64,000 nucleotides of DNA from the NCBI GenBank assembly GCA_002478945.1, contig DLKM01000028.1, positions 57,136 through 121,135 on the forward strand, in the 5' to 3' direction. The position numbers and the translations under genes were made by a program. Positions 1-64,000 of this stretch are shown piece after piece. This DNA is from Christensenella sp. UBA7588 (lineage in GTDB: Bacteria > Bacillota > Clostridia > Christensenellales > CAG-917). The notes below the pieces were generated by a model. That model had not been told where the DNA came from. It searched no databases and saw nothing but the letters and a program-made list of their open reading frames with translations. Numbering within the stretch: the first letter of the stretch is position 1; each line of letters starts with the position of its first letter.

Positions 1-1396
1 AAAATGCAACGACGTAGCGTGCGGCGCGTCGTCGAGAAACGACGGTTGCATTCATCCAGGCATCGATTTGCACAAAGGACAGCAAAAACTCAAATATGTG
101 CTTGCAGGCAACAAAGCGTATACGAAACTTGCCGAAGAACTCGGAATATCGCTTAAGCGTTGGGCGCAGATGTTCGTCTTTTCCACGAAGTGGGAAAACG
201 CGATTATTTCTCCGCTTTACAAACTGCGCGCAAAACAACTCGGCGTGGAGGGCGTAAGGCATCTCACGCCCAAACAAATAAAAGAAATAGAGCCGAATCC
301 GCCTGCGTGGGCAACAGGAGCGATGTATATGGCAACCGCAGGTATGGTTTCGCCGTATAAGACTACTATTGCGCTTATAGACAACGCAATCCAAAACGGC
401 GCAAAAGTGTCACTCGATACCTACGTTAAAGGTATGAAAGTCGAAAACGGAAAAATAGTGAGCGTTGAGACAAACAGAGGTACTATTTATCCAAAAGTCG
501 TCGTGAATTGCGCGGGAGTATATTCCGACGTGATTGCGGATATGGCAGGGGACAGAACGTTTACCATACATCCTCGCAAAGGCACGGATATAATTCTCGA
601 CAAAAAGAAAGTTGGTTACGCGTTGTCGTCTTACGCTCGCAGTTTCTTTGCCCCGCTTCCCAAAGAGAATCGTCCCGATACGAAAGAGCAAGTCGGACAC
701 ACGAAAGGCGGCGGCGTTATGCGCACCGTGGACGGAAATATCCTCGTAGGCCCCGACGCGCACGAAGTGCCGTCGAGAGAGGACTATTCGACTTCGATAG
801 AGGATATTGACAATATTATCAAAAAGCAAAAACTTGCCCAGCCGATGCTGAACAAGGGAGATATTATAACCTATTTTTCAGGCACGAGAGCCGCAACCTA
901 CGAAGAAGATTTCGTGGTGCGCAGGGGCATTTTCACAAGCAATATTTACGAAGCGGCGGGCATACAGTCTCCCGGAATCACGGCGGCTCCCGCAATCGCT
1001 TGCGATATACGAGATTGGGTTAAACGGGACCTCGGTATAGAGGACAATCCCTCTTTTAATCCCGTATACAAACACACTCCCAGACTTGCAGATTTGTCCG
1101 ACGAACAAAGACAGAATTATATCAAGTCCGACTCGGCGTACGGAGAGATTATCTGCCGTTGCGAGGAAGTGAGCAAAGGCGAAATCATCGACGCATTGAA
1201 CAGCCCTCTCAAGGTTGCGACTATTGACGGCATCAAGCGCAGAGTGCGCCCCGGTATGGGAAGATGTCAGGGCGGATTTTGTTCTCCGCTCGTTGCCAAA
1301 ATCATTGCCGAACACGAGGGTATCGAAATCGAGGACGTCCTTAAAGGAGACGAGGGCAGCGTAATCGTTTACGGCAATACGAAAGGAGGAATGTGA
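1..1396 (+). CDS. FAD-dependent oxidoreductase, anaerobic glycerol-3-phosphate dehydrogenase (GlpA)-like, with C-terminal BFD-like [2Fe-2S] domain; 5' end cut by window edge
   Basis: Frame 2 is open from nt 2 (..NDVACGASSRNDGCIHPGIDL..), so the TTG at 68 is not the real start. The body is a DAO-type FAD oxidoreductase. The C-terminal CRCEEVSKGEI...GMGRCQGGFC matches the BFD-like 2Fe-2S motif. The usual partner genes follow. Confidence 0.8.
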   Translation, partial: KCNDVACGASSRNDGCIHPGIDLHKGQQKLKYVLAGNKAYTKLAEELGISLKRWAQMFVFSTKWENAIISPLYKLRAKQLGVEGVRHLTPKQIKEIEPNPPAWATGAMYMATAGMVSPYKTTIALIDNAIQNGAKVSLDTYVKGMKVENGKIVSVETNRGTIYPKVVVNCAGVYSDVIADMAGDRTFTIHPRKGTDIILDKKKVGYALSSYARSFFAPLPKENRPDTKEQVGHTKGGGVMRTVDGNILVGPDAHEVPSREDYSTSIEDIDNIIKKQKLAQPMLNKGDIITYFSGTRAATYEEDFVVRRGIFTSNIYEAAGIQSPGITAAPAIACDIRDWVKRDLGIEDNPSFNPVYKHTPRLADLSDEQRQNYIKSDSAYGEIICRCEEVSKGEIIDALNSPLKVATIDGIKRRVRPGMGRCQGGFCSPLVAKIIAEHEGIEIEDVLKGDEGSVIVYGNTKGGM

Positions 1397-1397
1397 T

Positions 1398-2645
1398 ATG
1401 CGCAATTATGACGTAGTGGTTATCGGCGGCGGTCCTGCAGGTCTTTCCGCGGCGCAAAGCGCTTGCCTCAAAGGCGGCAAAGTTGCGGTTATAGAAAGAG
1501 AAGCAAGACTCGGCGGAATACTCAAACAATGCGTTCACGACGGGTTCGGTCTTATTAGATTCGGCGAAAAACTGTCGGGTCCCGAATATTGCGAAAGATA
1601 TATCGATTTTGTAAAAGAACTCGATATAGACACGTTTACCCTCACTTTCGTAACGAGAGTGGAAAAGAAAAACGACGGTTTCGAGATTACGGCGGTTTCG
1701 AGCAACGGAATAGAAAAATTTTTCACAAAATCAATCGTGCTTGCCACGGGATGCAGAGAGCGCACGGCAAAGCAAGTGCTAATTCAAGGCACTCGTCCGA
1801 GCGGCGTATTTACGGCAGGTACCGCGCAGAACTTCGTCAATCTGCAAGGCAAACTTCCGACGAAGAAATGCGTTATACTCGGTAGCGGAGATATAGGCCT
1901 TATTATGGCGCGCCGACTCACTCTCGAGGGTGCAAAAGTTGAGGGCGTGTACGAGGTCAAGCCCACTCCGAGCGGACTTACGAGAAACATTCATCAATGC
2001 TTGCACGATTTCGACATACCGCTTTACCTCTCGCACACCGTTACGAGAGTGTTCGGAAAGGACAGACTCGAAGGCGTGGAAGTCGCAAAAGTCGACGACA
2101 AAATGAGACCTATCGAAGGCACTCAAAGACGTATAGACTGCGACGCGCTCATACTTTCCGTCGGGCTTATTCCCGAAAACGAAATTGCCGAATCGTTGGG
2201 CGTGGATATAAATCCGTTTACAAAAGGAGCGGATTGCGACCAGACGTATATGTCGTCGGTGGACGGGGTGTTTTCCGCGGGAAACGCGCTTAACGTGTTC
2301 GATTTGGTAGATTATGTGTCTGAATGTGCAAAAGACGCAGGTGCAAACGCAGTCGGTTTCAAGCCGTCGGGCAAGAGCGTGCGTATAGAAAAGGGCATAG
2401 GACTTTTGAGCTTCGTGCCGCATCGCATAGACCTTGCAAAGCCTTGCGACAAAGTGGTTTTCTTTTTCCGCGCTTCAAATGATATGGACAAAGCGACTCT
2501 TAAATTCGTCGTGGACGGCAAAGAAGTTTTCAAGAAAAACTTTTCGTTCCTGCGTCCGCCCGAAATGCAAAGAGTCGAGATTGATTTCTCGGCTTTCGGA
2601 ATCGACGAAAATTCTAAAATTCAAGCGATTGTGGAGGAGAGATAA
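1398..2645 (+). CDS. NAD(P)/FAD-dependent oxidoreductase (pyridine nucleotide-disulfide oxidoreductase family), GlpA partner subunit
   Basis: N-terminal dinucleotide fold YDVVVIGGGPAGLSAA and a second Rossmann motif CVILGSGDIGLIMA. The gene starts 2 nt after the upstream stop. Confidence 0.8.
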   Translation: MRNYDVVVIGGGPAGLSAAQSACLKGGKVAVIEREARLGGILKQCVHDGFGLIRFGEKLSGPEYCERYIDFVKELDIDTFTLTFVTRVEKKNDGFEITAVSSNGIEKFFTKSIVLATGCRERTAKQVLIQGTRPSGVFTAGTAQNFVNLQGKLPTKKCVILGSGDIGLIMARRLTLEGAKVEGVYEVKPTPSGLTRNIHQCLHDFDIPLYLSHTVTRVFGKDRLEGVEVAKVDDKMRPIEGTQRRIDCDALILSVGLIPENEIAESLGVDINPFTKGADCDQTYMSSVDGVFSAGNALNVFDLVDYVSECAKDAGANAVGFKPSGKSVRIEKGIGLLSFVPHRIDLAKPCDKVVFFFRASNDMDKATLKFVVDGKEVFKKNFSFLRPPEMQRVEIDFSAFGIDENSKIQAIVEER

Positions 2646-2980
2646 TGGACCTTGTTTGTATCGTTTGCCCGAGAGGGTGCAGAATTAACGTTCAAGACGG
2701 CGTAGTCAGCGGAAACGCTTGCAAAAGAGGCGAGGCGTTTGCTTTGTCCGAAAGCACTTGCCCTATGAGAAGCGTTTGCTCGACGGTTGCCACGTCTCTT
2801 AAGGATTATCCCGTTCTCCCCGTTAGAACGGACGGAGAAATTCCCAAAGCGAAAATCGCGGATTTGATGAAAGAAATCAACGCTATCGTCGTTGATAAAA
2901 AAGTCAAACGAGGAGACGTCGTTGCGCAAAACGTTGTCGGAACGGACGTCAACCTTATTGCTACTGCAACCATTTATTAA
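2645..2980 (+). CDS. DUF1667 domain protein (small Cys-rich partner of the GlpA-like oxidoreductases)
   Basis: 111 aa with N-terminal CIVCPRGCRI motif. Its ATG overlaps the upstream stop (ATAATG), the typical third gene of this trio. Confidence 0.7.
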   Translation: MDLVCIVCPRGCRINVQDGVVSGNACKRGEAFALSESTCPMRSVCSTVATSLKDYPVLPVRTDGEIPKAKIADLMKEINAIVVDKKVKRGDVVAQNVVGTDVNLIATATIY

Positions 2981-2997
2981 CACTTGAGAGGGAAATT

Positions 2998-4581
2998 ATG
3001 AGCGAACCGTTGGTATTGACAATCGACTTCGGCACGCAGAGCGTGCGAGCGATGCTTTTCGATAAACACGGAAAAGACTACGGCAAAGAGAAAGTGCATT
3101 TCAAAGAACCGTATTATTCAAAAGAAATCGGTTGGGCGGAGCAGAAACCCGAGTTTTATTGGGATAAGCTCAAAGAGGCAACGAACGGGTTGAAAGCCAA
3201 ATGCGCCGATTTGTGGGACGATATTCGAGCGGTCAGCGTTACGACCATACGAGATACCGTCGTTTTCGTCGATAAGGACGGAAAACCGCTTCGAGACATT
3301 ATCCTGTGGCTCGACCAAAGAGAAGTCAAAGACGCCGACAAGACGAGATTCGGCTCGGGATTCAAATCTCTTTTGAGGCTTATCAATATGTACGATATGG
3401 CGGCAACGCAATGCAAGTCGTCCTCCTGCAACTGGGTACACGAGTACGAACCCGAAGTATGGGCGAAAATGCACAAGTGCCTTATGTTTTCGGGATACAT
3501 CACATACCGATTGACGGGCGTGATGAAAGATTCGGTGGCAAATCAGATAGGACATATCCCGTTCGATTATAAAAACAAAACTTGGCAAGGACCTCGCGCC
3601 ATAACCGCTCCGATATTCGATTTGAAAGCAAAAGATATGTGCGAACTTGTCGAACCGGGTACGGTTATCGGATATATCACGAAAGAAGCGTGCGCCGACC
3701 TCGGCATAAAAGAGGGCTTGCCCGTAATCGCTTCGGGTTCTGATAAGGGATGCGAAACTTTAGGTTCGGGTTGCGTGGACAGCACGGGCGCGTCGCTTTC
3801 GCTCGGGACTACGGCAACGGTACAGATGACCACCGACAAATATGTCGAAACAGAGCCTTTCGTGCCGTCTTATCCCGCGGTTTTGCCCGGGAAATACAAT
3901 CCCGAAGTGGAGATTTATCGCGGATATTGGATGCTTTCGTGGTTTAAGAACGAATTTGCGCACAAAGAAGTCAAAGAGGCAAAAGAACTCGGCGTTGCCG
4001 CAGAGGAGTTGCTCAACAGACACCTCAAAGACGTGCCTGCGGGATGCGAAGGCTTGATTTTGCAACCGTACTGGACGCCGGGTATCAAGCATCCGACGGC
4101 AAGAGGCGCAATACTCGGATTTGCCGATTGCCACACGCGCATACATATTTACAGAGCAATCATCGAGGGCATTGCGTACGGATTGTACGACGGTCTGCTG
4201 TCAATCCAACGCAAGACCAAAATAAAAGTGGAGTTTTTGGCGGTGTCGGGCGGCGGAAGCGAAAGCGACGAAATATGCCAGATAACGTCGAATATTATGG
4301 GAATCCCCGTTCGCAGAGCGCAAACGTACGAGACGTCGTCGCTCGGCGCGGCAATCACGGCGTTTAAGGGTTTGGGCGTATACAAGACCTTTGAAGAAGC
4401 GGCGCAGAATATGGTGCATATCTCCAAAGAGTTTACGCCGAATATGAAAGAACACGCCCTGTACGAGAAACTTTACAACCGTATCTATCGCAGAATTTAT
4501 CCCAACAACAAAAAACTCTACGATGATTTGAAGTTCATTTTGCGAAACGAAAAAGCAGAGAACGCAGAAACAGAAAAATAA
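2998..4581 (+). CDS. FGGY-family carbohydrate/polyol kinase
   Basis: LVLTIDFGTQSVRAMLFD phosphate-1 motif and the C-terminal FLAVSGGGSESDEICQITSNIMGIPV FGGY signature. An RGGGA-type RBS (gagaggga) lies upstream. Confidence 0.8.
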   Translation: MSEPLVLTIDFGTQSVRAMLFDKHGKDYGKEKVHFKEPYYSKEIGWAEQKPEFYWDKLKEATNGLKAKCADLWDDIRAVSVTTIRDTVVFVDKDGKPLRDIILWLDQREVKDADKTRFGSGFKSLLRLINMYDMAATQCKSSSCNWVHEYEPEVWAKMHKCLMFSGYITYRLTGVMKDSVANQIGHIPFDYKNKTWQGPRAITAPIFDLKAKDMCELVEPGTVIGYITKEACADLGIKEGLPVIASGSDKGCETLGSGCVDSTGASLSLGTTATVQMTTDKYVETEPFVPSYPAVLPGKYNPEVEIYRGYWMLSWFKNEFAHKEVKEAKELGVAAEELLNRHLKDVPAGCEGLILQPYWTPGIKHPTARGAILGFADCHTRIHIYRAIIEGIAYGLYDGLLSIQRKTKIKVEFLAVSGGGSESDEICQITSNIMGIPVRRAQTYETSSLGAAITAFKGLGVYKTFEEAAQNMVHISKEFTPNMKEHALYEKLYNRIYRRIYPNNKKLYDDLKFILRNEKAENAETEK

Positions 4582-4647
4582 TTAAAATGTATAAATCGTC
4601 GGTTTATCTGTCGAAAATGCACGGATAAAACGGCAAATGGAGGAATT

Positions 4648-6360
4648 ATGTCAAAACCCTATAAGGAATTCGAACCCAAGTGGATTACCGACGCACCGCA
4701 AGAGAAATCTTTCCGTTCCATAATGAAATGGGGCGACCCCAACAAGTACAAAGCCCCCAAAGAAGGTCTTTATAAACTTATCAAAAGCATCTTCTCGCTT
4801 ACCGACGACGATTTCAAAGAGATGGTCGACACGGGAGAGCAACTCGTCGACGTACACGTCGAAAGTGCTTTGACGAAAGAGCAAATCGCAGATATTACCG
4901 CTATCGTCGGAGAAGATAACGCAAGCGTTGACGACTTCGAAAGAGTGCGTCTTGCGTACGGCAAAACGATGATAGACATTATGCGCCTCAGAAAAGGCAT
5001 CGTCGAAAACGTTCCCGACATCGTAGTTTTTCCGTCAACGAAAGAGCAGATAGAAGAACTCGTAAAATATGCCGATAAAAACGGAATCAAAGTCTACGTT
5101 CACGCAGGCGGCTCGAGCGTTACGAGAGGAACGGAACCGATGGTGTCTCCCAACATTATGATTGACATCAGCAAAAACTTCAACAAGGTCATTGCGTTCA
5201 ACGAGGTCAATTCCACCATTACGGTTCAACCGGGCATCAGCGGTCCGCAACTCGAGGACATTCTTAATCACGCTCCCGAAAACTTCGGTACGACAAAACG
5301 TTACACTTGCGGACATTTTCCGCAATCGTTTGAGTATTCCTGCGTCGGCGGCTGGGTGGTAACTCGCGGCTCGGGACAAAACTCGACGTACTACGGTTGC
5401 GCGGCGGACCTCGTACTTAAACAAGAATACGTTACGCCTATCGGCGTTATAAAGACGGACGGCGCGCCGAGAAAAGCGACGGGTCCGGACATCGACCAAA
5501 TTATGATGGGCAGCGAGGGTTGCTTCGGTATCCTTACGGAAGTTACGCTCAAAGTTTTCAATCTCTCCAAAAAGCACAGAAAATTCTCCTATATGTTCCC
5601 GACGTGGGAGGACGGTATGGCGGTTATGAGAGAAGTTATGCAGGGCGAATTCGGTCATCCGTCGGCATTCCGTCTTTCGGACGCGGAGGAAACGGATATG
5701 ATGTCTCATATGTACGGCATTATCGGTTCTCCGCTTGAGCCGTTGCTTGCGGCAAAAGGCTACAAACAACACTCCAGATGCCTCCTTCTCGGCTTCTGCG
5801 ACGGAGAGGACGGCTTGCAAAGAAACATTATGAGAAATATCCGCAAGATTGCAAGGAAGTATAACGGACTCTCTCTTACGGGTTACGTTACTACCGCTTG
5901 GGAACACGGCAGATTCTCCGACCCGTATCTCAGAGATACCATTCAGGACTACGGCATTATCATCGACACTCTCGAGTGCGCGGTCAACTGGGACAATATG
6001 TCCAAAGTCCACGACGAGGTAAGAGAGGTGGTCAAGGCTTGGCCGAACGCGATTTGCACCTGCCACATCTCGCACAGCTATCCCAACGGCGCAAACTTGT
6101 ATTTCATCTTCATAATCAAGACGACAGACCTCGACGCTTTCAAGAAATATCACAGCTCGATTCTCGAGGCAATAATGAAGTCGGGCGCGGCACTTTCGCA
6201 TCATCACGGCATCGGCAAACTGTTTGCGCCGTTCCTCGAAGGTTCTATCGGAAGCGCGCAACTCGACGTGTTCAAGGCTCTCAAAAAGTATTTCGACCCC
6301 AACAACACGCTCAACCCCGGCGGCACGCTTGCGCTTGACGAGCATCCCTCAAATTTCTAA
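4648..6360 (+). CDS. FAD-linked oxidase (PCMH-type FAD-binding domain), alkyl-dihydroxyacetonephosphate-synthase-like
   Basis: 570 aa. PDIVVFPSTKEQIEELVKYA...VHAGGSSVTRG is the FAD_binding_4 pattern, and GHFPQSFEYSCVGGWVVTRGSGQNSTYYG resembles the AGPS core. RBS ggagga upstream. Confidence 0.75.
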   Translation: MSKPYKEFEPKWITDAPQEKSFRSIMKWGDPNKYKAPKEGLYKLIKSIFSLTDDDFKEMVDTGEQLVDVHVESALTKEQIADITAIVGEDNASVDDFERVRLAYGKTMIDIMRLRKGIVENVPDIVVFPSTKEQIEELVKYADKNGIKVYVHAGGSSVTRGTEPMVSPNIMIDISKNFNKVIAFNEVNSTITVQPGISGPQLEDILNHAPENFGTTKRYTCGHFPQSFEYSCVGGWVVTRGSGQNSTYYGCAADLVLKQEYVTPIGVIKTDGAPRKATGPDIDQIMMGSEGCFGILTEVTLKVFNLSKKHRKFSYMFPTWEDGMAVMREVMQGEFGHPSAFRLSDAEETDMMSHMYGIIGSPLEPLLAAKGYKQHSRCLLLGFCDGEDGLQRNIMRNIRKIARKYNGLSLTGYVTTAWEHGRFSDPYLRDTIQDYGIIIDTLECAVNWDNMSKVHDEVREVVKAWPNAICTCHISHSYPNGANLYFIFIIKTTDLDAFKKYHSSILEAIMKSGAALSHHHGIGKLFAPFLEGSIGSAQLDVFKALKKYFDPNNTLNPGGTLALDEHPSNF

Positions 6361-6404
6361 TCGGCAGGGTAGAGAACGAACTCCGATAGGTAGATTCTCA
6401 AATA

Positions 6405-6436
6405 AAAGAGACGCTGTTTTTCAGCGTCTTTTTTGT
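6405..6436 (+). terminator. rho-independent terminator
   Basis: Stem AGACGCTG (6409-6416) pairs with CAGCGTCT (6422-6429), followed by a T-run. Confidence 0.8.
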
Positions 6437-6521
6437 CGTATTCAAACTTTGATTTTAACCGAGATGCAATCTCCGTTTATTTCTTTCCCGAGCAGAGCGA
6501 CATCGTTTATCCGTTAATAGA

Positions 6522-6551
6522 ATGACTTATGTGCATTTGCGCATAAGTCAT
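6522..6551. repeat. 30-bp near-perfect palindrome (palindrome A)
   Basis: ATGACTTATGTGCA TT TGCGCATAAGTCAT gives 14 pairing positions with one G.U. No flanking T-run. It lies in a convergent intergenic region. Confidence 0.7.
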
Positions 6552-6632
6552 AAAATCGCAATGACGGTTGCAAATAAGCGCAAGTGAGAATTTGACGATA
6601 TGCACACTTGCGGATATGCGCAATTATCGCGC

Positions 6633-6664
6633 AAAAACGATAGGGCAGAGAAGTCTGCCCTATA
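6633..6664 (-). terminator. rho-independent terminator of spoVG
   Basis: Hairpin ATAGGGCAGA/TCTGCCCTAT (6640-6663). On the minus strand it is followed by CGTTTTT. Confidence 0.7.
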
Positions 6665-6714
6665 AATACGCGCGCAATGGTAGAATGCGCAGATTGTCGA
6701 TAGAAAAGATACGT

Positions 6715-7008
6715 TTATTCGGTTACGCTTTCTTTTTGAGCCTCCTCGTCGACGGCGCGTTGATACGCTTCGAGGACTTTGGATTTCAAATATTCTCTGG
6801 TTTCCGAATTTATGGGGTGGGCTATGTCTTTATACTCTCCGTCGGAAGTCTTTTTGGAGGGCATAGCCATAAACACTCCGTCTTGACTTTCGATGATTTT
6901 TATATCGTGCAACGCAAAACAGTCGTCAATCACGATTGACGCAACGCCTTTCAATTTGCCGCTTTCGGTTTTTACGAGCCTGACTCTCACGTCCGTAACG
7001 TTTAACAT
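6715..7008 (-). CDS. spoVG: septation protein SpoVG
   Basis: MLNVTDVRVRLV...GVASIVIDDCFALHDIKIIE...FMAMPSKKTSDGEYKDIAHPIN is the canonical SpoVG sequence. Strong RBS AAGGAGG upstream. Confidence 0.95.
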   Translation of the reverse strand: MLNVTDVRVRLVKTESGKLKGVASIVIDDCFALHDIKIIESQDGVFMAMPSKKTSDGEYKDIAHPINSETREYLKSKVLEAYQRAVDEEAQKESVTE

Positions 7009-7109
7009 TTTATCCTCCTTATCCGCTTACCGCTCATTCTTATGATAACATCGGCGGGAGCGCAATTCAATAGCAACGTGCGAAGTGTGCGGATACCTAT
7101 ACTATTGTA

Positions 7110-7140
7110 TTGAAACACAATCGGCACTTCGGCATATAAT
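7110..7140 (+). promoter_or_regulatory. putative sigma-A promoter of murC
   Basis: TTGAAA (7110-7115), a 19-nt spacer, then TATAAT (7135-7140). The -10 box abuts the annotated ATG. Confidence 0.45.
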
Positions 7141-8529
7141 ATGGTTATGTTGGAACTCGAAGGGAAAACTGTACATTTTATCGGTGTCGGCGGCATATCG
7201 TGCAATGCTTTGGCTCGATTCGTTTTGGATTTCGGCGGAAAAGTCAGCGGCAGCGACGCAAAAATCACGCCGATTTGCAACGAATTGCGACGACTCGGCG
7301 CAACTATTTATCAAGGGGAAAATCCGAATAACGTAAATGCGGATATTGTGGTGTTTTCCACAGCGATAAAACGCGATAATGCCGAACTGCAAAAAGCAAG
7401 AGAACTCGGAGTGCCTATATACGAGCGGCACGAGTTTTTGGGAGAAATTTCAAAACTGTTCGGCGCAAGCGTCGCCGTTGCGGGAACGCACGGAAAAACA
7501 AGCACGACGGCAATGCTCACGCATATTTTGAAAAAGCGGAATTTTCCGTTTTTGTCAATGATAGGCGGAGAGTGTGTAAGTTTGGGCAACTACGTCAATA
7601 ATACTTGCGTACATAAAATATCCGAATTGAAGGATTGCGTTTTTATAGCGGAGGCTTGCGAATATAAGCGGCATATGTTGTCAGTAAAATCGGATGTCGG
7701 AGTAGTGACGAACGTCGAGTGCGACCATCCCGATTGTTACGCCGATATTACGGAAGTGCGAGACGCTTTCCGAACGTTCCTCGAGAAAAGCAAAGTTAAA
7801 ATCGCGTCTTGCGAAGATATGCAAAATCTGTTTGGAATCGCGGATAAAAATTCAAACGAATTTTGCGTGACGGACGGAGAAAAAAAGTTCGCGTTTAGAC
7901 TTCGCGACAAAAATTGCGAGGTATATGAAAACGGAATTTACCGCACGAGTTTTTCGCTTATCGACGACGGAGAGTACAATTACAAAAACGCATTGTTTGC
8001 GCTTTGCGCGTCGTCGATTCTCGGAGTTCCGCTCAAAGACGGCGCGTCTGCGCTAAAGAGTTATAAAGGCGTAAAACGCAGATTTGAAAGAAGCGCGGAT
8101 ATAGACAACGCAAAAGTGTTTTTCGATTTTGCGCATCATCCCAAAGAGATAAGTTGCGTGCTTGAAAGAGCGAAAAAATACGGCAAAGTCCTGATTGTTT
8201 TTCAGCCTCATACCTATTCGCGCACCAAGGCGTATCTTGACGATTTCGTTCAAGTCTTGGGCGGATGCGACTTTTGCGACGACGTGGTTTTGATGCCCGT
8301 GTACGCCGCAAGAGAAACGCCTTCGACGGGCGTAGACAGCGACGTTTTGGCAAAGGCAATTTTCGACAAATTTCCACAAAAGAAAGTTTATCTTGCAAAA
8401 GACGCACGCTCAACGCTCGATTATGTAAAATCGCACGCAAAAGACGTCGACGTGATTATGATGATAGGAGCAGGAGATATTTACGATATGAAGCACTTTA
8501 TCGAATGCGAAAAAGACAGACTATCGTAA
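7141..8529 (+). CDS. murC: UDP-N-acetylmuramate--L-alanine ligase
   Basis: HFIGVGGISCNALA N-terminal Rossmann fold and GTHGKTSTTAML P-loop; the Mur ligase body is present throughout. The alternative start ATG 7147 (MLELEGK...) fits the promoter geometry better. Confidence 0.93.
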   Translation: MVMLELEGKTVHFIGVGGISCNALARFVLDFGGKVSGSDAKITPICNELRRLGATIYQGENPNNVNADIVVFSTAIKRDNAELQKARELGVPIYERHEFLGEISKLFGASVAVAGTHGKTSTTAMLTHILKKRNFPFLSMIGGECVSLGNYVNNTCVHKISELKDCVFIAEACEYKRHMLSVKSDVGVVTNVECDHPDCYADITEVRDAFRTFLEKSKVKIASCEDMQNLFGIADKNSNEFCVTDGEKKFAFRLRDKNCEVYENGIYRTSFSLIDDGEYNYKNALFALCASSILGVPLKDGASALKSYKGVKRRFERSADIDNAKVFFDFAHHPKEISCVLERAKKYGKVLIVFQPHTYSRTKAYLDDFVQVLGGCDFCDDVVLMPVYAARETPSTGVDSDVLAKAIFDKFPQKKVYLAKDARSTLDYVKSHAKDVDVIMMIGAGDIYDMKHFIECEKDRLS

Positions 8530-8533
8530 TATT

Positions 8534-8559
8534 TATATATGCGCATTTGCACATATATA
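8534..8559. repeat. 26-bp palindrome (palindrome B), related in its centre to palindrome A
   Basis: TATATATGCGCA TT TGCACATATATA has 12 pairing positions with one mismatch. The centre GCGCATTTGCAC compares with GTGCATTTGCGC at 6531-6542. Confidence 0.6.
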
Positions 8560-8575
8560 GATATGTAAATAGGCA

Positions 8576-8614
8576 CAAAAACAAATACGAGGATACCTCG
8601 TATTTATTTTTTTG
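8576..8614. terminator. bidirectional rho-independent terminator (murC / DUF4363 gene)
   Basis: Stem AAATACGAGG (8583-8592) pairs with CCTCGTATTT (8596-8605). There is an A-run upstream and a T-run downstream. Confidence 0.8.
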
Positions 8615-8645
8615 CATTTGAGAAACGAATCCGTAGCGAATAGTG

Positions 8646-9023
8646 TCAGATTATGTCCTCTGCGTTGAAATCGAGCAACTGTCTTATGTTTTTGCCCATC
8701 ACTATCAGCGAGTGACATTTTGATAAAGCGTTTTGATAATCTCCGCATCGGAGCGAACCCTCCGTCTCTCCGAGAGCCACCGAAAACGCTCTTACGTCGG
8801 GAGAATAGGCAAAAAGTTCTATATACATTCTTCGCTTTTCCCACCATTGCGAGAGGTCTTTTAGCTTAATCAACGCGTCGTCGCTCTGCATTGTTATCGA
8901 TTGCTCGAGGTCTTTCAAATCCTCGTCGAGTTTGTCGAAAGTGCGGTTGATATAATAGTTTTCAAGCACTCCGCCCGTAATAATCAATACGAGTACGATA
9001 ACCGCAAAAACCACTCTTTTCAT
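8646..9023 (-). CDS. DUF4363 family protein (N-terminal membrane anchor)
   Basis: 125 aa with an N-terminal TM helix and a helical body. It sits in the conserved pairing downstream of a DUF421 gene, with a 4-nt overlap. Confidence 0.6.
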   Translation of the reverse strand: MKRVVFAVIVLVLIITGGVLENYYINRTFDKLDEDLKDLEQSITMQSDDALIKLKDLSQWWEKRRMYIELFAYSPDVRAFSVALGETEGSLRCGDYQNALSKCHSLIVMGKNIRQLLDFNAEDII

Positions 9024-9760
9024 CTTACTTCCTCTTTGAGCGTCACTTGCGGATTGTTGGTGGAAGGCGTAAGAGACGTCGAAATATAATCTTCTTTGTA
9101 CGGTTGTATGAACACGTCGTCTCCCGCGACGAGCGCAACGAGTACGTTTTGCTGTTTTACGTTGAGATTTGAAAGAAGTTTAAGCATTTTTTCTTTTGTT
9201 TCTCCGTCGAGTTTGGACAGATTTTCAGCGACAAATTCGCCCTCCACGATTATCGCAACGGGGATTTGCGCTTCGTCGACGTTCATATTTACGTCATCGG
9301 GGCATAGCGGACGATTTTGCGCTTTCGGCATAACGCTCAGGTTGCCGTTCGTTTCTAGAATTGCGTATTCGACCTCGCTCGGATTGAAATAACCTGCGCC
9401 TCGCAACGCTTCCATAACGTCGTCGACGTTGAGATTGAGTTCTTTCATTATATCGGGCAGGATGTTGCCTTTTTCGATGATGATAATCGGTTTTCCGTTG
9501 AGAAATTTGCGGAATTTGATGCTTTTCGTCGCAAGTTTCGTGATGAGAATATGCACCAAAAACAGCGAAAATACGGGAATGACTCCGTACAAAATCGGAA
9601 TAGACGCGTCTGCCATAGGAATGCATACGAGGTCGCTTGCGACAAGCGTTATTGCAAGTTCGAAAGGTTGCAATTCGCCGAGTTGTCGCTTGCCCATCAA
9701 TCGCATTGCCACAAGCAGTACGAAATACAATACGAGACTTCTTATAAACAAATTCAGCAT
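9020..9760 (-). CDS. DUF421 (YetF/YrbG-like) membrane protein
   Basis: LVLYFVLLVAMRLMGKRQLGELQPFELAITLV is the typical DUF421 N-terminus. The C-terminal domain is soluble. Confidence 0.8.
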   Translation of the reverse strand: MLNLFIRSLVLYFVLLVAMRLMGKRQLGELQPFELAITLVASDLVCIPMADASIPILYGVIPVFSLFLVHILITKLATKSIKFRKFLNGKPIIIIEKGNILPDIMKELNLNVDDVMEALRGAGYFNPSEVEYAILETNGNLSVMPKAQNRPLCPDDVNMNVDEAQIPVAIIVEGEFVAENLSKLDGETKEKMLKLLSNLNVKQQNVLVALVAGDDVFIQPYKEDYISTSLTPSTNNPQVTLKEEVR

Positions 9761-9793
9761 AGCCGTAGTGTGTTTATAAGGTATGTTTTTATA

Positions 9794-11473
9794 CTACGCC
9801 GTCAGTTTTTGCTCCTTGCGGCCTGTTCGAGTGCCGTAATCGTGCTTTTTGCGGCGTTTTGACGAGCTTTTTCGCCTATCTTCGAGCGTTGCTTCGGGCG
9901 TGGAAGTCGCGGCGTTACGGCGTGATTTTGCGGTGTGTTTCGCGTGACGTTCGGACGGCTTTTTATTATGCTTGCACGCCGTGTCTACGTTGGGCTTTAA
10001 CATCTTTATACAAGCGGCAATATCTACGATTTTGAAAGCGTTGACAATCAAAAAGAAAAAGAAAACGACGTATACGCCCACAACTATTACCGTCGTTATA
10101 TGTCCTGCGTAAGTCCTTAAAAGTCTTGCCGAGAAAAACGCCGAAACCGATAGCAAAACGCTTGAAAAAACCATCGGAGCGGTCTTTTTGAGATTGAGGA
10201 AAGAGCCGACTTCTTTTTTGAGGACGACTAAATTGCACATCGATACGATGCAGAAACAAAGTCCCGTTGCAACGGCCATAGAGTAGACTCCGATAACTTT
10301 TGGCAAGAAGAATATGCAAGGAAGCATCGAAAGCGCGCCGATTATAGTAAAAATCAGAGTGTAGCGTTCTTTTCCGAGGGAGTTTACCATAGGCGTTGTC
10401 GCTTGCGCCGTTGCTATCGGGAAAATGATAAGCGAACAGTATGACACGAATCTGCCTGCCTGTTCGTCGGCAAAAAGAAGTTTGCCGAGACTTTGACCGA
10501 GCGGCATATATAAGGCAAAAAAGAAACTTGCGATAACCACCGCAAACAGCAGCGACGAGGATAATTTGGCTCTTACGGCCTCAATATCGTTTTGTTTACG
10601 CAGTTGCGCGACGTCGGGCGTGAGAACCACCGAAAGCGCGCTGACAAAGGTTACGGGCGCCATAATCAAAGGCAGAGCCATACCTGCCACTCGTCCGTAT
10701 TCTGCGGTGGCTTGCGCGACGCTCATTCCCGACGATACGAGGAGTTGCGGAATTACCAAAGCCGTCAGAGACGCGCCGAGCGACGATATAATACGAGTTG
10801 CAGACAGCGGTATCGTGCGCATCGTCAAATCTTTGAAGCCGCTCGGCTTGCTTATGCGCCCTCCTGCGACGAAATACAGAACGGCGAGAATAATCACGCA
10901 GGTTGCGTCTGAAATGGTAAATGCAAGCGCGATGCCGTTTGCGCCGACTAAGGTCGATATGATTCCGCTTGCAAAAATCATAGAAAGCACGATTCGCACC
11001 GCTTCGTCTATCAGTTCCGTGGACGAAAACGCCAAAAACTTTTTTCTGCCCCAAAACCAACTGCGTAACGAAGCGTAAATCGTCGACGTTATAAGCGACG
11101 GCAACATTATGAAGAATATCGGCAAGCATTGCGGATTTGAAAAGAGGGGAGAGAGTTTGTCCCCGAGCGCGTAAAATACGGCGCAGATAACGGACGATAG
11201 CAAAACGCCGAGTATCAGCGACGCGGTTGTGAGGGAGTTTTGTTTTTTTATTCCGCCGTTTACCGTCGCTTCGGCAACTTTGCGTGACAATACGACGGGC
11301 GCGCCTGCCGTTATAGTGATAAGCATCAAAAGCACGCTGAGGGCAATCTGATACTGTCCGACGACTTCCGCTCCGAGCGCGCGAGACATCCACATCTTGA
11401 ATACGAAAGAAATCAGCCTCGTCACGATTGAAAAACCCGTTACTATGGTAAACGATTTTGCCGTGTTATTCAT
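9794..11473 (-). CDS. MOP-superfamily oligosaccharide/lipid-II flippase (SpoVB / MurJ-like polysaccharide biosynthesis protein)
   Basis: About 14 predicted TM segments with a KMWMSRALGAEVVGQYQ N-terminal motif. I place the start at ATG 11473 (MNNTAKSF) rather than the upstream ORF limit at 11575. The C-terminal tail is unusually basic. Confidence 0.8.
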   Translation of the reverse strand: MNNTAKSFTIVTGFSIVTRLISFVFKMWMSRALGAEVVGQYQIALSVLLMLITITAGAPVVLSRKVAEATVNGGIKKQNSLTTASLILGVLLSSVICAVFYALGDKLSPLFSNPQCLPIFFIMLPSLITSTIYASLRSWFWGRKKFLAFSSTELIDEAVRIVLSMIFASGIISTLVGANGIALAFTISDATCVIILAVLYFVAGGRISKPSGFKDLTMRTIPLSATRIISSLGASLTALVIPQLLVSSGMSVAQATAEYGRVAGMALPLIMAPVTFVSALSVVLTPDVAQLRKQNDIEAVRAKLSSSLLFAVVIASFFFALYMPLGQSLGKLLFADEQAGRFVSYCSLIIFPIATAQATTPMVNSLGKERYTLIFTIIGALSMLPCIFFLPKVIGVYSMAVATGLCFCIVSMCNLVVLKKEVGSFLNLKKTAPMVFSSVLLSVSAFFSARLLRTYAGHITTVIVVGVYVVFFFFLIVNAFKIVDIAACIKMLKPNVDTACKHNKKPSERHAKHTAKSRRNAATSTPEATLEDRRKSSSKRRKKHDYGTRTGRKEQKLTA

Positions 11474-11602
11474 ATATGGAGTATATGATAATAGATAATT
11501 AAAAATTAGTAATAATAATTGCGGAGGCGTTGCCGTTTGCAAATCTTGAGCAAAAAAAAGCACTTGCGGTTGCAAGTGCTTTTTCGTTAAGGTTTGGGTT
11601 GA

Positions 11603-14600
11603 TTATTCTTTGTTGTCGTCGTATTTGTCGCGCTTTGCATCGAGGGAAGGAGTTTCAATCGGAGTTGCGACTTTCTTTTCTTTCTTCTTCGCAATCGGCT
11701 TTCTGACCTTGCGTACGACGTACACGATAACTACGATGATGATGAGCAGTCCGAGAACGATTGTCGGAATCATCCACCACAATGCTTCGGTGTTGAACGT
11801 ACGAGACGGGGTGGTGTTGTTGTCATCGTTGTTGTTGTCGTCATCGTCTGCGGTACCTTTGTTTTCTGACGTTACGGTACGTTTCTTGACGGTTTCGCTT
11901 GCCGTTGCATTGTCAAAATCTTGTTCGGTTACTTTCTTAATCGTAACGTCGTCGAACATTGCGTAACCGTTGGTAAGTCCAGTTACTACGTCTTCGCCGT
12001 CAACCACGTTCGAAATGTATTTTCCGAGCGAGAGCTTGAGGGATACAGACGTGACGTCCTCGTTGAGAGTTTTGACATAGAACTTGTATTCGGTAAATGC
12101 GTCTGCACGAACCGCTTCGAATATGAACGGATTGTCGACTTCGTTGGAAGAACCGAGGTAAAGTTCGATATAAGCGCCTGCTTTTTCGTCGGTATTGAGG
12201 CCGTACGTTCTTACGAATACGCTGACTTCGTAGTAGCTTTGCTCTTTCATCGTTACGGAGGAGCCGGAGTAAGTGTACGCGCTCTTTTCCATATTGTTGA
12301 TTACGAGCATTTGGTTGCCGCTGTGAGCGTAAAGTTCGTTGACGGGAATCCAGTTTTCGGCTTGCAATTTCGCAAGTTTTGCCTTTTGAATTGCTTCGAC
12401 GACCGCTTCTTTATCGGGGAGGTCTTTATATTCGTCTTTGTCTTTTTCTTCCTCGTACTCTTTGTCGGAGACTTTGATGTCTTCGAGTTTGTAATCGTCG
12501 CCGAGGATGCCGACGTATTCGACGTTGTTACCGTCTTTGTCTTTGACGGTCTTTACTTCGTAGTAACCGCCTGCGACGTAGATGATGCCGCTCTTGGTGT
12601 TGCTCGAGCTTTGGTTTGTACCCGTCGTTCCCGTCCAACCGTTGGGAGTGGAGAGAGAACCTCTGGATTCAACCGAGCTGGAAAGTGCGTCGAAACTGTC
12701 CGTAAGGAAGGAGAGTTTGTGAACGTTGTTGCTCTCGACTGCTTCGTTGTAGTCGGATTCGTCGATAGAAGTGTAATATACGTTATCGAAGAATACGTTG
12801 CCCTTGGATGCTGCTTTTTGAGCCTTGATGGCTTTTTTGATTACGTTTGCGTCGGTGTTCTCGTCGTAATCGGGATTTGCTGCTCTTTCCGCTTCGATTT
12901 CGGCATCGGTAACTTCGATGTCGGTGTAGTCAACGTTATCGCCGAGCCACAAGTTGAGCTTGGTGGAGACGCTTGCCTGACCTACTTCGATGTAGAACGT
13001 GTATTTTGTCCATTCGGTGCCGTTGCCCGTAATCGTGAAGGAGCTTACGCCTGCCGTGAGTGAAGATTCGCCGGAGAGATAGATGTTCGCTTTGGTTTCG
13101 CCGACAGTCTTTGCGTACACGGAGATTCTGTAGTAAGTGTTGGACGAGAGCGTAACGCTCGAGGATGCAAATCCTACCGCATAGCCCTTGGACGACGCGC
13201 TGTTGTTGCCTATTGCAAGAACGTGACCTTTCTTGCCGGGGAGTGAACCGAGGACTTCCGCAGAGGTTGTCTTGTCGACCGACGGATAGAATCCGTTGAA
13301 GTCGATAGTGTTAGCGAATGCGGCGTTTGCCTGATTGCTTGCCGTGAAGGAGAGACCGTCCGTCGTGTTGAACTTGATAACGCCTGCCACGAGGTTGGAA
13401 TCGGCGGTGTTTGCGCCGAGTTTGTTGTCGCTGATAGTCCAATCGCTCGGAGTTGCCGCAACGTTTTGGTCCTCGAGACCTTTGCCTTCTTCGAGGTTTT
13501 TGTCGTCAAGGTCGTAGCTGTCGAAGCTGCCGTTCTTGAATGCGTAAGACAAGCTGGAAGAAAGGTCGATTGCCTTGCTGTAAGTGCCTGTAGACGTCGA
13601 GGAGTAAGTGGAGTGAGATACTTCCGAACCGTTTATGTTGGTAACGAACAAGGAGCCTTTTGCAAGCGTGGACGCCGTCCAACGAGTGCCTGTGCCGAGA
13701 GCGAACTTGAACGCGATGTCAACATTTCTGTCGTTTGCGCCGGTAATGACCACGGTAAGCTCGCACCAGTCGTTTTGATACTTGTCGTAGTCGGTGGTGT
13801 TAATCTTGGAGAACGTTGCCAAAGTGGTGTCGTCCTCGTCTGCTCCGTTCTTTTTGAGAACGTAGACGTATGCGCCGCTGGTGGATTTGACGTCTTGCGT
13901 CTTAATCCACAAGGAAATGCGGTAATATTTGTTCTTCTCAATCGTTATGGTGTTTGTTTCCACTTCGTAGTAACTTTCGGAGGAAGCGTGCATCATATAT
14001 GCGACAGGATTGAGAATTTCATAGGGTTTGTCGGGATAAGTGCCTTTGCCGCCCGTCGTATCGAGGAATCTTTCTTCGTTTTCGATGCTTACGACGCCGT
14101 CGCTGATGATGCCGTCGATAATCGGATTGGTCACTTTAGAGGTGTCGTATTTGCTCGACCAACCGGAGGGAACACCCGAACCGAGGGGTTCCACAACGCC
14201 GTCCATCGAACTCTTGTTGGTATCGGATTCGAGCATATCGGCGAGCATATTAGTCGTGGTAAGGTCAACGACGATGCTCGTCAATGAGTCGTTTCCGGAG
14301 CAGTCGAGAGTTTGGTCTGCATTTGCACCGTCGGTGGGGAATTGGCTGTCCTCGAGTTCGTTGAGGTTAAGTCCGTCGACAAATACCCAACCGGACGAGA
14401 AAGTGCCGTTTGCGTTGTAAACGGTCTTTTTGTTGTATGTGCCGGCAGTATTGCTGTTGGTGCCTTCCGTGCCGAGCCAAATGCTCATATTGTAGCTATA
14501 GTTTTTGAACTGGTTGCCTTTGATATAGAAGGTGTAGGTCGTCCAACCCGTCATACCCTTTCCGGCTACGGTCGGGTCTTGCGGATTTAAGGAAGCGTCG

Positions 14601-16012
14601 TTGTCGACGTCAAGTGCCTTTTCGCCCACGAGGAAGTCGTTGGAGGGGTTGGAACAGATGCCTTTGATAACGATGTCTTTGCCGTCGTTACCCGTAAGGA
14701 TAAGAGATACGCCCGCGCCGTGAATGTTGTATGCGAACAAATCTACGGACAATGCGTACATCTTGTTGCGCTCGATGGTTATCGTGCGTGAAGATTTGAT
14801 GCTTTGTGCCGTGAGATATTGTTGAGACATCATAAACACGTTGGAGCCTATAACGGATTGCGCTCTGCCTGTCGTGAAGATGGAGTCTTTGATGCCTTCG
14901 AGCATATCGGCAGGTTTATAATCTTTCAATTCGCCCAAAGAATAGCTGTTGGAGTAGGAGCCGTAATCTTCCGCGAAATTCTTGAGATTGATTATGCCGT
15001 TGTATCTGTATCCCGTGGGGGCTACGTCGTCTTTACCGCTGTTGCCTGCGACCAAAGACCAGCCGTTGGGTGCGCCGGAGGGACCTACGACTGTGGAACC
15101 GAAATCGAAACGACCGTTGGGAACTTTCAAAGTAGCGGTGGTAACGGATTTGTCCTTACCTTCGTTTTGATTTTGAAGTTCGTCTGCAACCGCTTGTGCG
15201 TATACTTCGGAGCCTTTTTCTTCGATTTGTTCGAGAGAGAGGTTGTCAAACACGGCGTAACCGGTGGAGAGACCGCTTTGGTCTGCGGAAGTCGCTCTGC
15301 CGAGACCGAGCATAACGTTCAAAGACGTGGAAGAAACCGCAGACGCTTCGATGACTACCTGATAGGTTTTCCAAGTGTCGTTGGTGTCGATACCCTTGAT
15401 TTCGGCATAAGTGTTGGAGCTGACGTAGATGCGTGCGCCGCGTTCTGCTTCGTTGCTGCCGCCGATGTTGTGGGTAAGCACGTCAACGCTGAGTCTGTAA
15501 TAGCCGCCCTTTTCGAGAGTGAAGGAAGTGGAGGTGTAACCGTATGCCGTGGGGCCGTGAACGGTTTTGCCGTCCGAATCCGTGCCTTCTTCGGGCATAT
15601 AGACCATCAAAGAGTGCTTGTATTCGCGATTTGCATATCTTCCGTCTGCGACAAGCAAGTTGTAAAGGGCGTCTTGTTGGTCGTCCCACTTGCTCTTGTT
15701 TGCGTCGTAAAGAGCCTTATCGAGGCTGATGACGCCCGCCGTTACGTCGGATTTGTAACTGCCGGAAGAAAACATCTTCGCGCCTGTCCAACCCGTTACG
15801 GAACGAGGATAGGTCGTTACGTTCGAATCGATAACCTTGAAGTCGCCGTTTTTGATGAGGAGACCCTCCGTCTCTTTAACGGTTTCGGTTGTATTGTTCG
15901 AATTGCCGCCGTTGTTGTCGCTGTTGTCGTTGCACGCGACAAGCATACACGATGAAAGTGCGATAATCGCAATCATCATAAGTGCTAAAACTACAAATTT
16001 TTTCTTGTTCAT
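11603..16012 (-). CDS. 1469-aa surface protein with an N-terminal lipoprotein signal, five divergent CBM-like (galactose-binding-like) repeat domains, and a C-terminal TM anchor plus basic tail
   Basis: The signal peptide has lipoboxes LSSC/LVAC. A module recurs five times: NG.F....W..., YY(R/E)(I/L/V)SV..(K/R)T..., GA(Y/R)I(Y/E)(V/L), W(T)(K/E)Y.F(Y/V)(I/V), ...GYA(V/M)FD(N/D). The C-terminus is ALWWMIPTIVLGLLIIIVVIVYVV followed by RKVRKPIAKKKEKK. Confidence 0.85.
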   Translation of the reverse strand: MNKKKFVVLALMMIAIIALSSCMLVACNDNSDNNGGNSNNTTETVKETEGLLIKNGDFKVIDSNVTTYPRSVTGWTGAKMFSSGSYKSDVTAGVISLDKALYDANKSKWDDQQDALYNLLVADGRYANREYKHSLMVYMPEEGTDSDGKTVHGPTAYGYTSTSFTLEKGGYYRLSVDVLTHNIGGSNEAERGARIYVSSNTYAEIKGIDTNDTWKTYQVVIEASAVSSTSLNVMLGLGRATSADQSGLSTGYAVFDNLSLEQIEEKGSEVYAQAVADELQNQNEGKDKSVTTATLKVPNGRFDFGSTVVGPSGAPNGWSLVAGNSGKDDVAPTGYRYNGIINLKNFAEDYGSYSNSYSLGELKDYKPADMLEGIKDSIFTTGRAQSVIGSNVFMMSQQYLTAQSIKSSRTITIERNKMYALSVDLFAYNIHGAGVSLILTGNDGKDIVIKGICSNPSNDFLVGEKALDVDNDASLNPQDPTVAGKGMTGWTTYTFYIKGNQFKNYSYNMSIWLGTEGTNSNTAGTYNKKTVYNANGTFSSGWVFVDGLNLNELEDSQFPTDGANADQTLDCSGNDSLTSIVVDLTTTNMLADMLESDTNKSSMDGVVEPLGSGVPSGWSSKYDTSKVTNPIIDGIISDGVVSIENEERFLDTTGGKGTYPDKPYEILNPVAYMMHASSESYYEVETNTITIEKNKYYRISLWIKTQDVKSTSGAYVYVLKKNGADEDDTTLATFSKINTTDYDKYQNDWCELTVVITGANDRNVDIAFKFALGTGTRWTASTLAKGSLFVTNINGSEVSHSTYSSTSTGTYSKAIDLSSSLSYAFKNGSFDSYDLDDKNLEEGKGLEDQNVAATPSDWTISDNKLGANTADSNLVAGVIKFNTTDGLSFTASNQANAAFANTIDFNGFYPSVDKTTSAEVLGSLPGKKGHVLAIGNNSASSKGYAVGFASSSVTLSSNTYYRISVYAKTVGETKANIYLSGESSLTAGVSSFTITGNGTEWTKYTFYIEVGQASVSTKLNLWLGDNVDYTDIEVTDAEIEAERAANPDYDENTDANVIKKAIKAQKAASKGNVFFDNVYYTSIDESDYNEAVESNNVHKLSFLTDSFDALSSSVESRGSLSTPNGWTGTTGTNQSSSNTKSGIIYVAGGYYEVKTVKDKDGNNVEYVGILGDDYKLEDIKVSDKEYEEEKDKDEYKDLPDKEAVVEAIQKAKLAKLQAENWIPVNELYAHSGNQMLVINNMEKSAYTYSGSSVTMKEQSYYEVSVFVRTYGLNTDEKAGAYIELYLGSSNEVDNPFIFEAVRADAFTEYKFYVKTLNEDVTSVSLKLSLGKYISNVVDGEDVVTGLTNGYAMFDDVTIKKVTEQDFDNATASETVKKRTVTSENKGTADDDDNNNDDNNTTPSRTFNTEALWWMIPTIVLGLLIIIVVIVYVVRKVRKPIAKKKEKKVATPIETPSLDAKRDKYDDNKE

Positions 16013-16271
16013 ACCAAACCTGTAAAAGATTTATTTTGCTCGGACTTGCGTCCTTTATTGTTGCCGATTTTCGATTTTCTGCGCGCAATCGCTTGCGTAT
16101 ACGCACGTTATGCGCACATAAATTTATCAATATGCTTTGTTATTCTAATACAAATACATTATTTTTGCAATAAAAAATCATACTTTCTTCCATTTTAATA
16201 AAAATAAAGATATGCAAAGCAATATATCGGCGCATACGATTATGGCGCAAAACTATTTCAAATATAACCGA

Positions 16272-16643
16272 ATGGAACAAAAGCCTTCGGTATCAAAGCA
16301 AATTTTGCTACTGATTTCGGGGCTTGCCATAGGCGTGGTTACGGGGCTGTTCGGCGCGGGCGGAGGTATGCTTACCGTGCCTGCTCTGACCTTTTTCGCA
16401 GGGCTTGACGAAAAGCATTCTCACGCGACGGCAATCGCGATTATCTTGCCGTTGTGTCTTATAAGTTGCATAGTGTACGCAGTTGGCGCAACGTTTGAAA
16501 ACGGTGTGATTTTGCCCACCGTTATAGGCGTTACCGTAGGTGGCGCGCTCGGTGCGATTTTGCTCAAAAAGATGTCTAACGGAGCGATTTCGTTTGTGTT
16601 TTACGCGCTGATGTTGTTTGCGGGATTAAAAATGATTTTTTGA
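16272..16643 (+). CDS. half-size TauE/SafE (TSUP family) membrane protein, 4 TM
   Basis: GLFGAGGGMLTVPAL motif in TM1 and about 4 hydrophobic segments. The start is uncertain: the ORF is open from 16212, and ATG 16272 gives 123 aa. Confidence 0.7.
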   Translation: MEQKPSVSKQILLLISGLAIGVVTGLFGAGGGMLTVPALTFFAGLDEKHSHATAIAIILPLCLISCIVYAVGATFENGVILPTVIGVTVGGALGAILLKKMSNGAISFVFYALMLFAGLKMIF

Positions 16644-16711
16644 TAAAAACGGCAGTTTATCGTAAATTTTATATCGATAAACATATACTTTTTGCAAAAA
16701 TGAGGTAAATT

Positions 16712-17083
16712 ATGCAATTTTTGTATTTTGTTTTGGCAGGTATTGCGGGCGGCATTCTGGCAGGAATGGGAATGGGCGGAGGCACGCTCACGTTGCCCAT
16801 TCTCGTCATAGGTTTGTCGGTGGGGCAACTCACGGCGCAATTCGCAAATCTCGTGGCGTTTTTGCCGTCGGGTTCGCTTGCTTTGAGCGTGCATATAAAA
16901 AACGGTCTCGTCGAGAAAAACAGCGTGCTTCGGTTGCTTTTTCCTGCCGTGGCGTCTTGCGCCGTCTGTTCGTTTTTCGCAACGAAAATCGACGGGGAAT
17001 TGCTCAAGAAACTGTTCGGAGGTTTTTTGGCTGCTATTGCGGTTGCGTCGCTTGCGGCAAAAGTCGTCGATAAAAAAAGTTGA
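16712..17083 (+). CDS. half-size TauE/SafE (TSUP family) membrane protein, 4 TM
   Basis: GMGMGGGTLTLPIL motif in TM1; 123 aa. RBS gaggt upstream. Confidence 0.7.
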   Translation: MQFLYFVLAGIAGGILAGMGMGGGTLTLPILVIGLSVGQLTAQFANLVAFLPSGSLALSVHIKNGLVEKNSVLRLLFPAVASCAVCSFFATKIDGELLKKLFGGFLAAIAVASLAAKVVDKKS

Positions 17084-17171
17084 CGCTTTTTCGGATTGTT
17101 AAAAGCGACGATTCAGAGTAATTTTTACGAAAAAAAGATTAAAATTTGCGGTTTTTTCAAAAAAAGGGGTA

Positions 17172-17200
17172 TTTACATTGTATAAAATCTAATGTATAAT
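17172..17200 (+). promoter_or_regulatory. putative sigma-A promoter of the rnf operon
   Basis: TTTACA (17172-17177), a 17-nt spacer, then TATAAT (17195-17200), 40 nt upstream of rnfC. Confidence 0.6.
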
Positions 17201-17239
17201 TGTCTTAATCTTTATATTTAGTACGAAAGGAATGGTTTT

Positions 17240-18544
17240 ATGACTATCTCGCTGAGGACTTTTCGCAGAGGAATACATCCTCCTGCAAACAAATTTACGA
17301 AAGACTCTCCTCTTGAAGATTTTCCTATACCCGAAAAGTTGTTCGTACCGTTGTCTCAACACATCGGCGCGCCTGCAAACGCAGTCGTTCAGGTCGGAGA
17401 CCACGTTGACGAAGGACAACTTATAGGCGAGGCAAACGGCTTTGTTTCGGCAAACGTTTATTCGCCCGTTTCAGGCACGGTCAAATCGTTCGTAACGTTG
17501 CCGACGGCAACGGGACAGGATGCCTTGCACGTCGAAATCGAAAACGATTTTCTTTACACATCGCAATCGCTCAAACCGCTCAAGGACCCGACCAAAGACG
17601 AGATTATCGCAAGGGTCAGAGAGGCAGGTATCGTTGGTATGGGCGGCGCGACTTTCCCAACGCACGTCAAGTTGTCTCCCAAAGACAAAGTGGACACTCT
17701 CATAATAAACGGCGCGGAATGCGAGCCTTATATCACTTGCGACTACCGTTTGTTTATGGAAAAGGCTCCTACGATTATCAAGGGCATCAAACTTTTGATG
17801 AAAGCGTTGGACGTTACGCACGCTTATATCGGCATCGAGTCCAACAAGATTTCGGCTATCAGATACCTTACGAGCCTCGTTCCGCAAGGCATCGACGTGA
17901 TGAAGCTCAAGACGAAGTTTCCGCAGGGAGCGGAGAAACAACTCATTTATGCAATCACTCGCAGAGTTGTTCCTACGGGCGCGCTTCCGTCGAGCGTCGG
18001 ATGCGTCGTATGCAACGCGCATACCGCCTATTCCGTGGCAAGAGCGGTTCTTTTCGGAGACCCTTGCTACAAGAGAGTTATGACCGTTTCGGGCGGCGGT
18101 GTGGAAAACAGAGGCAATTTCTGGGTTCGCAACGGCACGCCGTATCAGTTCGTATACGACACTTGCAGAGGAGACAAGGACGAGGACGTCACGAGAAAAG
18201 TCGTCAGCGGAGGTCCTATGATGGGCTTTGCGCAAGCTGATTTGAGAGCGTGTTGCTCAAAGGGTACTTCCTGCCTGCTGTTCCTTACCAAGAAAGAATT
18301 CAATACAAGTCCCACGACGCCGTGCATAAGTTGCGGCAAGTGCATAATCAACTGCCCGATGTCCCTCGTTCCGAGAGAAATAGAAAGAGCGGTGGAAAAG
18401 AACGATTTCGAAGGCACTTTCAAGATGGGGGTTCTCAACTGTATGGAATGCGGAGCCTGCTCCTATTCCTGTCCTGCAAAGCGGCCGCTCGTTCAGGCGA
18501 TGCGCCTTGCGAAAAAAGAAATAAAAACGAGGGGGATAAAATAA
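17240..18544 (+). CDS. rnfC: Rnf electron-transport complex subunit C
   Basis: SQHIGAPA...GMGGATFPTHVKL motifs and two C-terminal 4Fe-4S motifs (CISCGKCIINCP, CMECGACSYSCP). It is the first gene of the rnfCDGEAB order. Confidence 0.93.
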   Translation: MTISLRTFRRGIHPPANKFTKDSPLEDFPIPEKLFVPLSQHIGAPANAVVQVGDHVDEGQLIGEANGFVSANVYSPVSGTVKSFVTLPTATGQDALHVEIENDFLYTSQSLKPLKDPTKDEIIARVREAGIVGMGGATFPTHVKLSPKDKVDTLIINGAECEPYITCDYRLFMEKAPTIIKGIKLLMKALDVTHAYIGIESNKISAIRYLTSLVPQGIDVMKLKTKFPQGAEKQLIYAITRRVVPTGALPSSVGCVVCNAHTAYSVARAVLFGDPCYKRVMTVSGGGVENRGNFWVRNGTPYQFVYDTCRGDKDEDVTRKVVSGGPMMGFAQADLRACCSKGTSCLLFLTKKEFNTSPTTPCISCGKCIINCPMSLVPREIERAVEKNDFEGTFKMGVLNCMECGACSYSCPAKRPLVQAMRLAKKEIKTRGIK

Positions 18545-18545
18545 T

Positions 18546-19655
18546 ATGCCAAAGTATATAGTTTCGTCCTCTCCTCACATATCCACGACGTTCACGACTC
18601 GCAAAATGATGCTCGACGTGATAATCGCACTTATTCCAGCAACTATCGCAAGCGTATTGTTGTACGGCTTCTATCCGCTGTTCCTTATGATACTTTGCGT
18701 CGGTTCTTGCGTATTTTCCGAGTGGCTTTTCAACCTCGTGTGCAAACGCTATCAAAGCGTAGGGGATTTGTCCGCAGTCGTTACGGGTATGATACTCGCT
18801 CTCAATCTTCCGCCCGTGGTACCGTTTTACGTTCCTATGGTGGGCGGCGCGTTTGCGATTATCATCGTAAAGATGCTTTTCGGCGGCATAGGCAAAAACT
18901 TCGCAAACCCTGCGATAACCGCTCGTATATTCCTGCTTTTGTGCTGGACAACGGTTATGACGTCTTACGTCGTGCCGATTGACCTCAAAGACGGCTCAAA
19001 TCTATTCGTCTATTTCAAACAAGCGGTAAACATCGACCTCAATTCCGTTGCGGGCATCACGAGCGCAACTCCGCTCGCTTACGTCAAAGACGCAGTCAAA
19101 ACGGGCGCAAATCCTGCCGATTTGCTCTCGGCAGGCAACATAACCGCTTTGGATATGTTCCTCGGCAGAATAGGCGGCAGCGCAGGCGAGGTAAGCACTT
19201 TGGCGGTGCTTATCGGAGGCATATATCTGCTCGTCCGCAGAGTTATCGACTGGCGTATTCCCGCGCTTTACATAGGTTCGCTCGTCGTGTTCACGTCGAT
19301 TTTCTTTGCGAAAAGCGGTTGCGTCGGAGATTATATCTGGACGTATCTGCTCGGAGGCGGTTTCGCATTCGGCGCATTCTTTATGGCAACGGACTATGCG
19401 ACGTCTCCAAAAACTTGTCTTGCGGTCGTCATTTACGGCGTGGGACTCGGTTTCTTGACGGTTATATTCCGCAAGTACGGCACTATGAACGAGGGAGTGT
19501 CTTTTGCGATACTTCTTATGAACGTGCTTACGCCGTTGCTTGACAGAATTATCCCGAGAGCGTTTGGCGCACCCAAGAAAAACAACTTTGCAAAAGCGAG
19601 CAAAAAACGCAAAAAAGACGAACGCGAAGCCGTGGTCGAAGGAGGCGCAAAATGA
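18546..19655 (+). CDS. rnfD: Rnf complex subunit D
   Basis: SSSPHIST N-terminus in a polytopic membrane protein, with the FMN-attachment region ..ITSATPLA.. The C-terminal tail is basic. Confidence 0.9.
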   Translation: MPKYIVSSSPHISTTFTTRKMMLDVIIALIPATIASVLLYGFYPLFLMILCVGSCVFSEWLFNLVCKRYQSVGDLSAVVTGMILALNLPPVVPFYVPMVGGAFAIIIVKMLFGGIGKNFANPAITARIFLLLCWTTVMTSYVVPIDLKDGSNLFVYFKQAVNIDLNSVAGITSATPLAYVKDAVKTGANPADLLSAGNITALDMFLGRIGGSAGEVSTLAVLIGGIYLLVRRVIDWRIPALYIGSLVVFTSIFFAKSGCVGDYIWTYLLGGGFAFGAFFMATDYATSPKTCLAVVIYGVGLGFLTVIFRKYGTMNEGVSFAILLMNVLTPLLDRIIPRAFGAPKKNNFAKASKKRKKDEREAVVEGGAK

Positions 19656-20446
19656 GCGATATTGAAGAAAGAACGCAATCTGTCGCAACCGAAAACGGCG
19701 CACCCGAAACCGAAAACGATACCGTTTCGTCCGTAAACGAAACAGCGGAAACGCAAATCGACACGGAAGTCGAAAAAGAAAGCGTACAAGCGTCCGAACA
19801 GAGCGAAAAACCGCAAACGGGAGATAACGGAGACGTTAAAAACGGCGGTAAAAAGAAATTTAAGCTCGGAACCGTGGCAAAATGCACGCTTGTGCTTGTC
19901 GTAATCGCACTCGTAGCAGGCTTATTGCTCGGCGTGGTCAATATGGCGACGTACGTCGACCCCGACGCCGCGATTTCCGAAAAATGCGCAAAAACGTACG
20001 GAGTATCCGACGTTGCGAAGAACGACGACAGAGCGATAAATTACGATTCCAAAAATATCATCAAGTCCTGTTTCGAAGCCAAAGACGAACAAGGCAACGT
20101 CTTGGGATATTGCTATTACTCGGTCGGAAGCGGCGCGAAAGACGGAGAGATAGAGTTGCTCGTCTATATCGACGTAAACGGCGTTATAAAGGACGTCGAA
20201 GTATACAGTCAGGGCGAAACCGCGGGTTATTTCGACAAAGTCGAAAAAGCCAACAAACCCAAATACGTCGGACTCAACGTAAACCAACTCGATACTCTCG
20301 AGCTTATCCCGTCGGGGAGACAATCCCAAAAGGACGGAGAGATTTCGGCGGTCAGTCAGGCAACTTACACCTCCACGGGTTATCATAACGCGATAGCCGT
20401 TGCGGTGTACGCATTCAGAGCGGCTGCAAAGGGGGAAACGAAATGA
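19652..20446 (+). CDS. rnfG: Rnf complex subunit G (FMN-binding), with a long acidic N-terminal extension
   Basis: A TM helix at about aa 78-100 and an FMN_bind domain with ISAVSQATYTSTG. Its start overlaps rnfD by 4 nt. Confidence 0.85.
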   Translation: MSDIEERTQSVATENGAPETENDTVSSVNETAETQIDTEVEKESVQASEQSEKPQTGDNGDVKNGGKKKFKLGTVAKCTLVLVVIALVAGLLLGVVNMATYVDPDAAISEKCAKTYGVSDVAKNDDRAINYDSKNIIKSCFEAKDEQGNVLGYCYYSVGSGAKDGEIELLVYIDVNGVIKDVEVYSQGETAGYFDKVEKANKPKYVGLNVNQLDTLELIPSGRQSQKDGEISAVSQATYTSTGYHNAIAVAVYAFRAAAKGETK

Positions 20447-21165
20447 AAAAGAATGCAAAACTTCAGATAGTTTCCAACGGTATCTTTGCGCAGAACCCGA
20501 CGTTTAGGCTCGTTCTCGGTATGTGTCCGACGCTTGCAATCACTACGAGTGCGTTTAACGGCTTGGGAATGGGACTTGCGGCAACGTTCATTTTGATTTG
20601 CTCCAACGCGTTGGTGTCGTTGTTGCGCAAATTCATACCCGACAAAGTGCGTATTCCCGCATACGTCCTCATCATCGCAACGCTCGTTACGTTGCTCGAA
20701 ATGATACTCAAAAAATTCGTGCCGACGTTGTACGACGCACTCGGAATATATTTGCCGCTTATCGTCGTCAACTGCATAATTCTTGCAAGGGCAGAGGCTT
20801 TTGCAAGCACCAACAAGGTCGGCGACAGCATTCTCGACGGTTTGGGAATGGGCCTCGGCTTTACGCTTGCGTTGACGTTGCTCGGCGTCGTAAGAGAGGT
20901 TATCGGCAACGGTACGATTTTTGCGGGAAGCCTCGGAAGCGTGCAGTTCAATCCGAATTTCGGAGTGTTGCAAAACTATTCGCTCAAGTTCTTCGTGATG
21001 CCTGCGGGCGGTTTCCTCACTCTCGGACTTGCTATGGCTTTGGTTAACGCATTGACCGATTACAGAGCGAAGAAGAAAAAAGAAGAAGCTCAAAAGCGTA
21101 TAAAAGACGTCGAGGACGCAAAAACGGCTCTCGACGATAACAACGAAGGAACGGAGGTTGCGTAA
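20443..21165 (+). CDS. rnfE: Rnf complex subunit E
   Basis: NGIFAQNPTFRLVLGMCPTLAITTSA and LGIYLPLIVVNCIILARAE are canonical RnfE/NqrD-type motifs. Confidence 0.92.
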   Translation: MKKNAKLQIVSNGIFAQNPTFRLVLGMCPTLAITTSAFNGLGMGLAATFILICSNALVSLLRKFIPDKVRIPAYVLIIATLVTLLEMILKKFVPTLYDALGIYLPLIVVNCIILARAEAFASTNKVGDSILDGLGMGLGFTLALTLLGVVREVIGNGTIFAGSLGSVQFNPNFGVLQNYSLKFFVMPAGGFLTLGLAMALVNALTDYRAKKKKEEAQKRIKDVEDAKTALDDNNEGTEVA

Positions 21166-21779
21166 TGGAATACTTTTTGCTTATAATCGGCGCAATGTTC
21201 GTAAACAACTTCGTGCTTAGCCAGTTTTTGGGATGCTGTCCGTTTTTGGGCGTTTCCAAAAAGGTGGACACCGCGCTCGGAATGGGGCTTGCGGTTACGT
21301 TCGTAATGGGCGTTGCAAGCATCTTTACTTGGCTTATACAAAAAGCACTCGTCGCGCTCGGCGTGGAATATTTGCAAACTATTGCGTTTATCCTCGTCAT
21401 AGCCGCGCTCGTGCAACTTATAGAAATGGTTCTCAAAAAATATATGCCGTCGCTGTATAGCGCGCTCGGCGTATATCTTCCGCTTATCACGACCAACTGC
21501 GCGGTTTTGGGTGTTGCGATTCTCAACGTCGATTCCTACGGCGTCGCAAGCGGAATCAGTTTGTTGCAATCTTTCCTCAACGGCGTTTTTAGCGGCGTGG
21601 GATTTATGATTGCGATATTGTTGCTTGCAGGTATAAGAGAAAAAATGGACAACGATTCCATTCCGAAGCCGTTCAGAGGCTTCCCGATTACACTTATCGC
21701 GGCAAGCATACTCAGTATGGCGTTTGTGGCTTTCGGCGGACTTATTTCGTCGTCGGGAGCAATAAATCCGTTTGCTTAA
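21165..21779 (+). CDS. rnfA: Rnf complex subunit A
   Basis: FVNNFVLSQFLGCCPFLGVSKK and LGVYLPLITTNCAVLG are canonical RnfA/NqrE-type motifs. Confidence 0.92.
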   Translation: MEYFLLIIGAMFVNNFVLSQFLGCCPFLGVSKKVDTALGMGLAVTFVMGVASIFTWLIQKALVALGVEYLQTIAFILVIAALVQLIEMVLKKYMPSLYSALGVYLPLITTNCAVLGVAILNVDSYGVASGISLLQSFLNGVFSGVGFMIAILLLAGIREKMDNDSIPKPFRGFPITLIAASILSMAFVAFGGLISSSGAINPFA

Positions 21780-21794
21780 GAGGAGGTGGTGCTT

Positions 21795-22649
21795 ATGTCG
21801 TATCTTTTGATTGCCGCCGACATCGAACCGATGACAATTCTCTGGTCGGTATTGGTGCTTCTCGTTTTGGCGGCGGTAGCGGGATTCGTTCTTGCGGTTT
21901 TGGGCAAAAAACTTGCCGTACACGAGGACGAACGCATCGGTCAGGTCAGAGAAAAACTTTCCGGTGCAAACTGCGGCGGATGCGGTTATGCGGGGTGTGA
22001 CGCCTTTGCAAAAGCAATCGTCGAAGGCACAGCCGACATCAACGCTTGCTCGGCTACGTCTGCGGAAAACAAAAAAGCCATTGCCGAAATTATGGGCAAG
22101 AGCATAGACGCGCAGGAAACTATGATTGTCGTGGCTTGCCGAGGCGGTAACAACGCCGTGGACAAGTACGAATATATGGGCTACGGCAACTGCAAGAGTA
22201 TGGAATTGCTCGGCGGCGGCAGGAAACAATGCAAATGGGGTTGCCTCGGTATGGGTAGTTGCGTGGACGCTTGCCCGTTCAGCGCAATGAAGATAGGCGA
22301 CGAAGGCTACGCAAAGGTGCGCGAGGACAGATGCGTTGCGTGCGGAAGATGTATAAGTGCTTGCCCCAAAAAGCTCGTCAAACGTATTCCTGCGGACGCT
22401 CGCTATTACGTTGCTTGCACCAACTGCCTCAGAGGCGCAAAAGACGTACACGCCGTTTGTTCGGTGGGCTGTCTCGGATGCGGACTTTGCTCCAAAGTTT
22501 GTCCGAAAGGGGCGATAACTATGGAAAACAATCTCGCGGTTATCGACTACACCAAGTGCGTAGGTTGCGGATTGTGCGCTCAAAAGTGTCCTGCGAAATG
22601 CATTTTGCCGACAGAGCGTAAACAGAAAACAAACGACGATAAGGAATAA
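21795..22649 (+). CDS. rnfB: Rnf complex subunit B (polyferredoxin)
   Basis: N-terminal TM helix, the CGGCGYAGCDAFA motif, and several CxxCxxCxxxCP clusters. I prefer ATG 21795, which is 8 nt after GGAGG, over GTG 21786. Confidence 0.9.
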   Translation: MSYLLIAADIEPMTILWSVLVLLVLAAVAGFVLAVLGKKLAVHEDERIGQVREKLSGANCGGCGYAGCDAFAKAIVEGTADINACSATSAENKKAIAEIMGKSIDAQETMIVVACRGGNNAVDKYEYMGYGNCKSMELLGGGRKQCKWGCLGMGSCVDACPFSAMKIGDEGYAKVREDRCVACGRCISACPKKLVKRIPADARYYVACTNCLRGAKDVHAVCSVGCLGCGLCSKVCPKGAITMENNLAVIDYTKCVGCGLCAQKCPAKCILPTERKQKTNDDKE

Positions 22650-22747
22650 TTCCTCTCGTCACAAATATATAAAAGGGAAATTACTGAGAACAAATTATCG
22701 AAACAACGGTCCTAACGGACGCGGCGCAAGCCGTACAGGAGATTTAT

Positions 22748-24268
22748 ATGGAAAAAATAGCGATTATCGACATTGGCTCAAATTCTGCAAGACTCGTGCT
22801 TGTCAACGTGCTTGACGGCGGTTATTTCGTCGTATTCGACGAGCTTAAGGAAACCGTCAGACTCGGTCAGGATATGGACTGGGACGGCTTTATCAAGCCT
22901 CAGCGCATTGCTCAAACGATAAAAACGCTAACGATGTTCCGTCGTCTTTGCGACGCAAACAAAGTCGATAAGATTTTTGCGTATGCAACGGCGGCTGTGA
23001 GACGTGCAAAGAATCAAAAGAGTTTTCTTGACGAAGTCGCAATGACTTGCGGTATAAAAATCAAAGTGCTGTCCCCAGAGGAGCAGGCAATGCTCGTGTA
23101 TCAGGGCGTAATCAATTCTATGGACATTCCCAAAGGCTTGATTATGGAAATGGGCGGCGGTTCGACCAACCTCATTTATTACAACAGGCGCAACCTCATT
23201 CATTTCGAGACGTTGCCGTTCGGCGCGGTCACGCTGACGGATTTGTTCAAAAACGACGATTCCGCTCCGCAAGAGCGCGCGAGAAAGATAGAAGAATTTA
23301 TCGGGGAACAACTCGAAAAAATTCCTTGGCTCGACAGCGTTGAGCCGGATACCGCTTTCGTCGGAGTCGGCGGCAGTTTCCGCAATCTCGGCAGAATCAG
23401 CCGTATGATTAAAAAATATCCGTTCAATATGACTCACAATTACGAAGTGTCGATGAGCGAGTTTGAAAATATCTACAATACGATAAAGAAACTCGACCTC
23501 AACAGCACAATGAAAATCAAGGGTTTGTCGAGCGGAAGGGCGGATATTTTCCCGAGTGCGCTTGCCGTTATGAAAGCCGTCGTTTCTCGCTTTACGTTCG
23601 ATAAGATTACGATTAGCGGTTGCGGACTCAGAGAGGGCGCAATGTTCAGATATGCCGTGCCGGGCATCAACGAAAGACCGCTCAGCGACGTTCTCGGACA
23701 TTCGCTTTACACGCAAATGAAGTATCACGACCTCAATATTGCGCACGCCGAACACGTTTACAACCTCTCAATACAACTTTTCAAGCAACTCAAGGTGCTT
23801 CACAAGATGCCCAGAGTGTATGTCAGAGTGCTTAAAATCGCCGCGCTTATGCACGACAGCGGTATGAGAATCAAGTTCTACAACCATCAACTGCATTCTG
23901 CGTACATCATTCTCAACAGCAACCTTTACGGTGTGCCGCACAAAGACATAGTCGTGGCTGCGTTCGTTGCCGCAGGACACAGAAAAGCCGAGAACGCAAG
24001 AGACGAAATCGTCAAATACAAAGATATGCTTACGCCTGAGGACGTTGACGCAATCAAGAAACTCAGCGTGATTCTGCGCATAGCGGAGAGCTTCGACCGC
24101 TCGCAAAGCGGAGTGGTAACGGGCATCAACTGCGACGTTCTCGGAGACAGCGTTATCGTCAAGACGGAATGCGAAAACGGAGGCGATTGCGCTCTCGAAG
24201 TCAAAGACGCAATGGGCGCGGCTCCCGATTTCAAGGCGGCGTACGGCAAGAATCTCGAGATTCTGTAA
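22748..24268 (+). CDS. Ppx/GppA-family exopolyphosphatase with C-terminal HD domain
   Basis: IAIIDIGSNSARLVL N-terminus (actin-like ATPase fold of Ppx/GppA) and ..AALMHDSGM.. (HD region). RBS aggag upstream. Confidence 0.85.
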   Translation: MEKIAIIDIGSNSARLVLVNVLDGGYFVVFDELKETVRLGQDMDWDGFIKPQRIAQTIKTLTMFRRLCDANKVDKIFAYATAAVRRAKNQKSFLDEVAMTCGIKIKVLSPEEQAMLVYQGVINSMDIPKGLIMEMGGGSTNLIYYNRRNLIHFETLPFGAVTLTDLFKNDDSAPQERARKIEEFIGEQLEKIPWLDSVEPDTAFVGVGGSFRNLGRISRMIKKYPFNMTHNYEVSMSEFENIYNTIKKLDLNSTMKIKGLSSGRADIFPSALAVMKAVVSRFTFDKITISGCGLREGAMFRYAVPGINERPLSDVLGHSLYTQMKYHDLNIAHAEHVYNLSIQLFKQLKVLHKMPRVYVRVLKIAALMHDSGMRIKFYNHQLHSAYIILNSNLYGVPHKDIVVAAFVAAGHRKAENARDEIVKYKDMLTPEDVDAIKKLSVILRIAESFDRSQSGVVTGINCDVLGDSVIVKTECENGGDCALEVKDAMGAAPDFKAAYGKNLEIL

Positions 24269-24273
24269 TAGAA

Positions 24274-24849
24274 ATGAGCGAATTTTCAAAGACAGTCGTG
24301 CTTGCGTCCGCATCGCCGAGGCGCAAGGACATTCTGCACGATATGGGGCTTGATTTTCAAATCTTGCCTTCGAGCGTGGACGAGAGCAAAATCAAGGCGA
24401 TTTTGCCTTGCAATCTCGTTGTGCGACTTGCAAAAGCAAAAGCGGACGACGTTGCCGAGCGCACGCAGGACGTGAGCGTAATCTCTGCGGATACAATCGT
24501 AGCGCGCGGAATGCGTGTGTATGGAAAGCCCAAAGACGAGCAGGACGCCGTGCGTATGATAAAAAGCCTCAACGGCAGATGGCATACGGTGTATACCGGT
24601 GTTTGCGTGAGGTGCAAGGATAAAGAAAAGACGTTTTTCGTGTCGTCCAAGGTCAAATTTAAGAATCTTACCCAAGACGAAATAACCGCTTACGTCAGAG
24701 AGTGCAAGCCTCTTGACAAAGCCGGCGCATACGGAATACAAGACCACAGAATAGTTGAAAAATACAAGGGAAGTTACACAAATATCGTGGGACTGCCCGA
24801 GGAAAAACTTGCCGAGATATTGAGGCAAGTCGGAGTTATCAATGGCTAA
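24274..24849 (+). CDS. maf: Maf-like nucleoside triphosphate pyrophosphatase
   Basis: VVLASASPRRKDIL...AGAYGIQD are canonical Maf motifs. The start at ATG 24274 lies inside the longer listed ORF. Confidence 0.9.
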   Translation: MSEFSKTVVLASASPRRKDILHDMGLDFQILPSSVDESKIKAILPCNLVVRLAKAKADDVAERTQDVSVISADTIVARGMRVYGKPKDEQDAVRMIKSLNGRWHTVYTGVCVRCKDKEKTFFVSSKVKFKNLTQDEITAYVRECKPLDKAGAYGIQDHRIVEKYKGSYTNIVGLPEEKLAEILRQVGVING

Positions 24850-25840
24850 TATAGAACTTTCAATCGATTTGGGAAGCAAATTTATCACGATATACCAAAA
24901 AGGTATAGGTCTCGTTTTGCGCGAGCCTGCAATCGCAATCGCTACAAAGGCTCGCAATCGTCTCGAAATCAGAGACGCAGGCTACAGAGCCGAAAGCGTT
25001 ATGACGGGCGCGCTCGGCGGAGCGAGAGTCATTGCTCCCATAAAGGAAGGCGTTATCGTCGACGAAGAAATGGCAACGATGCTTCTTGCGTATTTTCTCA
25101 AAAAGATTATGCCCGAGGGCTTGTTTGCTCCGAGAATAAAAGCAATCGTGTCCATTTGCGAGTCGTCGTCCAGTTCGGACAGGCGCGTAGTTGAAAAATG
25201 CTGCCTTAAAGCGGGCATAAAAGAAGTTACCCTCGTGGAATCTGGCTTGAGCCTCCTTGCGTATACGGGTAGCATCGGCGGACTGTTTGTGGATATAGGC
25301 GGCGGAAAAACGGAAATCTCCGCGGTTACCAATCACGGAATCGCAACGGGTTGCTCCGTCAATATCGCAGGAGACGCTTTCAACAATGCAATCATCGACA
25401 GCCTGTATATGAATTACGGCGTTAAAGTGGGCGAATTCACAATCGAAAATCTCAAAAAATCCGCACTTTCTTTCTATGTCAACGACGAAGGCAGTTATGC
25501 CGTAAGCGGCGGCAGTTCGGACGGCTCTCCTCGTTCGCTCTACGTTACGGCGGAAGCAATGCGTAATGCGGTTATTCCGCTCGTAGACGACATTATCGAA
25601 GTGATTATGTCCGTTCTCAACCAAACTCCGCCCGAATTGTCCGCGGAAATCTTGCGCAAGGGCATATTCGTCAGCGGCGGAAGTTTGCATATCCCCGGTC
25701 TTATCGAATATCTCGAGCAAGCTCTCGAGCTTCCCGTCACACCCCTCAAAGACATCGAAAACGCTATTGCAATAGGCGGTGCGGGGTTCTTTGACGAGCG
25801 GAATCTTTTGTCGGATATGCTCGGCGTCAAATTGTATTAA
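24842..25840 (+). CDS. mreB: divergent MreB/Mbl-family actin-like protein
   Basis: SIDLGSKFITIYQKGIGLVLREPAIAIA, DIGGGKTEIS and FVSGGSLHIPGL match the MreB phosphate/adenosine motifs with substitutions. It overlaps the maf stop. Confidence 0.75.
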   Translation: MANIELSIDLGSKFITIYQKGIGLVLREPAIAIATKARNRLEIRDAGYRAESVMTGALGGARVIAPIKEGVIVDEEMATMLLAYFLKKIMPEGLFAPRIKAIVSICESSSSSDRRVVEKCCLKAGIKEVTLVESGLSLLAYTGSIGGLFVDIGGGKTEISAVTNHGIATGCSVNIAGDAFNNAIIDSLYMNYGVKVGEFTIENLKKSALSFYVNDEGSYAVSGGSSDGSPRSLYVTAEAMRNAVIPLVDDIIEVIMSVLNQTPPELSAEILRKGIFVSGGSLHIPGLIEYLEQALELPVTPLKDIENAIAIGGAGFFDERNLLSDMLGVKLY

Positions 25841-25973
25841 AGCGCACTATTTAGCGAATAACTGCGTCAACACCCGTTCGCTACAAAATCACGTACGCCT
25901 TGTACGTTGGGTTTTGTATCAAACGGGTGTTTTCTTGTTCTTCATCCGTTTGGGACGCTTTAATGCAATTTGA
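25827..25973 (+). repeat. three-tier nested hairpin element, copy 1 (39-nt core identical to 59839-59877)
   Basis: The outer stem 25827-25844 / 25956-25973 is 18 bp with one G.U. The middle stem 25869-25878 / 25922-25931 is 10 bp and perfect. The core is 25879-25917. The outer left arm contains the TAA stop at 25838-25840. Confidence 0.85.
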
Positions 25974-26046
25974 GCTATTAAATATATTTATGATGTTTCT
26001 TATTCCTGTTTCGACGAAAAATTCGGAAAACGCACATTGAATACGT

Positions 26047-26256
26047 TCAACGAAGAACGTTGTTGTTTCCAATTAAAAAATCGGCAGTGCAGTTGAATAC
26101 CGCACAAATCTGTTTGAGTTGATAAAGACGAGGCTCTTGAACTCCGGACAGCCATTTGCTTATCGTACCTTGTGTTGTGCCTACAGCTTTTGCAAGTGAC
26201 TCCTGTGTAAAACCGTTCTCTATCATTAATTCTTTGAGATTATCTTTGAATTGCAT
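26047..26256 (-). CDS. XRE-family helix-turn-helix transcriptional regulator (69 aa)
   Basis: LKELMIENGFTQESLAKAVGTTQGTISKWLSG is a classic HTH_3 motif. The start at ATG 26256 lies inside the longer ORF. Confidence 0.85.
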   Translation of the reverse strand: MQFKDNLKELMIENGFTQESLAKAVGTTQGTISKWLSGVQEPRLYQLKQICAVFNCTADFLIGNNNVLR

Positions 26257-26289
26257 AATTATATTGTATGTAAAATATTCGATTTGGAA

Positions 26290-26318
26290 TTGACATATTC
26301 GAAAACGAATGTTATGAT
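26290..26318 (+). promoter_or_regulatory. putative promoter of the lipoprotein gene with an embedded palindromic operator
   Basis: TTGACA (26290-26295), a 17-nt spacer, then TATGAT (26313-26318). The spacer contains the palindrome ATTCGAAAACGAAT (26297-26310), and another ATTCGA lies just upstream. Confidence 0.55.
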
Positions 26319-26373
26319 AAAGCAAATGAAATACATTTTGTATTTTTACTATTGTATTTAAGGAGGGGAAACT

Positions 26374-27258
26374 ATGAAGAAATTTTTTCCGATTTTAGTT
26401 GTTTTAATCATTTGTGTGGTTTTTGGGTCTTTTGTTGCGTGCAATAAAAAGGACGAATCAAAAGATATTTTGCGTTCTGATATGACGCTTGACGAAGTCA
26501 AAGAAGCGTTAAAAGACGTAAAAAGTTATAGGAGGCAATCTCGCACATCGGACGCGGACGGAGCGGTTTTAGAGGATTATGTGTTCGGCACAAACGGTTA
26601 TTCTCTCGTTGTGGAAAGAATTAGTTTTTATGACGTTACTTTTTTCGAAGATAACAAGTATTATTATATGTATGGCAATAGCGATGTTGAGGAAATTATG
26701 ATTGTCGACTGTTCGGGGTATGATGTGAATTACGACTTTGACAGAGAGGGCGTGGATGTTCTTGTTTCTCTTATGACGGAGTACGGCTATACAATAAAAG
26801 ACAATACTATATACATCGAGGATGTTAATACACATTCTACGCACGTCTTTTACGAATTTAATGTGGCAAAAACGGAGCCTTACGGTAAATACAAAAGCAC
26901 TTACAAAACGCTTCAACCGACCACGTCTTTGCTGGTTTATGGGGATTTAGATGATAATTCTTGCGAGCTTGCCGAAGTCAATGCGCCGCTCAAGACGTTG
27001 CAAATACCCGAGGCATATAACGGAAAATCGGTAACGAAAGTCGTTTGCGAAAACGTGAAAAATCTGATAATCCCTAAAACCGTTAAAGAATTAAGATTAC
27101 GTTCAATAAGCGATGATATGATTATTACATATTTAGGAACAAAAGAAGAATTTTACGCAAACGTACGGACGAATACTTCAATAGCCGCTTGCGATATTGA
27201 ATGTTCGGACGGTACGATAAAAAAAGGAGACAGTCTCACGGTATCGAATGGGAATTGA
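26374..27258 (+). CDS. lipoprotein of unknown function with a C-terminal BspA-type leucine-rich-repeat-like segment
   Basis: Signal peptide with lipobox FVAC, strong RBS AAGGAGGGG, AT-rich codon usage, and LQIPEAYNGKSVTKVVCENVKNLIIPKTVKEL, which resembles LRR_5 repeats. Confidence 0.7.
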   Translation: MKKFFPILVVLIICVVFGSFVACNKKDESKDILRSDMTLDEVKEALKDVKSYRRQSRTSDADGAVLEDYVFGTNGYSLVVERISFYDVTFFEDNKYYYMYGNSDVEEIMIVDCSGYDVNYDFDREGVDVLVSLMTEYGYTIKDNTIYIEDVNTHSTHVFYEFNVAKTEPYGKYKSTYKTLQPTTSLLVYGDLDDNSCELAEVNAPLKTLQIPEAYNGKSVTKVVCENVKNLIIPKTVKELRLRSISDDMIITYLGTKEEFYANVRTNTSIAACDIECSDGTIKKGDSLTVSNGN

Positions 27259-27332
27259 AAAATTCGATTGTCGGAATGCGCGTGTTAAAAACATAAAAGC
27301 CGATTTCGACAAACACACTCCAAAATCGACAG

Positions 27333-27366
27333 AAACAGACATCTATATACGGTGTCTGTTTTTTAT
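27333..27366 (+). terminator. rho-independent terminator
   Basis: Stem AAACAGACATC pairs with GGTGTCTGTTT around loop TATATAC, followed by a T-run. Confidence 0.75.
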
Positions 27367-27375
27367 TATGAGAGT

Positions 27376-28125
27376 ATGAGAAAAATCGTTGTTACGTCCG
27401 GAAAGGGCGGAGTGGGAAAAACCACGGTTACCGCAACGCTCGGCAGAAAACTTGCGTTGCACGGATACAGAGTGGTGCTTGTCGACGGAGACGTGGGACT
27501 CAACAATCTCGACGTTGTGGCAGGCATAGAGCGCAGAGTCGTTTACGACATCGGAGACGTGCTTTCGGGCAGGTGCAGGACGTTTCAGGCACTCGTAGGA
27601 GACGGAGAAAGCCCTATGAAAATTCTTCCGTCGTCAAAAGATACGGCGTTGCTTACGGCGCAATCTTTTAGGGGAATAATCGACGGATTGAGCGAGTTCG
27701 ATTTCGTTATCGTCGATTGCCCCGCAGGTATCGAGCAAGGCTTTCACAGGGCGGTGTCGGCTTGCGACGAGGCTATCGTAGTGACCACGCCGTCGGCATC
27801 GGCAATAAGAGACGCGGACAAAGTGATACGATTGCTTGCGAGTTATCGATTGAGAGACGTGTCGCTCGTTGTCAACAGAGTACGACCGGATATGGTGCGC
27901 AGGGGAGAAATGCTCGGAGCGAGCGAGATAGGCTCTCTGCTTCACGTCGCACCTATAGGAGTGATTCCCGAGGACGATATGATAACTTTGTATCAGCAAC
28001 TCGGAGCCGTGCCGTCGGGCGCGTCGTCTGACAGGGCGTTCGACGCGCTTGCAAAGAACGTCGCGGATTGCAGCAAGGCGTTTTTCGACGTTATGCAAAG
28101 GCGTAGATTCAGGAGGTTCAGATGA
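27376..28125 (+). CDS. minD: septum site-determining ATPase MinD
   Basis: IVVTSGKGGVGKTTVTATLG deviant Walker A, VLVDGDVGLNNLD and DFVIVDCPAGIE. Confidence 0.9.
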   Translation: MRKIVVTSGKGGVGKTTVTATLGRKLALHGYRVVLVDGDVGLNNLDVVAGIERRVVYDIGDVLSGRCRTFQALVGDGESPMKILPSSKDTALLTAQSFRGIIDGLSEFDFVIVDCPAGIEQGFHRAVSACDEAIVVTTPSASAIRDADKVIRLLASYRLRDVSLVVNRVRPDMVRRGEMLGASEIGSLLHVAPIGVIPEDDMITLYQQLGAVPSGASSDRAFDALAKNVADCSKAFFDVMQRRRFRRFR

Positions 28126-28373
28126 GAGTTGACAGAAGCATCGCAAGCCGTATGCGACAAATGCTCACACACGATTGCGTGGGCGTCAAGGACGGTTTTA
28201 TGCACGCGTTGGCGGGAGACGTTCGCAATCTGTTGCGAGATTATTTCGATACGGACGGGGAAGCCTCGATAACTATCAATCAGCGAGAGGACGGGGAGTA
28301 CGACGTGAGGATAGAGGCAAAAGCCACCCGTATAAAACAATTCGATACGACTATGGATATAAAACGGTTTTGA
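28122..28373 (+). CDS. minE: probable cell-division topological specificity factor MinE (divergent)
   Basis: 83 aa, translationally coupled to minD (ATGA overlap). ASRMRQMLTHDCVG resembles the MinE ERLQ..L.HDR segment. The assignment rests largely on position. Confidence 0.6.
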   Translation: MRVDRSIASRMRQMLTHDCVGVKDGFMHALAGDVRNLLRDYFDTDGEASITINQREDGEYDVRIEAKATRIKQFDTTMDIKRF

Positions 28374-28413
28374 CGTTCTAATCTTTGCGTCTGCGACATA
28401 GAGTATATGCGAG

Positions 28414-28656
28414 GTGACAAATATGGAATTTGACGAAACCAAAAAACTCGAAGTAGAAGTGTCTCAAAATCAATTCGTAGAAACTCGCACGCGCAAAAGA
28501 CGCAATCCTTTCAAGGGCGCACTCGACGCGTTGGACATTGCCATTATCCCCGTTGCGATAGGAATTTTTGTGTCGCTCGGATTTTTGTTTGCCAACATTT
28601 TCAAGGCGACAAACGTTGTAGAGACGCTTTCCAACATATCAGGCTTTATTCGATAA
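28414..28656 (+). CDS. small membrane protein of unknown function
   Basis: About 77-80 aa with a charged N-terminus and one TM helix (IAIIPVAIGIFVSLGFLFANIF). It lies between minE and the M50 protease gene. Confidence 0.5.
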   Translation: MTNMEFDETKKLEVEVSQNQFVETRTRKRRNPFKGALDALDIAIIPVAIGIFVSLGFLFANIFKATNVVETLSNISGFIR

Positions 28657-28683
28657 AATCGTCGCAACTGCGGGTTTATCTAT

Positions 28684-29505
28684 ATGAAAATCAAGGTTAA
28701 TCCTCTGTTTTTTGCGCTTGCGCTTGCGTTGGTCGCATTCGGACACGCACTTGATTTCGTATGGACGATGCTTGCTTTATTCATTCACGAGACTGCCCAC
28801 GCCCTCGTTGCGAGGTCGCGTGGGTTCGTCGTGAAAAAACTCGTGTTGTTGCCCTACGGCGCAATGATGAGCGCAGGCGAGAGTTTCGATAAAACGTCGA
28901 GCATTTTAATCGGCGCGGCAGGTCCCGTTGCAAATATATTGTCGGCACTCGTATTGCTCGGAGTGTGGTGGTTGTTTCCCGTGTGCTATGCGTATACGGA
29001 AAAGTTTTTTTATTGCAATCTCTCGCTCGGACTTTTCAATCTGCTTCCGATATATCCTCTCGACGGCTCGAGAATGTTGCTCGGAGCAAGCAAAAACAAA
29101 CTCCGCGCGCTCAAAGGTATGCAAATCGCAGGAGTGTGCGTTTCGTTTGCGTTTTTGGCGGCGTTCGTCGCGTCTTTCTTTTTCGGGTTGAATTTCAGCT
29201 TCGGAATAATGGCGGTATTCCTCTTTTACGGCGCAACGTTCGGCACGAAAGAGGAGTCGTACGTCAGCGTTCTCGATTCGGCAAGCAAGAATTATATGCT
29301 CGGCGTAGTTAAAAAACGAGTGCAAATTTCTCAAAACGCGCCGCTTTTGAGGTTTTATCATCACGTCGGCGTTGCGAGCGATACGATTTTCGACGTTGTG
29401 GACGACGATGAAAAAGTGGTGAAAACCATTGACGAAAGAGGGCTTAAAACGCTTGCGTTAAAAAACAAATTGACCACTCCGATGAAGGATTGCAAAAACG
29501 GTTGA
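28684..29505 (+). CDS. spoIVFB: M50 site-2 metalloprotease, SpoIVFB-like (with C-terminal CBS-like region)
   Basis: HETAHALVA (HExxH within a TM helix) and NLLPIYPLDGSRML (NxxPxxxLDG). Its position after minD/minE matches Bacillus. Confidence 0.8.
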   Translation: MKIKVNPLFFALALALVAFGHALDFVWTMLALFIHETAHALVARSRGFVVKKLVLLPYGAMMSAGESFDKTSSILIGAAGPVANILSALVLLGVWWLFPVCYAYTEKFFYCNLSLGLFNLLPIYPLDGSRMLLGASKNKLRALKGMQIAGVCVSFAFLAAFVASFFFGLNFSFGIMAVFLFYGATFGTKEESYVSVLDSASKNYMLGVVKKRVQISQNAPLLRFYHHVGVASDTIFDVVDDDEKVVKTIDERGLKTLALKNKLTTPMKDCKNG

Positions 29506-29530
29506 ATCGGAACGGAGTTTATATTTGCGA

Positions 29531-29555
29531 GGCACGGTTGAAACCGTGCTTTTCT
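29531..29555 (+). terminator. rho-independent terminator
   Basis: GCACGGT tgaa ACCGTGC followed by TTTTC. Confidence 0.7.
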
Positions 29556-29583
29556 TGACATTTTAAGGTTTTTGGTGTAAAAT
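29555..29583 (+). promoter_or_regulatory. putative sigma-A promoter of the ROK kinase gene
   Basis: TTGACA (29555-29560), a 17-nt spacer, then TAAAAT (29578-29583). Confidence 0.55.
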
Positions 29584-29627
29584 CGTCTTATTATTGCAAA
29601 GTCTTTTAGACTTTGAGAGGTTTTGAT

Positions 29628-30572
29628 ATGAAATTTATCGGTATCGACATCGGCGGAATGACCATAAAGGGCGGAGTCGTGGACGAAAACGGCGTTATCT
29701 CCACGAGGAAAACCATCGTTACGTCTCCCGGAAAAGAGGACGTTCTTATCGTCAGAGATATAGCGAATCTCGTTGAGGACATAGTGGCGGCAAGCGGTCT
29801 GCAAAAAAGCGATTTTGCAGGCGTGGGACTCGGTTGCCCCGGTTCCGTTTACGACGAAAAAGGCATTGTGAGATATTCTTGCAACATCAACTTCCGCAAC
29901 ACTCCTATGGCGAGAATGCTCAAAGATATGACGGGCATTCAAAACGTAAAACTCAGCAACGACGCAAACTGCGCCGCGCTTGCCGAGACGATGTTCGGAG
30001 CAGGTAAAGGAGCCAAAAATTCCGTTATGGTCACGCTCGGTACGGGCGTAGGTACGGGCATTGTCGTGGACGGCAAGTTGCTTACGGGAAATCGCTCTGC
30101 GGGAGCGGAAGGCGGACACGTCCAAATCAATCTCGGCGGAGTTACTTGCGGATGCGGAAAGAAAGGTTGCTACGAGGCGTATGCGTCGGCAACGGCTCTT
30201 ATGAATCAGATTCAATCAGCTTGCGAAAAGCATCCCGAAAGTCTTTTGGCACGCGAGGTCGAAGAAAACGGAATTAACGGAAAAGTGGTGTTCGATTGCG
30301 CAAAACAAGGAGATAAAACCTCGATTGCGGTGGTAAAACGCTATATCAAATACGTCGGAGTGGGGCTTGTGAACTTTGCAAACGTGTTCTTCCCCGAAGT
30401 TATGATTATAGGCGGAGGCATATCGAACCAAGGAGACAACATCATAAAACCGCTTCAAAGATACGTTTCGAGAAACGTGTACGGAGCAGTCTACAGCCCC
30501 AAAATCAAGGTGGTGGCGGCAACACTCCGCAACGACGCGGGAATAATCGGCGCGGCTGCGCTTTGTATGTGA
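29628..30572 (+). CDS. glcK: ROK-family glucokinase
   Basis: FIGIDIGGMTIKGGVVD, NDANCAALAE, and the Zn motif GHVQINLGGVTCGCGKKGCYEAY. RBS GAGAGG upstream. Confidence 0.88.
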   Translation: MKFIGIDIGGMTIKGGVVDENGVISTRKTIVTSPGKEDVLIVRDIANLVEDIVAASGLQKSDFAGVGLGCPGSVYDEKGIVRYSCNINFRNTPMARMLKDMTGIQNVKLSNDANCAALAETMFGAGKGAKNSVMVTLGTGVGTGIVVDGKLLTGNRSAGAEGGHVQINLGGVTCGCGKKGCYEAYASATALMNQIQSACEKHPESLLAREVEENGINGKVVFDCAKQGDKTSIAVVKRYIKYVGVGLVNFANVFFPEVMIIGGGISNQGDNIIKPLQRYVSRNVYGAVYSPKIKVVAATLRNDAGIIGAAALCM

Positions 30573-30573
30573 T

Positions 30574-32340
30574 ATGGCAGATTATAAAGATAAATTCGAA
30601 AGCATTTTGCTCGACGTCGAGAAGCCTGCGAGATATGCGGGCGGAGAGTGGAACACTCCCGATATGACGGACAGAGCCAACGGGGACGTGGCGTTTTGTT
30701 TTCCTGAATTGTACGAGATAGGAATGAGCAATCTCGGCGTCGCGATTTTGTACGACGTCATCAACAAAACTTCGGGTTACGTCTCGGAAAGGTGTTACGC
30801 ACCTGCTCCCGACCTCGCGCAAAAACTCAGAGAAAACGATATTCCGCTTCTTTCGCTCGAGACGAGAAAGCCTCTCAAAGATTTTGACGTGGTTGCTTTT
30901 TCCGTAGGCTTCGAGCTTTTATTTACCAACGTGCTTTATATGCTCGATTTGGCAAGAATCCCGTTCAGAGCAAAAGACAGAGACGAGTCTTATCCGATGC
31001 TTATCGCAGGCGGTCCTTGCTCGGTAAATCCCGAGCCGTTTGCCGACTTTTTCGACGTAATCGTCGTAGGCGAAGGGGAAGAATCCGACATCGCTATCGT
31101 AAAGGTTATTTGCGAGGGCAGACGTAAAGGCTTGAGCAAAACGGAGATTTTGCAACAAATAAAGGGAATGGAAGGCGCGTACGTCCCGAGTCTGCACAAG
31201 GACGGAGAAAAAGTGGTTAAAGCCGTCGTGCAGGACTTTGAAAACTGTTCCTATCCCACAAAACCGCTCGTAGCGAATATCGAGGCGGTACACGACAGAG
31301 CTACGCTGGAACTTTACAGAGGCTGCGCAAGCGGTTGCAGATTTTGTCAGGCAGGCTTCTGGTATCGTCCGATAAGAGAGAGAAGCGCGAAAAAATGCGC
31401 CGAACTTGCCAAAGAGATTATAGACAATACGGGTTTTGCCGAGATTTCGCTTTGCTCGCTATCCACAAGCGATTATACGGGACTCGAGGAACTTGAAAGC
31501 GAACTCGGAGAATACTGCAAACAACGCCGTATCAATTTGTCTTTGCCCAGCTTGCGTATAAGCAGTTTCAAACCTGATATGGCAAACAATTCCCGAAGAA
31601 GCTCGCTCACTTTCGCGCCCGAGGCAGGCACGCAAAGATTGCGCAACGTCATAAACAAAAACGTCAGCGAGGAAGAAATCGAAAAAATCGCAATCGCTTT
31701 CGAGGCGGGCTACGACAGCATAAAACTCTATTTTATGATGGGACTTCCCACCGAAACGGACGAGGATATTGCAGGAATTGCCGAGATTTGCAAAAAACTC
31801 AAATCGATGTATTGGCAAAAGCGCAGTAAGAGAGGTTTGAACATCTCCGTCAGTTGCGCGGTGTTCATTCCAAAACCCGGTACGCCTTTTCAATGGGAAG
31901 CGCAAATATCTTACGACGAAATGGTGCGTCGTCAAAACTATCTGAGAGGACTGTTGCGAGAGATTAAGGGCGTAACGTTCTCGTGGCACGGCGCGGAAAC
32001 TTCCGTACTCGAAGCCGCTCTTGCAAGAGGAGATAAAAAACTGTCTTACGTCATCGAGCGAGCCTACGAGTTGGGCGCAAAATTCGACGGTTGGTCGGAG
32101 CATTTCAAGTGGAACGTGTGGCAAAAGGCTTTTGACGATTGCGGCTTGAAAATGGAAGATTATTACGGCGCAATCGACGTAAACAAGGATTTGCCGTGGG
32201 ACTTTATAGACTCGGGCGTGTCCAAAAAGTATTTGCTCAAACAGCGCGAACTTGCGTATAAGGGTATTACCACAAAAAGTTGCAGAGAAGGTTGCAACGG
32301 TTGCGGCGCAAATAAACTCGGGAGATGCACGATATGTTAG
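30574..32340 (+). CDS. B12-binding-domain radical SAM protein (TIGR03960-like)
   Basis: The RGCASGCRFCQAG radical-SAM cluster motif, an N-terminal B12-binding-like region, and 588 aa length. It is followed by its usual DUF2344 partner. Confidence 0.8.
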   Translation: MADYKDKFESILLDVEKPARYAGGEWNTPDMTDRANGDVAFCFPELYEIGMSNLGVAILYDVINKTSGYVSERCYAPAPDLAQKLRENDIPLLSLETRKPLKDFDVVAFSVGFELLFTNVLYMLDLARIPFRAKDRDESYPMLIAGGPCSVNPEPFADFFDVIVVGEGEESDIAIVKVICEGRRKGLSKTEILQQIKGMEGAYVPSLHKDGEKVVKAVVQDFENCSYPTKPLVANIEAVHDRATLELYRGCASGCRFCQAGFWYRPIRERSAKKCAELAKEIIDNTGFAEISLCSLSTSDYTGLEELESELGEYCKQRRINLSLPSLRISSFKPDMANNSRRSSLTFAPEAGTQRLRNVINKNVSEEEIEKIAIAFEAGYDSIKLYFMMGLPTETDEDIAGIAEICKKLKSMYWQKRSKRGLNISVSCAVFIPKPGTPFQWEAQISYDEMVRRQNYLRGLLREIKGVTFSWHGAETSVLEAALARGDKKLSYVIERAYELGAKFDGWSEHFKWNVWQKAFDDCGLKMEDYYGAIDVNKDLPWDFIDSGVSKKYLLKQRELAYKGITTKSCREGCNGCGANKLGRCTIC

Positions 32341-32966
32341 TTTTCAAATATCAAAAAACGGGCAGTATGTGCTTTATCTCTCACATAGATTTGCTTCGTC
32401 ACGCAGACCGTATTATTCGCAGAGCGAAAATAACCGTAAAGTTTTCGCAAGGTTTCAATCCACATCCGCTGTTGTTCTTCTCTCCGCCGTTGTCGCTCGG
32501 AGTCGCCTCCGACGCCGAATATCTGACGATTGACAGCGATATGGACGCGCAGGAAGCTCTTTGCAGATTCAACGGAGCCGTACCCGACACGCTGAAAGCA
32601 AGCAGAGTTTTCGTGTGCGGAAAGAATCCGAATTTGCAGGCAAAAGTCGTATGCGCCGATTACGTTTTTCCCGTAGGGTATACGGATATAGACGTTTCGG
32701 GCGGATTTGAAATAGAATATTCCAAAAAAGGAGAAATCGTAAAAGAGGACGTATCCGACAAGATATACGCCGTTTTCGATAAAGACGGCAAACTTGCGAT
32801 GCGTCTTGCAAGCGGAGGCCGCAATTTGCGCCCCGACAGAATTCTCGACAGGTTGAGCGAGATTGTCGGACAAAAAATTGCGCTCGGCGGAGTGGTAAAA
32901 ACCGCTCAATACGTCGACGTCGACGGCAAACTCGTTGACGCGGACGAGTTTTTGCAGACGGTGTAA
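32334..32966 (+). CDS. radical SAM-associated protein (TIGR03936 / DUF2344-like)
   Basis: FKYQKTGSMCFISHIDLLRHADRIIRRA...QGFNPHP is the typical N-terminus. It overlaps the upstream stop. Confidence 0.75.
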   Translation: MLVFKYQKTGSMCFISHIDLLRHADRIIRRAKITVKFSQGFNPHPLLFFSPPLSLGVASDAEYLTIDSDMDAQEALCRFNGAVPDTLKASRVFVCGKNPNLQAKVVCADYVFPVGYTDIDVSGGFEIEYSKKGEIVKEDVSDKIYAVFDKDGKLAMRLASGGRNLRPDRILDRLSEIVGQKIALGGVVKTAQYVDVDGKLVDADEFLQTV

Positions 32967-33010
32967 AAGCCGCAAACCATTATCCGATATTAAATTTTAA
33001 GGATATATAA

Positions 33011-34504
33011 ATGAAACAACTTGTATTGGACTACACGCCTTTCTGCACGCGCGCCGCGTTGGTGGAGGACGGAGAGATGATTGATTTTTCCGTCGAAAGA
33101 GCGAGCGTGAGAGGTATCGTGGGCAACGTTTACAAAGGTAAGGTGGAAAACGTATTAGGAGGGATGCAAGCCGCCTTTGTAAACATCGGCGAGGAAAGAA
33201 ACGGCTTTCTGTACACGGGAGATACACCCTCGGAAAGCAGAGATTCCGGCAATCAGTTGCATAATAAGCGTATGCGCCTATCCGCAGGAGACGTTATTAT
33301 GTGTCAGGTGGTCAAAGATTCGTTCGGGCAGAAGGGAGCAAGGCTCACGACGGACGTGTCTTTGCCCGGTTATTACGTTATTCTGTTGCCGACGTCGACG
33401 TTTTTCGGCGTTTCGAGAAAAATCGAAAACGGATACAGACGAGCATATCTCGAAGATTTCGTCAAGTCGGTATGTCCCGAGGGAATGGGCTGTATAATTC
33501 GTTCCGCCGCAAAAAACGCAAAAGACAACGATATTCGACGAGAGATAGATTCTCTTGCAGAGTTGTGGCAAAGAATACTTCGGGATTATAAAAAAGCGGA
33601 CGAGAAAACTTTGGTTTTCGAGGACGCAAGCCTTTTTGAAAGGGCGTTGAGAGAGACATTCAGCGAGGACGTAGACAAAGTCGTGGTCAACGACGAACAA
33701 ATCGCAAAAATCCTCGAAGGCAAGGTCGGAAACGCAAAATGCGAAGTGTACGAGGGCGACCGCAATATAATGCGTTACTTCGGCATAGATAAGCAAATCA
33801 ACCATTTGTGCGACCAAAAAGTGTGCTTCGGCTCGGGTGCGTACATCGTGATAGACAAAACGGAAGCCCTTACCGTGATTGACGTAAATACGGGCAAATT
33901 CGTAGGTTCGAGCGACCTCGAGGATACCGTTTATAAGACAAATCTTGCGGCAACCGAGTGTATTGCAAGGCAACTTCGCATACGCAATATAAGCGGAATC
34001 GTGATTATAGACTTTATAGATATGCAGTCGCAGGCTCACAGAGACAGCGTACTCGAAGCGTTGCAGAACGCCTTGAAAAAAGACAGAATGAAAACTTCAA
34101 CGGTTGGAATGACCGCTCTCGGACTCGTGGAATTGACGAGGAAAAGGACAAGGCTTCCTCTCGACGACTTTATGTTGCAACCGTGCGACAACTGCTCGGG
34201 AGGTTTCGTCACGAGCGACGCACAACTTGCGTTTATGCTAAGAGACGACCTCGTGGACTTCATTTTGGGCAATAGGAGCGACGTTATATACGTCGGCGCA
34301 AATCCTCAAATCGTAGATATGATTTTCGAAAGCAGGATTTTGCAAAATCGCATAAAAAGAGATTGGGAGGGTAAGCACATATTCTTCTATGCGGACGAAA
34401 ACATTCCCAGAGAAAAGTGGAATATTTCCGCAGAAAGACCGCAAGGACAACCTACATATTCTCGTATCCTCACGGATGAAAGCGAAAACGAATGCGATAA
34501 TTAA
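33011..34504 (+). CDS. rng: ribonuclease G/E family (Rng/CafA-like)
   Basis: S1 domain GNVYKGKVENVLGGMQAAFVNIGEERNGFLY, and the catalytic region IVIDKTEALTVIDVNTGKFVG...GIVIIDFIDM. Confidence 0.88.
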   Translation: MKQLVLDYTPFCTRAALVEDGEMIDFSVERASVRGIVGNVYKGKVENVLGGMQAAFVNIGEERNGFLYTGDTPSESRDSGNQLHNKRMRLSAGDVIMCQVVKDSFGQKGARLTTDVSLPGYYVILLPTSTFFGVSRKIENGYRRAYLEDFVKSVCPEGMGCIIRSAAKNAKDNDIRREIDSLAELWQRILRDYKKADEKTLVFEDASLFERALRETFSEDVDKVVVNDEQIAKILEGKVGNAKCEVYEGDRNIMRYFGIDKQINHLCDQKVCFGSGAYIVIDKTEALTVIDVNTGKFVGSSDLEDTVYKTNLAATECIARQLRIRNISGIVIIDFIDMQSQAHRDSVLEALQNALKKDRMKTSTVGMTALGLVELTRKRTRLPLDDFMLQPCDNCSGGFVTSDAQLAFMLRDDLVDFILGNRSDVIYVGANPQIVDMIFESRILQNRIKRDWEGKHIFFYADENIPREKWNISAERPQGQPTYSRILTDESENECDN

Positions 34505-34618
34505 GTTATGAGACGAAAACGTCTCACGACACAATATATAATCGTATCGTCGGACATCGAGATATTGGCGGTTGCAAAGACTCGGTTTGTATGATAGAAT
34601 ATTGCAAAGAAGGCGCTT

Positions 34619-35593
34619 ATGAAACAATGGCACATAAACAAAGACGAAGTCGCATTGGTCGAAAGAGCAGTTGCGAGAGAAGACGGACAGGTCAAAGTGA
34701 AGATTTCCAAAGTTGCGGTATCTTCGGCAGACCTGTGCCATCTTTCGGCGTGCGATAAGGATACGGCTATAGTACCGGGACACTCCGCTGTGGCGTATGT
34801 GTCCGAAGCGGACGAGGACAGCGGTCTCAAACTCGGCTCGAGAGTGGTTATAAGCCCGTACGTTACGAGAAACGAACACGGTATCGACGTAATAAAGACT
34901 ATGGGCGTCGACGTTGACGGATTGTTGAGCGATTTCGTTTGCGTTCCGCTCGAGAACGTATTTGCGCTCCCCGACGGAGTGGGCGACGAGGACGCCGTGT
35001 TTGCGGAATACATCGCAATGGGCAACAACGTGTTCGAAGCACTCGATTGCGACAAGGGAGATTACGTCGTAATAGTCGGCGCAAGTACGCTCGGACTTAT
35101 CATATCGCAACTTGCGTTGTACTATCAGATAGTTCCCGTCCTCATCGATATGGATTCGGACAAACTCGCGTTGGCTCAAAAATGGGGCGTTGCGTACACA
35201 CTCAATCCCACCTACGATAATCTTGAACGCAGAGTGGAAGAAATTACGGGCGGTCGTATGAGCGAGGGCGCAATTTTTGCAGGCGAAAGCGTAGACGTAA
35301 ATTCTGCAATTCGTCTCGTCAAAAACGAGGGAGACGTGGTTATAGCAGGATATGCCACGCGTGCAAAACACGCTGTAGACGCATACTCCATTCTTAAAAA
35401 ACAACTCAAACTCAAAGGCGTATGCAACGGAGACGGAGAGATGTCGTCGGCAATCAATCTCTTGGCAAACAAGGCGGTCAAGACGGACGGCATTATCAGT
35501 ACGACTGCAAATTTCGACGAAATTCCGCAAGTCGTGGAAAACTGTGTGAAATACCCCTATCAGTACGGCAAGATTTTGATAGACTGCGATTGA
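34619..35593 (+). CDS. medium-chain dehydrogenase/reductase (zinc-type alcohol/polyol dehydrogenase family)
   Basis: GroES-like N-terminal domain (VKVKISKVAVSSADL..PGHSAVAYV) and a Rossmann region VVIVGASTLGLI. Confidence 0.7.
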   Translation: MKQWHINKDEVALVERAVAREDGQVKVKISKVAVSSADLCHLSACDKDTAIVPGHSAVAYVSEADEDSGLKLGSRVVISPYVTRNEHGIDVIKTMGVDVDGLLSDFVCVPLENVFALPDGVGDEDAVFAEYIAMGNNVFEALDCDKGDYVVIVGASTLGLIISQLALYYQIVPVLIDMDSDKLALAQKWGVAYTLNPTYDNLERRVEEITGGRMSEGAIFAGESVDVNSAIRLVKNEGDVVIAGYATRAKHAVDAYSILKKQLKLKGVCNGDGEMSSAINLLANKAVKTDGIISTTANFDEIPQVVENCVKYPYQYGKILIDCD

Positions 35594-35611
35594 TTTTGAT
35601 TTTTAGTAATG

Positions 35612-35640
35612 AAAGCGACGCTCGAGCGTCGCTTTTTCTT
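35612..35640 (+). terminator. rho-independent terminator
   Basis: AGCGACGC tcga GCGTCGCT followed by TTTTTC. Confidence 0.85.
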
Positions 35641-35834
35641 TGCGATTAAATCGGTGTGAGCGTTTGACTCGTTTTATCGCTCAATTTTCATAATAAACAC
35701 TTTATATGAGCGATTAGAACAGATAAACGTTGTATATTGCGATATTAAGATAAGAATTTGCAAACGCCGTGCCGACTCAAATTATCTCGATTTTTCGACA
35801 AATTTCGATAGGAAAAGAACTAAAAATATAAAAC

Positions 35835-35864
35835 TTGATTATTATACGCGTCGTGTGTTACAAT
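35835..35864 (+). promoter_or_regulatory. putative sigma-A promoter
   Basis: TTGATT (35835-35840), an 18-nt spacer, then TACAAT (35859-35864) preceded by TGT (extended -10). Confidence 0.5.
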
Positions 35865-35897
35865 AAGACAGACCGAAAACGGGGAGAGTAGGTGCTT

Positions 35898-37328
35898 ATG
35901 AAAAAATTGAAAGCGCAGTCCGAGTCCGTGTTGACGAAGGCGCGCGATTTTCTCTACACGGATATATACATTTTGACGGTACTCGCTATCGTTTTTATTG
36001 CGTGGGTTACGCAATTCGCGACTTTCGGTTTTGTCGCGTTGATAGCAATCTCCTGCGTGGCTTTGGTTTTGTCCGACGACATTCTTCCGCTTACGGTAAA
36101 TATTTTCGGCGCGGTGCTTATGATATACAAAGGCTCCGTTGCCGAGTATGTATATTTGTGGCCGACGCTTATTCCGCTCGGCGTTGCGATAATCGTTTTT
36201 ATCGTCCGCAATTTCAAGAAACGTATGACGTTCGGCAAAATGTTTTTGCCGCAACTTGCCGTATCTTGCGCTTTGCTTTTAGGCGGTATAGGCGTGGTGT
36301 CCTCGGAGAGATACCTCGTCGCTTTGCCGATTTCGATTGCTCTCGGATTCGGCGTATTGGCGGTTTATTTGCTTTACGCCAACTTTTTCAACAGACAGAG
36401 AAAGACGGACGTCGGCGCGTACTTTGCAAAAGTTATGTCGTATATCGGCATAGTCGTCGGACTTGAACTTATCGTGGCAATCGTTCGCAGCAATCTTTCT
36501 TCGGGACAATGGAGCGGAGCGTATTTCGACGTAGGTTGGGGCAATCGCAACAATATCGCCACATATCTTTTGTTTGCCGCGCCGTTCAGCATATATTTGT
36601 CCACGCGCAAAAAACACGGATGGATATACGTCTTGCTTTCGGCGTTTCAATACGCCTGCCTTATTATGACTCTGTCGAGAGGAGGCATTTTGTGCGGATT
36701 TATCGCAGGATTGTTTGCTCTTGTATTCAGCATCGTGAAAGCTCCCGACAGAAGAAAACAAGCCGTGTATTGGGTGTGCGTATTTGTCGCAATAGGTATG
36801 CTTGCCGCAATTTTCCACGATTGGGTGGGTGGCGTGTTCGACAGCCTTATGACGAGAGTCAAGGTGGACGGAGACGTCTCGTCGGGCAGATTTGAATTGT
36901 ATAAAGAGGCTTGGTCGTTGTTCAAAAAATACCCGTTTGCAGGCGCAGGAATGGGATACAACGGTTACAACGCGGGTATGCTCAACGATATGGGACTTTA
37001 TTGGTTCCATTCCACGGTATTTCAGATTCTCGGTTGCCTCGGCATCGTCGGCGTTCTTGCTTACGTTTGGTTCTACGTCAAGAGAATCCTCATTTTCGCA
37101 AAGAAGGCAAAGAGCGGTTTTGCGCTGTTCGTGTTTGCCGCTTGGTTCGGATTCGAGGGCTATTCGCTCATCGACACAGGCACGATGTCGCCTTATCCTT
37201 TTATGATGCTCGTCATAGTCACTACGTTTTTGCTCGAAGTTGCCGACGATACTAATTACGAAACCGTCGTGGGCGGAGTTCCGAAACGATTGTATGACGG
37301 CGCAACTTACGTCAGACAAACGTTTTGA
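35898..37328 (+). CDS. O-antigen ligase (Wzy_C)-like polytopic membrane protein
   Basis: About 12 TM segments. LIMTLSRGGILCGFIAGLFAL and the following loop (GRFELYKEAWSLF...GAGMG) fit the O-antigen ligase/polymerase family. Confidence 0.7.
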   Translation: MKKLKAQSESVLTKARDFLYTDIYILTVLAIVFIAWVTQFATFGFVALIAISCVALVLSDDILPLTVNIFGAVLMIYKGSVAEYVYLWPTLIPLGVAIIVFIVRNFKKRMTFGKMFLPQLAVSCALLLGGIGVVSSERYLVALPISIALGFGVLAVYLLYANFFNRQRKTDVGAYFAKVMSYIGIVVGLELIVAIVRSNLSSGQWSGAYFDVGWGNRNNIATYLLFAAPFSIYLSTRKKHGWIYVLLSAFQYACLIMTLSRGGILCGFIAGLFALVFSIVKAPDRRKQAVYWVCVFVAIGMLAAIFHDWVGGVFDSLMTRVKVDGDVSSGRFELYKEAWSLFKKYPFAGAGMGYNGYNAGMLNDMGLYWFHSTVFQILGCLGIVGVLAYVWFYVKRILIFAKKAKSGFALFVFAAWFGFEGYSLIDTGTMSPYPFMMLVIVTTFLLEVADDTNYETVVGGVPKRLYDGATYVRQTF

Positions 37329-37394
37329 GAAGCGGCAAAAAGCGGCCGTCATCGAATAGTAGCAAAAGCCTGCGATAAAATATCGACAAATAAA

Positions 37395-37431
37395 AGCCCC
37401 CCGTGCAAATTGCTCGGGGGTTTGCTTTTTT
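37395..37431. terminator. bidirectional rho-independent terminator
   Basis: CCCCCG (37398-37403) pairs with CGGGGG (37415-37420). There is an A-run upstream and TTTGCTTTTTT downstream, between convergent genes. Confidence 0.75.
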
Positions 37432-37446
37432 GAAACGAATAAGCGA

Positions 37447-38283
37447 TTATTTTGCGTTATCCTTTATAAACTGCAAGACGTAATACACGGTCAGCGTGCG
37501 CTGTTCGTCTTTTTGAGCAATCGTCGTATTGCTTACGTCGGTTGTAAAATTCGGGAAAAGCTGAAATGTAATCGGCAAATCCGAATTTTCGTTTATCTCT
37601 GCAAAAGCGGTGTGGTTGCCGTGTTCAATCGTTTTATAGACGCAATTTTGCGGCATTCTCGACTTTGCTTCGTCTATTTGCGCTTGCGTGCAAACGGCGT
37701 CCTCGCCTCCCGAAATATAAAGCGTGGGCAAATCGGTGGCATAAGCGAGGGTGTAGTCCTCGTATACGTCAAAGCCTTTTTCGTCTTTTACGGGTTGACC
37801 GTCTTTGTCAAAAACCTGATAATGTCCGACGGTTATCGGAGAAAAGAATATCGCACCGAGTTCTTTGCGTTCGGTTTCGCTTATGCGGCGCAACGCGGCG
37901 TCCGCGCCTTGATTTGAATGTCCGCCGATAAAGAATTGCACTTCGGGATATTTTTCAAATGCAAGTTCCTTTTCCTTAAAATACTGATAGGGCATATCGT
38001 TGTGAGTTTTGGGGATATACACGAGATACCCTTCGTTTGCGAGAGCATTGCCGAGATAGGAATACTTTTGAGGGGATATACTCGTGCCGACGTAAAACAG
38101 CAAACCGTATTTGACCTCTCTGTTCATAGGCTTAAAAACGAGCGCGTCGTCATCGTCGATTATCTCGACGTACGGCTTAGCGGGAGTCCCGTCTTGCTTT
38201 TTGTCGCAGGCAACGAGGCTTGCGAAAATCAAAACAAGCACGATAGAAGCGAGTATTATAGATAAAACTTTGGTTTTTTTCAT
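37447..38283 (-). CDS. lipoprotein, putative alpha/beta-hydrolase fold
   Basis: Signal peptide with lipobox LVAC. FFIGGHSNQGADAAL resembles a nucleophile elbow, though it is not a perfect GxSxG. Confidence 0.55.
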   Translation of the reverse strand: MKKTKVLSIILASIVLVLIFASLVACDKKQDGTPAKPYVEIIDDDDALVFKPMNREVKYGLLFYVGTSISPQKYSYLGNALANEGYLVYIPKTHNDMPYQYFKEKELAFEKYPEVQFFIGGHSNQGADAALRRISETERKELGAIFFSPITVGHYQVFDKDGQPVKDEKGFDVYEDYTLAYATDLPTLYISGGEDAVCTQAQIDEAKSRMPQNCVYKTIEHGNHTAFAEINENSDLPITFQLFPNFTTDVSNTTIAQKDEQRTLTVYYVLQFIKDNAK

Positions 38284-38360
38284 AATGATTCCATTGTTTT
38301 CTTATTTATACATCATTATAGCACGGCTGTTAGAATATTTCCATAGCATTTTTTCAAAGA

Positions 38361-38371
38361 TGTGTTATAAT
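38361..38371 (+). promoter_or_regulatory. extended -10 element immediately upstream of the decarboxylase start
   Basis: TGTGTTATAAT, with TATAAT at 38366-38371 and ATG at 38378 (N6 spacing). No Shine-Dalgarno is present. Confidence 0.45.
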
Positions 38372-38377
38372 CTCGGT

Positions 38378-39862
38378 ATGGAAAAGGATTTTGCAAAAGA
38401 TTCTATCGACAAAAAGCCCGTCGAAGCGGCTTTTTCGCAAAACGAGAGGCTTGTCGACGCATTGATAAAGCACGACGAAAACGGAGTCGTGCCGTTTCAT
38501 ATGCCCGGGCATAAGAGAAAAGATTTCGATTTTCTTTGCGGAGCGTCCAAAATCGACGTTACGGAAATAGACGGCTTTGACAATCTCCACGACGCGTCGG
38601 GAGTGATTGCTCGAGCGGAAAAGAGGGCGGCTCTCCTTTTCGGTACGATAAGCGCTCGATTCTTAATCGGAGGCAGTACGGCGGGCGTGCTTTCCGCAAT
38701 CCGTGCGATGACGAGAGCAAACGACAAAATTCTCGTCGCGCGCAACTGCCATAAATCCGTTTTCAACGCAATAGAGATATGCGGCTTGCGCCCGTGTTAC
38801 GTCGAACCCGATTGTTTTGACGAATACGGCTTTTACGGCTCGGTGTCTCCTCAAAGCGTCAAAGACGCATTCGAAAAAAACGACGATATAAAACTCGTCG
38901 TTGTCACAAGTCCGACTTATGAGGGAATAATCAGCGATATAAAGAGCATTGCGGATATATGTCACGAAAGAGGCGCGTTGCTGTTTGTCGACGAAGCGCA
39001 CGGAGCGCATCTCGGCTTGAGCGATTGCTTCGAACAGAGCGCGCGAAATCTCGGCGCGGACGTGGTTGTGAACAGTTTGCACAAGACTTTGCCGTCGCTC
39101 ACTCAAACGGCGTTGCTTCACGTCTGTTCTCAAAGAGCGGACAGAAAGCGTATCGACGTCAATCTCGCTATGTTTCAATCGAGTTCTCCCTCTTACGTCA
39201 TGATGTCGTCGATTGACGGTTGCGTTGATTATCTTTGCAAGAATAAGGACGTGGCGTTAAAAAAATGGCGCGACGATTTGACGGTTGCCAGAGCCGCGCT
39301 TTCACGGCTCGAAAACGTAAGCCTGTTCGACGGTAAGGACGAGAGAGCGTTCGCTTACGACGAAAGCAAGTTGGTGCTTTGTTTGAACCGATGCGACGAA
39401 AGCGGAGTGGAGTTCAAAAAGGAACTCAGAGAAAAGTATAACGTAGAACTCGAAATGGCAAGCACGGATTACGCCATTGCGATGAGCGGACTCGGAGACG
39501 ACGAAAGCAGTTTCGCAAAACTCGTAAACGCGGTGTCGGCGGCGGACGCGAATTTGAAAAGAAGCGATGAAAAACGCGTTGCAAAATTACCGAAATTGCC
39601 ACAAAAGGTATTTGAACCGTATCAAATAGACGCTTTAAGTTGCGGTTATGTCGATTTTGACGATTGCGTAGGCAAAGTAGCCGCCGAAAATCTATGGGCC
39701 TATCCGCCGGGGTGTCCCGTTCTTGTCAAAGGGGAAGTCGTTGAAAAAGATTTGGTCGAATACGTCAAGTTAGGACTGAAGTGCGGCGTGAACGTGACGA
39801 GCGAAACGAGACTGTTTCCGTCAAAGTTGCTTACGGTGCAAAACAAAGTCGATTTGCCTTGA
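38378..39862 (+). CDS. PLP-dependent Orn/Lys/Arg decarboxylase family protein (YaaO-like)
   Basis: VPFHMPGHKR, GGSTAGVLSAI, VDEAHGAH and SLHKTLPSLTQTA (PLP lysine region). The true start is ATG 38378, inside the longer listed ORF. Confidence 0.82.
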   Translation: MEKDFAKDSIDKKPVEAAFSQNERLVDALIKHDENGVVPFHMPGHKRKDFDFLCGASKIDVTEIDGFDNLHDASGVIARAEKRAALLFGTISARFLIGGSTAGVLSAIRAMTRANDKILVARNCHKSVFNAIEICGLRPCYVEPDCFDEYGFYGSVSPQSVKDAFEKNDDIKLVVVTSPTYEGIISDIKSIADICHERGALLFVDEAHGAHLGLSDCFEQSARNLGADVVVNSLHKTLPSLTQTALLHVCSQRADRKRIDVNLAMFQSSSPSYVMMSSIDGCVDYLCKNKDVALKKWRDDLTVARAALSRLENVSLFDGKDERAFAYDESKLVLCLNRCDESGVEFKKELREKYNVELEMASTDYAIAMSGLGDDESSFAKLVNAVSAADANLKRSDEKRVAKLPKLPQKVFEPYQIDALSCGYVDFDDCVGKVAAENLWAYPPGCPVLVKGEVVEKDLVEYVKLGLKCGVNVTSETRLFPSKLLTVQNKVDLP

Positions 39863-39887
39863 CAAAACGCTCGCGCGTTTTTATAAT
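39859..39887 (+). promoter_or_regulatory. consensus sigma-A promoter of the SCIFF gene
   Basis: TTGACA (39859-39864), a 17-nt spacer, then TATAAT (39882-39887). Confidence 0.7.
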
Positions 39888-39916
39888 GTATATATCAAAA
39901 GTAAGGAGTCTTTACG

Positions 39917-40063
39917 ATGAAAAGAATTATAACGTTGAAAACTCGCAATCTGAACGAAAGCAAAAAGAACGGCGGCTGCGGCGAATGCCAAACTTCTTGC
40001 CAATCCGCTTGCAAAACTTCTTGCGGCGTTGCAAACCAAAAGTGCGAAAAAGCCGAAAAATAA
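39917..40063 (+). CDS. scfA: SCIFF (six-cysteine) ribosomally synthesised peptide precursor, 48 aa
   Basis: It is not in the supplied ORF track because it is under 60 aa. The translation is MKRIITLKTRNLNESKKNGGCGECQTSCQSACKTSCGVANQKCEKAEK. The GGCGECQTSCQSACKTSC core is the SCIFF signature. RBS AAGGAG lies at 39903-39908. Confidence 0.92.
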   Translation: MKRIITLKTRNLNESKKNGGCGECQTSCQSACKTSCGVANQKCEKAEK

Positions 40064-40087
40064 CCATTTATCGATTATTATTGCAAA

Positions 40088-40117
40088 ACTCGCCTATGTT
40101 TTCATAGGCGTTTTTTG
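40088..40117 (+). terminator. intrinsic terminator/attenuator between scfA and scfB
   Basis: CGCCTATG tttt CATAGGCG followed by TTTTTT. Confidence 0.8.
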
Positions 40118-40134
40118 TGCGCAAGAGAAAAATT

Positions 40135-41511
40135 ATGATACATTCATTCAAACTCAACGGATACAATATAGTGCTCGATACGGCAAGCGGAAGCGTGCAT
40201 AGCGTGGACGACGTCGCATACGACGTTATTAATATGTACGAAAACGCAAGCAAGGAAGAAATCGCGGACGTCGTTACCGCCAAATACGGCGTGACGAGAG
40301 AGGACGTTTTCGAGTGCATCGACGACGTGGAAGAACTTAAAGCGGAAGGGAAACTCTTTTCGGAGGACACGTTCAAGCCCGACGTAAATCTGCTCGCAAA
40401 ACGCAATACCGTGCTTAAAGCGATGTGTTTGCACGTCGCGCATACCTGCAATCTCAACTGCGAGTACTGTTTTGCATCTCAAGGCAAGTATCACGGAGAA
40501 AGAGCGTTGATGTCTTACGAAGTGGGCAAACGCGCGCTCGATTTCCTCGTCGAAAACAGCGGAACGAGGCACAATCTCGAAGTGGACTTTTTCGGCGGAG
40601 AGCCGCTCATGAACTGGCAAGTGGTCAAAGACCTCGTTGCGTACGCGCGTTCTATTGAAAAGGAGCATAACAAGCATTTCCGCTTTACGCTTACCACCAA
40701 CGGAATGCTCGTGGACGACGACGTTATCGAGTTTGCCAACAAAGAGATGGACAACGTCGTGTTGAGTCTTGACGGAAGAAAGGAAATCAACGACCACTTT
40801 AGAAAAACGGCAGGCGGAGTGGGAAGCTATGATATTATAGTGCCGAAATTCCAAAAATTCGTAAAAGCGCGCGGCGGGAAAAACTACTATATGAGAGGCA
40901 CTTTTACGCATCGCAATCCCGATTTTACCAAGGATATTCAAACGATGCTCGACCTCGGTTTCGACGAGTTGAGTATGGAACCCGTGGTGTGTCCGCCCAC
41001 CGACAAGTACGCTCTTGACGAAAACGACAAGAAAATCATTTTCGGAGAATATGAAAAACTTGCCGATATGATGATAAAACGTAGAAAAGCGGGCAAACCG
41101 TTTACTTTCTATCATTATATGCTAAATCTCGAAGGCGGTCCTTGCATTTACAAGCGCATTTCGGGTTGTGGCAGCGGTACGGAGTATCTTGCCGTTACGC
41201 CGAGCGGAGAGTTTTATCCCTGCCACCAGTTTGTCGGTAACAAAGACTATCTTATGGGAGATATTTGGACGGGCGTTACCAACAAAGAAGTGCAGGATAA
41301 GTTTAAGAGATGCAACGCATATTCGCGCAAAGAATGCGAGAATTGTTGGGCAAGATTGTACTGCTCGGGAGGTTGCGCGGCAAACGCATACAACGCGACG
41401 GGAGACGTCAACGGCGTATACGAATACGGTTGCGACCTTTTCAAAAAGCGCATAGAATGCGCGATTATGCTCAAAGTCGACGAGCAGACGGGAGATGTCG
41501 ACGAGGACTGA
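40135..41511 (+). CDS. scfB: SCIFF radical SAM maturase (thioether-forming, SPASM domain)
   Basis: The CNLNCEYCF radical-SAM motif, a C-terminal SPASM Cys cluster (CSGCGSGTEYLAV..CHQF...CENCWARLYCSGGCAANA), and position directly downstream of SCIFF. Confidence 0.92.
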   Translation: MIHSFKLNGYNIVLDTASGSVHSVDDVAYDVINMYENASKEEIADVVTAKYGVTREDVFECIDDVEELKAEGKLFSEDTFKPDVNLLAKRNTVLKAMCLHVAHTCNLNCEYCFASQGKYHGERALMSYEVGKRALDFLVENSGTRHNLEVDFFGGEPLMNWQVVKDLVAYARSIEKEHNKHFRFTLTTNGMLVDDDVIEFANKEMDNVVLSLDGRKEINDHFRKTAGGVGSYDIIVPKFQKFVKARGGKNYYMRGTFTHRNPDFTKDIQTMLDLGFDELSMEPVVCPPTDKYALDENDKKIIFGEYEKLADMMIKRRKAGKPFTFYHYMLNLEGGPCIYKRISGCGSGTEYLAVTPSGEFYPCHQFVGNKDYLMGDIWTGVTNKEVQDKFKRCNAYSRKECENCWARLYCSGGCAANAYNATGDVNGVYEYGCDLFKKRIECAIMLKVDEQTGDVDED

Positions 41512-41512
41512 T

Positions 41513-42010
41513 ATGCCAAAAGACAAGGTTGAAAAGACCAACGCGATGCGCCTTCTCGACGCAAAAAAAGCGGTGTATAAAGAGCATATTTTGCCGATAA
41601 CCGAAGCGGTTAGCGGAGAAGAAGCGGCAATGCTTTTAGGCGTTGACGCGAAGTACGTTTATAAAACGCTCGTAACCGTGGGCAAGAGCCTCGAACACTA
41701 TGTGTTCGTCGTACCAGTTGCGTGTGAACTCGACCTTAAAAAAGCCGCTCAAGCCGTCGGCGAAAAGAATATCGAAATGGTGCGTTCCAAAGACTTGCTT
41801 CCGCTCACGGGATACGTTCACGGCGGTTGCTCGCCGCTCGGTATGAAAAAATTGTTCAAAACGATTATCGACGCAAGTGCAGAAAGCGTGGACAAAATCT
41901 ATTTTTCCGGCGGGAAAATAGGCTATCAGATAGAAACCACGCTTGCGGAACTTAAAAAAGCAATACCTTTCAAACTTGCCGATATTACCGTCGATAAAAT
42001 TGAATGTTGA
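41513..42010 (+). CDS. ybaK: Cys-tRNA(Pro)/Cys-tRNA(Cys) deacylase YbaK
   Basis: KTNAMRLLD N-terminus, KTLV...VFVVPV, and GYVHGGCSPLGMKK. Start at ATG 41513. Confidence 0.85.
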   Translation: MPKDKVEKTNAMRLLDAKKAVYKEHILPITEAVSGEEAAMLLGVDAKYVYKTLVTVGKSLEHYVFVVPVACELDLKKAAQAVGEKNIEMVRSKDLLPLTGYVHGGCSPLGMKKLFKTIIDASAESVDKIYFSGGKIGYQIETTLAELKKAIPFKLADITVDKIEC

Positions 42011-42035
42011 CATATCTTGTTTTATCCCTCATAAT
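42007..42035 (+). promoter_or_regulatory. sigma-A promoter of paralog 1
   Basis: TTGACA (42007-42012), a 17-nt spacer, then CATAAT (42030-42035). Confidence 0.65.
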
Positions 42036-42053
42036 AAAATAAGGAGGGAGCTT

Positions 42054-43598
42054 ATGAAAACGAATATCAAAATGTTAATCTGCACGTTCGTAGCGATTGC
42101 GATGGCAATCCTGTCGGGCGTGTTTATTTTTGTTCCTCAAGGCGTTGCCGCGGCAAATTCCGCTATGCTTTATTTTGAGGGAGTAAACTCTGTAGGCGCA
42201 ATAATCAGAGATGAAGATTGTCCTATCGTCGTAGATAGAGAGGATTTGACTTTCGATATTTACAAAGACGATTTGAGGCGTGATTTTAGGGAAAATTCTC
42301 CCTCGGGCAGAGTCAGCGCAAAATACACGTTCAGAAATCCGACGGATATTACGGCAAAAGTCGGTTTGGTTTTTCCGTTCGGTTACGGTCCCGAGTACGA
42401 GTTCGAGTCTGAAAAAGACCAAAAAAAGTACCATTCCGTCAAAGTGAACGATGAGGAAATCGACAAGAGAATACGCTATACGTATAAGCCGAGAAAAGAG
42501 GAAAACGAAATTCTCCAGTTCGACCTCGGTAAAGACACGCAATTTTTGTCCGACGATTATATCGAAAACGATGTCGCACGGAAAGATACCAAACTTTACA
42601 AATACGTTTGCGATACGAATTACAAAGATACTTCTCAATGGGGCATCAATTTAGTATATACAGGCGAGTATTCGGGAATCATATTGTGCGATTTCACGTC
42701 TACGACGAGCAAAGAAAAGAATCCGGACTATTATGCGGGGTATAAGCGTTGTGCTACCGTCCAGTGTGACAAAGACGGATATGCAACGTTTTATAGTTTT
42801 GAAGAATTGAATACTTCCGACTTTGTTTGTTTGCCGCGTTACGATGCGACCGTAAGCAGATTCGAACTCAAATATGCAGGAGAAACGACGTTTTTTGACC
42901 TTGCCGAGTCGTTATACGACGATGAGAGCGGGATTGAAAAGGTCGACTGGTACAATGCGCTTATGGCAAGATTGTGCTTGTATCAAAGCGACGGATTTGC
43001 CGATTTGTCGTTTGATACAGATTGCAGATTCCGTTGGTACGATTACACGCTCCAATTTGCTCCAAATCAAACCATAGTAAACGAAGTCGTTGCGCCGCTT
43101 TATCCCACAATTAACGCAGAGGTTTCTCCGAACGTTTATAAATACACATATCTTCTTTCTCCAGCAAAGACGTGGGCGAGTTTCGGAGAGTTTCATTTGC
43201 GCATAAACACCGATTTGCAAACTCAAAACGTTTCTGTTGGCGAAATGGAAAGGCAAAACGACTACTACGAGTATACCTGCCAAGGCTTGCCTGACGGAGA
43301 GTTGACGTTTGACATATATGCAATCTCCGCATCCGTACCTAACGATTCGGAATCACAATCGAGAGCGGTTATTGCAGGAATAGCGATTGGCTTGGCGGTC
43401 ATGATAGTGCTGTCGACTTTAATCGTCTTTATCGTCATAGCATCTAAAAAACACAAGGAAAAGAAACTTTTGCAATCGTTCAAAAGTCAAAACCCGCACG
43501 TTGCCACGGAGAGTGAACCGCAAAGCGACGCTTCCGCTCCCATAAAAACAGATGCGGAAGAAGCGGAGAAAGATACTCCTGCCGACAACAATCAATAA
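42054..43598 (+). CDS. type-I membrane-anchored surface protein of unknown function, paralog 1 (514 aa)
   Basis: Signal peptide ..GVAAANS, an ectodomain of about 430 aa, a TM helix AVIAGIAIGLAVMIVLSTLIVFIVIA, and an acidic cytoplasmic tail. RBS AAGGAGGG upstream. Confidence 0.8.
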   Translation: MKTNIKMLICTFVAIAMAILSGVFIFVPQGVAAANSAMLYFEGVNSVGAIIRDEDCPIVVDREDLTFDIYKDDLRRDFRENSPSGRVSAKYTFRNPTDITAKVGLVFPFGYGPEYEFESEKDQKKYHSVKVNDEEIDKRIRYTYKPRKEENEILQFDLGKDTQFLSDDYIENDVARKDTKLYKYVCDTNYKDTSQWGINLVYTGEYSGIILCDFTSTTSKEKNPDYYAGYKRCATVQCDKDGYATFYSFEELNTSDFVCLPRYDATVSRFELKYAGETTFFDLAESLYDDESGIEKVDWYNALMARLCLYQSDGFADLSFDTDCRFRWYDYTLQFAPNQTIVNEVVAPLYPTINAEVSPNVYKYTYLLSPAKTWASFGEFHLRINTDLQTQNVSVGEMERQNDYYEYTCQGLPDGELTFDIYAISASVPNDSESQSRAVIAGIAIGLAVMIVLSTLIVFIVIASKKHKEKKLLQSFKSQNPHVATESEPQSDASAPIKTDAEEAEKDTPADNNQ

Positions 43599-43639
43599 GA
43601 CGACTATTAAACTGTAAAACACGTTTTAATAAAAAGGAA

Positions 43640-43675
43640 GGAGCAAAGCGCATTGCGATTTGCTCCTTTGTTTCA
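43640..43675 (+). terminator. rho-independent terminator of paralog 1
   Basis: GGAGCAAAGCG cattg CGATTTGCTCC (one mismatch) followed by TTTGTTTC. Confidence 0.7.
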
Positions 43676-43711
43676 TAATAAATATAAGTAAACATAGAGT
43701 AAAATTGAAGA

Positions 43712-43740
43712 TTGACATATTTTTTATTATCCCTCATAAT
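43712..43740 (+). promoter_or_regulatory. sigma-A promoter of paralog 2
   Basis: TTGACA (43712-43717), a 17-nt spacer, then CATAAT (43735-43740). Confidence 0.65.
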
Positions 43741-43758
43741 AAAACAAAGAGGGAGCGT

Positions 43759-45393
43759 ATGAAAACGAACATCAAAACGTTAATATGCACGTTCGTAGCG
43801 ATTGCGATGGCAATCCTGTCGGGCGTGTTTATTTTTGTTCCCGAAGGCGTTGCCGAGGCAAATTCCGCGTGGTATAAGTACGACGGCGTAGATGCGGTCG
43901 GCGCAATCGTAAGAGGCGAGAATTGCCCTATCGTCGTGGACAGAGAAGATTTGACTTTTGACATATACAAAGAAGATTTGGGAACTTTTTATGACGAATA
44001 CGAGGTTCCTGCGGGCAAAGTCAGCGCAAAATACACGTTCAGAAATCCGACGGACATTACGGCAAGGGTGGAATTGCTTTTCCCGTTCGGTTATGCGCCC
44101 GAGTACGAGGCGGACGATACGAGAGACAACAAAAAATATTATTCCGTCACGCAAGACGGCGAGGATATTCCCAAACGCATTAGAAATACTTATAGAGACA
44201 GAAGAAACGACAATTACGATATAGCGCAGTTCGACTTTGCAAAAGACACGGAGTATTTATCGGAAGATTATATCGAAAAATACGGTTTTACCAAAGATAC
44301 GAAAGTGTACGAGTACGTTTGCGGTGCGAACGTCTTTGGTAGGACTCAAAAGGCAATAAATATTATCAATAATACGGATTCGCAAATTCTGTGCAAACTG
44401 GAGCATTATCCCGGATTGACCAATAGATACGAAAAGGCCTATTGCGACGAGAACGGAAAGGCGACGTTCTTTTGTTTCGAAAAGCCGAACGAGGGAGATA
44501 TAAGCTGTCGCACATCAGACGACAATAGTATGAAATTGAATTATGAATTCGTAAAAGAAACGACCTTGTTTGAAGCATTGACTTCCGTGCGCCGCGAGGA
44601 CGACGACATCGAGGACGTGGATTTGTTCAATGCGTTTATCGCAAGATACGATGAGGAATATGCGTTTATAAACATCGATTTTGAAAAAGAATACAGATTC
44701 CGCTGGTACGATTATACTCTTGAATTTGCTCCAAATCAGACCATCGTCAACGAGGTAGTTGCGCCGCTTTATCCAAACGTTACGAGAGAATATATTCCGA
44801 AAGTGTATAAGTACACCTACTTGCTTTCTCCTGCAAAGACGTGGGCAAGTTTCGGAGAATTCCATCTGCGCATAAACACCGATATGTACGTCAAAAACGT
44901 GTCCGTCGGCAAAATGAAAAAGCACAAAGGCTATTACGAGTATACCTGCCAAGGCTTACCTGACGGCGAACTCACGTTTGAAATTTGCAAAAGTGCCGCG
45001 CCGATTACGAACAATGCGTGGTGGGGGCTTGTGATAACGGGAATCGCTCTTGCCGTAACGTCGGTAATTTGGATTCCGATACTTGTCCTTATCATTATAA
45101 AAGCGCACAACAAACGCAAAGAAAAGAAATTTTTGCAATCGTACACAGGTCAAAAACCGTTCTATAAAGCCGTGCCGAAAAACGAATTCGATGACGACGA
45201 TAGCTTATTTGACGGCAAATTCGATATTGACGAGCAAATGAGCGAAAATATAGCCGAATCGGCAGAGAATACGCCGAGTGAAGATTCTCAAAACGTAGCC
45301 ACGGAGAGCGAATCGCAAAACGACGCTTCCGCTCCCGTAAAAACAGATGCGAAAGGAGCAGAAACCGATACTCTCGCCGACAACAGTCAATAA
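43759..45393 (+). CDS. type-I membrane-anchored surface protein of unknown function, paralog 2 (544 aa)
   Basis: Same architecture as 42054-43598: a conserved signal peptide, a conserved membrane-proximal block (RFRWYDYTLEFAPNQTIVNEVVAPLYP...YKYTYLLSPAKTWASFGEFHLRINTD), a TM helix and a longer acidic tail. Confidence 0.8.
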   Translation: MKTNIKTLICTFVAIAMAILSGVFIFVPEGVAEANSAWYKYDGVDAVGAIVRGENCPIVVDREDLTFDIYKEDLGTFYDEYEVPAGKVSAKYTFRNPTDITARVELLFPFGYAPEYEADDTRDNKKYYSVTQDGEDIPKRIRNTYRDRRNDNYDIAQFDFAKDTEYLSEDYIEKYGFTKDTKVYEYVCGANVFGRTQKAINIINNTDSQILCKLEHYPGLTNRYEKAYCDENGKATFFCFEKPNEGDISCRTSDDNSMKLNYEFVKETTLFEALTSVRREDDDIEDVDLFNAFIARYDEEYAFINIDFEKEYRFRWYDYTLEFAPNQTIVNEVVAPLYPNVTREYIPKVYKYTYLLSPAKTWASFGEFHLRINTDMYVKNVSVGKMKKHKGYYEYTCQGLPDGELTFEICKSAAPITNNAWWGLVITGIALAVTSVIWIPILVLIIIKAHNKRKEKKFLQSYTGQKPFYKAVPKNEFDDDDSLFDGKFDIDEQMSENIAESAENTPSEDSQNVATESESQNDASAPVKTDAKGAETDTLADNSQ

Positions 45394-45433
45394 AATAGTT
45401 TTGCAACGGTCAAACACATCCTATAAAAACAAA

Positions 45434-45468
45434 GGAGCAAATCGCATTGCGATTTGCTCCGTTCGTTG
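45434..45468 (+). terminator. terminator hairpin of paralog 2
   Basis: GGAGCAAATCGC att GCGATTTGCTCC is a 12-bp perfect stem. The T tract is weak (GTTCGTTG). Confidence 0.6.
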
Positions 45469-45502
45469 ATTATATCGTTAAAAATACCTTATAAAAATAT
45501 TG

Positions 45503-46132
45503 TCAGTCATCAAAACGTACACGCAATACTTTTGTCGAATATGAAGATTCTTCAACGGGCAAAGTAGCATAAGTATATTGCGATATGTCTATTTCTTTAG
45601 GTTCTTCTTCAATGGTAAAGAAGCGTACTTTGCTTTCATCCACAGGTTTGCCGTATGCTGTGACCGTGAATGTCTGCACCGAAAGAGGTTTGTTTACGTC
45701 GAATATAGGCGCGTCATAAGCAGTTGTAAAATCCGGCTCAAAGATAATTGTTCCGATTTCAGAAGGAACATAATATAGACAATATAAATCAATATTTTCG
45801 TTTAATGCCTCGTTTTCGTTGAACGCTACCGAACATTGATAATCTCTAAAAGGTCCTGAAGCTACAAAAGCCGAGCCGTCCCAACTTCCTCTTTCGTTAT
45901 ATCTATCCATATTAAATTGTTCCGTATTGAAAGTAGTTCCTTTTTTCAATTTATATTGCTTGAAAACTACGCCTGAGCCGTTTTCAATAGGATAGTGATA
46001 TACCAATCTTACCGTAACCGTAATCATATCCGCATCATCATTATTCTTGTCGCAGGCAGAAAGCACCGCAAAAGAGGAAATGAGTAACAGAGTGCAGAGG
46101 ACAATACAAATAATTCTCGATGTGCGTTTCAT
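45503..46132 (-). CDS. lipoprotein of unknown function
   Basis: Signal peptide with lipobox LSAC. The gene is AT-rich and co-oriented 19 nt downstream of the peptidase-like gene. Confidence 0.7.
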   Translation of the reverse strand: MKRTSRIICIVLCTLLLISSFAVLSACDKNNDDADMITVTVRLVYHYPIENGSGVVFKQYKLKKGTTFNTEQFNMDRYNERGSWDGSAFVASGPFRDYQCSVAFNENEALNENIDLYCLYYVPSEIGTIIFEPDFTTAYDAPIFDVNKPLSVQTFTVTAYGKPVDESKVRFFTIEEEPKEIDISQYTYATLPVEESSYSTKVLRVRFDD

Positions 46133-46151
46133 AACATATATCTCCTTATAT

Positions 46152-47423
46152 TTATTCTATGACAGTATATGCAAACGGATACGGCGTCGAGCCTCCGTCA
46201 TAAGGTTTTCTAAAGCCACAGTCTATGCATTGATAGAATCTTTGGCTCGGTTCGACTATAAATCTGTGGCTTTTAACTTCGCTATAATCGCAGTAGCAAG
46301 ACTTGGTATGGCTGTTCAAGCCTTTTGACGTGTATGTATATGTGTGTCTGTGCGTAGCAAGTTTGCAAGAACAAACAGTACTGCCGTCGGAGAGATAATA
46401 GTTGTTTGAATGCGAATGGCGAATAAATTGAAATGAGCCTGCAATATATCCCGTGATATATTGATAATCTATAGTATTACTTGTATAAAAAATATTTGCG
46501 TGATTTACTTCCGAGTCCCAACCGTAATTCGCATACAAAGTATCGTTATCATCGTCATAATCGGAGGCAACAACAGCGTGGTAGGCTTCTTCCCATTCCG
46601 ACGAGGAGTCGCTCCTTGTTTTTCCGTTTATAAACGTTATTACGGGAACGCCTTGTTTTACATAGTCGATAATCTCTCTGCGCATTTTTTCGCTGTATGT
46701 GTAGCTTTCGTTAGGATAATTGTCCTTAAATTGATTGATATGCGACTCATAATGGAAGAAGAAACTGTTTTGAGGGATATTGTTGTTATTCTGTAAGTAC
46801 GAGACCAACAAATTGTATGTTTCGTCGTTTGTTAATCCGAAACTATGGCTAGCTGCTAAGTCAATATAGCCGAGCGTCATTCCTAAATTTAGAAGATATG
46901 AATGAAAATTAGTACCGATGTTTGAGTTCATATAATCTAAGTATTCAAAATCGTTACTTTCGTTTCTTTTATAAATGTCAGGTGCTTCATCGAGAATTCC
47001 CGGAGCATTAGGACAATAATACGAATCGTTATACCTTACCGCCAGTTCCGTTTTGTCATATTGTTCGGGGATGATGTTATCGTTCCAATAAGTGTCGTAA
47101 AATGACAGCCACATCCCGACAGCAACATATGCACAAGAACCGCGCAGATTTTTTCCGTGGTTTTTTAGAGAGCGGAAATACTGTTTAGCAAAGTATGGTA
47201 GTTCAGTCGTTACGTCTGACGACTGCTCCGATAATCCGTACTGTCCCGATTCATTAGCGGCATAACAAGAATGTCCGTCGCAAACGGCGGCATTTTTGCC
47301 TGACTGATAAGACGCGTGCGCAACGTCAAGCGGCTTAATCGTTTTAATGAAAGGGAATGAAACAATCAGTAGCAGTACAAAAACAAGTGAAAACGTTATA
47401 ATTGTTGCAATTTTGGCTTTCAT
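46152..47423 (-). CDS. secreted/anchored putative papain-fold cysteine peptidase (C10/streptopain-like pattern) with C-terminal Cys/His-rich module
   Basis: N-terminal signal anchor, the candidate nucleophile motif RGSCAYVAVGMW, and a candidate His/Asn region YHAVVASDYDDDNDTLYANYGWD (compare C10 HAF..DGY...NWGW). The C-terminus has CSC..H.H...C.C....H...CIDCG. RBS AGGAGG upstream. Confidence 0.5.
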   Translation of the reverse strand: MKAKIATIITFSLVFVLLLIVSFPFIKTIKPLDVAHASYQSGKNAAVCDGHSCYAANESGQYGLSEQSSDVTTELPYFAKQYFRSLKNHGKNLRGSCAYVAVGMWLSFYDTYWNDNIIPEQYDKTELAVRYNDSYYCPNAPGILDEAPDIYKRNESNDFEYLDYMNSNIGTNFHSYLLNLGMTLGYIDLAASHSFGLTNDETYNLLVSYLQNNNNIPQNSFFFHYESHINQFKDNYPNESYTYSEKMRREIIDYVKQGVPVITFINGKTRSDSSSEWEEAYHAVVASDYDDDNDTLYANYGWDSEVNHANIFYTSNTIDYQYITGYIAGSFQFIRHSHSNNYYLSDGSTVCSCKLATHRHTYTYTSKGLNSHTKSCYCDYSEVKSHRFIVEPSQRFYQCIDCGFRKPYDGGSTPYPFAYTVIE

Positions 47424-47606
47424 AATTTTTCCTCCTTAAAACTATTGTAAATAGCTATCTCCACCTTCATATTAACATAGGCAATATGCGTTGTCAATAG
47501 CGAATTTTGTACATATATAGGACGAGTGCAACATGATAAAACAGAGGTTTTATGTATTGTGATTTTATCTATATATATCGATAAGAGCGATTATTTGGGC
47601 AAAAAC

Positions 47607-47635
47607 TTGACAAATGCGTTCAAAAATTGTATATT
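47607..47635 (+). promoter_or_regulatory. putative sigma-A promoter of rex
   Basis: TTGACA (47607-47612), a 17-nt spacer, then TATATT (47630-47635). Confidence 0.55.
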
Positions 47636-47666
47636 TTTTATCGATATATATCAGCGAGGCGATATT

Positions 47667-48311
47667 ATGACCAAAGACAATAAAGAGATTTCAAAAGCCA
47701 CTCTCAACAGGCTTCCGTCCTATCTCAAATACTTGTATCAACTTGACAAGCTCAACGTTGCCACCGTTTCGAGCACTACGATTGCAAACGGCCTTAATCT
47801 CAATCCCGTGCAAGTGCGCAAGGATATTGCGCTCGTTTCCTCCGTTGCGGGCAAGCCGAAAATGGGATACGTTACCAAAGAAATCATTGCCGATTTGGAA
47901 GGCTTTTTGGGATATAACAACACGCACGACGCAATATTAGTCGGAGTCGGCGGTCTCGGAAAAGCGTTTTTGGGTTACGGCGGTTTTGAAAACTACGGCT
48001 TGAATATCGTCGCGGCGTTCGATAACAACGAAAAGATTGTAAATACCAAAATCAACGGCAAGCCCGTTTACGACATAAGCAAATTGCAAAGCATCGTCGC
48101 AAGATTCAATATCAAGCTCGGCATTATAACCGTGCCTGCCTATGCGGCGCAAGAGGTTGCGGACAGAATGGTGGCGGCAGGTATCAAAGCGATATGGAAC
48201 TTTGCTTCCGTACACCTCAACATTCCTGCAAACATCGCTCTCAAAAACGAGGACTTGGCATCGTCGCTTGCATTGTTGAGCTTGCAGATTCAGACCAACA
48301 GACAAGAATAA
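47667..48311 (+). CDS. rex: redox-sensing transcriptional repressor Rex
   Basis: ISKATLNRLPSYLKYL, a winged helix (VSSTTIANGLNLNPVQVRKDI), and a Rossmann motif ILVGVGGLGKAFLGY. Confidence 0.92.
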   Translation: MTKDNKEISKATLNRLPSYLKYLYQLDKLNVATVSSTTIANGLNLNPVQVRKDIALVSSVAGKPKMGYVTKEIIADLEGFLGYNNTHDAILVGVGGLGKAFLGYGGFENYGLNIVAAFDNNEKIVNTKINGKPVYDISKLQSIVARFNIKLGIITVPAYAAQEVADRMVAAGIKAIWNFASVHLNIPANIALKNEDLASSLALLSLQIQTNRQE

Positions 48312-48325
48312 AACGGGTTATCCCG

Positions 48326-48361
48326 ATAAAAAGAAAATCTCGCAATTTGCGAGATTTTTTC
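48326..48361. terminator. bidirectional rho-independent terminator
   Basis: AAATCTCGCA att TGCGAGATTT flanked by an A-run and a T-run, between the convergent rex and IPMDH-like genes. Confidence 0.8.
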
Positions 48362-48376
48362 ATATATAACGTTTTG

Positions 48377-49360
48377 TTATTGCAATCGCGACAGGATTGC
48401 TTCGGTGGTTTCGTCCGCAGATAATTCGCCGCCGAGGTCTATCGGCGCGCATCCGTCCGACAACGCTTGTCGCACGGCGTTTTCAAGAGCGTCCGCCGCA
48501 TCTGCCATATCGAAGGAATGGCGGAGCATACAAGCGGAAGCCAGAATCGCGCCTATCGGATTGCAGAATCTGCCGAACACGTCGGGAGCGCACACCGCTT
48601 CGTAAACGCCTTGGGGAGTGTCTTTCAGATATGCGGACGGCAAGACGCGGGAGTTTTCCGCTACGGCAGATGCAAGCGAGGTCAACACGTCGGCAAACGC
48701 TCTCGGAGCAAGCACGACGTCGAAAGACGACGGCTCGAGAGCAAGGCGTGCGGCTACGTCGCAGGCGTATGCAGCGTCCAGACGAACGTCGGGGTAGTCC
48801 TCGTTTATGTCAGTTACAATTTTTCTCCAAAGACGGGAAGTGGCAAAAACGTTTGCTTCGTCCGCAAGCGTGAGTTTGTGCGCCCTTTCGCTTGCAATCT
48901 CGTATGCTATACGCGCAACCCTTTCGATTTCGAGTTCCCCGTAGCATTGAATTTCATACGCCTCTCTGCCGAATTTCTCTCCGTTGCGAAAACCGCTCTC
49001 GTTTCGGCGTACGCCGTAGTCGGCGTCGCACACGGTCACTATGTCCGAGCCTTTGTCGAGAGATTTTATACGTCGCAAATATGCGTACACGCCGAGCGAA
49101 TCGATTATTTTGCGTACCGCGCCGCTTTGGCAGAACTTTGCGTCGGCAGAGCCTATAAGCACGGCGTGCGCCTTGTCGGCTTTGTCGATTGCATCGTTTA
49201 TAAACGTCGTATTTTCGTTTGCGGCATCGCCCGTAAGGCAGGGCGTGAAGCGGAACTCGCAAGAATACTTTTGTCCTATGACGTCAAACGCTCTTTTTGA
49301 ATGAGCGAGAATTTCGTTGCCGACCGCGCCTATCGCAATCGTCGCTATATCGTAAATCAT
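48377..49360 (-). CDS. isocitrate/isopropylmalate dehydrogenase-family protein with a degenerate active site
   Basis: It aligns by eye along the whole IPMDH fold (AVLIGSADAKF, ELEIERVARIAYEIA, DEANVF..SRLWRK, FDVVLAPRAFADVLTSLAS, PSAYL, NPIGAILASACML). Start at ATG 49360 with RBS GAGGA. Confidence 0.7.
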   Translation of the reverse strand: MIYDIATIAIGAVGNEILAHSKRAFDVIGQKYSCEFRFTPCLTGDAANENTTFINDAIDKADKAHAVLIGSADAKFCQSGAVRKIIDSLGVYAYLRRIKSLDKGSDIVTVCDADYGVRRNESGFRNGEKFGREAYEIQCYGELEIERVARIAYEIASERAHKLTLADEANVFATSRLWRKIVTDINEDYPDVRLDAAYACDVAARLALEPSSFDVVLAPRAFADVLTSLASAVAENSRVLPSAYLKDTPQGVYEAVCAPDVFGRFCNPIGAILASACMLRHSFDMADAADALENAVRQALSDGCAPIDLGGELSADETTEAILSRLQ

Positions 49361-49504
49361 TTTATTTTCCTCGTAACGTCGTTTGCCCGACGTGCGACCA
49401 AAGGTCGCAAAAGCAAAACTTCGACTTAAAAATATAATATAACAAACGCAAATTTTCGTCAATTCGTTCGAAATGACGGGAAAAGACTTCGATGTAACTT
49501 GATT

Positions 49505-49604
49505 TTATGCAATTTATGCGTATATTTTATGCATAATTGCAATTATTATGCAATATTTGCAAAATAATATAAAAAATAACAAAATTTTATGCAGTTTTGC
49601 TTGC
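49505..49604. promoter_or_regulatory. array of four phased TTATGCA-containing boxes in a divergent promoter region
   Basis: The four boxes are TTATGCAATTTATGCGTA (49505-49522), TTATGCATAATTGCAATT (49527-49544), TTATGCAATATTTGCAAA (49546-49563) and TTATGCAGTTTTGCTTGC (49587-49604). Boxes 2 and 3 contain TGCA(A)-N3/4-(T)TGCA palindromes. Confidence 0.5.
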
Positions 49605-49672
49605 TTTATTTTTTTTAGATTGCTATTATTATTTGGCAATAAAGAAAAAAGAAATTTTCGGAGATATACATT

Positions 49673-50563
49673 ATGAAAAAAACAGCAAAAATAGTACTTG
49701 CTCTCGCAATGGTTGCAACAATAGTTTCTGCGTGTTTCGCACTTTGCGCGTGCAACGACAATGATATAAAACTCGTGGCCGTCAACGCCGCCGACCTGCT
49801 CAAAGAGGACTTCGGAATTGCCGTAACGAAAGGCAATACCGCACTTATGGACGCAATCAACCAAGTGATTGACGAGTGGACGGCAAACGGCAAAATCTCG
49901 CAATACACCGAGTATTATTCCGCTCTCGCCGACGAGGAAAACGGCGGTGCAAAGGCCGTTGCTCCCGACGGACTTCAAACGAGTTGGGACTTTGGCGGAG
50001 CAACGCAAACGATTACGATTTTTACCGAATCGGGTTTTGCTCCGTATGAGTTTATTCACGGCGGAAGCGTAGTGGGCATCGATATTGCGATTATGTCGCA
50101 AGTTGCGGCAAACACGGGCAAAAAACTCGAAATCAAGGACGTTGCTTTCGACGTGATTGCAACGAACGTCGCAACCGCCACAGGCGACGCTGTGGGCGCG
50201 GCAGGTATGTCTATTACGGACGAGCGTAAAGAGGTTGTCGATTTCAGTCACGTTTATGCATATTCGACGCTCGTAGTCGTGTCCAAAGACGGACAATACA
50301 AGAGCGTAAAAGACCTTGCGGGCAAGAAAGTTGGCGTGCAGGAAGGCACGAGCGGAGACCTTATTATCAGCGAAGCAATCGGCAACGGATATACCTACGA
50401 GATTGAAAATTCGGACGGTACGACAAGCACCGTCGTAGTAAAAGCTAATGGCGCGGAAGTGAAGCAATACAAGGCTTATGCGCTTGCGCTTCAAGACCTC
50501 AAAAACGGACGTATCGACGCAATACTTATGGACAACATTCCTGCGGAGTTGATGCTGAAATGA
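49673..50563 (+). CDS. amino-acid ABC transporter substrate-binding lipoprotein (SBP_bac_3 family), apparently circularly permuted
   Basis: Lipobox LCAC. The body ITIFTESGFAPYEF..GIDIAIM...AGMSITDERKEVVDFSHVY...GVQEGTSGD...GRIDAILMD is typical. The usually C-terminal FGIAV.KGN...IN segment sits at the N-terminus instead. Confidence 0.8.
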   Translation: MKKTAKIVLALAMVATIVSACFALCACNDNDIKLVAVNAADLLKEDFGIAVTKGNTALMDAINQVIDEWTANGKISQYTEYYSALADEENGGAKAVAPDGLQTSWDFGGATQTITIFTESGFAPYEFIHGGSVVGIDIAIMSQVAANTGKKLEIKDVAFDVIATNVATATGDAVGAAGMSITDERKEVVDFSHVYAYSTLVVVSKDGQYKSVKDLAGKKVGVQEGTSGDLIISEAIGNGYTYEIENSDGTTSTVVVKANGAEVKQYKAYALALQDLKNGRIDAILMDNIPAELMLK

Positions 50564-51315
50564 ATAGCGTTTTGTCAGCGACGATTAAAGACCGTCTGTA
50601 TAAGGCTTTTATATACGACGACAGATACAAACTGTATTTCAAAGGACTGGGCAACACTCTTTTGATTGCGCTTCTTGCCACGCTTATAGGTGTGGCAATC
50701 GGCGTTACTTTGGCAATGATTGTCTACGTCAACAAAAAGACGGGCAAACTCAAAGCATTGTCTCTCGTTGCCAAAACGTACATAATGATAATCCGCGGAA
50801 CGCCTGTCGTTTTGCAACTTTTCATAATGTATTTCGTGGTGCTTGCCTCATCGGATAACGGTTTGCTTATAGGCGCGCTCACGTTCGGACTCAACTCGGG
50901 CGCGTACGTTGCGGAAATCGTAAGAGCAGGCTTCGAGAGCGTGGATTACGGTCAAATGGAAGCAGGACGTTCGCTGGGTATGTCCACGGGGCAAACGCTT
51001 TTGCGAGTCGTAACTCCGCAAGCGGTGCGCAACGTTATGCCGCCTCTTTTTAACGAATTTATAACTCTCGTCAAAGAAACCGCAGTCGTCGGATACGTCG
51101 GAATCAACGACCTCGGAAAAGTGCCGAGCCAAATTCAATCGAGGACTTTCGATTATCTTTTCCCGCTGCTTATTGCGGCAATTATGTACCTCGTGATAGT
51201 TATGGGGCTTACGGGAATACTCAAACTCATAGAGAAGCAGATGGCAAAATCCGACCGTAACTATAAGCGCATCAGCGTGCGCGGAAAGAACAAGACGAGC
51301 GTCGAGGAGGTGTAA
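50560..51315 (+). CDS. amino-acid ABC transporter permease (His/Glu/Gln/Arg family)
   Basis: The [12 protein letters not shown] and EAGRSLGMS...[11 protein letters not shown] (EAA loop) motifs. Confidence 0.88.
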
Positions 51316-51320
51316 GGACT

Positions 51321-52388
51321 ATGTTGAGCGCAATAAATCTGACGAAAAAATTTGGAGATTTGCTCGTCCTCGACGATATAACCGAGACGATAAACGAGGG
51401 AGAAATAGTCGTTATAGTCGGACCGAGCGGCGGCGGAAAATCAACGTTTTTGCGTTGCCTTAACTGCCTCGAGGACCCGACTGCGGGCAAGATAATGTTT
51501 GACGGCGTAGACCTTGCCGACCTCAAAGTGGATATAAACGAACAGCGCGAAAAAATGGGTATGGTTTTCCAACAATTCAACCTGTTCAACAATATGACGG
51601 TAAAGCAAAACATCACTCTCGCACCCGTGCAAATCGGCGTAAAAAATATGCGCAAAACGAAGCTCGAAAACGCGCTCGTACCCGTTTACAACGAGTGGTT
51701 TAAGTTGTTCGGGAAAAAGCACAACGAGAGAGTTGATAAAAAGGTCGTTTTGCTCGAAAACAAACTTGAAGAACTCAAAACGCAACTTGAACCTATCGTT
51801 TCTGCGTGGGAGGAGACGAAAGTCATCAAGGACATAAGCGGAAAATCTTATGCCACTTACGATGAAAGACTCACAAAACAAAAACTCGATTTAACGGAAA
51901 AAATCGAGGCGGTCGAGCGCAAAATTTCGCACTCCGTTCACGCTTGCGAAAAGCAGAAAAAACCGCTTGAGTTTTCAAGCGTAAAAGAGATAAAGCAACG
52001 AGCGTCCGAAAACGCAGACAAATTCCTCGAGCGCATCGGACTTTCGAGCAAAGCCGACGTCTACCCCTCAACGCTCAGCGGCGGACAAAAACAGCGTGTG
52101 GCGATTGCTCGCGCGCTTGCGATGAATCCCAAAGTTATGCTTTTCGACGAGCCGACTTCCGCACTCGACCCCGAGATGGTCGGAGAAGTGCTTGACCTTA
52201 TAAAGCAAGTGGCAGAGGGCGGTATGACGATGGTTATTGTAACTCACGAAATGGCGTTTGCAAGAGAAATCGGAACGAGGATACTGTTTATGGCGGAAGG
52301 CAAGATTTTGGAACAGGCTCCGCCCGACGAGTTCTTTACAAATCCGCAATGCCCGAGACTCAAAGAATTTTTGAAAAAAGTTTTGTAA
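51321..52388 (+). CDS. amino-acid ABC transporter ATP-binding protein with a ~105-aa helical insertion
   Basis: Walker [11 protein letters not shown]-loop MVFQQFNLF, signature [15 protein letters not shown], Walker [12 protein letters not shown] and H-loop VTHEM. It is 355 aa against about 240 aa for typical GlnQ-type proteins. Confidence 0.88.
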
Positions 52389-52389
52389 A

Positions 52390-52430
52390 GAAAAACGGCT
52401 TTCCGACAAGGGAAAGCCGTTCTTTTTTTG
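52390..52430. terminator. bidirectional rho-independent terminator
   Basis: ACGGCTTTCC gacaag GGAAAGCCGT, with an A-run upstream and a T-run downstream. Confidence 0.85.
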
Positions 52431-52435
52431 TATAA

Positions 52436-53764
52436 TCAATACCCGTATTTCTTTTGATTCGTCGCAAGGAATATGATTTCCAAAACGAGCGACAGAAATT
52501 CCGCAACGATTACCGACACCCATATACCCGTAAGTCCGAACGCCATAGGCAGGAGCATAACCGCCGCAATCTGGAATATCAGCGTACGGGCGAAAGATAC
52601 GATTGCCGAGATAAGTCCGTTGTTGAGCGCGGTAAAGAATGACGAAGTGAAGATGTTGAAGCCCATAAATATGAACGACACCGAGAATATGCGCATACCT
52701 AACGTCGTCATATCGAGCAAACTTTTGTCGTAACTTACGAATATGCTCGAAAGCGGACGTGCAAGCGATACGGAAAGAATCGTCATAACCACGCCTGCCG
52801 CGATATTGATAATCGTGCTTTTTCGGAACATATTTTTGAGTTCGTCTTTGTTTTGCGCGCCGTAGTTGTAACTTATTATAGGCGCGACGCCGATTGCGTA
52901 ACCCATAAACACCGCCGCGAATATGAAACTTGCGTACATAATTATTCCGTACGCCGATACGCCGTCCTCGCCTGCGAATTTGAGAAGTTGCATATTGTAT
53001 ATCATACTGACGACGGACGAAGCCACGTTGCTGAGAAGTTCGCTCGAACCGTTGGTAACGGTCTGAAAGAGCATACGCGGAGCAAACGTCGCTTTGCCGA
53101 GTCGCAACAGGCTCTTGTTGGGGCAAACGAAGTATATGATAGGAATGATTGCGCCGAAGAATTGTCCGATTATCGTTGCGTAAGCCGCGCCCGCAAGCCC
53201 GAGTTTTGCGCCGACGACGAACGCCGCGTCCAAAACTATATTCGTAACGCCTGCGATTGCGGTTACGGCAAAGCCGAGTTGAGGTCTTTCCGCAACGATG
53301 AAGAAAGTCTGGAACAGGTTTTGCACCATAAACAACGTTTCCGCGCCTATAAGAATCTGACCGTACAAAGTACAGTAGGGGAGCATTTCGTCCGTCGCGC
53401 CGAGCAACTTCGCTATAGGCTCGACGAAGAACACCACGGCAAGAGATACTGCGACGCCGAGAATTACGGTGGAATACACCACGCCCGAGAAAATCTTGTT
53501 GGCTTTTCCCTTGTCTCCCTCTCCGAGAGTTTTTGCGACGAGAGCGGAGCCGCCCGCGCCCATCATAAAGCCGAGCGAACCCAAAATCATAGTCACGGGG
53601 AATATGAGATTGAGTGCGGCAAACGCCGTTTTGCCCACGAAATTGGATACGAAAACGCCGTCTACGATGCTGTATATAGACGTAAATACCATCATAAGGA
53701 TAGGCGAAATTACCGCTTTTCCTATCTTTTTGTATGTAAAGTGTTCGTCGAGATGTACTGCCAT
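52436..53764 (-). CDS. MATE-family efflux transporter
   Basis: 442 aa with 12 TM segments, and the typical N-terminus PILMMVFTSIYSIVDGVFVSNFVGKTAFAALNL. Confidence 0.88.
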   Translation of the reverse strand: MAVHLDEHFTYKKIGKAVISPILMMVFTSIYSIVDGVFVSNFVGKTAFAALNLIFPVTMILGSLGFMMGAGGSALVAKTLGEGDKGKANKIFSGVVYSTVILGVAVSLAVVFFVEPIAKLLGATDEMLPYCTLYGQILIGAETLFMVQNLFQTFFIVAERPQLGFAVTAIAGVTNIVLDAAFVVGAKLGLAGAAYATIIGQFFGAIIPIIYFVCPNKSLLRLGKATFAPRMLFQTVTNGSSELLSNVASSVVSMIYNMQLLKFAGEDGVSAYGIIMYASFIFAAVFMGYAIGVAPIISYNYGAQNKDELKNMFRKSTIINIAAGVVMTILSVSLARPLSSIFVSYDKSLLDMTTLGMRIFSVSFIFMGFNIFTSSFFTALNNGLISAIVSFARTLIFQIAAVMLLPMAFGLTGIWVSVIVAEFLSLVLEIIFLATNQKKYGY

Positions 53765-54217
53765 TTATGCCTCTGTATGCATTGCCGAAAAGTGCTTATC
53801 GGCGTGTTTTTTGAATAATACGTTGTATTTGTGCGTAAGCGCGACAAGCGCGTCCGCTTCTTTTTCGTCAAGTTCCTGCCAAAGTTCGTCCTCTATATCG
53901 TCCATAACCGCAACTTTCTGTTTGTATACCTCTTGTCCGAGCGGTGTGAGATGCAAGGATTTGATTTTGTTATTTCCGTCGACAGACGTCATTGCGACGT
54001 ATCCTAAAGAAGCCAGTTTCTTGATTGAAGAATTGATTGTCTGTTTGGGAATATACAGTTTTTTCGCGATGTCCGCTTGCGTGTTTATGCCGTTTGCGAT
54101 GCAATAAAGGCTCAAAAATTCGCTTGTGGAAAAACCCGATTTTTCCATTATTTCGTTGTATAGTCCGTCGCTTTCCCAAAACAGCGCGCGATATTGTTGT
54201 ACGCTTGCCATATACAC
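53765..54217 (-). CDS. MarR-family transcriptional regulator
   Basis: Winged-helix region QADIAKKLYIPKQTINSSIKKLASLGYV. It is directly abutted to the MATE gene in an operon. RBS GAGGTG upstream. Confidence 0.85.
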   Translation of the reverse strand: MYMASVQQYRALFWESDGLYNEIMEKSGFSTSEFLSLYCIANGINTQADIAKKLYIPKQTINSSIKKLASLGYVAMTSVDGNNKIKSLHLTPLGQEVYKQKVAVMDDIEDELWQELDEKEADALVALTHKYNVLFKKHADKHFSAMHTEA

Positions 54218-54416
54218 CTCAAATAGTCCGATTTCGTACCATTTTATTGCTTTGAAATATAAAAGTCAAGCGTTTGAAAACAAATAACGATTTGCATGCG
54301 GCACAAGTAAAGTATAGAACGCGCTCGATATTAGTTCTTTACAAAACAAAGGTTTGATGTTATCATATAATGTAACTTAACATAGGATATTATGCGCACG
54401 CGGCGCAAAGGTAAGA

Positions 54417-55397
54417 ATGAAATACGGCGAATTCAAACAACACATAAAAGCGGTACTGACGGGAGAGGAGTCTCTTGCGGCGGCGTACGTCGTATGCGGA
54501 GACGACGACTATCTCAAGTCAAGCGCAATCAAAGCGTTCGGAACGCTCGTTTCTCCCGAATATGCCGATTTCAATCTGTCCGTAGTGTCGGGAGACGACG
54601 GTATGGCTTCAGCCGTGGACGCGGCGTACACTTTTCCTATGTTCGACGAGCGCAAAGTGGTAATCCTCAATCTCGAAGGAGTGCCTACGGCTCAAAGCAA
54701 AGATTTGTATGAAAAATATCTCGCGTCTCCGTCCGAAACGACCGTTTTTGTGGTGAATTGCGACGACGACGCGGCAAAAACCCTCAAAAACAAAAAAGCG
54801 CAGATTGTGGACTGTTCTCGTCTCGACGACGCGGAACTCGCAGACGAAATTCAAGAATTAGCCAAGTCCGCGCCTTCGAGGAAAATCGATAAAGACGCCG
54901 TAACGGAACTTGTCGCTCGCACGCAGGGCAATATGTCCCGTATCGTTACGGAAATGATAAAATTGAAAGCCTATTGCGACGATACCGTCAGAAAGCAAGA
55001 CGTAATCGATATGGTAAGTGCCGACATCGATTTTCAGATATACGAACTTGCAAACGCCGTCAGCGAGAAGAATGCGGACAAAGCACTCGGCGTGCTGGAC
55101 GTGTTTTTCAAAAACGGCATTAGAGGGGTTACGATAATCAATAGACTTTACGATAAATATCGCAATATGCTGCACGCGGAGTTGAACAAGAATTTACCCA
55201 ACGACGAGATTGCCAAACTGCTCGGAATGAAAAGCGGCGCGGTGTACTTTTTGCGCAAGGTTTCGTCGGGGTATACTCAGATGCGCCTCAAAAAATGCGT
55301 GGACTATCTGCACGGTCTGCAATACGACGTGTTGAGCGGAAAGCGCAACGACGTGAGCGCAATACACGAGGCAATTCTTCAACTGCTCGCGTTTTAG
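54417..55397 (+). CDS. holA: DNA polymerase III subunit delta
   Basis: 326 aa. YVVCGDDDYLKSSAI at the N-terminus and QIYELANAV...AL..L in the C-terminal domain are typical of HolA. Confidence 0.8.
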   Translation: MKYGEFKQHIKAVLTGEESLAAAYVVCGDDDYLKSSAIKAFGTLVSPEYADFNLSVVSGDDGMASAVDAAYTFPMFDERKVVILNLEGVPTAQSKDLYEKYLASPSETTVFVVNCDDDAAKTLKNKKAQIVDCSRLDDAELADEIQELAKSAPSRKIDKDAVTELVARTQGNMSRIVTEMIKLKAYCDDTVRKQDVIDMVSADIDFQIYELANAVSEKNADKALGVLDVFFKNGIRGVTIINRLYDKYRNMLHAELNKNLPNDEIAKLLGMKSGAVYFLRKVSSGYTQMRLKKCVDYLHGLQYDVLSGKRNDVSAIHEAILQLLAF

Positions 55398-55404
55398 GAG
55401 ACTT

Positions 55405-56292
55405 ATGCAAAACAAACTTGACAGAAAATTTTATGTGTGGATTTGGCTCGGTCTGATTTTCGCAACGTACGTCAGGAACGTTTATTCGATTTATTCGGAT
55501 ATATCCGCGCTTGCCGCCACGGCAACGAGATTGGAAGTCGTGACAAATATATTTGTGATGATATTCAGTTACGGTCCGATTCCTGCGGCAATAACGTTTT
55601 TGTTTACGCTGATTCTGTATTACATTTTGATAAGGCGTCATTCGGCGTATCTGACTCGCAACGATTTTTGCTATATCATTATGGCTGCCGTTGCCGCGGA
55701 GAGAATCGTGGCAGGCATTATAGACGGTTTTTCGATACTGTCGTTCCCGATGCACGTCGTTACGTCCACGGTGCTTGACGTACTGCTTCTGCCCGGCGTT
55801 ATGCTCGGAACGTTCTTCTTTATGTCGAAAATCTACAAGTTCAACGTGGTGGAAAAGAGCAACTGTTTCACGGTGTTGTCTGTGGCGTTTATGTTGGTTC
55901 TCGGGCTTTCGGTTTTCAGTAACAACTTTATTATCGTGGCTCTCGGCGCCAACAGCGAAGTGTCAAACGGTTTGGTGGAGTACTTGCGTCAGATGGGATA
56001 TGAAGCAAGTTCGCTCACTTCGGCGGTGCAGGTATATGCGAGCATGAGCGCAATAGTTATCTATATCGCATATCTTATTGCGGATATAACGCTTGCCTCG
56101 ATTATGAAAAAGAACGCGCGAGAGTATCAAAACGACGACACGAGAGAGGCGTTTAGCGCAAGGTACAGTCAAAATTCGTACGAAGCGCCTCACGCGGTAA
56201 ACGACGCTCCCGATTCCGCTTTCGACGATTTTGAGGAAAAGCACACTCACAAAAAAGACGACGAACACGTTTTTGACGAGTTTGACATCTGA
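55405..56292 (+). CDS. polytopic membrane protein of unknown function with an acidic C-terminal tail
   Basis: About 6 hydrophobic segments with no recognisable motif. It starts 8 nt after the holA stop. Confidence 0.6.
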   Translation: MQNKLDRKFYVWIWLGLIFATYVRNVYSIYSDISALAATATRLEVVTNIFVMIFSYGPIPAAITFLFTLILYYILIRRHSAYLTRNDFCYIIMAAVAAERIVAGIIDGFSILSFPMHVVTSTVLDVLLLPGVMLGTFFFMSKIYKFNVVEKSNCFTVLSVAFMLVLGLSVFSNNFIIVALGANSEVSNGLVEYLRQMGYEASSLTSAVQVYASMSAIVIYIAYLIADITLASIMKKNAREYQNDDTREAFSARYSQNSYEAPHAVNDAPDSAFDDFEEKHTHKKDDEHVFDEFDI

Positions 56293-56337
56293 TACAAAAG
56301 ACAATAACGGGGCGCATTGCCCCTTAGAGAGGAAAAT

Positions 56338-57201
56338 ATGAAATTCGATTTTGCCAAATACGCAAACGGTGTGGATTTGTATTTCATCATCGATATGGTG
56401 GTGTTGATAACCGTATTTGCCGTAATGCTTGGATTTTTCATCTACAAGCGCAATATGAAAGTGTTTTTCCTGCTCCTGTTGGGCGGAATACTCGACGTTT
56501 TGGTCAACATTTTGTCCGAACTTTTGGGCGGAACGCTTGCCATTGCGAAATATGTGATGCATTTCGTGGTCGTTTTCGATATAGTAGCCGCTTGCGTGGT
56601 GTATCAGAACGATTTGAAAAACCTGTTCCAGAAAGTATCCACGGCAAAAGGCTTCGAGACGCACAACAGCGACGACGAACTCCGTGACGCAACCGCAGAG
56701 ATTCTTACGGCGTGTCAGGATATGGCAAAGAACGACGTCGGAGCGATTATCATTATCGATACCGCAGGGGATATTCACGACAACATTCTCGACACGGGTA
56801 CGCGCCTCAACGCAACGCTTTCCGCTCCGCTTTTCGAGAGTATATTCAATACCAAAGCACCTTTGCACGACGGCGCGGTTATCGTGCGCGGCAACAAGAT
56901 TATCGCGGCAGGTTGCTTCCTCACGCTTACGCAACGCAACGTAAACAAAGAGATGGGCACTCGACATCGCGCGGCAATCGGCATAACCGAGGACACGGAC
57001 GTTCTTTCTATCGTAGTCAGCGAGGAGACGGGCATTATTTCCGTCGTCAAGCACGGCGAAATCAAACGCTATATGACTATGGATAAGCTCAAAGACGAAA
57101 TCGAAGAAGCATACGGCATTTCTCCCACGGCAATCGCACTTCGCGAAGCGCACGCAAATCGTCGTATCGTCAAAAGAAGCAGAAACGGCAGGTTCAAATG
57201 A
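56338..57201 (+). CDS. cdaA: diadenylate cyclase CdaA (membrane-bound DAC domain)
   Basis: Three N-terminal TM helices, and a DAC domain with HDGAVIV and GTRHRAAIGITE...IVVSEETG. RBS AGAGAGG upstream. Confidence 0.9.
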   Translation: MKFDFAKYANGVDLYFIIDMVVLITVFAVMLGFFIYKRNMKVFFLLLLGGILDVLVNILSELLGGTLAIAKYVMHFVVVFDIVAACVVYQNDLKNLFQKVSTAKGFETHNSDDELRDATAEILTACQDMAKNDVGAIIIIDTAGDIHDNILDTGTRLNATLSAPLFESIFNTKAPLHDGAVIVRGNKIIAAGCFLTLTQRNVNKEMGTRHRAAIGITEDTDVLSIVVSEETGIISVVKHGEIKRYMTMDKLKDEIEEAYGISPTAIALREAHANRRIVKRSRNGRFK

Positions 57202-58418
57202 AAACGATAAAATCAACGGACATTCTTATCCCGTCTGGGTGCGACCACAAAAAATGGTCGGTCGTCGCTTGCGACCAGTTTACTTCGGAGCGTAAGTATT
57301 GGCAAGACCTTGCGAATTTCGTAGGAGACGCGCCGAGTACGCTCAAACTCGTTTTTCCCGAAGTTTACCTCGAGGACGACGACAAACAAGAACGCATAGA
57401 CGCAATCAACCGCACTATGCAGGACTACATAGACGGCGGATTTTTCAAAACGCTCAAAGACAGTTTCGTGCTTGTAAAAAGGACGACGGCAAGCGGCGTG
57501 TCGAGGCTCGGAGTCGTTTTGGCTGTGGACCTCGAAGATTATTGCTTTACGCATCCGTCGACGGCGGCGATTAAGTCCACCGAAGGAGTCGTTCTCGACC
57601 GCATACCGCCTCGCCTCAAGATAAGAGAAAACGCACCCGTCGAATTGCCGCATATTATGCTCCTTATCGACGACAGAAAAAAGAGCGTGATTGAAAAACT
57701 TTGGGCGGAGCGTGACGAAAACGAAAAACTTTACGATTTCGATTTGAATATGGGCGGCGGACATCTGCTCGGCTACAGAGTGGACGCAAAGAAAGTTATC
57801 AACGTTTTCGATTGCTACGAACGCTCGGTGCAGAATCTTTACGGAAACGAAAAGAACGAGTTTATCTTTGCCGTTGGCGACGGCAACCATTCTCTTGCCA
57901 CGGCGCAAGCGCATTGGAACAAGGTCAAAGAAGGCTTGGACGATACGCAAAAGGCAACGCATCCCGCAAGATTCGCGCTTTGCGAGGTGGAAAATTTGCA
58001 CGACGACGGAATCGTTTTCGAGCCTATTCATCGCTTCGTTTTCGGCGCAGGCAAAGACTTTGAAGATTTTATGAAGTCAAAACTTTGCGGAGATGAGCGT
58101 GTGGGTGCGTTCGGAAGTTCGGGAGAGTTCACTCTTTGCGTAGACTCAAACGGCGCAAAGGCAATAAAGGACATTCAAACGGCAATAGACGAGTATCTCG
58201 GCTCGCACGAAAGTTGCTCGGTGGATTATATCCACGGTATCGAACATTTGCGTGCCGTGGCGGCGGAAAACGAGGGCGTGGCTATCGTTATGCCGAAGAT
58301 AAAGAAAGAGGAACTTTTCGGTTACGTCCTGAAAAACGGAACTCTTTGCAGAAAGGCGTTTTCTATGGGAGAGGCCGAAGAAAAGAGATATTATTTCGAA
58401 GCCAAAAAAATCAAATAG
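57198..58418 (+). CDS. DUF1015 family protein
   Basis: 406 aa. WSVVACDQFTS, STEGVVLDRIPPRLKIRENAPVELPHIML and FAVGDGNHSLATAQAHW fit my recollection of the DUF1015 pattern. It overlaps the cdaA stop (ATGA). Confidence 0.6.
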   Translation: MKTIKSTDILIPSGCDHKKWSVVACDQFTSERKYWQDLANFVGDAPSTLKLVFPEVYLEDDDKQERIDAINRTMQDYIDGGFFKTLKDSFVLVKRTTASGVSRLGVVLAVDLEDYCFTHPSTAAIKSTEGVVLDRIPPRLKIRENAPVELPHIMLLIDDRKKSVIEKLWAERDENEKLYDFDLNMGGGHLLGYRVDAKKVINVFDCYERSVQNLYGNEKNEFIFAVGDGNHSLATAQAHWNKVKEGLDDTQKATHPARFALCEVENLHDDGIVFEPIHRFVFGAGKDFEDFMKSKLCGDERVGAFGSSGEFTLCVDSNGAKAIKDIQTAIDEYLGSHESCSVDYIHGIEHLRAVAAENEGVAIVMPKIKKEELFGYVLKNGTLCRKAFSMGEAEEKRYYFEAKKIK

Positions 58419-58493
58419 CGACAAACTAAAATTATTATAGACAAAGGTCATACGACACCGCCGATGCGGAATATACTTTTACCGGAGAAAGGT

Positions 58494-59801
58494 ATGAAAG
58501 TATGTAAATTCGGCGGAACGTCAATGGCAAACGGCGCCACCGTATCGCAAGTTATCAAGATTATAGACAGTGATGCGGACAGGCGCTTTATCGTTGTCTC
58601 CGCACCCGGGAAACGCAACGTAACCGACGTCAAAATTACCGACGCGCTATATGCGTGTTACGACGAGAAAAAGAGAAACGGCAACTGTTCAAAGTCATTC
58701 GAAGTCGTGAAAAAACGCTTTTCCGATATGGTCAAAAGCCTCGATATAGATTTTGACGTTTTTCCCGCGCTCGACGATATAAAAGACAGAATCGAGCGTA
58801 GCGAAACGAGCGATTACGCCGCTTCGAGAGGGGAGTATCTGTGCGCGCGATTACTTGCCGCAAAACTCGGATTCGAGTTTGTGGACGCCGCCGACGTGAT
58901 AAAATTCGACGACGAGGGAAGATTGCTTACCTCGTATTCGCTCGGACTTATAAAAAAGAGGCTCGACGGCGTAAAGTATGCGGTCATTCCGGGCTTTTAC
59001 GGCTCGGATTGCAAAGATAACATCAAAACTTTTTCGAGAGGCGGCTCGGATATAACGGGCGCGCTCGTCGCAAGAGCGGTGTGCGCCGACGTTTACGAAA
59101 ACTGGACGGACGTGGACGGTTTTTTGCGTGCAGACCCTCGCATAGTGGAAAATCCTGCCTTAATCGATTGCTTGAGTTACAGAGAATTGAGAGAACTTTC
59201 GTATATGGGGGCGGAAGTGTTGCATCCCGAATCTATTTTCCCCGTGCGAAGCGCAGGCATTCCGATAAACGTCAAAAATACGTTCAATCCCTCTTGCGAG
59301 GGAACTATGATAGTTGCAGAAAAAAGCCTGCCCAAAGGAGATTGCGTAGTAACGGGTATTGCGGGCAAAAAGGGCTTTACAATCGTAAATATCGAAAAAG
59401 ATATGATGAATTCCGAGATAGGTTTCGGCAGAAAGGCATTGTCCGTTCTCGAGGCAGAGGGGATACCGTTCGAGCATATTCCGTCGGGAATAGACACTCT
59501 GTCCGTTGTTGTGAGAGACGAGTATATCGCAGGCAAAATGCAAAAAGTGCTTGCAAGCCTGCAGAAACTGCTCAACGCCGACAATATAGAGATACACAGC
59601 GGTCTTGCTCTCATCGCAACCGTCGGACACAATATGGCGTCGCGCCGCGGCACCGCCGCAACTCTTTTCAAAGCCCTCTCCGACAGCAACGTCAACGTCC
59701 GAATGATAGACCAAGGTTCTTCCGAACTGAATATAATCGTTGCGGTGGACGCAACGGATTACGAGAAGGCTATCAACGCCATATACAACTCGTTTGTATA
59801 A
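58494..59801 (+). CDS. aspartate kinase
   Basis: MKVCKFGGTSMANG N-terminus, FSRGGSDITGA, and WTDVDGFLRADPRIV, with two C-terminal ACT-like regions. RBS GGAGAAAGG upstream. Confidence 0.9.
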   Translation: MKVCKFGGTSMANGATVSQVIKIIDSDADRRFIVVSAPGKRNVTDVKITDALYACYDEKKRNGNCSKSFEVVKKRFSDMVKSLDIDFDVFPALDDIKDRIERSETSDYAASRGEYLCARLLAAKLGFEFVDAADVIKFDDEGRLLTSYSLGLIKKRLDGVKYAVIPGFYGSDCKDNIKTFSRGGSDITGALVARAVCADVYENWTDVDGFLRADPRIVENPALIDCLSYRELRELSYMGAEVLHPESIFPVRSAGIPINVKNTFNPSCEGTMIVAEKSLPKGDCVVTGIAGKKGFTIVNIEKDMMNSEIGFGRKALSVLEAEGIPFEHIPSGIDTLSVVVRDEYIAGKMQKVLASLQKLLNADNIEIHSGLALIATVGHNMASRRGTAATLFKALSDSNVNVRMIDQGSSELNIIVAVDATDYEKAINAIYNSFV

Positions 59802-59923
59802 ACGCGTCAAATAGCGCCTGACTTTGGCAGCGCGCATCCGCTACAAAATCACGTACGCCTTGTACGTTGGGTTTTGTCTCGGACGCGCGCTTTCGCGTTA
59901 TCCATCTATTTGACGCGTTTATA
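59797..59923 (+). repeat. three-tier nested hairpin element, copy 2 (39-nt core identical to 25879-25917)
   Basis: The outer stem 59797-59814 / 59906-59923 is 18 bp and perfect. The middle stem 59829-59840 / 59880-59891 pairs 11 of 12. The core is 59839-59877. The outer left arm contains the TAA stop at 59799-59801. Confidence 0.85.
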
Positions 59924-60380
59924 ATATAGGGGTGGGGTGTTGAGCGAATAACTGTGTTAGAGCGCATTAAGTGCGTTTTTAACAGAGTGTATCGTAGCTC
60001 CTCTAAATACAATAACCCCCTCTTTCCGGACACGCCGGTATTTCTCCCGCCACTCGTATAGGGACATTCCTCTACAATGGAAAACATCGCTCGCGGGGGA
60101 GACAACGGCACTCACATAGATAGGGATATTTCTCTCATTATGCCACCGTCCTTTGTGTGACTGCTACGCAACAACACGTCACAGTCGGACGGTACTAATC
60201 GTCGAGTTCGGCGCTCAAAGGCTCGCCGCCTTGCGGCTCGAATCCCGTCTTCGAAATCATACATACCGTGTATAGGTTACGCTTCGAATGGACACATTCC
60301 GCGTATAAGCACGCAATAAGCGATTTGTTGATAAGTGTGCCTTGAACGAGAGCGGAACAAGCGGTAAAACAAAACAACCC
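59924..60380. ncRNA. candidate structured non-coding RNA or decayed element of unknown family
   Basis: About 450 nt with coding-like GC, but no credible ORF or RBS. There are many local hairpins, several with G.U pairs that work only on the + strand. An AT-rich pckA promoter region lies on the 3' side. Confidence 0.3.
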
Positions 60381-60562
60381 TTAAAATTTTCTTAAACATT
60401 TGCTAAATATTTTTATTGATAAAAATTTACTTTTATTTTGTCGCAGAATATTGTATAATAACGGCAATGGATATTAAATATCCTTAATACGGTAAAATAA
60501 TTCGTATCTCGTCAATCGGCGCGGTGCGAAATAAAGATTTTTTATAAGGAGAGATGATATTT

Positions 60563-62167
60563 ATGAAAAATATCGACTTGACAAAATACGGTATCACAGG
60601 TACGACCGAAGTGGTGTACAACCCCTCTTACGAGATGTTGTTTGAGGAAGAAACCAAGCCCGAACTTCAAGGCTATGAAAAAGGTCAGGTAAGCGAACTC
60701 GGCGCAGTCAACGTTATGACGGGCGTTTATACGGGTCGTTCGCCCAAGGACAAATTTATCGTCGTCGACGACAACTCCAAAGACACGATTTGGTGGACTT
60801 CGGACGAATACAAGAACGACAACCATCCCGCATCTCAAGAAGCGTGGAAAGCGGTCAAGGACATCGCAATCAAAGAGTTGTCAAACAAGAGATTGTTTGT
60901 CGTGGACGCATTCTGCGGCGCAAACAAGGACACTCGTATGGCTATCCGCTTTATCGTGGAAGTTGCTTGGCAAGCGCACTTTGTCAAGAATATGTTTATC
61001 AAGCCGACTGCGGAAGAACTTGAAAACTTCGAGCCTGATTTCGTAGTTTACAATGCGTCCAAAGCAAAAGTGGAGAATTATAAAGAACTCGGTCTCAACT
61101 CCGAAACGGCGGTGGTATTCAACATCACGAGCCGCGAGCAAGTAATCATCAACACTTGGTACGGCGGAGAAATGAAGAAAGGTATGTTCTCTATGATGAA
61201 CTATTATTTGCCGCTCAAAGGCATTGCGTCTATGCATTGCTCGGCAAACACCGATATGGACGGCAAAAACACCGCAATCTTCTTCGGACTTTCAGGCACG
61301 GGCAAAACCACTCTTTCCACCGACCCCAAACGTTTGCTTATCGGCGACGACGAACACGGCTGGGACGACAACGGCGTATTCAACTTCGAGGGCGGTTGCT
61401 ATGCAAAGGTCATAAACCTCGACAAGGATTCCGAACCCGACATTTACAACGCAATCAAACGCAACGCTTTGCTTGAAAACGTAACTTTGGACGAAAACGG
61501 CAAAATCGATTTCGCAGATAAGAGCGTGACGGAAAACACTCGTGTTTCCTATCCTATCGACCATATCAAGAACATCGTTCGCCCCGTTTCCGCGGCTCCT
61601 GACGCAAAGAGCGTTATCTTCTTGTCCGCAGACGCATTCGGAGTATTGCCGCCCGTCTCCATTCTCACGCCCGAGCAAACGCAATACTACTTCTTGTCCG
61701 GTTTTACCGCAAAACTTGCTGGTACCGAGCGCGGCATAACCGAGCCGACTCCGACTTTCTCCGCTTGCTTCGGTCAAGCGTTCCTCGAATTGCATCCCAC
61801 CAAATATGCAGAGGAACTCGTCAAGAAGATGCAAAAGAGCGGTGCGAAAGCATACCTCGTCAACACGGGTTGGAACGGCACGGGCAAGCGTATCTCCATA
61901 AAGGATACCAGAGGCATCATCGACGCGATTTTGAGCGGCGACATCGACAAAGCACCCACCAAGACCATTCCGTATTTCAACTTTGAAGTGCCGACTCAAC
62001 TTGCAGGTGTGGACAGCGGCATTCTCGACCCGCGCGACACTTATGCAAACGTCGAAGATTGGAACAAGAAAGCGGTTGACCTTGCAGGTCGCTTCATCAA
62101 GAACTTTGCGAAGTACGAAGGCAACGCTCACGGCAAAGCACTCGTTCCCGCAGGTCCGCAACTTTAA
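60563..62167 (+). CDS. pckA: phosphoenolpyruvate carboxykinase (ATP)
   Basis: [19 protein letters not shown], the [13 protein letters not shown] kinase-1a motif, and [12 protein letters not shown] 60563 is correctly spaced from RBS AAGGAGAG. Confidence 0.95.
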
Positions 62168-62177
62168 TAATACGACG

Positions 62178-62211
62178 AAAATCGCTTGTCGCAAGGCAAG
62201 CGATTTTTTTA
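62178..62211 (+). terminator. rho-independent terminator of pckA
   Basis: ATCGCTTG tcgcaagg CAAGCGAT followed by TTTTTTT. Confidence 0.85.
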
Positions 62212-62272
62212 TAAAACGCAATTTGCAAAGCAACGTCTTGCCGATGCAAAATCGTGCAAGTCGAAGCATATA

Positions 62273-62301
62273 TTGCATTGTGGCGCACAAAGTGCTATAA
62301 T
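62273..62301 (+). promoter_or_regulatory. putative sigma-A promoter
   Basis: TTGCAT (62273-62278), a 17-nt spacer, then TATAAT (62296-62301). Confidence 0.55.
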
Positions 62302-62351
62302 ATCTGTATAGCGAGCGCAAATCGCGGCTTGCATATATACGGAGGAATAAA

Positions 62352-63248
62352 ATGAAAGTATTAAAAAAAATATTGATAAGCGTGTTTGCAATTATTCTGA
62401 TACTTGCACTCGTGCTTGCGGGAATCTACTTCTTCGTGTTGAAAAAATACGATATAGATTTGTTCAAAACCGCCGCTCAACTTAAAATAATTTCGCAGGA
62501 CGTCGACCAAAACGAACTTTGTCCCAACGCTTTCGGCGAAGATGATTTCAACGCCTTGCAAAGCAACGTAAACGGCAAGTTCGGCGGTCTTATCGCAAAA
62601 GAGGACGGCAAGGGATACAACGGTTATTACGTCGATTTTTCCGCTCTCGAGGGTAAAACGCTCGAAGATTCGGGCGAAAATCCGAGCAGTCTGGTATTTG
62701 ACGACAAACAGTTGGGCGCGCTTGCCCAAACCGTGTTTTATAAAAACAACGGCGGAATAATCAAGCTCGGAGAAAGAGAGATTCCCGTAACGTTGATGCA
62801 GATTGATTTGTCCGAGTTTACGGAAAACGGCGGAGCGGATTTCAACATCGTCGCAAAACTCGACCTTTCGCAAATAAAAGCGGATATGAATTCTTTCCCG
62901 TACAGCCTCTTTGTGAAATACGTTCCCGATTCGCTTTACGTTTCTTCGACGGTAAGCGTTGCAAAAACGGACGACGCGTTTGCCTACACGGTTTCGCACA
63001 AGGCACTCACTCTCAATATGTTGAGTGCGGACGACACCGCAGACTTGTTCCATACCCTTGACGCCGTTCTCAAAATAGGCAGCGCAGAGGATATGAACGT
63101 CAAGATAGGCACGGTCGTTACGGACGCGCTTATCGGTTGCGAGGGAAATGCAGGTTTTGCGTATTCGCTGAAATCAGTCGGAGCAAAACGCTTCGTTTTC
63201 GCTTCCTTAAACGACGGCGCGAAAGACGCGATGATTATCGAATGGTAA
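62352..63248 (+). CDS. N-terminally membrane-anchored protein of unknown function
   Basis: 298 aa with a single N-terminal TM helix (ILISVFAIILILALVLAGIYFFVL) and no recognised motif. RBS GGAGGA upstream. Confidence 0.65.
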   Translation: MKVLKKILISVFAIILILALVLAGIYFFVLKKYDIDLFKTAAQLKIISQDVDQNELCPNAFGEDDFNALQSNVNGKFGGLIAKEDGKGYNGYYVDFSALEGKTLEDSGENPSSLVFDDKQLGALAQTVFYKNNGGIIKLGEREIPVTLMQIDLSEFTENGGADFNIVAKLDLSQIKADMNSFPYSLFVKYVPDSLYVSSTVSVAKTDDAFAYTVSHKALTLNMLSADDTADLFHTLDAVLKIGSAEDMNVKIGTVVTDALIGCEGNAGFAYSLKSVGAKRFVFASLNDGAKDAMIIEW

Positions 63249-63293
63249 CGGCTGTTTCGATATTCTAACCGCTCAAAACTCAAATCAAAACTC

Positions 63294-63326
63294 AAATCGC
63301 TTGTCCTTGTGACAAGCGATTTTTTC
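63294..63326 (+). terminator. rho-independent terminator (stem arms identical to the pckA terminator)
   Basis: AAATCGCTTGTC cttgt GACAAGCGATTT followed by TTTTC. Confidence 0.85.
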
Positions 63327-63433
63327 TGTTAAAAACCGTTGAATTTACAAGCAAGTTTTCACGAAGAACGGTTGCGCTTTTTTGAAAGAACGTCGGGAGT
63401 AGCGGAAGAATCGTTGATTTTGTAAACTTTTTC

Positions 63434-63462
63434 TTGAAAGCAACGGTAATAAATGGTATAAT
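63434..63462 (+). promoter_or_regulatory. consensus-like sigma-A promoter abutting the marR start
   Basis: TTGAAA (63434-63439), a 17-nt spacer, then TATAAT (63457-63462), then 6 nt before ATG 63469. Confidence 0.6.
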
Positions 63463-63468
63463 ACGATT

Positions 63469-63891
63469 ATGGATACGAAAAATACGGCTTATTATTTTTC
63501 GGCGTTTCGCAAATTGTTGCGTTCATACACCGATTATCAAATGAAAGAACTTAAAGATTACGACCTTACGCCCAACGAAGTCGTGGTGCTTTCGAGCATA
63601 GGAACATTCGGTATGGCAAGCGAGATTGCCTCGTCTGCCTGTGTTTCCAAGGCTCTCGTTTCGCGTAGCGTAAAACAACTCAAAGACAAAGGCTTTATCA
63701 AAGCAAATATATCTTCCGTTGACAAGAGAGAGCAGATTCTCGAACTCACTCCGCAAGGCGAAGCCGTGGCGGAACTAATATCCGAGGCAAACGACAAGTT
63801 TTACGCCGTGGCATTCAATCATTTCGAGGACAACGAAAGACGCGTATTGCAGGCTCTGTTGAAACTTATGTTGCAGAACCTGAACGAATAA
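63469..63891 (+). CDS. MarR-family transcriptional regulator
   Basis: 140 aa. LTPNEVVVLSSI...ASEIASSACVSKALVSRSVKQLKDKGFI is a winged-helix MarR pattern. Confidence 0.85.
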   Translation: MDTKNTAYYFSAFRKLLRSYTDYQMKELKDYDLTPNEVVVLSSIGTFGMASEIASSACVSKALVSRSVKQLKDKGFIKANISSVDKREQILELTPQGEAVAELISEANDKFYAVAFNHFEDNERRVLQALLKLMLQNLNE

Positions 63892-64000
63892 TTCAAGCGC
63901 GCTTTTAATAAAATCGGTTAGAATACGCAAAATCCATAATTTTCAAGATTTTGCAATATATATAAAGTTAAAAAATATAGGGGACAATTATGAAAATCAT

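Follow-up and report, generated by a model that had tools for sequence, protein, structure and literature searches.

A probably mobile, modular non-coding repeat with a conserved strand-specific fold in the ask-pckA spacer of a Christensenellales-like gut bacterium

The described repeats that come closest in behaviour to the DNA reported here are the BIME/REP mosaics, the pneumococcal BOX elements and the PATEs. BIME/REP sequences of enterobacteria, which are mobilised by RAYT, a Y1 HUH transposase, are extragenic, occur in many copies on both strands and often lie at the 3' ends of genes or at terminators; they are mosaics of hairpin modules with interchangeable stem variants and strand-specific folding, and have neither terminal inverted repeats nor an internal gene. 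BOX elements of Streptococcus pneumoniae (boxA-boxB(n)-boxC) combine a fixed module order with a variable number of modules, and are non-coding, dispersed in roughly a hundred or more copies and predicted to form a stable RNA structure if transcribed. PATEs and other non-autonomous IS200-IS605 derivatives have no terminal inverted repeats, carry hairpins near their ends, leave a seamless empty site, and show one folded, active strand and a left-flank motif resembling their own 3' end. These structural properties recur in the repeat described below, the seamless empty site in a single filled/empty pair; its 3' part could also carry a structured RNA, as do the right ends that bear TnpB omega-RNA. 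Two further classes can be set beside it: MITEs such as Correia and ERIC, which are likewise small, non-coding, multi-copy, intergenic and strain-polymorphic, and the large non-coding RNAs OLE, ROOL, GOLLD, raiA and HEARO, which share with it a length of several hundred nucleotides, many conserved helices and discovery through odd intergenic composition, and of which HEARO, ROOL and GOLLD are linked to mobile DNA.

The locus in question lies between ask and pckA in the window, by which we mean the whole 64-kb stretch of DNA analysed. Positions 59959-60348 hold a member of a family of modular, non-coding repeats that are dispersed through the genomes of Christensenellales-like gut Clostridia and are, in our view, probably of mobile type. 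The family is uncatalogued, being in no library searched, and a limited test of the literature, in full text and including sequence strings, returned nothing relevant to it.

A preliminary description of this DNA had placed an ORF-less, hairpin-dense region with coding-like GC at 59924-60380, inside the largest intergenic gap of the window, and in these respects it holds. The stop codon of ask at 59801 and the start of pckA at 60554 enclose a spacer of 752 nt, against 558 and 533 nt for the gaps ranking below it, both of which contain small ORFs, and against a median of 61 nt between ORFs of at least 110 aa on a crude ORF map of the window. GC content is 0.49-0.54 at 59950-60324 and 0.27-0.29 at 60325-60549, where the pckA promoter and leader lie. 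The ORFs inside the spacer region are of 35-112 aa only, the 112-aa ORF spans a boundary that is polymorphic between strains, and seven local ORFs gave no Pfam match at E <= 1. The failure of the first reading to match the region to tmRNA, RNase P, SRP, 6S RNA or a riboswitch class is likewise borne out: ARAGORN found neither tRNA nor tmRNA, the 4227 models of Rfam 15 gave no match at gathering score over the whole window, the single match at E <= 10 within 59700-60650 was a chance snoRNA match in the AT-rich leader, and copies of the repeat at four other loci (L029, L009, L156 and L117) had no Rfam match. A group II intron, ORF-less and class C forms included, was considered and rejected, as the Intron_gpII and group-II-D1D4 models were unmatched even at E <= 10 in 59700-60650 and 325-390 nt is too short. 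A scan for sigma-70 promoters and terminators found nothing delimiting a transcript of the block. While the region is as it was described, the limits of the unit within it are different (59959-60348 or 59965-60354), as became evident from related strains.

Sister-strain contigs were found through exact matches to the PckA of the window, and their spacers were aligned (alignment A1). The features that emerge from this comparison, together with a neighbouring repeat, are as follows.

59959..60348, + strand: window copy of the repeat, 390 nt, with a 6-nt edge ambiguity that makes 59965-60354 equally possible (A1).
59959..59964, + strand: left direct repeat AGAGCG (A1).
60349..60354, + strand: right direct repeat AGAGCG (A1).
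60090..60114, + strand: 25-nt deletion in JGI contig Ga0116650_1000001, which removes the 3' strand of helix P2.
60061..60105, + strand: patch of 14 substitutions and a 1-nt insertion in two contigs (L207/L208), with about 8 kb around it near-identical.
59797..59923, unstranded: REP-like hairpin of 127 nt that resembles a terminator and directly follows the ask stop codon; it belongs to a second repeat family and lies outside the element.

Two of the sister-strain contigs (L003 and L004) encode an identical PckA and have flanks that are 97-98% identical to those of the window, and from both the 390-nt block 59959-60348 is cleanly missing; it is present in four others (L005, L006, L206 and L207). 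The empty allele carries a single AGAGTG, the site reading GTGTT-AGAGTG-GAACAAG. With the deletion and the patch there are thus four alleles at the ask-pckA locus within an otherwise near-identical 8 kb, and the assemblies of two samples are interrupted within the block. We read the patch as the product of ectopic gene conversion, since all of its changes are clustered within 60061-60105. Judged by the sister-strain absence, the deletion and the patch alleles, the block is a hotspot of structural change that is dispensable here, and is no conserved part of an ask or pckA transcription unit.

The 390-nt difference itself could reflect insertion, excision or a slippage deletion between the AGAGCG repeats. 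AGAGCG stands at both edges of the block and one AGAGTG in the empty site, a single case, and the empty site is compatible, again on this single pair, with insertion after AGAGYG, which also forms the last bases of the element. No further filled/empty pair was present among the 119 metagenome loci listed, which leaves one pair overall. PckA homologues yielded no outgroup allele, the pckA genes of other species lying in other contexts that are free of the repeat, and the break points in a comparison of three further loci (L008, L009 and L011) are not clean.

The block is far from confined to this locus. Among species-representative genomes, the relatives of Ask are 74-80% identical, and in six of the nearest ones ask is followed by a homologue of the block, on the same strand as ask in four (L013, L014, L015 and L016) and inverted in two (L029 and L009). 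A copy sits between ask and pckA in L015 also, the contig of L016 ends before the next gene, and in L013, L014 and L029 the next gene is not pckA. No homologue of the block occurs in L008, which is closely related to L009, or in L012, in which ask and pckA likewise adjoin. We derived a degenerate motif fitting all six copies, for which about 0.03 chance matches would be expected in the metagenome scan; it picked out at least 119 stretches of metagenome contigs, nearly all from human-gut assemblies among the matches listed. A profile HMM (nhmmer) recovered 198 copies or fragments among the loci listed, on both strands and several to a contig, with at least six on one 218-kb contig (UOJS01000012.1). 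Full copies stand in tandem, head to tail, at three loci (L117, L156 and L195), additional 3' modules occur at three (L014, L151 and L202), and many contigs end inside a copy. The full-length copies with flanks number 77, or 73 distinct ones at 97% identity. The window copy is 78-86% identical to copies at unrelated loci, and 117 sequences match it at E <= 1e-10, a count drawn from the loci listed plus the window and including its own alleles. By blastn and nhmmer there is no second copy in the window, and neither the phage and plasmid collections nor viral contigs contained a match to the family.

The surroundings of the copies are diverse. Grouping the 400 ORFs that lie within 2.5 kb of a copy gave 264 clusters, which consist of ordinary housekeeping genes and include no transposase-like or recurrent neighbour, and a tblastn search with an approximate query for an IS200-like TnpA, a weak test, found none in 1.63 Mb of loci. 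Copies lie between genes: a convergent gene stands beyond the 3' end in 74 of 106 cases, and at the 5' end the adjoining gene has the same orientation in 48 cases and the opposite one in 62. All four orientation classes relative to the neighbours occur, with a bias such that 63% are antisense to neighbouring genes. Hairpins resembling terminators were located near 26 of 94 5' ends and near 12 of 115 3' ends, a difference that is suggestive only. A riboswitch, leader or 3' UTR element was rejected as a description of the family, which keeps no constant position or orientation across the 264 neighbour clusters and four orientation classes.

Multi-copy dispersal, together with gain, loss and rewriting between near-identical strains, therefore argues for a mobile-type repeat and not for a one-off RNA gene. 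Such a reading explains the copy number, the unrelated flanks, the occurrence of both orientations and the tandems, as well as the patchy distribution among species, the presence or absence between strains and the decay of single copies. Of the candidates that the preliminary description had offered, a non-autonomous mobile-element RNA is consequently the best supported, the block being one of a multi-copy dispersed family and present in some strains and absent from others.

Aligned copies (alignment A2) show the same order of parts throughout: 5' module(s), a small hairpin, P2, P3, P5, P6, P7, P8 and 3' unit(s). In window coordinates, similarity across the family begins near 59972 and ends near 60296, a span of some 325 nt. 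In the window copy the parts are these.

59972..60296, + strand: family core, common to 73 distinct copies (conservation profile, A2 and nhmmer).
59963..59980, + strand: small CGCAT/GTGCG hairpin with a T5 behind it, at the block's left edge; only about 10% of copies have residues at this place, and L015 shares the hairpin.
59984..60004, + strand: P1, AGAG/CTCT, then the conserved CTAAAT (helix 1, 77% paired, two pairs double-changed).
60026..60038, + strand: hairpin CCGG-ACACG-CCGG; other subtypes have CCC-TTTC-GGG there.
60041..60102, + strand: P2, TTTCTCCCGC (60041-60050) with GCGGGGGAGA (60093-60102), enclosing a small hairpin.
60107..60144, + strand: P3, GGC/GCC, AUAG/UUAU and AGGGA/UCUCU, with several G.U pairs (helices 2 and 3, 98% and 81% paired).
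60145..60193, + strand: P5, a long hairpin; stem ACCGTCC/GGACGGT, inner stem TGTGAC/GTCACA, conserved loop GCTACGCAACA.
60200..60213, + strand: P6, CGTC/GGCG (helix 6, 98.6% paired; U.G and U-A alternate, in 39 and 15 copies respectively).
60225..60237, + strand: P7, GCCGC-CTT-GCGGC (helix 7, 100% paired, 16 double-changed cells).
60238..60254, + strand: P8, TCGAA/TTCGA (helix 8, 80% paired).
60249..60307, + strand: two tandem 33-nt 3' units, CTTCGAA..CCGyGTATArG, the number of which differs between copies.
60330..60354, + strand: 3'-terminal unit GATAAGTGTGCCTTGAACGAGAGCG, matched by eye to the family end ..ATAAG-N5-CCTTGAATGAGTG.

The 5' module consists of (TTC)CTCTACAAGAG, the P1 hairpin, CTAAAT, 8-9 variable nucleotides and a C-run, and P1 is AGAGT/ACTCT or GTTTT/AAAAC in other copies. 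The number of 5' modules ranges from one to three between copies, many having two or three, and that of 3' units from one to four; modules of 86 and 48 nt occupy fixed places in 20 and 17 copies, and also occur alone elsewhere. Stems vary by the exchange of whole versions. P2 exists in three (TTTCTCCCGC/GCGGGGGAGA, GTGTTTTCCC/GGGACAACAC and TTCCCCTATTGC/GCAAGAGGGGAA) and P5 in four that are interchangeable and closed by an invariant AC/GT; the P5 version has been swapped between the orthologous copies of L013 and L014. Those two copies are 90-93% identical, compared with 77-92% for ask and 58-70% for other spacer DNA.

Pairing was tested on 54 distinct copies in A2, over 38 pairs in eight helices, with a structure that was derived from the window copy and with sequences the relatedness of which inflates pairing statistics. 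On this basis 88.0% of cells are paired, against 33-49% with the partners slid, and there are 84 double-change cells against 39 +/- 6 in shuffles, none of 500 shuffles reaching as high. Compensatory changes fall mostly in P5 and P7, where RNAalifold concurs; helix 5 of P5 is 90% paired, with four of its six pairs changed on both sides. The duplex energy of P2 is not significant against composition-matched shuffles (median z -1.4), because both of its strands are C- or G-rich, and the case for P2 is therefore its three sequence versions only.

Pairs of the G.U type outnumber A.C by 206 to 77, so that it is the + strand that folds, be it as RNA or as single-stranded DNA. Folding energies agree: the + strand of the window copy has a minimum free energy of -143.5 kcal/mol (z = -2.70, equalled by one of 100 shuffles), whereas the - strand is close to its shuffled controls (z = -0.40). 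As far as can be judged from alignments and predicted energies, the family has a conserved, covarying fold of at least eight helices that favours the + strand, and of the refuting outcomes named at the outset, neither a want of sequence or structure conservation nor a folding energy like that of shuffled controls was observed. The individual hairpins drawn at the outset are all present in the sequence, but only part of them are retained family-wide, namely CCGG/CCGG at 60026-60038, 60041-60050/60093-60102, GCCGC/GCGGC at 60225-60237 and 60145-60151/60187-60193 with 60156-60161/60178-60183; TCGAA/TTCGA at 60238-60254 is retained in about 80% of cells, and CGCAT/GTGCG with its T5 (59963-59980) and the hairpins at 60286-60299 and 60301-60314 are specific to this copy.

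What do the ends of the element look like? A repeat search over 59700-60600 found no terminal inverted repeats at 59959/60348, and the consensus ends of the family are direct, not inverted. On its right side the polymorphic block ends at the 3' end of the family; its left edge lies 7-13 nt beyond the core, in a stretch that includes the copy-specific hairpin and T5. The 3'-terminal motif (..TGAATGAGTG) recurs just 5' of many copies that are not preceded by a full element, tandem pairs have their ends separated by 4-18 nt, and the left flank of the empty allele, GAATAATCGTGTTAGAGTG, is by eye weakly like a degenerate terminal unit.

The REP-like hairpin behind ask has a second copy in the window, which follows an mreB-like gene (25836-25962). 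Hairpins of this second family are enriched near copies of the repeat by about 12-fold, as estimated from core density in the loci, which fits residence in permissive space behind gene ends. In L003 and L004 a 63-aa ORF has been called across the REP-like hairpin that neighbours the block.

We suggest that the repeat would multiply non-autonomously, its copying enzyme being encoded elsewhere, and that this enzyme may recognise the folded single + strand and not terminal inverted repeats. Insertion could then proceed by single-strand 'peel-and-paste' beside a motif resembling the element's own 3' end, in the HUH/Y1-like manner of IS200/IS605-derived PATEs and of REP/RAYT; a model in which direct terminal units recombine and a solo unit is left behind would fit equally. 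The direct ends, the seamless empty site, the end-like flank motif and the one-strand fold point to a single-strand HUH/Y1 mechanism or to direct-unit recombination, a proposal that we nevertheless hold to be tentative, because no enzyme was found and the filled/empty pair is a single one. Once inserted, copies would be reshaped by ectopic gene conversion, slippage in module number and deletion. The window copy, with the terminator hairpin of ask on one side and the AT-rich promoter of pckA on the other, has no necessary function there, and read-through from ask would merely add a stable multi-hairpin tail.

The repeat also departs from each of the systems that it resembles. REPs are arrays of 20-40-nt palindromes in alternating orientation and belong to another host lineage; the present family is an ordered unit of about 325-390 nt with at least eight helices, two of them long-range, its tandems are head to tail, and an approximate query detected no RAYT/Y1 gene in the 1.63 Mb of loci. 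With BOX elements it has no sequence relationship; its unit is larger and has more helices, and its ends are direct where boxes A and C are partly complementary. Unlike PATEs it has no autonomous tnpA/tnpB relative in about 120 loci with kilobase-scale flanks, its target motif comes from a single filled/empty pair, and its antisense bias of 63% differs from what is reported for IS200/IS605. It differs from MITEs in having no terminal inverted repeats, and the 6-nt repeat at its edges may or may not be a target-site duplication.

Could the fold be the reason for the element's existence, rather than a means of its spread? Under this alternative, the family would represent a structured RNA with a function, about 330 nt long and only incidentally multi-copy or mobile, and selection on the RNA would maintain the fold. 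It might serve as a scaffold or guide for a nuclease or recombinase whose gene lies elsewhere, act as a ribozyme, or form a set of regulatory or sponge RNAs. The elaborate fold, the invariant loops and the conservation between L013 and L014, where the orthologous copies are conserved like coding DNA, make a repeat-borne functional RNA possible. The many helices with their compensatory changes, the three or four versions of P2 and P5 around invariant loop motifs and the strand asymmetry (206:77; z of -2.7 on the + strand against -0.4 on the other) are what such an RNA would show, and at least eight helices over some 325 nt exceed the needs of the ends of a DNA transposon. The frequency with which the 3' end meets a convergent gene (74 of 106) would be expected if outward transcription were selected against. 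However, the ends have no conserved promoter or terminator, no partner gene recurs among the neighbours, modules occur solo and in variable numbers, and near-identical strains lose helix strands or gain patches that are not compensated. The variable stems come in few discrete versions, which are not copy-specific guides, and k-mer sharing between flank and interior is only weakly raised and is explained by the tandem modules; moreover, hairpin modules of repeat families keep their pairing without an RNA function too. From the large non-coding RNAs listed above the repeat differs in that their Rfam models are unmatched and that it has far more copies per genome, variable modules and decay. We therefore regard an RNA-level function as the primary explanation as unlikely. 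Where the preliminary description had proposed a novel mid-size structured RNA, the conserved, covarying + strand fold and the want of an Rfam match stand, but the idea of a single-copy RNA gene does not, given that no promoter or terminator defines it and its copies decay.

An intermediate form would have the mobile element itself bear an RNA of about 330 nt (scaffold, guide or ribozyme) that acts with a protein encoded elsewhere, either driving its own spread or acting on host nucleic acids. We consider this improbable on present data; its functional core would be the helices together with the invariant loops CTAAAT, GCTACGCAACA and GTAC...CGTCAAG.

Much harder to sustain is a cis-regulatory RNA specific to this locus, serving either ask as a structured 3' UTR or pckA as a long leader. 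The position between the two genes and on their strand invites such an interpretation, as do the related copies that L015 has in its ask-pckA spacer and L016 behind ask. Yet L003 and L004 share the promoter region and an identical PckA but have no block, in L029 and L009 the copy runs opposite to ask, a gene other than pckA comes next in L013, L014 and L029, the pckA loci of other species are free of the repeat, and more than 100 copies adjoin unrelated genes. A regulatory role tied to ask or pckA is hence very unlikely, and the long structured 3' UTR suggested at first has to be abandoned, since copies with unrelated neighbours and in both orientations, and strains with identical PckA and no block, are incompatible with it. 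Finally, a decayed protein gene, also among the early candidates, or chance hairpins in an ordinary spacer can be dismissed as extremely improbable: coding-like GC and short ORFs of 35-112 aa are what either could offer, while the seven local ORFs are Pfam-negative at E <= 1, members of the family differ by module-sized indels, conservation tracks helices and not a reading frame, and about 200 related copies exclude chance.

Christensenellales are prominent in the human gut microbiota and mostly uncultured, and the repeat that we have described is abundant in this poorly characterised lineage. A probably mobile repeat of this kind has practical consequences: it breaks metagenome assemblies, several contigs ending inside copies, it generates strain-level structural variation beside housekeeping genes, and gene callers tend to annotate spurious small ORFs on the repeats in the ask-pckA spacer. 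It also illustrates that a block rich in hairpins, devoid of ORFs and with coding-like GC may turn out to be a mobile repeat and not a unique RNA gene. In combining the behaviour of a selfish repeat with an elaborate, strand-specific and covarying fold, the family offers a test case for whether such a fold serves single-stranded DNA transposition, an RNA partner of an enzyme or host regulation, and there is a modest chance that it may conceal an RNA-protein system of mobility or regulation.

An Rfam search of the whole window (1-64000) at gathering score gave zero matches, whether to riboswitches, to rRNA or to any other catalogued RNA. A long hairpin stands directly after the stop codon of two of its genes, ask and an mreB-like gene (24842-25840):

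59797-59923, 127 nt, long hairpin directly after the ask stop codon
25836-25962, 127 nt, long hairpin directly after the stop codon of the mreB-like gene

The two share the same core, CACGTACGCCTTGTACGT, while the sequences of their arms have diverged with complementarity kept. On either strand the hairpin resembles a terminator, and in the metagenome loci its core motif occurs at a density of 59 per 1.0 Mb. Apparently this is a second repeat family, REP-like and distinct from the large hairpin-rich repeat whose copy lies between ask and pckA; members of this second family seem to act as terminators of genes.

Upstream of several copies of the large repeat lies a third conserved motif, intergenic and probably one more small repeat in these genomes (..TCCTGAGC..GTCGAAGGATCTAGC..GCGCCCGATAAGTTTTT):

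L013:4541-4600, third motif upstream of a copy
L117:10210-10284, third motif upstream of a copy
L014, L119, L122, L144, L147 and L196, third motif upstream of a copy

Elsewhere in the window, about 1.7 kb is duplicated in tandem (41995-45474; 72-85% identical). A conserved 41-nt hairpin forms part of the duplication, at 43633-43673 and again at 45427-45467, and the duplicates look like tandem paralogous genes. Two further clean indels separate the near-identical contigs L091 and L195, both within a long ORF and without relation to the large repeat:

L091:6649-6830, 180-nt indel relative to L195
L091:7568-7700, 131-nt indel relative to L195

The spacer was compared with that of L015, a relative carrying the large repeat downstream of ask (window 59802-60553; L015:4324-4982). 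The two share 98% identity in PckA and, judged by eye, match closely over the part of the spacer near the promoter, but identity is only 75% for Ask and about 75-80% for the repeat, which implies that a recombination break point lies at the repeat's right edge. Among close PckA homologues (P0001-P0006), some public gene calls are 611-733 aa, and pckA is therefore stretched far upstream in those contigs, probably through mis-annotation across upstream non-coding DNA.

In L008, a locus without the large repeat, the spacer has an insert of another kind, about 290 nt long, whose edges are a duplicated terminator hairpin (AAAAAAGCACTCGnCGAGTGCTT), as seen when L008:4315-5200 is compared with L011:2790-3445 and L009. 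At the corresponding spot L011 has one terminator hairpin, not two, and L009 has the large repeat in inverted orientation. This spacer downstream of ask acts as a landing or turnover site in general.
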